Source: Candidatus Methylomirabilis sp. (GTDB taxonomy: Bacteria; Methylomirabilota; Methylomirabilia; Methylomirabilales; Methylomirabilaceae). From it: a DNA stretch of 10,618 nt. The notes under the pieces were generated by a model, which saw only the letters and a program-made list of their open reading frames with translations, made no database searches and had not been told where the DNA came from. Location of the stretch: positions 1 through 10,618 of the forward strand of contig JBGQJI010000085.1 of NCBI GenBank assembly GCA_041498975.1, in the 5' to 3' direction. Positions 1 to 10,618 of this stretch are shown here, piece after piece (the stretch's first letter is position 1; every line of letters begins with the position of its first letter). The position numbers and the translations under genes are program-made.

Positions 1-6
1 CCACAT

Positions 7-543
7 TTATCGATGATTGGCCGCGACACCACGCGACGGCCGCAAGACAATGGCCTGTTCACCGGCGATCTCAAGCAGCGAGAGCCGCATAACGCCACTT
101 TCCAGCCAGTGTGGCGCTAGCCGGCTCAGGCTGATCGGCAAGGCGTCTAGTTCCAGGCCAACCGGCTCGTGAACCAACCACCCTCCCTCCATCCGAAAGC
201 CAGCCCCCTGCTGTTGCCGATCCGGAGTCCCGGCGCCATATCCTTGGGTGGAGCTGGTCAGGAGGCGCAGTCGTGCGGTTGGCGTGATCTGGTAGGTCTC
301 GCGCCACTGAAAGTGCTCGACGGAGTGCTCCCAGGTCACGGTAAAACGCTCAGTTATTGGGACCGGAACGATCCGCAAGAGGCGGGGCGGAACGCTCTGA
401 GTCCAGATCTCCAGCTCCCTAGCACGCGCCACGCCTCCCGACAATAGGAGGATTCCAATGCAATAAAGCGTCACGCGACGCAACGCGGTCTCTCGTACCC
501 CAGGAAGACTCTGAGCCCTCCCCGTCGCCATCACGGGTATCAA
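7..543 (-). CDS. DUF1850-family protein (N-terminal hydrophobic anchor); true start uncertain (TTG 543, ATG 531 or later)
   Basis: Translation contains FTVTWEHSVEHFQWRETY...LRLLTSSTQGYGAGTP, matching the remembered DUF1850 pattern (FxxxxxHSVExxxxxExY...GAGxP). It is preceded by a hydrophobic stretch, LYCIGILLLSGG. Co-oriented and about 50 nt downstream of the cassette A permease. Confidence 0.7.
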   Translation of the reverse strand: MIPVMATGRAQSLPGVRETALRRVTLYCIGILLLSGGVARARELEIWTQSVPPRLLRIVPVPITERFTVTWEHSVEHFQWRETYQITPTARLRLLTSSTQGYGAGTPDRQQQGAGFRMEGGWLVHEPVGLELDALPISLSRLAPHWLESGVMRLSLLEIAGEQAIVLRPSRGVAANHR

Positions 544-594
544 CTCGACAACTCTCGCGGTTAGGTCAATGCGTTGGGGTGTGAAGCTTCGTGG

Positions 595-1704
595 CTACTT
601 GACGGCGCCGGTGGTCATGCCCGAAATGAAATAATCGAGGGATAGCGCGTACAAAATCACCACCGGGATCGACCCTATTATCGCAGACGCCATGAGCGGC
701 CCCCAGAAATATACGTCCCCGCGGACCATGTCCACCGTGATACCAACTGGCAGGGTCCGGTTCACGGTCGAGCTGATAAAGGTGAGTGCGTAGACGTACT
801 CCTGGAACGAGAGGGTGAAGGCGAAGATGGCCGCAGTCAGGATTCCTGGAAGCACGACCGGGATCACAACCAGGCGGAGCATCTGTAAGCGCGTCGCCCC
901 GTCCAGCAGCGCACGCTCTTCGATCTCCTTCGGGACGCTCCGGAAGAACCCCATGAGCAGCCACGTGCAGAACGGGACGGTAAATGTCGGGTATGTGAGA
1001 ATCAAAGACCAGATCGTGTTGGAGACCTTCAGCGCAGATACAAATTGGGAAAACGGAATGAACAGGATCGTCGACGGGATGAGGTAGGTCAGGAATATGG
1101 CGATCCCCACACCACGGTTGCCCGGAAAGCGCAACCTCGCCAGACCGTAGGCGGCCGGGACCGCCATCAGAAGCGTGATGACCACCACCACCGAGCCGGT
1201 CACGAGGCTCACCCGCATCCAGCGATAGAAGGGGGTGCTGAACAGATACCGGTAGTGTGTGAGGGTCGGGTTGGGCACATGGATGACGCCGATCACCTCG
1301 TTGGGATGCGCGATCTGCCCGGATTGAACGCGGACCTCCGCCAGCGTCCCATCAACCGGGCTTGTGATCTTCTGCTCACCGATAAATGCGATGGGCGCGG
1401 GATCTTGCTCACTGTCGCTCCGAGTGGTCTGGGCACTCTGGCCGATCTGCCACCGGATCACGCCCTCGACCAGTGATGCGGGCACGATGATGTCTTTGTG
1501 GTATGGCAACCCGCTGGCACTATCCACCCTCGAGAACCAAAAGGGATTCCTCCGAAGGTCGTACAGGTTTGCGTCAGCCTTCAGCGAAGTAATGAGCCCC
1601 CAATAGAATGGGAACAGAGCGAAGGCAAGGAAGGGAGCCAGCCCAAGGTATGAGAAGAGGTGGGGCTTGATCCGGTGCCAGACTGCCCCGCGCCCTTGCG
1701 CCAT
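595..1704 (-). CDS. Carbohydrate (CUT1) ABC transporter permease, MalG-like, with ~85-aa extracytoplasmic lipoyl-fold-like insertion
   Basis: FPFYWGLITSLK, AAYGLARLRFPG, YPTFTVPFCTWLLMGFFRSVPKEIEERALLDGA (EAA-type loop), TLPVG, C-terminal GMTTGAVK. Starts 2 nt after the stop of the upstream permease. Confidence 0.95.
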   Translation of the reverse strand: MAQGRGAVWHRIKPHLFSYLGLAPFLAFALFPFYWGLITSLKADANLYDLRRNPFWFSRVDSASGLPYHKDIIVPASLVEGVIRWQIGQSAQTTRSDSEQDPAPIAFIGEQKITSPVDGTLAEVRVQSGQIAHPNEVIGVIHVPNPTLTHYRYLFSTPFYRWMRVSLVTGSVVVVITLLMAVPAAYGLARLRFPGNRGVGIAIFLTYLIPSTILFIPFSQFVSALKVSNTIWSLILTYPTFTVPFCTWLLMGFFRSVPKEIEERALLDGATRLQMLRLVVIPVVLPGILTAAIFAFTLSFQEYVYALTFISSTVNRTLPVGITVDMVRGDVYFWGPLMASAIIGSIPVVILYALSLDYFISGMTTGAVK

Positions 1705-1706
1705 CG

Positions 1707-3044
1707 CTACGCCTCTCGACGAAGGAACTGGAGCATGAAGTAGACCATCACGGCCATGATCGGGAACATGAAGAGGGAAATCGCCGCGCCCCTGCCCAGG
1801 TACCCGGCGTTGACCCCTATTTGATAGGCGTAGGTCGAAAGGACCTGCGTCTGGTCATAGGGTCCCCCTTTCGTGATGATCCAGATGGTGTTGAAATCTG
1901 TAAAGCTGAAGATCACGGAGAAGAGGAGCGAGACCATCAGGATGGGCCGAACCATCGGCGAGATGATGTAGATGAACCGCTGGAAAGCGCTGGCGCCGTC
2001 CACACGGGCCCGCTCGATGATCTCGTCGGGAATGGCGGTGAGGCCGGCCAGGATCACGATCGTCGTGAAAGGGAAACCCCGCCACACGTTGACGAGGATG
2101 ACCGAAAACATGGCCCAGTCCTTATCGCCCCGGAAGTTGATGATATTGGCGGGCGTGATGATCCCCCAGTTGACCAGGCACCAGTTAATGACGCTGTAGG
2201 TAGAATCGAGGATCCACAGCCAAGCCTGCGCGCTGATGGCGATCGGAATCACCCAAGGGATCACGATGAGGCCGCGGAGAATCCTCCGGCCACCGAAGCG
2301 CCGGTTGAGCAACATGGCGCAGGGAACTCCGATGAACAGCTTGACGATCTCGGTCCCGAACGTGTACTTGAACGTGTTCTTGAGGGCCAGTGGGAAGTTC
2401 GGGTCTTGGACAACGCCCGTCCCGTTCGTCTTGACCCTGGTGTCGGCCTTCAGCAGGAGTTGCTCCTTTCGCATTCGGTCCAGCGCCCCTCTGGTAGCGA
2501 ACGGGCCCAGCGTGATCGGGGACTCTTTGGCGTGGGCCACAACGGCGTAGCTCCCCGCCTCTGGTCGGACCTCCCAGTCAAGGTCTTGAAGGATGGTCTC
2601 GCCCTGAAAGACGACGTCCTTCTCGTTTTCCATTTCGAGGAATGGGATCGTGCGGTCGGCAATCAGGAACGAGCCACGGAACCGCGCCCCCTGGGCCGGG
2701 GCGGTGACCACCTTCCCCTGGCTACGCTGCGCGACGAATGCCCGTGCGACCGCCTCGGTGGGAAACGTCGCGATCACGAAATCGTTGGCGAGGATTTCGT
2801 AACTTGACACGTGTGAATAATTGCCCAGGCCAATAAAACTCCACCGCTCATTACCGGCTTGCGCGTCGGTCAGGCTCAGATAGATGGACATGATGAACGG
2901 ATAGGCGATAAACAGGCTCAAGTAGAGGATGGCTGGCAGGATCAGCGCGTAACCAAGCGGTCGTTCCCTCTCGAGGAACTTGACCCGGCTGCGGGCCGGC
3001 GTTACAACCTCGGCGGGAAGCGCGGGCGCAGTCAGATCGCGCAC
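1707..3044 (-). CDS. Carbohydrate (CUT1) ABC transporter permease, MalF-like, with ~130-aa extracytoplasmic insertion
   Basis: LPAILYL..YPF, FIGLGNY, NVWRGFPF, LAGLTAIPDEIIERARVDGA, TKGGP. The GTG start overlaps the ATPase stop by 13 nt and has GGGAGA just upstream. Confidence 0.95.
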   Translation of the reverse strand: MRDLTAPALPAEVVTPARSRVKFLERERPLGYALILPAILYLSLFIAYPFIMSIYLSLTDAQAGNERWSFIGLGNYSHVSSYEILANDFVIATFPTEAVARAFVAQRSQGKVVTAPAQGARFRGSFLIADRTIPFLEMENEKDVVFQGETILQDLDWEVRPEAGSYAVVAHAKESPITLGPFATRGALDRMRKEQLLLKADTRVKTNGTGVVQDPNFPLALKNTFKYTFGTEIVKLFIGVPCAMLLNRRFGGRRILRGLIVIPWVIPIAISAQAWLWILDSTYSVINWCLVNWGIITPANIINFRGDKDWAMFSVILVNVWRGFPFTTIVILAGLTAIPDEIIERARVDGASAFQRFIYIISPMVRPILMVSLLFSVIFSFTDFNTIWIITKGGPYDQTQVLSTYAYQIGVNAGYLGRGAAISLFMFPIMAVMVYFMLQFLRREA

Positions 3045-4117
3045 TCGGTCTCCCGATCGAAGAGATACGCTCGATTCATATCGAACCAGAAATCGATGTG
3101 ATCGAGGCGCTGGACCCCTGCATAAATCTCGATCTCAACCTGGAATACCCCAGCGGAGCACGTGGCAGACACAATGACGTCGTGCCCGAGCGGCTCCACT
3201 TCGTCGATCACGGCCGGGACCTTCACCGCATATGGGCGCCCGTTGGGATCAAGCGAAATGTACTCGGGCCGGATTCCGAACACGACCGGGCGGCCGGCGG
3301 ACCCCACGAGATCCTGCCGGGCAAGTCGCAGTCGCAGCCCCCCCTCGAGGACGACCGCGGCTTGCCCGTCACTTGTCGCCAGCTCTCCGTTAAAGAAGTT
3401 CATGGGGGGGCTGCCAATGAAGCTGGCGACGAATTGGGTGGCCGGCCGATCGTACACCTCGAGGGGCGTACCGATCTGGCAGATGACGCCGTGGTTCATG
3501 ATCACGATCCGGTCGCCCATCGTCATCGCCTCGACCTGATCGTGAGTAACGTAGATCATCGTGGACTTGACGCTATGGTGGAGTCGCTTAAGCTCCGTGC
3601 GCATGTGCACGCGGAGCTTGGCGTCGAGATTCGACAACGGCTCATCGAAGAGGAGCACCCCTGCCTGGCGGCAGAGGGCCGCCCCCACCGCCACCCGCTG
3701 CCGCTGTCCGCCCGAGAGCTGCCTGGGCTTGCGCTCGAGATGCTCGCCGAGGCCGAGGATATCAGCGACTTCCCGGACGCGCCCGTCGATCTCCCGCTTA
3801 GGCAGTCTTCTGAGCTGGAGAGCAAACGCCATATTGCGATAGACCGTCATGTGGGGATACAGCGCGTAGCTCTGGAAGACCATGGCGATGTCGCGGTCAC
3901 GCGGGGGGAGATACGTCACCGACCGACCGCCGATCCGGATGTCGCCGCCGGACACCTCCTCCAATCCTGCGATCATGCGGAGGGTCGTCGTCTTGCCGCA
4001 TCCGGACGGGCCGACGAGGATAACGAACTCCTGGTCCTTCACGGTGAGGTCGATCCCGCGGACGGCCAGCACCTCACCGAACCGTTTCTCGACGTGCTCG
4101 AGCGTCACGTCTGCCAT
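3032..4117 (-). CDS. MalK/UgpC/MsmX-family ABC transporter ATP-binding protein with C-terminal TOBE/OB region
   Basis: Walker A GPSGCGKT, Q-loop MVFQSYALYPH, signature LSGGQRQR, Walker B/D-loop LLFDEPLSNLD, H-switch YVTHDQVEAM, FIGSPPMN, GIRPE. Confidence 0.97.
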   Translation of the reverse strand: MADVTLEHVEKRFGEVLAVRGIDLTVKDQEFVILVGPSGCGKTTTLRMIAGLEEVSGGDIRIGGRSVTYLPPRDRDIAMVFQSYALYPHMTVYRNMAFALQLRRLPKREIDGRVREVADILGLGEHLERKPRQLSGGQRQRVAVGAALCRQAGVLLFDEPLSNLDAKLRVHMRTELKRLHHSVKSTMIYVTHDQVEAMTMGDRIVIMNHGVICQIGTPLEVYDRPATQFVASFIGSPPMNFFNGELATSDGQAAVVLEGGLRLRLARQDLVGSAGRPVVFGIRPEYISLDPNGRPYAVKVPAVIDEVEPLGHDVIVSATCSAGVFQVEIEIYAGVQRLDHIDFWFDMNRAYLFDRETECAI

Positions 4118-4145
4118 GGCTGGCTCGCACGAAGGCGTAAGCGAG

Positions 4146-4178
4146 AGCGGCGTGCCGGTTTGCGGCCGCTACGCCGCT
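4146..4178 (-). promoter_or_regulatory. Intercistronic stem-loop after the solute-binding protein gene (probable mRNA-stabilising hairpin)
   Basis: AGCGGCGT (4146-4153) pairs with ACGCCGCT (4171-4178), with an inner GCCG/CGGC stem. No U-tract follows on the minus (coding) strand. Confidence 0.5.
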
Positions 4179-4189
4179 TTTCCCACTGT

Positions 4190-5497
4190 CTATCCGGCAC
4201 GCAGCTTCTGCTCCGCTTCATCCATCGCAGCCCGCGGCGCCTTCTGGCCGGTGCATACCTGCGCGAACATCGTGGGGACGATGAACTTGGCGTACATGGT
4301 CGTCGCTGTCTTGGTCATTGGGCCAGGAAAGCCGATGAACTTCACGTAATCCTGGTAATCCTGCAGGAGCATCAGCTTCGGCTCATGGCCGATCACCGGC
4401 ATGGGCTTCTTGAAGAAGGCTCTGAGGTAGGGATGATTGTAGCCGGTGGAGGATTCCATTCCCTTCAGACCCTCTTTGTTCATCGCGTATAGGAACTCCT
4501 TGGCCAGATCCTGCACCTTGGAGAACTTGTAGATCCCATACGACATGGTCCGAGCGCCCCCAACTCGAATCTCACCCGCCCCGATCGGCGCCTTCACGAT
4601 CTCCAAGTTCTTATAGACATCCGGCTGGTCTTTGGCCGCGGTCCGATATGCGCTGATGGGATTGCAAATCATCGAGCCCTTGCCGGAGGCGATGAACCGG
4701 TTGTTCGAGGTATCGTCCCAGCTCAGCACCTCGTCGGTCATCGTCTCCTTGAAGAGCGCTGCGCCGAACCGGAGCACCTCGACGATCTCCTTCTTGGCGA
4801 AGGCGATCTGCCCAACCGTGTTGAACATGTCGGCCTTGTAGCTAAGCATCATGGGGACCAGGTTATCGTTGGAGTCGGGCGTCTGCGATATGGGAATGCC
4901 CAGCGGATGGCCGGCCTTCTTCAGCTTTGCCCCGATTTGTCGGATATCCTCCCACGTGGTCTTGTCGGTGTAGTCCGCTCCGACTTCGTTGAAGTACTGG
5001 CGGTTGATAATCCAGGGGAAGCTCATGTACCAGTGCGGGATGCAGAGCCACTTGCCGCGGACCACAGCTACCGATGAGGCTTCAGGGATCCAGCCACCGA
5101 ATTCCTTTGCCAGCCGGTTGGAGACATCGGTCACGTCAACCAGCCCCTGATCGTAGAGCCACCCTCCCGTACCGTTCAAATGGAAGATGTCGTGACCGCC
5201 GCCTCGGGAGATGTCGGCTGCGATCGCGGTAGGGAGATCGGGCGTGGCGACATAGTCCACCTCGACCTTGACCTTGTGGGCCTCGCCAAAAGCCTTGGTG
5301 AAGACATCGAAGTACTTGTCATAATCGGGCACGAAGTGCTTCCAGTGGACGATCTTCAGGACCTTTTCCTGGGCCTCGGAAACGCGCCGTACCAAAATTG
5401 TCGGTGCGGCGACAGCCGCGCTCGCGGCAAGAGACAGCTTCAAGAAGTCGCGCCGCCCGATCCCAGCTTGCTTAGGGCTTTCGTGTCGCTTTTGCAT
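4190..5497 (-). CDS. Extracellular solute-binding protein (family 1) with twin-arginine (Tat) signal
   Basis: GRRDFLK twin-arginine motif followed by a hydrophobic stretch and EAQ. Body motifs WKHFVPDYD, LVDVTDV, GHPLG, WDDTSNNRF. Strong RBS GGAGG upstream (CCTCC at 5503-5507 on +). Confidence 0.95.
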   Translation of the reverse strand: MQKRHESPKQAGIGRRDFLKLSLAASAAVAAPTILVRRVSEAQEKVLKIVHWKHFVPDYDKYFDVFTKAFGEAHKVKVEVDYVATPDLPTAIAADISRGGGHDIFHLNGTGGWLYDQGLVDVTDVSNRLAKEFGGWIPEASSVAVVRGKWLCIPHWYMSFPWIINRQYFNEVGADYTDKTTWEDIRQIGAKLKKAGHPLGIPISQTPDSNDNLVPMMLSYKADMFNTVGQIAFAKKEIVEVLRFGAALFKETMTDEVLSWDDTSNNRFIASGKGSMICNPISAYRTAAKDQPDVYKNLEIVKAPIGAGEIRVGGARTMSYGIYKFSKVQDLAKEFLYAMNKEGLKGMESSTGYNHPYLRAFFKKPMPVIGHEPKLMLLQDYQDYVKFIGFPGPMTKTATTMYAKFIVPTMFAQVCTGQKAPRAAMDEAEQKLRAG

Positions 5498-5732
5498 TGC
5501 GTCCTCCTATGACGGGAGAACCCGACCTGCGGGCGCCCCGTGCTATGCAATTTGGAAATCCCCACTCATCCTCGGTGACGGATGTCGGACTGATTGGGCT
5601 AGGTTCATTGCTACGATGGGCTCGAGGGAACAGGGCCCAGGAAAACATAGCTACCCAGTACGATTCGTTTGTCTGGAGCGTGCGCACCCACTACTACATC
5701 GGACCGCCCATTGGGCCGGAAAAAGCGTCCCA

Positions 5733-5762
5733 AGAATGGCCAAATTTCCCATTCCCTGTCAA
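5733..5762 (-). promoter_or_regulatory. Candidate sigma70-type promoter for cassette A
   Basis: Minus strand reads TTGACA (5762-5757), an 18-nt spacer, then CATTCT (5738-5733), in an AT-richer patch of the intergenic region. Confidence 0.5.
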
Positions 5763-5820
5763 TAGAAAAGTGGCGCAGGGCGTAGAGGTTGAAGCCTCCT
5801 GGCCGGATTTCCGCGTTGTT

Positions 5821-5830
5821 GGTCATGACC
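5821..5830. promoter_or_regulatory. Perfect 10-bp palindrome GGTCATGACC, possible transcription-factor operator
   Basis: Seen directly, about 60 bp upstream of the candidate -35. Function is inferred only. Confidence 0.25.
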
Positions 5831-5985
5831 GGATAGACGCGCTCGACAAAACAGGGTATCCAGAATCATCGCCGGAGCCGATGCAACAAGCGGCATGACG
5901 GTTCTGTCGCCAAAGGCTCGGAGAATCGTGGGATTCGTTGGACAAGGGTGCGGTATCGCGGCGGTTCAGTCTGGGAGGGCGAGTC

Positions 5986-6489
5986 TCAGTAGGCCTTGTT
6001 AATCACGATGTCCACGTTCGTAGACCCCACGGTTACCGGATTCCCCGAGTAGGTTCCTTCGAGCGTGCCCGGCTTTGCAGCGCCCACCATCCCTGCCGGA
6101 TCGATGCGCGCCGTGACGTACACCTTGCCCACAAAAGTCGAACCGACAAGAGTGATGTCCTCAGACGTGAGCTTATACTGATAGGGGAAGGTGGCGTCGA
6201 AAACCCGATTGACGACGATGGCCGGCTTGTTGGGCGCCGCTGATGGCGAGGCCATGATCATGAGAAGCGGCCGTTTTCCCGCCTTCTGCTTGAGGGACGG
6301 GTCCAAGGTGATCGTGCCCGAGATGGCCGCTTCCTGGGTTGGCGCCGTCTCCGCGGCCGGAGCCGAGGGTCCAGCCTTCTTTTCCTCCTTCTTCTCCCCA
6401 CAGGCTTGTAGAACTATCAAGAGAGCGACAATGGTTAGCGCGATCGTGAACCCAGAGCGATGACGTTCCGTTGTCGTCACTTTTCGCAT
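5986..6489 (-). CDS. Lipoprotein with a stand-alone CcmI/CycH C-terminal Ig-like domain
   Basis: Hydrophobic signal ending in lipobox LQAC (Cys30), then a Lys/Glu and Ala/Pro linker. ISGTITLDPSL..LMIMA...P..V.R....FPYQYKLTSED...VYVTARIDPAG....PGTLEG resembles the CycH/CcmI C-terminal domain pattern. RBS GGAGG abuts the start (6490-6494). Confidence 0.7.
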   Translation of the reverse strand: MRKVTTTERHRSGFTIALTIVALLIVLQACGEKKEEKKAGPSAPAAETAPTQEAAISGTITLDPSLKQKAGKRPLLMIMASPSAAPNKPAIVVNRVFDATFPYQYKLTSEDITLVGSTFVGKVYVTARIDPAGMVGAAKPGTLEGTYSGNPVTVGSTNVDIVINKAY

Positions 6490-6623
6490 CCTCCAAGATT
6501 ACAGTCCCCCGGCACTCCGCTAGTGCCGTTCGAGCTACTTGCGCCAAAATAGTGAGAATATGGAAGGCGATAGTTCTTAGCAGGACATCTGTCGGCGATT
6601 GGCTGCAACGAGCTTGAACGGTA

Positions 6624-7550
6624 CTAGCCCTTTACGGCACCGGTGATCCCAGCCACGTAATGTTCGACGAAGAATGAGTAGATCAGAGCGACAGGGATCG
6701 AGCCCAGCAGGGCCCCCGCCATCAGTTCGCCCCAGTAGAACACGTCACCCTTGATTAGTTCACTCACCACGCCTACGGGAACCGTCTTGTTGGCGGCGTC
6801 GGAAATGAAGATCAGCGCATAGAGAAACTCATTGGCCGACAGGGTGAAAGCGAAGATTCCAGCCGAGACCACGCCCGGCAGGGCCAGGGGCAGGATGATC
6901 CGCAGCATGGCCTGAATCCGGGTCGCGCCATCGATCATGGCCGCTTCCTCCAGCTCCTTGGGGATTGTCCGGAAGTAACCGGACAGGAGCCACGTGCAAA
7001 ACGGAACCAGGAAGGTCGGATAGGCCACAATCAGGCCCCACGGGTTGTTCAGCAAGTTCCAGTGCAGGAGCGGCATGTTCCCTATCAAGTCGGACAATGG
7101 AATGAAGAGCAGGGTGGGCGGGACCAGGTAGGTGATGAAGATCAGGACCCCCAAGGTGTCAACGCCCCGGAACTTCAGACGCGCAAGCGCATACGCCGCC
7201 GTGATCCCCGCGAAGAGGGAGACAATGGTGGAGACGATGGCGATGAACAGCGTGTTCTTCAGCCACTGGACGAAGAGGGTGTCCCGCAACAGGTAGCGCC
7301 AGTGGTAAAGGCAATTCTCCATCAGGGCCGAGCCGTCGAAGTGTACCGCCCTGACCTGCTCTACGATGGCCGTTGTGCACGCCACGGGTATATACGGGTT
7401 CACGTTCCGGTTATATGTCTCGTGAGTGGACTTGATGGAGGTCACGAACATCCAATAGAAGGGGAAAAGGGTGAAGACAATGAAGAAGAAGAGCGGGAGG
7501 TGAAAGACCACCAGCCGCTTGCCGAACCCCTCGCCCACCGGCGCTCGCAT
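6624..7550 (-). CDS. Carbohydrate (CUT1) ABC transporter permease, MalG-like (cassette B)
   Basis: FPFYWMFVTSIK, AAYALARLKFRG, YPTFLVPFCTWLLSGYFRTIPKELEEAAMIDGA (canonical EAA), GDVFYWG, GITGAVKG. Clear paralog of 595..1704. Confidence 0.96.
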   Translation of the reverse strand: MRAPVGEGFGKRLVVFHLPLFFFIVFTLFPFYWMFVTSIKSTHETYNRNVNPYIPVACTTAIVEQVRAVHFDGSALMENCLYHWRYLLRDTLFVQWLKNTLFIAIVSTIVSLFAGITAAYALARLKFRGVDTLGVLIFITYLVPPTLLFIPLSDLIGNMPLLHWNLLNNPWGLIVAYPTFLVPFCTWLLSGYFRTIPKELEEAAMIDGATRIQAMLRIILPLALPGVVSAGIFAFTLSANEFLYALIFISDAANKTVPVGVVSELIKGDVFYWGELMAGALLGSIPVALIYSFFVEHYVAGITGAVKG

Positions 7551-7554
7551 CGTC

Positions 7555-8583
7555 CTACCTTTGACCCCTTCGGAGGTAGACCAACTGATAGATGATCACG
7601 AGGGCGAGGACAGGGAACATGAAGAGGGACACAGCCGCGCCAAGCCCAAGCCTCGTTCCCACCATGGCGATCTGGTAGGCGTACGTCGCAAAAAGGTGGG
7701 TGCTGTTGGCCGGGCCTCCGCGGGTCAAGACGTACACGATCTGAAAGTCCGAGAACGTCACGATGATAGAGAACACAATGACCACCACCGTGATCGGCTT
7801 GATTCCAGGGAGCGTCACGTGCCAGAACCGCTGCCAGCCACTGGCGCCATCGATGGCCGCGGCCTCGTACAGATCCGGATCGATCGTTTGCAACCCTGCC
7901 AGGAACGAGATCGCATAGAAGGGGGTTCCGCGCCAGATATTGACGAAGGTGACTGACATCAGGGCCAGCGTAGGGTCGCCGAGCCAGAGCGGGCCTTTCA
8001 CGTACCCCCACCCCAACTTGGTATAGAACCAGCGAAGAGTCCAGTTGATCACGCTGAAGTCCGGATCGAAGATCCACAGAAAGGCGATGGTGCTGAGGAC
8101 CGTTGGAATGATCCAGGGCAGGAGGACCGCGGCCCGGACGATCCGCTGGAACCGTACCATCCGATTCAGCAGGACCGCCAGCCAGATCCCCAGGACCCAT
8201 TTTACTGCCGTGGCGATCCCGGTGTAGACAAAGCTGTTCCGAACCGCATTCCAGAAGACGCCGTCAGTGGTCCAGAGGTGGACGTAGTTCCTGAGGCCGA
8301 TGAAACTCACCCGAGACCATGGCATCCCGACTTCTTTGTTGGTGAGGCTCATCCAGACGCCCCAGCCGAAGGGGTAGGCAATGAAGGAGAAAATGATGAA
8401 GGCGGCGGGCAGCATGAGGAGATATCCCAGAACGTCCTGCCGCTCTAGGAGGCCTACCGCCCTTCGGGAAAGCCGGACGGTTCGGATCGCCCCAGGGCTG
8501 CTAGCGGCCGACTCCTCGACCGCCACCGGGAGCCCGGCGTGAGGCACCTCCTTTCCCGCACGCTCTCGAACCTTCTCTTCCAT
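7555..8583 (-). CDS. Carbohydrate (CUT1) ABC transporter permease, MalF-like (cassette B)
   Basis: YPF, FIGLRNY, NIWRGTPF, LAGLQTIDPDLYEAAAIDGA (canonical EAA), TRGGPANSTHL. Its stop lies 4 nt before the next gene. Confidence 0.96.
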   Translation of the reverse strand: MEEKVRERAGKEVPHAGLPVAVEESAASSPGAIRTVRLSRRAVGLLERQDVLGYLLMLPAAFIIFSFIAYPFGWGVWMSLTNKEVGMPWSRVSFIGLRNYVHLWTTDGVFWNAVRNSFVYTGIATAVKWVLGIWLAVLLNRMVRFQRIVRAAVLLPWIIPTVLSTIAFLWIFDPDFSVINWTLRWFYTKLGWGYVKGPLWLGDPTLALMSVTFVNIWRGTPFYAISFLAGLQTIDPDLYEAAAIDGASGWQRFWHVTLPGIKPITVVVIVFSIIVTFSDFQIVYVLTRGGPANSTHLFATYAYQIAMVGTRLGLGAAVSLFMFPVLALVIIYQLVYLRRGQR

Positions 8584-8609
8584 CCTGCCGATCTTCTCGC
8601 CAGCGACCG

Positions 8610-8640
8610 GGCGCCGGGGTTCCAGTGAGCCCCCGGCGCC
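8610..8640 (-). promoter_or_regulatory. GC-rich intercistronic stem-loop after the cassette B binding-protein gene
   Basis: GGCGCCGGGG (8610-8619) and CCCCGGCGCC (8631-8640) form a perfect 10-bp stem. There is no U-tract on the coding strand, so it is more likely a stabiliser than an intrinsic terminator. Confidence 0.6.
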
Positions 8641-8657
8641 TGCAGTTATCGCCGAGG

Positions 8658-9647
8658 TTACCCGGCGTAGATCGACTTGAGCTGCCCCTCAGCCCACTTC
8701 ATCGATTCCTCGGGCGACATCTTGCCCGTCGCGACGTTCGCCAGCATGTCGATGAGGACGTAGTTCTGGACGACCCGCGCCGCACCGACGTCCGCCTCGC
8801 CCTTCCACCCGACGTTCTTCATCTCCAGCAGGTGGTCCCTGAACGGCTTGAGGGCGGGGAACATGTCCCACATGAGGTCTTTCATGTACATCTTCAGGGC
8901 CCCTGCTTGATAGGCCTGCCCCCGGCGCAGGTACTTGGCAAGCTGATCCTTCTCCATGAGCCAGCGGATGAAATCCTTGGCCGCGTCCACATTCTTCGAA
9001 TACTTGGGGATCGCCAGTTGCTGGGTGTAGTGATAGTGGAAGACACCCGCCGGCCCCGCAGGGTTCGAGACGTGGGCGATGTCGTTGACCAGCGGGTCTC
9101 CGTTGTCATCGAGGATCACCTGATTCGAGGCGGTGAGGTAGATGCTCGGCGCGTTGTTGGTCGCGGCGATCGCCCCGGACAGGAACGCCCGGTTGTTGTT
9201 GGAGTCGTCCCAACCCGCCCCTGCGGGGTCCATCGCATCGTCCCAGAGGGCTTTGAAGAACTTCAACGCCTCCAAGGTTTGCTTGCTCCCGATGGTGACC
9301 CGCCCCTTCTCATCGCGCTCCGCGGCGCCGAAGCTCCACAGGTAGGGGTACGTGAAATCCACGGCGTCGCCGAATGTGTGGCCGACGGTCTGGCCGATCG
9401 GATGCCCTGCGGCCTTCCACTTCTTTCCCTCACGCCGCAGCTCCTCCCACGTCTTGGGCCAATGCTGAGTGCCCGCAGCCTTGAGATAGGAATTCCGAAC
9501 GACATAGACATTAGGGACGATGGTGTGTGGGACCGCGTTGAACCGCCCACCAAGCATGGCGTGGCGCTTGCAATAATCAAGGTAGCCGCCGTATTTGGAT
9601 TCCAGAGCGGTGCAGAGATCGGTGACATCAACCAGCGCGTCCGCATA
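8658..9647 (-). CDS. C-terminal ~320 aa of a family-1 solute-binding protein, paralog of 4190..5497; N-terminus and signal peptide absent (3' part of chimeric ORF 8658..10295)
   Basis: LVDVTDL..L..KYGG, GHPIG, WDDSNNNRAFLSG and IPKYSKNVDAAKDF align with LVDVTDV..L.KEFGG, GHPLG, WDDTSNNRFIASG and IYKFSKVQDLAKEF of the cassette A binding protein. Confidence 0.9.
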   Translation of the reverse strand, partial: YADALVDVTDLCTALESKYGGYLDYCKRHAMLGGRFNAVPHTIVPNVYVVRNSYLKAAGTQHWPKTWEELRREGKKWKAAGHPIGQTVGHTFGDAVDFTYPYLWSFGAAERDEKGRVTIGSKQTLEALKFFKALWDDAMDPAGAGWDDSNNNRAFLSGAIAATNNAPSIYLTASNQVILDDNGDPLVNDIAHVSNPAGPAGVFHYHYTQQLAIPKYSKNVDAAKDFIRWLMEKDQLAKYLRRGQAYQAGALKMYMKDLMWDMFPALKPFRDHLLEMKNVGWKGEADVGAARVVQNYVLIDMLANVATGKMSPEESMKWAEGQLKSIYAG

Positions 9648-10295
9648 CTCCGGCCCAATGATTTTTTCTGCCACCGCCCGCGCCGCGGAAAGATTCGGGA
9701 CGCGGTGCTTGGTGTCGTGAGCGTCCGAGGCCAGAATGTGGACAGCCGAGCGGTCGAGCAGCCAGCGCGCAATGATCTCGGGCCGCTCTCCCCACAGCCC
9801 CGTCAGCGCCGAGGCCGTGACCTGAATCAGACAGCCCTGCTCCGCCCACTCGAGAATGCGCTGCGGCGTTTGTTGCAGGATAGGGTTACGTTCAGGATGG
9901 GTCAGAATCGGCGTCAGCCCGCGATCTCCCAAACGCCGGAAACAGTCGGTAAGCTGGGTCGGCACGCTGTAGTTGCTCAGTTCAATCAGCAGATAGTTGG
10001 TTTCGCCAATCGTGTACGTGTGCGGCCGCTCCAAAACGCGTTCCAGATTCTCGAACGAAAGATGAAAATCGCAACCCAGGCTCAACTCCAGTATGGGGCC
10101 GGCCTTCTCCCGCAGTTCGCCCAAAAGCCCGGAAAGGTACGCGCGATCGTAGGCGTAACGATCACTGGCATGCGGAGTGGCCACAGTATGGGTTATGCCG
10201 TCCGCCGCCGCCATGCGGCACATTTCGACCGCAACATCCCAGGACTTGGGGCCGTCGTCGACCTCGGGCAGAAGGTGGCAGTGGATGTCGATCAC
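9627..10295 (-). CDS. CpsB/CapC (YwqE/Wzh-type) PHP-family metal-dependent protein-tyrosine phosphatase, apparently missing its last ~15 residues (5' part of chimeric ORF 8658..10295)
   Basis: MIDIHCHLLPEVDDG, VATPH, YLLIEL, ILTHPERN, LIQVTASALTG and ASDAH are the PHP metal-binding motifs of CpsB/CapC. GTG start. The usual terminal N-P helix is replaced by binding-protein sequence. Confidence 0.92.
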
Positions 10296-10338
10296 GACGT
10301 AATCTTCACTTCAACACCTCGATTAAAACACATCCCGA

Positions 10339-10429
10339 ATCGATCGGGTGATCGGCCCATCGGGCCATCGAAAACCCAAGGGCTTTTGCTTCTCGATCAT
10401 CCGATGACCCGATCACCCGATGAGCCGAT
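10339..10429. repeat. Imperfect palindrome built from tandem 8-mers (ATCGGNNN on the left, NNNCCGAT on the right); REP-like intergenic element
   Basis: Left units: ATCGGGTG, ATCGGCCC, ATCGGGCC, ATCGAAAA (10343-10374). Right units: TTCTCGAT, CATCCGAT, GACCCGAT, CACCCGAT, GAGCCGAT (10390-10429). The units pair in register, and 10343-10350 pairs perfectly with 10414-10421. Confidence 0.75.
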
Positions 10430-10516
10430 GCAGTTGCGCTATCCCCGCCTTCTCATGCACGATAGTAAACACGACCTTTTCGTTCTCATCCTGGATATTG
10501 AGGAGCAGGTTCGCAA

Positions 10517-10618
10517 ATGAGCTTTTTGAGGGCGGCGCGCGCCGCACTGGCAAGTCAAAGTGGTCTTCCCCGAATTCTTGTGGCCGTCGTCGTTGTTCTG
10601 GCCGGACTTTCCCTTTCC
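10517..10618 (+). CDS. 5' end of a divergently transcribed gene encoding a probable secreted or membrane protein (runs off the window; not in the ORF track)
   Basis: GAGGAG at 10500-10505, then ATG at 10517. The open frame reads MSFLRAARAALASQSGLPRILVAVVVVLAGLSLS, a basic N-region plus hydrophobic core typical of a signal peptide. Confidence 0.6.
   Translation, partial: MSFLRAARAALASQSGLPRILVAVVVVLAGLSLS

Follow-up and report, generated by a model that had tools for sequence, protein, structure and literature searches.

The basis on which ATPases and permeases pair is poorly understood in bacteria that have many CUT1 systems and shared ATPases. The locus analyzed here raises a specific form of this question, namely whether an arginine at the ATPase-permease interface can change sides and what such a change would mean for pairing. 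The window, which is the whole 10,618-nucleotide stretch of DNA that was analyzed, carries genes of two cassettes, A and B, with every gene on the minus strand. A first-pass annotation noted Arg at position 2 of the EAA coupling motif in both permeases of cassette A and Ala in place of a conserved Arg in its ATPase, and proposed that the Arg has moved across the interface and insulates this transporter from shared ATPases.

Organization of cassette A

Cassette A consists of genes for a solute-binding protein (SBP), an ATPase, an F-type permease and a G-type permease, spanning 595-5497. The reading frames of the cassette are intact, and the ATPase gene overlaps the start of the F-permease gene by 13 nt. 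The features referred to below are:

595..1704, minus strand: cassette A MalG-type permease (369 aa; BPD_transp_1 at residues 182-362)
913..915, minus strand: Arg264 codon CGT, position 2 of the EAA motif of the G-type permease
1707..3044, minus strand: cassette A MalF-type permease (445 aa, with GTG as start codon; BPD_transp_1 at residues 237-440)
2010..2012, minus strand: Arg345 codon CGG, position 2 of the EAA motif of the F-type permease
3032..4117, minus strand: MalK/UgpC-type ATPase of cassette A (361 aa; C-terminal OB/TOBE domain)
3680..3682, minus strand: Ala146 codon GCG of the ATPase, at the end of the signature helix, where relatives have Arg
4190..5497, minus strand: cassette A solute-binding protein (435 aa; passes the cut-offs of SBP_bac_1 and SBP_bac_8)
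6624..8583, minus strand: cassette B permeases used as comparators (G-type at 6624-7550 with EEAA; F-type at 7555-8583 with YEAA)

Cassette A has the components of a CUT1-type importer (type I, carbohydrate uptake): two BPD_transp_1 permeases (PF00528, E = 7e-13 and 8.4e-16) with coupling loops, an OB/TOBE ATPase and an SBP. The SBP matches PF01547 and PF13416 and has a weak TAT_signal match (21.1 bits, below the 22.7 cut-off). The domains of the ATPase are PF00005, PF17912 (E = 2.1e-13) and PF08402 (E = 3.9e-4), the last at 20.9 bits and thus slightly below its 21-bit cut-off. Both permeases bear inserts in the first periplasmic loop, one of about 95 aa after TM1 in the G-type protein and a large one in the F-type protein.

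The coupling loops are recognized by the pattern Glu ... Asp-Gly ... Pro about 100 residues before the C-terminus. Both permeases keep the Glu, the Asp-Gly-Ala and the downstream Pro and deviate at position 2, where the Arg residues that had been read from the sequence are indeed present, in IEERALLDGA from residue 261 (R264) of the G-type protein and in IIERARVDGA from residue 342 (R345) of the F-type protein. The cassette B loops are canonical, as had also been stated (LEEAAMIDGA in the G-type and LYEAAAIDGA in the F-type permease). The cassette A ATPase has a complete ABC core with Walker A, the Q-loop Gln, LSGGQ, the Walker B Asp-Glu and the H-loop His (G36-T44, Q82, L134-G137, D158, E159 and H192 are invariant in a 32-sequence alignment). 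At the signature-helix Arg, 11 residues after the signature Ser, it has Ala146, within LSGGQRQRVAVGAALCR from residue 134, and it retains the Arg47 equivalent that follows Walker A. Alignments to three solved relatives (1g29 MalK, 4tqu AlgS and 2d62) each show Arg in the column of Ala146, in agreement with the conserved Arg described earlier. The chains of E. coli MalK align from query 1-291 to 1-292, and by number alone we take the column to be E. coli MalK residue 146.

Conservation and evolutionary history

Both states are strongly conserved among close relatives. ERA is kept in 119 of the 120 nearest G-permease homologues, the remaining one (P0074) having ESA, and all 120 of the nearest ATPase homologues have both Ala146, in the reading VAVGAALCR (118 picked up by a regular expression, 2 on visual inspection), and R47. 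Eight related operons, drawn from Acidobacteriota and Myxococcota, have ERA in the F permease (8/8), ERA in the G permease (8/8) and GAA in the ATPase (8/8; seven by BLAST and one, L007, by six-frame reading). The SBP-ATPase-F-G order occurs at six of the eight loci (L001-L005 and L007), which are those with all four genes so arranged; L006 lies at a contig end without an SBP, and L008 is fragmented. This conservation across homologues and operons indicates that the states are not due to chance. The interface variant of cassette A is real and conserved, and the family to which the cassette belongs is a discrete, strongly conserved set of CUT1-type importers in several phyla.

Outside the family the picture is different. 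Outgroup operons have Arg at EAA position 2 in none of 148 permeases, and all 46 of their ATPases keep the Arg. Among outgroup permeases, position 2 is always A in the F type (72/72) and C, A, S or Q in the G type (76/76), whose variants include ECA (45), ESA (5), EQA (5), DSA (2) and EQG (1). Since C, S and Q occur at the G-type position alongside ATPases with Arg146, the pocket already tolerates them, which counts against a swap. The nearest 150 representatives of 50%-identity ATPase clusters comprise 147 with Arg, one with Ser, one with no motif and one with Ala, the last being a fragment from the cassette A family. An ERA-specific DNA pattern searched against 251 genomes of the phylum matched true permeases in this genome alone, and the EAA version of the pattern gave 20 matches in 5 genomes. 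Run against 400 genomes of a second phylum, the ERA pattern found no permease, its single match being a non-permease. A metagenome scan with an ERA pattern that excludes the family at motif position 4 found no CUT1 permease in 80 loci of at least 120 matches, and these matches are chance and uninformative.

The ATPases of the family group in a single clade with support of 100/100, and the stem leading to it measures 0.88 substitutions per site, so the co-occurrence of ERA, ERA and Ala146 counts as a single evolutionary event. The expectation that ERA would co-vary with a non-Arg residue at 146 is therefore borne out in part: the states are linked in all eight operons and absent from outgroups, but the linkage arose once and is not repeated. 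The three changes may merely have become fixed on one long branch. Residues 146-153 of the ATPase are remodelled as a block, with Ala146 accompanied by V149C and P152A. The ATPase domain has 12 family-specific fixed changes, and the outgroup is invariant at four of these sites (146, 149, 152 and 206); because three of the four lie in 146-152, the changes cluster there. V149C and P152A could offset the lost Arg inside the ATPase itself. Among 120 homologues of P0269, 59 have Ser at the Arg column; this Lachnospiraceae ATPase clade has lost the signature-helix Arg independently, so the residue can be lost. A tblastn search of plasmids with an ATPase of that clade (P0303) returned nothing above 58% identity.

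Predicted ATPase-permease complex

A complex was predicted from ATPase residues 1-245 and G-permease residues 150-369, with the F-permease side outside the model. It scores 0.75, compared with 0.00 for the best of three controls; 116 of 157 solved complexes reach the score mark, as do 2 of 215 mismatched pairs. The solved MalFGK2 and AlgM1M2SS structures resemble the predicted complex, and its passing score thus reflects likeness to them. Contact agreement between prediction runs is at least 94%, with a partner pLDDT of 74 or more.

In the prediction R264 pairs at lowest error with Y87, F81, M79 and A85 of the ATPase groove, and R150 of the ATPase, one helix turn from residue 146, lies at the interface. 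The interface residues that the prediction names do not include A146, a result that counts as uncertain rather than negative. Modelling had been suggested as a way to see whether the permease Arg fills the site of the missing ATPase Arg. In the prediction R264 does lie in the ATPase groove, as that idea would have it, but an R264-A146 contact was not obtained.

Genome context

Cassette B has no ATPase gene of its own inside the window. The genome encodes a second MalK-type ATPase, a canonical orphan on contig C28 that keeps the Arg, and Arg is found in all 12 signatures read from its other ABC ATPases (12 of 13 when cassette A is included; 17 are listed). A canonical, Arg-bearing MalK-type ATPase is also present in all six family genomes examined, this one included.

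Cassette A was most likely acquired horizontally by this genome. A genome of the same genus (G056) has the cassette B genes without cassette A behind them. The flanks of cassette A contain no repeats and no mobile-element ends, and the GC content of the contig (0.599, compared with a genome mean of 0.619 and SD of 0.012) is indecisive on foreign origin.

Interpretation

The reading that we favor, with a probability of about 50%, is that the interface has co-evolved, with the Arg relocated from the ATPase to both coupling helices. Such an arginine swap is plausible, if unproven. The interface is remodelled on both sides, by Arg at EAA position 2 of each permease and by R146A, V149C and P152A in the ATPase. 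The long permease Arg would reach a groove formed by the Q-loop and the strand before it (M79, F81, A85 and Y87). As this groove would adjoin the place where the ATPase's own Arg normally packs, the permease Arg could supply the charge in trans, with Ala146 giving room. We infer that R264 and R345 occupy the vacated site; if they do, the pair should be poorly compatible with canonical partners, which would make the ATPase a private one. The stronger proposal, that the moved Arg makes the motor and channel of cassette A fit each other exclusively as a natural orthogonal pair, is doubtful.

The same substitutions could have been fixed independently on the long stem without any physical coupling, with Ala146 compensated by V149C and P152A and the permease Arg serving a role of its own, such as a cation-pi contact to Y87 that tightens docking. 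This account draws on much of the evidence above, including the single ATPase clade with its long stem, the clustering of ATPase changes at 146-153, the absence of A146 from the named residues of the predicted interface, the independent replacement of the Arg by Ser in another clade and the variability of position 2 in the G-type loops of relatives. It has more difficulty with the fact that both permeases gained Arg at position 2 of the motif, given that the F-type position is otherwise always A in the outgroup, with the great rarity of each state outside the family and with the predicted placement of R264 on Q-loop residues next to the canonical Arg site. We judge it to be unlikely, though it carries real weight. 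A functional alternative is that the changes tune the coupling of ATP hydrolysis to transport, through Q-loop dynamics or basal ATPase activity, rather than partner specificity, and do so in the service of the family's substrate or of its large periplasmic inserts. The Q-loop senses the gamma-phosphate. The bordering of the Q-loop by the Arg column, as described for CFTR in a passage of bioRxiv 10.1101/2024.11.20.624197, and the unusual permease inserts both suit this explanation, which is nevertheless improbable because it leaves the identical change in both coupling helices unexplained.

That the variant is an artefact, through sequencing error, a decaying gene or a chimeric assembly, deserves almost no credence. 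The window comes from a metagenome-assembled genome, in which it forms a 10.6-kb contig, and its end past about 9650 has no support from other sequencing runs. Against this, the frames are intact, the states recur across 120 + 120 homologues and eight operons, and contigs from runs X4, X5 and X6, none of which is flagged as a possible source of the window's DNA, run on from 5363 into cassette B, showing 0-1 differences. A separate contig joint in run X5 that connects 966 to 7000 (side 26, depth 3.4) was considered as a deletion and is treated as a join across similar EAA-coding stretches.

Under the favored reading of a relocated Arg, one charged residue has apparently changed its side of the interface. 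It would then be a simple specificity determinant, with three point mutations to exchange, and could offer a design rule for building orthogonal ABC importers. If the pair is indeed exclusive, the cassette would neither borrow nor lend ATPases after horizontal transfer into genomes with canonical MalK-type systems, and this genome, with cassette B and the orphan ATPase on C28, would be an example. Even if uncoupled, the changes provide a well-defined family marker and show that the near-universal signature-helix Arg can be dispensed with.

Comparison with known systems

We take R560 of CFTR to occupy the same column as Ala146, 11 residues after the signature Ser, and likewise equate neighbouring CFTR columns with residues 85 and 98 of the cassette A ATPase. 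The position of this Arg at the coupling interface, as the first-pass annotation stated it, agrees with passages from two sources that place it by the Q-loop and the F508 patch meeting the coupling helix: one reports a bond of R560 with W496 and stacking of R560 on F508 (bioRxiv 10.1101/2024.11.20.624197), and the other describes ICL4 contacts for variants at 558-569 (PMC11257600). CFTR differs in having an exporter-type fold with another coupling helix, and loss of the Arg causes misfolding disease in CFTR whereas it is fixed and conserved in the cassette A ATPase. A literature search for MalK Arg146 found no passage on it, the paper containing both terms being concerned with GalS Arg146; R146 and R47 are absent from the text of PMC3150292, and PMC3348156 is restricted to ABC-B exporters. 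A search on shared versus dedicated ATPases found nothing relevant.

The closest solved relative of the ATPase is T. litoralis MalK (1g29, E = 1.1e-113). Cassette A resembles MalFGK2 and its MalK subunit (1g29; E. coli MalK 1q12 and 2r6g) in its colinear ATPase with the same motifs, OB/TOBE domain and Arg after Walker A, and in its two BPD_transp_1 permeases whose EAA-type loops keep the motif Glu. It differs in the replacement of the signature-helix Arg by Ala, in the Arg at EAA position 2 of both permeases and in the inserts in their first periplasmic loops. The ATPase of the alginate importer AlgM1M2SS (4tqu), the second-best solved relative (E = 7.1e-111), has the canonical Arg at the column. 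The cassette A ATPase also scores 452.5 bits against NF008653 (UgpC subfamily), above the cut-off of 432, a score that does not prove the substrate as this is a subfamily model; the C28 orphan, which keeps the Arg, fits the model better (504.2 bits).

The multitask ATPases MsmX and MsiK belong to the same ATPase family (B. subtilis MsmX, 6yir, E = 5.8e-106). A passage in PMC7658222 discusses which residues of the groove may let one ATPase serve many permeases, with the F81-Y87 region and MalK A73 as candidates. In contrast to such ATPases, and to the orphan gene that marks a shared ATPase, the cassette A ATPase is encoded within its own SBP-ATPase-F-G operon, and its altered groove floor would, if the hypothesis of a relocated Arg holds, restrict the partners that it can serve.

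Window and gene content

The window is the entire 10,618-base contig C85 of a MAG (G000) that totals 2.68 Mb in 241 contigs and is 84.9% complete.

Features of the window (coordinates, strand, description)
7-543, minus, DUF1850 gene
595-1704, minus, cassette-A G-type permease
1707-3044, minus, cassette-A F-type permease
3032-4117, minus, cassette-A MalK/UgpC-type ATPase
4190-5497, minus, cassette-A solute-binding protein
5986-6489, minus, small Ig_CycH-like protein
6624-7550, minus, cassette-B G-type permease
7555-8583, minus, cassette-B F-type permease
8658-10295, minus, 545-aa ORF

Both cassette-A permeases carry a large insert in the first periplasmic loop, at residues ~57-150 of the G-type protein (369 aa versus 308 aa in cassette B) and at residues ~75-215 of the F-type protein (445 aa versus 342 aa). 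The G-permease insert has a weak match to Biotin_lipoyl_2 (E = 0.0011), with 19.2 bits falling under the 29.8 cut-off.

At the far end of the contig, the 545-aa ORF begins as a CpsB/PHP-type phosphatase (residues 1-~215) and runs on into a segment that corresponds to residues 137-462 of an ordinary solute-binding protein. Contigs from four other sequencing runs match the window to position 9649 and then diverge, for up to 1280 letters in run X6, and depth past 9650 drops to near zero. The contig is probably chimeric at about 9649/9650, and the binding protein of cassette B is probably intact in nature. Upstream of this ORF, in the stretch unsupported by other runs, lies a 37-nt inverted repeat (10343-10421; 78% complementary, 5-nt loop).

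Interface residues and their conservation

The first-pass annotation described arginine at position 2 of the EAA coupling motif in both cassette-A permeases (ERA) and alanine at residue 146 of the ATPase (GAA rather than GRA), and its motif starts, residue numbers and codons are all correct. R264 of the G-type permease is CGT (913-915), R345 of the F-type permease is CGG (2010-2012) and A146 of the ATPase is GCG (3680-3682); R47, the Arg after Walker A, is present in this ATPase, and the cassette-B permease motifs are canonical. Arg stands opposite A146 in the printed alignments with all three best solved relatives (1g29, 4tqu and 2d62). The residue observation is confirmed and clearly not chance.

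The same states recur in eight related operons (L001-L008) found in species genomes of Acidobacteriota and Myxococcota, with ERA in the F permease (8/8) and the G permease (8/8) and GAA in the seven ATPases detected by BLAST (7/7) and in the eighth, from the frameshifted L007, which was read in six frames. Gene order SBP-ATPase-F-G is complete in six of these operons (L001-L005 and L007); L006 has no SBP where its contig ends, and L008 is in fragments. Among the nearest homologues, ERA occurs in 119 of 120 G permeases (72-100% identity; the remaining one is ESA), and VAVGAALCR together with R47 in 120 of 120 ATPases (69-93% identity).

Frameshifts break the ATPase and permease genes of L007 (genome G657) and L008 (G658), and probably reflect assembly error, not gene decay. 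Malate synthase lies near L001 and L004, genes for a GlcD/E/F-like FAD oxidase and CCG/Fe-S subunits flank L004, L007 and L008, and LUD-domain protein genes flank L007. This frequent proximity of glycolate/lactate-type metabolism genes hints that the family may transport something other than a classical sugar.

States outside the family

Neither ERA nor a non-Arg ATPase state occurs in the remaining 71 loci of that scan (L009-L079; 48-58% identity), which belong to neighbouring CUT1 subfamilies. Position 2 of the motif is A in 72/72 of their F-type permeases, and Arg is present in 46/46 of their MalK-type ATPases adjoining permeases. Their 76 G-type permeases divide into 45 with C, 18 with A, 7 with S and 6 with Q at this position, making ECA the commonest form there and 'EAA' not the majority. 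The nearest 150 ATPase cluster representatives, drawn at 50% identity from 1.84 billion proteins, have Arg in 147 cases, Ala in one (a fragment of the family), Ser in one and no motif in one.

Across the 251 genomes of the phylum to which G000 belongs, a DNA pattern encoding ERAxxDGAxxxQ(x7)P gives true permease matches in G000 alone; a second phylum, covered by 400 genomes, yields no true match. The other eight matches of the pattern in the first phylum, judged from the printed matches alone, resemble the reverse strand of unrelated genes. The pattern recovered the family in genomes G254 and G255, and it is sensitive because the version with EAA matched 20 sites across five genomes.

Maximum-likelihood analysis of 33 ATPases places the six family members in a single clade (support 100/100) whose stem measures 0.88 substitutions per site. 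Its sister (90/71) is a clade with the orphan ATPase of contig C28 in G000 and ATPases from Rokubacteria and Verrucomicrobia. Since the family ATPases are monophyletic, the three linked states go back to a single evolutionary event and not to repeated co-variation. In the strict sense, the operons covered here do not amount to the co-variation that the first-pass annotation proposed. Elsewhere, of the 120 nearest homologues of protein P0269 (set P0269, P0273-P0391), 59 have Ser in the signature-helix Arg column (GSA or GSV). They belong to a MalK/UgpC-type clade that its sources name Lachnospiraceae (Enterocloster, Lachnoclostridium, Bilifractor and others), and this large clade lost the Arg independently.

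Predicted permease-ATPase interface

The predicted complex of ATPase residues 1-245 with the G-permease core (150-369) scores 0.75; the highest of its three controls reaches 0.00. This mark is reached by 116/157 solved complexes and 2/215 mismatched pairs; since structures of similar complexes exist, passing indicates resemblance to these and is no demonstration of binding. Agreement between runs covers at least 94% of contacts, and partner pLDDT is at least 74. R264 is paired at lowest expected error with Y87, F81, M79 and A85. Further interface residues are 98-99, 102-103 and R150, the last of which is one helical turn past 146. A146 is absent from the named interface residues, a result that the tool rates as uncertain rather than negative.

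Two CFTR papers are relevant here. According to one, R560 forms a bond with W496 and a stacking contact with F508 (bioRxiv 10.1101/2024.11.20.624197); the other describes the NBD1/ICL4 interface as the place where variants at 558-569 come up against residues of ICL4 (PMC11257600). In cassette A, ATPase residues 85 and 98 both lie inside the predicted interface. We take these to be the equivalents of W496 and F508, and the column of R560 (signature Ser + 11) to be that of residue 146. On this alignment, the canonical Arg and the permease Arg would flank the same Q-loop residue, so that an Arg supplied to the ATPase in trans would be sterically reasonable.

Genomic setting and probable transfer

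G000 holds only four CUT1 permeases, all in the window, and two MalK-type ATPases. The second ATPase (C28:22882-23988; 54% identical, canonical GRA, NF008653 504 bits) has no CUT1 permease on its 24.7-kb contig C28, groups with ATPases of tandem two-cassette loci in Rokubacteria and is likely the motor of cassette B. Canonical MalK-type ATPases also occur in five other family-bearing genomes, and in L003 the family cassette adjoins a canonical cassette having its own GRA ATPase. In G047, a genome of the same order, a single GRA ATPase is flanked by two canonical cassettes.

The DNA pattern did not find cassette A in any of 19 same-genus genomes. In the same-genus genome G056 (locus L231, G056:C164), unrelated ABC ATPases come after the cassette-B permease (97% identical) and the small protein (81%); nucleotide similarity stops near window position 5979, and cassette A is missing at the syntenic site. 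Acidobacteriota and Myxococcota hold the nearest relatives of cassette A (75-84% identity), and no repeats were found at its flanks. Contigs of X4, X5 and X6, runs not flagged as source, extend from 5363 across into cassette B and show 0-1 differences, so the A-B junction is real in nature. These results point to a self-contained cassette acquired horizontally, which is consistent with the proposed insulation from shared ATPases and is not proof of it.

Interpretation

A simple swap has to be weighed against compensation inside the ATPase itself. The ATPase domain has 12 family-specific fixed changes, four of them at outgroup-invariant positions (R146A, V149C, P152A and V206I). R146A, V149C and P152A indicate that the signature-helix end and the loop before Walker B were remodelled as a block, and such remodelling could make up for the lost Arg. 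The G-type pocket of outgroup loci, moreover, takes Gln, Ser or Cys alongside an intact Arg146. The independent loss of the Arg to Ser in the Lachnospiraceae clade likewise speaks against a simple swap. The swap reading proposed that the Arg moved from the ATPase to both coupling helices. This reading is partly supported: the contact surface of permease and ATPase is altered on both sides throughout the family, in a conserved way, and the permease Arg is predicted to sit in the groove adjoining the canonical Arg site. Direct occupation of the vacated site, epistasis between the changes and exclusion of other partners would be hypothetical extensions of it. The ERA/Ala146 importer is a known kind of system with an altered interface, and it offers a clean experimental handle.

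Follow-up and report, generated by a model that had tools for sequence, protein, structure and literature searches.

The importer cassette and its genes

The window, meaning the whole stretch of DNA analysed, is one entire 10.6-kb contig of a metagenome-assembled genome that is 84.9% complete. It contains a four-gene ABC importer cassette of the sugar-uptake type on its minus strand. The first gene of the cassette encodes a solute-binding protein (4190..5497, minus strand) with SBP_bac_1 and SBP_bac_8 domains and a TAT-type signal, for which the Pfam TAT_signal profile gives 21.1 bits, under its cut-off of 22.7. The distant PDB relatives of this protein are sugar binders, namely MalE3 (6dtq; E 3.4e-9), Lin1841 and SmoF. 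The second gene encodes a MalK/UgpC-type ATPase (3032..4117, minus strand) with ABC_tran and OB_MalK domains, which scores 452.5 bits with the NCBIfam UgpC subfamily model (cut-off 432). These are followed by a MalF-type partner permease of 445 aa with a periplasmic insert of its own (1707..3044, minus strand; PF00528, 58.7 bits) and by a MalG-type permease of 369 aa, which carries the insert under study in its first periplasmic loop (595..1704, minus strand).

The binding protein and ATPase genes are syntenic in related loci, and the order of solute-binding protein, ATPase, MalF-type permease and MalG-type permease is kept in all related loci whose length allows it to be seen. When the nine proteins of the window were compared with the related loci by tblastn, the four cassette genes alone were found in common; the neighbouring DUF1850 and Ig_CycH lipoprotein genes did not recur. 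An Rfam search of the window matched no family.

The 369-aa permease matches Pfam BPD_transp_1 (PF00528) over residues 182-362 with 49.1 bits (cut-off 26.4). Its best solved relatives are SugB (8ja7_B; E 9.5e-29) and MalG (2r6g_G; E 3.6e-19), with alignments that start only at residue 146 or 160. A BPD_transp_1 match above cut-off and homology to the solved MalG and SugB identify it as a CUT1-type permease, and a second permease, a MalK-type ATPase and a solute-binding protein accompany it as in the operon of a CUT1 importer. It scores only 88.3 bits with the NCBIfam MalG model, for which the equivalog cut-off is 261, and is thus a relative of MalG and no MalG equivalog.

An additional domain in the presumed first periplasmic loop

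The original prediction drew attention to an extra stretch at 1270-1533 on the minus strand, and this corresponds exactly, as quoted, to residues 58-145 of the 595..1704 open reading frame. The part without counterpart in the closest relatives is an 86-residue insert comprising residues 60-145 (1270..1527, minus strand). In tblastn alignments with the closest insert-less relatives, residues 8-59 and then 146-369 align at adjacent DNA coordinates, the pieces stopping at 5565 and restarting at 5569 in one insert-less locus (L016), and stopping at 7123 and restarting at 7127 in another (L028). Since the flanking pieces abut in both loci, residues 60-145 replace a single codon of the insert-less relatives.

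The insert is conserved in many soil bacteria. It was found in frame in 123 database proteins at E <= 0.001, out of 202 candidates, and among the matches listed there are 120 protein clusters that are 57-100% identical over residues 40-160. A search for the same combination of BPD_transp_1 and insert in other genomes had been suggested along with the original prediction, and the combination is indeed present in at least 120 clusters and in 15 of 79 genome loci. Across relatives among the 120 clusters listed, the identity of the insert itself ranges from 57 to 79%. The database annotations among the relatives listed give PF00528 alone. The genome that contains the window gave no second copy of the insert with the domain profile, apart from two weak matches (E 0.0028 and 0.09).

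The degree of conservation of the insert is close to that of the membrane core, with a mean column identity of 75% (alignment A2) compared to 79% for the whole protein. Its invariant residues include Y68, K70, W85, R95, P102, A106, S115-P116-V117, G119 and P134, and two loop segments, PYHKDIIVPAS (67-77) and TTRSDSE (93-99), are almost invariant. An artefact, an intein and a mobile insertion were also considered as readings of the extra stretch and were ruled out by the reading frame, the core-like conservation and the independent assemblies.

By hydropathy, TM1 covers approximately residues 15-41 and TM2 approximately residues 161-191 of the 369-aa permease, and the insert falls between the two, upstream of the part aligned with SugB and MalG. 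Homology and hydropathy together suggest that the insert is periplasmic, in line with the extracytoplasmic location initially proposed, as the loop between TM1 and TM2 is periplasmic in MalG (PMC6906923). If this homology holds, the insert does not share the cytoplasmic location of lipoyl and biotinyl carriers, which are anchored to enzyme complexes and accessible to lipoate or biotin ligases.

Predicted fold of the insert

AlphaFold2 models, together with Foldseek and VIA-align matches, point to a barrel-sandwich hybrid core at residues 68-143 (1276..1503, minus strand). In the full-length model the core strands span residues 69-73, 81-85, 106-108, 111-113, 119-124 and 137-142. The domain-only model has a mean pLDDT of 81.8, with values of 85-96 over model residues 21-100; the models behind the fold assignment are predictions from shallow alignments (14 and 36 rows). 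The structural matches span model residues 21-103, equivalent to protein residues 66-148. With VIA-align, 21 chains reach Z >= 8, the best being the biotin carrier 2d5d_A (Z 9.7, rmsd 1.2 Å, 65 of 70 residues), and the lipoyl domain 1y8n_B (Z 9.5) and HlyD (5c21; Z 9.1) score similarly; EmrA, AcrA, MexA, MacA and CusB give Z 7.3-8.7. Foldseek, which had been put forward as a check with biotinyl and lipoyl matches as the expected outcome, returned these with a probability of 1.00 for BesA, the biotin carrier and the lipoyl domains. Its best match is BesA (E 7.8e-4), and target-normalised TM-scores are 0.62-0.80 for the biotin carrier and lipoyl domains.

Profile searches yielded matches to the same families, none of them reaching the Pfam cut-off for Biotin_lipoyl or Biotin_lipoyl_2. 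Biotin_lipoyl (PF00364; cut-off 22.1) scores 16.1 bits when the insert is searched by itself and 13.6 bits with the full-length protein, and it matches 12 of 14 members at E <= 1, with a best E of 0.0013 among the 14. The best Pfam match is Biotin_lipoyl_2 (PF13533, HlyD-type) with 21.6 bits against a cut-off of 29.8 (E 2e-4). Among PDB profile matches, 13 of 16 are biotinyl, lipoyl or membrane-fusion-protein chains, judged by chain names. As modelled, the insert is a complete barrel-sandwich hybrid domain of the kind found in the PF00364 family (single hybrid motif superfamily; ~70-80 residues). The lipoyl/biotinyl-type fold that had been proposed from the sequence is therefore borne out by a confident AlphaFold2 model and by Foldseek and VIA-align matches among biotinyl, lipoyl and membrane-fusion-protein domains.

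The site of the modified lysine

In lipoyl and biotinyl carriers the modified lysine stands in a hairpin, and at the equivalent place the insert has the central beta-hairpin PIAFIGEQKI (residues 104-113; 1366..1395, minus strand), with Ala106 and Ile108 at the modified-lysine position. HMMER pairs the lipoyl K42 of 1lab with the invariant A106 and the biotinyl lysine of 1dcz with I108. Neither DKA nor MKM is present at the hairpin tip, and across 36 sequences lysine is absent from positions 104-106 and 108-111, occurring at position 107 in two and at position 112 in seven. The absence of a lipoyl-lysine, as first proposed, is thereby upheld. The sole nearby lysine (K112) had been placed opposite the E of 'VEIPSP', and the HMMER alignment to the lipoyl domain 1lab agrees. 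The claim that the hairpin is shorter by about four residues did not hold, as the same alignment gives two extra residues instead (G109 and E110), and the alignment to the biotinyl domain 1dcz is gapless from the hairpin tip to the SPVDG motif. Judged from these alignments, the insert is without a cofactor.

A metabolic swinging-arm domain had also been suggested as the source of the insert. Periplasmic membrane-fusion-protein domains score as well as the carriers (BesA, HlyD and Biotin_lipoyl_2), so the matches do not single out a metabolic E2 domain as the ancestor. When the 88-residue stretch was searched with phmmer against 1.84 billion representatives, eight matches were obtained at E <= 0.001, five of them from the same permease family, and no sequence relative outside that family emerged. 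The three other matches, one chitin-binding and mucin-like and two with tandem repeats, were rejected as donors as they are repetitive or of low complexity and have no domain in common.

The insert of the partner permease

The MalF-type permease carries an insert of ~135 residues (approximately residues 78-212; 2409..2813, minus strand) between GLGNYSHV and QDPNF. In the NCBIfam MalF model, residues 224-442 of this permease match positions 290-516, just past the place of MalF-P2. The insert is present in all 13 MalG-insert-bearing loci that hold the gene, compared to none of 13 inspected insert-less loci. This co-occurrence probably reflects one ancestral event, so that the 13 loci are not independent. 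In Pfam, no match was found for the insert of the window, and only single-member chance matches were obtained among 12 relatives; searches of its sequence gave no PDB match at E <= 10 and no Atlas match. A relationship between the MalF-type and MalG-type inserts was considered and rejected (hhalign probability 1%).

Possible roles of the insert

From their position only, we infer with moderate confidence that the lysine-less barrel-sandwich domain, together with the MalF-type insert, most likely docks the binding protein. For the E. coli maltose importer, cross-links between MalE and both the MalF P2 and the MalG P1 loop are seen all through the transport cycle, and MalG P1 is described as important for docking (PMC6906923). 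On this reading, the binding protein would dock on the MalG-type insert, which stands at the MalG-P1-equivalent site, and with the MalF-type insert at the loop equivalent to MalF-P2 this insert would form a joint periplasmic platform atop the membrane domains. Such a platform would take up the cognate solute-binding protein and retain it through the transport cycle. The closest insert-less relatives, with a core that is 56-60% identical, have orthologous binding proteins, which argues that docking as such does without the insert. When four binding proteins from insert-bearing systems were aligned with seven from insert-less systems, they were colinear and no group-specific indel marking a new surface was found. 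A co-fold of the mature binding protein with both inserts, run without controls, scored 0.00 in two runs and favours neither side.

With a distinctly smaller probability, the insert could instead be a structural brace or lid without contact with the binding protein, packing on the MalF-type insert or the membrane domains, which would make the periplasmic face more stable or shield the translocation cavity. The strict co-occurrence of both inserts and the lack of a matching indel in the binding protein are consistent with this. The conservation of the C-terminal half points the same way, being largely that of SPVDGxL...G...PN.VIG, which we take to be a structural motif of the fold itself. However, the near-invariance of PYHKDIIVPAS and TTRSDSE seems excessive for a passive spacer, and the homologous E. 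coli loop touches MalE (PMC6906923).

The invariant loops could also be read as a site for capturing substrate or a polymeric precursor at the mouth of the transporter, which would make the insert a ligand- or glycan-binding module. Y68, H69, K70, D71, W85, R95, D97, S98 and E99 are invariant and lie outside the canonical motif of the fold, and the cassette is of the sugar-uptake type. This role is nevertheless improbable, as no carbohydrate-binding domain was found by description among the structural matches listed and the cassette already has a dedicated binding protein.

The similarity to membrane-fusion proteins (MFPs) raises a further possibility, that the insert couples the importer to another part of the envelope, for example a periplasmic enzyme or an outer-membrane channel, in parallel to the MFP lipoyl domains that build trans-envelope assemblies. 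MFPs are among the best matches (BesA at E 7.8e-4 with Foldseek; HlyD, EmrA, AcrA, MexA and MacA at Z 7.3-9.1), and the best Pfam match of the window protein is the HlyD-type Biotin_lipoyl_2. Against this, the insert is one contiguous 86-residue domain with no alpha-hairpin, beta-barrel or membrane-proximal MFP domain, and related loci have only the four cassette genes in common, with no recurrence of DUF1850 or the Ig_CycH lipoprotein, making such coupling very unlikely.

Hardly any credence can be given to a functional lipoyl or biotinyl carrier, which the fold and the subthreshold profile matches suggest but which would have a modification site without lysine in 36 of 36 sequences, in a loop that by homology lies outside the cytoplasm where the lipoate and biotin ligases act, or to an assembly or annotation artefact, which a window consisting of a whole 10.6-kb contig from an 84.9%-complete metagenome-assembled genome might invite but which a conserved in-frame insert in at least 120 clusters from many independent assemblies and in 15 genome loci contradicts.

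Besides docking of the binding protein, there is a slim chance that the two inserts form a permease-borne receptor with a capability that ordinary CUT1 systems lack. Such a receptor could, for example, be handed substrate directly by another envelope machine to which it is coupled in an MFP-like manner, or recognise a ligand or partner via the invariant PYHKD / TTRSDSE surface. If true, this would place the cassette in a new class of type I ABC importer architecture that has spread horizontally among soil Acidobacteriota, Myxococcota and Betaproteobacteria.

Comparison with known systems

The main known case of an extra periplasmic domain on a type I ABC importer permease is MalF-P2 of the maltose system, a single folded loop domain that interacts with the binding protein and signals whether substrate is available. 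In the cassette described here, the corresponding loops of the two permease subunits would each hold a folded insert, one being of a lysine-less lipoyl type. The original prediction knew of no described sugar permease with a lipoyl-type insert, and literature searches outside subscription journals found none, yielding only efflux-pump reviews or unrelated papers. The insert would also add to the cases in which a barrel-sandwich hybrid serves in the periplasm without a cofactor. Because orthologous systems exist with and without the inserts, they offer a natural comparison of what such domains add to binding-protein docking.

Mapped onto E. coli MalFGK2, the MalG-type insert occupies the MalG-P1 loop, which comes first on the periplasmic side of the six-helix core, and the insert of the partner permease takes the position of MalF-P2. 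The two E. coli loops both make contact with the binding protein; MalF-P2, a folded additional domain able to bind MalE by itself, is described as Ig-like (PMC6906923), whereas the MalG-type insert is predicted to be a barrel-sandwich hybrid. E. coli MalG aligns only from window residue 160, and therefore no part of it matches the insert; in contrast to E. coli MalFGK2, extra domains occur here on both permease subunits. The closest solved membrane core is that of the mycobacterial trehalose importer SugB (8ja7_B and 7cad_B), in which chain residues 48-273 correspond to residues 146-369. The best-scoring alignments open at residue 146 and neither chain matches residues 60-145.

The E2 lipoyl and carboxylase biotinyl domains of PF00364 are alike in fold and size (2d5d_A and 1y8n_B), share the C-terminal half-motif SPvDGxl..i.V..G..v and, in the case of the lipoyl domain 1lab, have a tryptophan (W21) that pairs with the strand-2 Trp of the insert. 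They differ in that the insert has Ala/Ile where the carriers have the modified Lys, and in that a conserved AHTTRSDSE..P.PIA segment replaces the first half-motif. Moreover, the carriers are borne on a flexible cytoplasmic linker, whereas the insert would sit within the periplasmic loop of a membrane protein.

The 'lipoyl' domains of BesA, HlyD, EmrA, AcrA, MexA, MacA and CusB are likewise lysine-less periplasmic barrel-sandwich hybrids, and with its location assigned by homology the insert has the lysine-less, non-cytoplasmic barrel-sandwich of the HlyD-family adaptors. Most membrane-fusion proteins have an alpha-helical hairpin that interrupts the lipoyl domain, and further domains after it, giving an architecture of alpha-hairpin, beta-barrel and membrane-proximal domain. 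In contrast to this multi-domain arrangement, the insert is a contiguous 86-residue all-beta domain between two permease helices, standing alone within an importer permease.

The insert and its host permease

The minus strand of the window encodes an ABC importer cassette of four genes. It opens with the gene for a solute-binding protein (4190..5497), followed by those for a MalK/UgpC-type ATPase (3032..4117) and a MalF-type permease (1707..3044), and ends with that for a MalG-type permease of 369 residues (595..1704), which carries an insert that is real and sharply bounded. The BPD_transp_1 domain of this permease comprises residues 182-362 (49.1 bits, cut-off 26.4), and the alignments of its closest solved relatives, SugB (8ja7_B, E 9.5e-29) and MalG (2r6g_G, E 3.6e-19), start only at residue 146 or 160. 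Relatives are encoded at 79 loci, 64 of them without the insert. In the 13 insert-less loci inspected, whose products are 56-60% identical to the permease core, tblastn matches residues 8-59 and, separately, 146-369, in pieces that abut on the DNA (ending at 5565 and resuming at 5569 in locus L016, and at 7123 and 7127 in locus L028), and 86 residues (60-145) are therefore found at the place of a single codon in these relatives. Window positions 1270-1533 correspond to residues 58-145, with a translation exactly matching that quoted in the original prediction.

Residues 40-160 as query recovered 123 proteins at E <= 0.001 among 202 candidates; the 120 matches listed are 57-100% identical over this region and mostly 347-379 residues long. 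An alignment of 36 sequences, chosen from those listed to cover this identity range, has invariant insert positions at D61, Y68, K70, A76, W85, R95, P102, A106, S115, P116, V117, G119, L121, P134, G139 and V143. Column identity averages 79% for the whole protein in this alignment and 75% for the insert in an alignment of the window with 13 genome loci; the insert is thus about as constrained as the membrane core.

By hydropathy, TM1 spans residues 15-41 or so and TM2 roughly 161-191, which puts the insert in the loop directly following TM1. PMC6906923 assigns three periplasmic loops to MalG and describes P1 as important for docking, with P1 and MalF-P2 cross-linking to MalE throughout the E. 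coli transport cycle; by homology we infer that the insert is periplasmic, in the loop equivalent to P1. A second MalG-type permease in the window (MalG2, 308 residues, 6624-7550, minus strand) has, on reading of its ORF translation, about 35 extra residues in the same loop, around IPVACTTAIVEQVRAVHFDGSALMENCLYHW, and this loop may be a recurrent insertion site.

Predicted fold and the missing lysine

In the full-length AlphaFold2 model (36-row alignment) the membrane part is poor and the insert confident: averaged by block, residues 61-140 score 76-93. A domain-only model (14 rows) has six strands and a mean pLDDT of 81.8, reaching 85-96 over model residues 21-100. Foldseek against the PDB gave this insert model a probability of 1.00 for many chains, among them biotin carrier proteins and the lipoyl domains 3crk_C, 1qjo and 1ghj; the best match was BesA (E 7.8e-4), and the biotin carrier 2d5d_A matched with a TM-score of 0.78 (normalised to target) and an rmsd of 2.0 Å. 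VIA-align, run independently of Foldseek on 48,161 representative chains, returned 21 chains at Z >= 8, headed by 2d5d_A (Z 9.7, rmsd 1.2 Å, 65/70 residues) and including the lipoyl domain 1y8n_B (Z 9.5) and HlyD 5c21 (Z 9.1). EmrA, AcrA, MexA, MacA, CusB and H-proteins stand further down, as do C-terminal domains from CphZ and from succinylglutamate-desuccinylase-type enzymes; judging by their names, we take the first 41 rows all to be barrel-sandwich hybrid domains. Sequence profiles point the same way below their cut-offs: Biotin_lipoyl_2 at E 2e-4 (21.6 bits, cut-off 29.8) and Biotin_lipoyl at E 0.01 (16.1 bits, cut-off 22.1), the latter reaching E <= 1 in 12 of the 14 members of the family. 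The insert profile found 16 PDB sequences (E 0.019-1.8), 13 of them by name biotinyl, lipoyl or membrane-fusion-protein chains and the remaining three NusA, CbbQ and a subunit of the proteasome. The model, both structural aligners and the weak, consistent profile matches thus converge on the lipoyl/biotinyl-type fold that had been proposed, and this structural assignment, taken alone, is very probable.

With HMMER, the lipoyl domain 1lab aligns over positions 37-92 of the insert alignment, pairing its W21 with W85 and placing its lipoyl-lysine K42 opposite the invariant A106 and E46 of its VEIPSP motif opposite K112, where the original prediction had also put the lysine. The hairpin, which had been thought about four residues shorter, instead has two extra turn residues, G109 and E110, relative to 1lab. 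For the biotinyl domain 1dcz, the modified lysine of MKM stands opposite I108, and from there to the SPVDG motif the alignment has no gap. Lysine is found in none of the 36 family members at 104-106 or 108-111, in two at 107 and in seven at 112; the insert has a single invariant lysine, K70, with which strand 1 begins. The modification site is thus occupied by A106/I108 and, as had been proposed, the insert has no lipoyl-lysine; the domain therefore cannot be an ordinary lipoyl or biotinyl carrier.

The partner permease and neighbouring genes

In the MalF-type partner, a second conserved insert of about 135 residues (78-212; window 2409-2813, minus strand), co-inherited with the first, lies between GLGNYSHV and QDPNF, at the loop equivalent to MalF-P2. 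Residues 224-442 of this protein match the NCBIfam MalF model at 290-516, a part that begins just past the place of the P2 loop of E. coli MalF, given as residues 91-276 in PMC6906923. The MalF-type protein aligns over essentially its whole length, its own insert included, in all 13 insert-bearing loci that hold the upstream gene (aligned in three pieces in L015; L007 and L013, cut by contig ends, fall outside this count), and in 13/13 inspected insert-less loci it aligns only to about residue 106 and then from about residue 206. A single origin of these loci is probable, so the counts are not independent. For the MalF-type insert there is no consistent Pfam match and no match to PDB sequences or in the Atlas, and it is unrelated to the MalG insert.

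A DUF1850 gene (7-543, minus strand) adjoins the cassette downstream, and a small Ig_CycH-like protein, whose N-terminus looks like a lipoprotein signal, is encoded upstream (5986-6489, minus strand). Neither gene adjoins the cassette in the related loci examined, so their products are probably not part of the importer. Between the stop codon of MalG2 and the gene for the Ig_CycH lipoprotein, an element of about 108 bp (6520-6628) has dozens of copies at 72-87% identity in this and same-genus genomes, long terminal inverted repeats, a single long predicted hairpin (-41.2 kcal/mol, z -2.85) and no Rfam family; it resembles intergenic repeats of the REP or MITE type.

Distribution and origin

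Insert-bearing loci come from metagenome-assembled genomes labelled Acidobacteriota/Thermoanaerobaculia and Myxococcales/Haliangiales/'delta proteobacterium', and the protein matches listed add Casimicrobiaceae and Nitrosospira. The insert profile was found in none of 250 other genomes of the window's phylum, including 0/19 of the same genus. The window is an entire 10.6-kb contig of a 2.68-Mb genome (84.9% complete), and GC content is even along the window (58-63%). Positions 5983-9649 are 87-88% identical to contig C198 of the same-genus genome G064, and positions 1-5900, holding DUF1850 and the cassette, have no counterpart among the 19 same-genus genomes, none of which has the DUF1850 gene. 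Another contig of the window's genome (C8; locus L085) has at its end a diverged copy of the junction of DUF1850 with the MalG C-terminus: a DUF1850 gene of 64% identity, and after it the final 45 codons of a MalG-type gene, identical in protein sequence to the window's; the remainder of C8 is 82% identical to G064 DNA. The simplest reading is that the cassette was acquired horizontally and adjoins native genes; a chimeric contig or strain mixture is also possible.

Two further stretches were observed. On contig C112 of the same-genus genome G061, which lacks the cassette, 172 bp (36467-36637; locus L084 5468-5688) between lipase-like and aminotransferase genes are frameshifted and share 84% identity with a portion of the sequence coding for the MalF-type insert; they look like a cassette relic. 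In the window, a 545-residue ORF (8658-10295, minus strand) joins a CpsB/CapC-type phosphatase (residues 1-221) to a solute-binding protein represented by its C-terminal two thirds. A same-genus genome has this binding-protein gene intact, and the match to it ends at 9649; the binding-protein gene of the second operon therefore seems truncated by rearrangement or an assembly join.

Possible roles

The two inserts would occupy the two loops that touch the binding protein in the maltose system, and could form a docking platform for it. MalF-P2, for its part, is an additional folded domain to which MalE binds (PMC6906923), and for both reasons docking is rated the likeliest role, with a probability somewhat above even that includes the structural assignment. 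Two points count against docking: orthologous systems occur without the inserts, and the binding proteins of the two groups are colinear, an alignment of 4 from insert-bearing and 7 from insert-less systems having no indel specific to either. The insert could alternatively be a purely structural brace, which we consider unlikely, or its invariant PYHKD and TTRSDSE segments could form a ligand- or glycan-binding site, which is more doubtful still. A membrane-fusion-protein-like link to another envelope component is improbable. With no lysine at the modification site in any of the 36 sequences, and with the insert in frame and conserved in the 120 matches listed, a functional carrier, or an artefact, is highly improbable. 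As to origin, the domain might, as had been proposed, have been recruited from a metabolic swinging arm; carrier domains and periplasmic membrane-fusion-protein domains tie as its best structure matches, and the sequence search detected no relative of the insert outside its own permease family.

Annotations on the database relatives listed are confined to PF00528. As had been supposed, no importer permease with a lipoyl-type domain is described in the full-text literature searched, which does not cover subscription literature. The system is a CUT1 importer whose periplasmic loops bear additional domains, MalF-P2 being the known example of such a domain.
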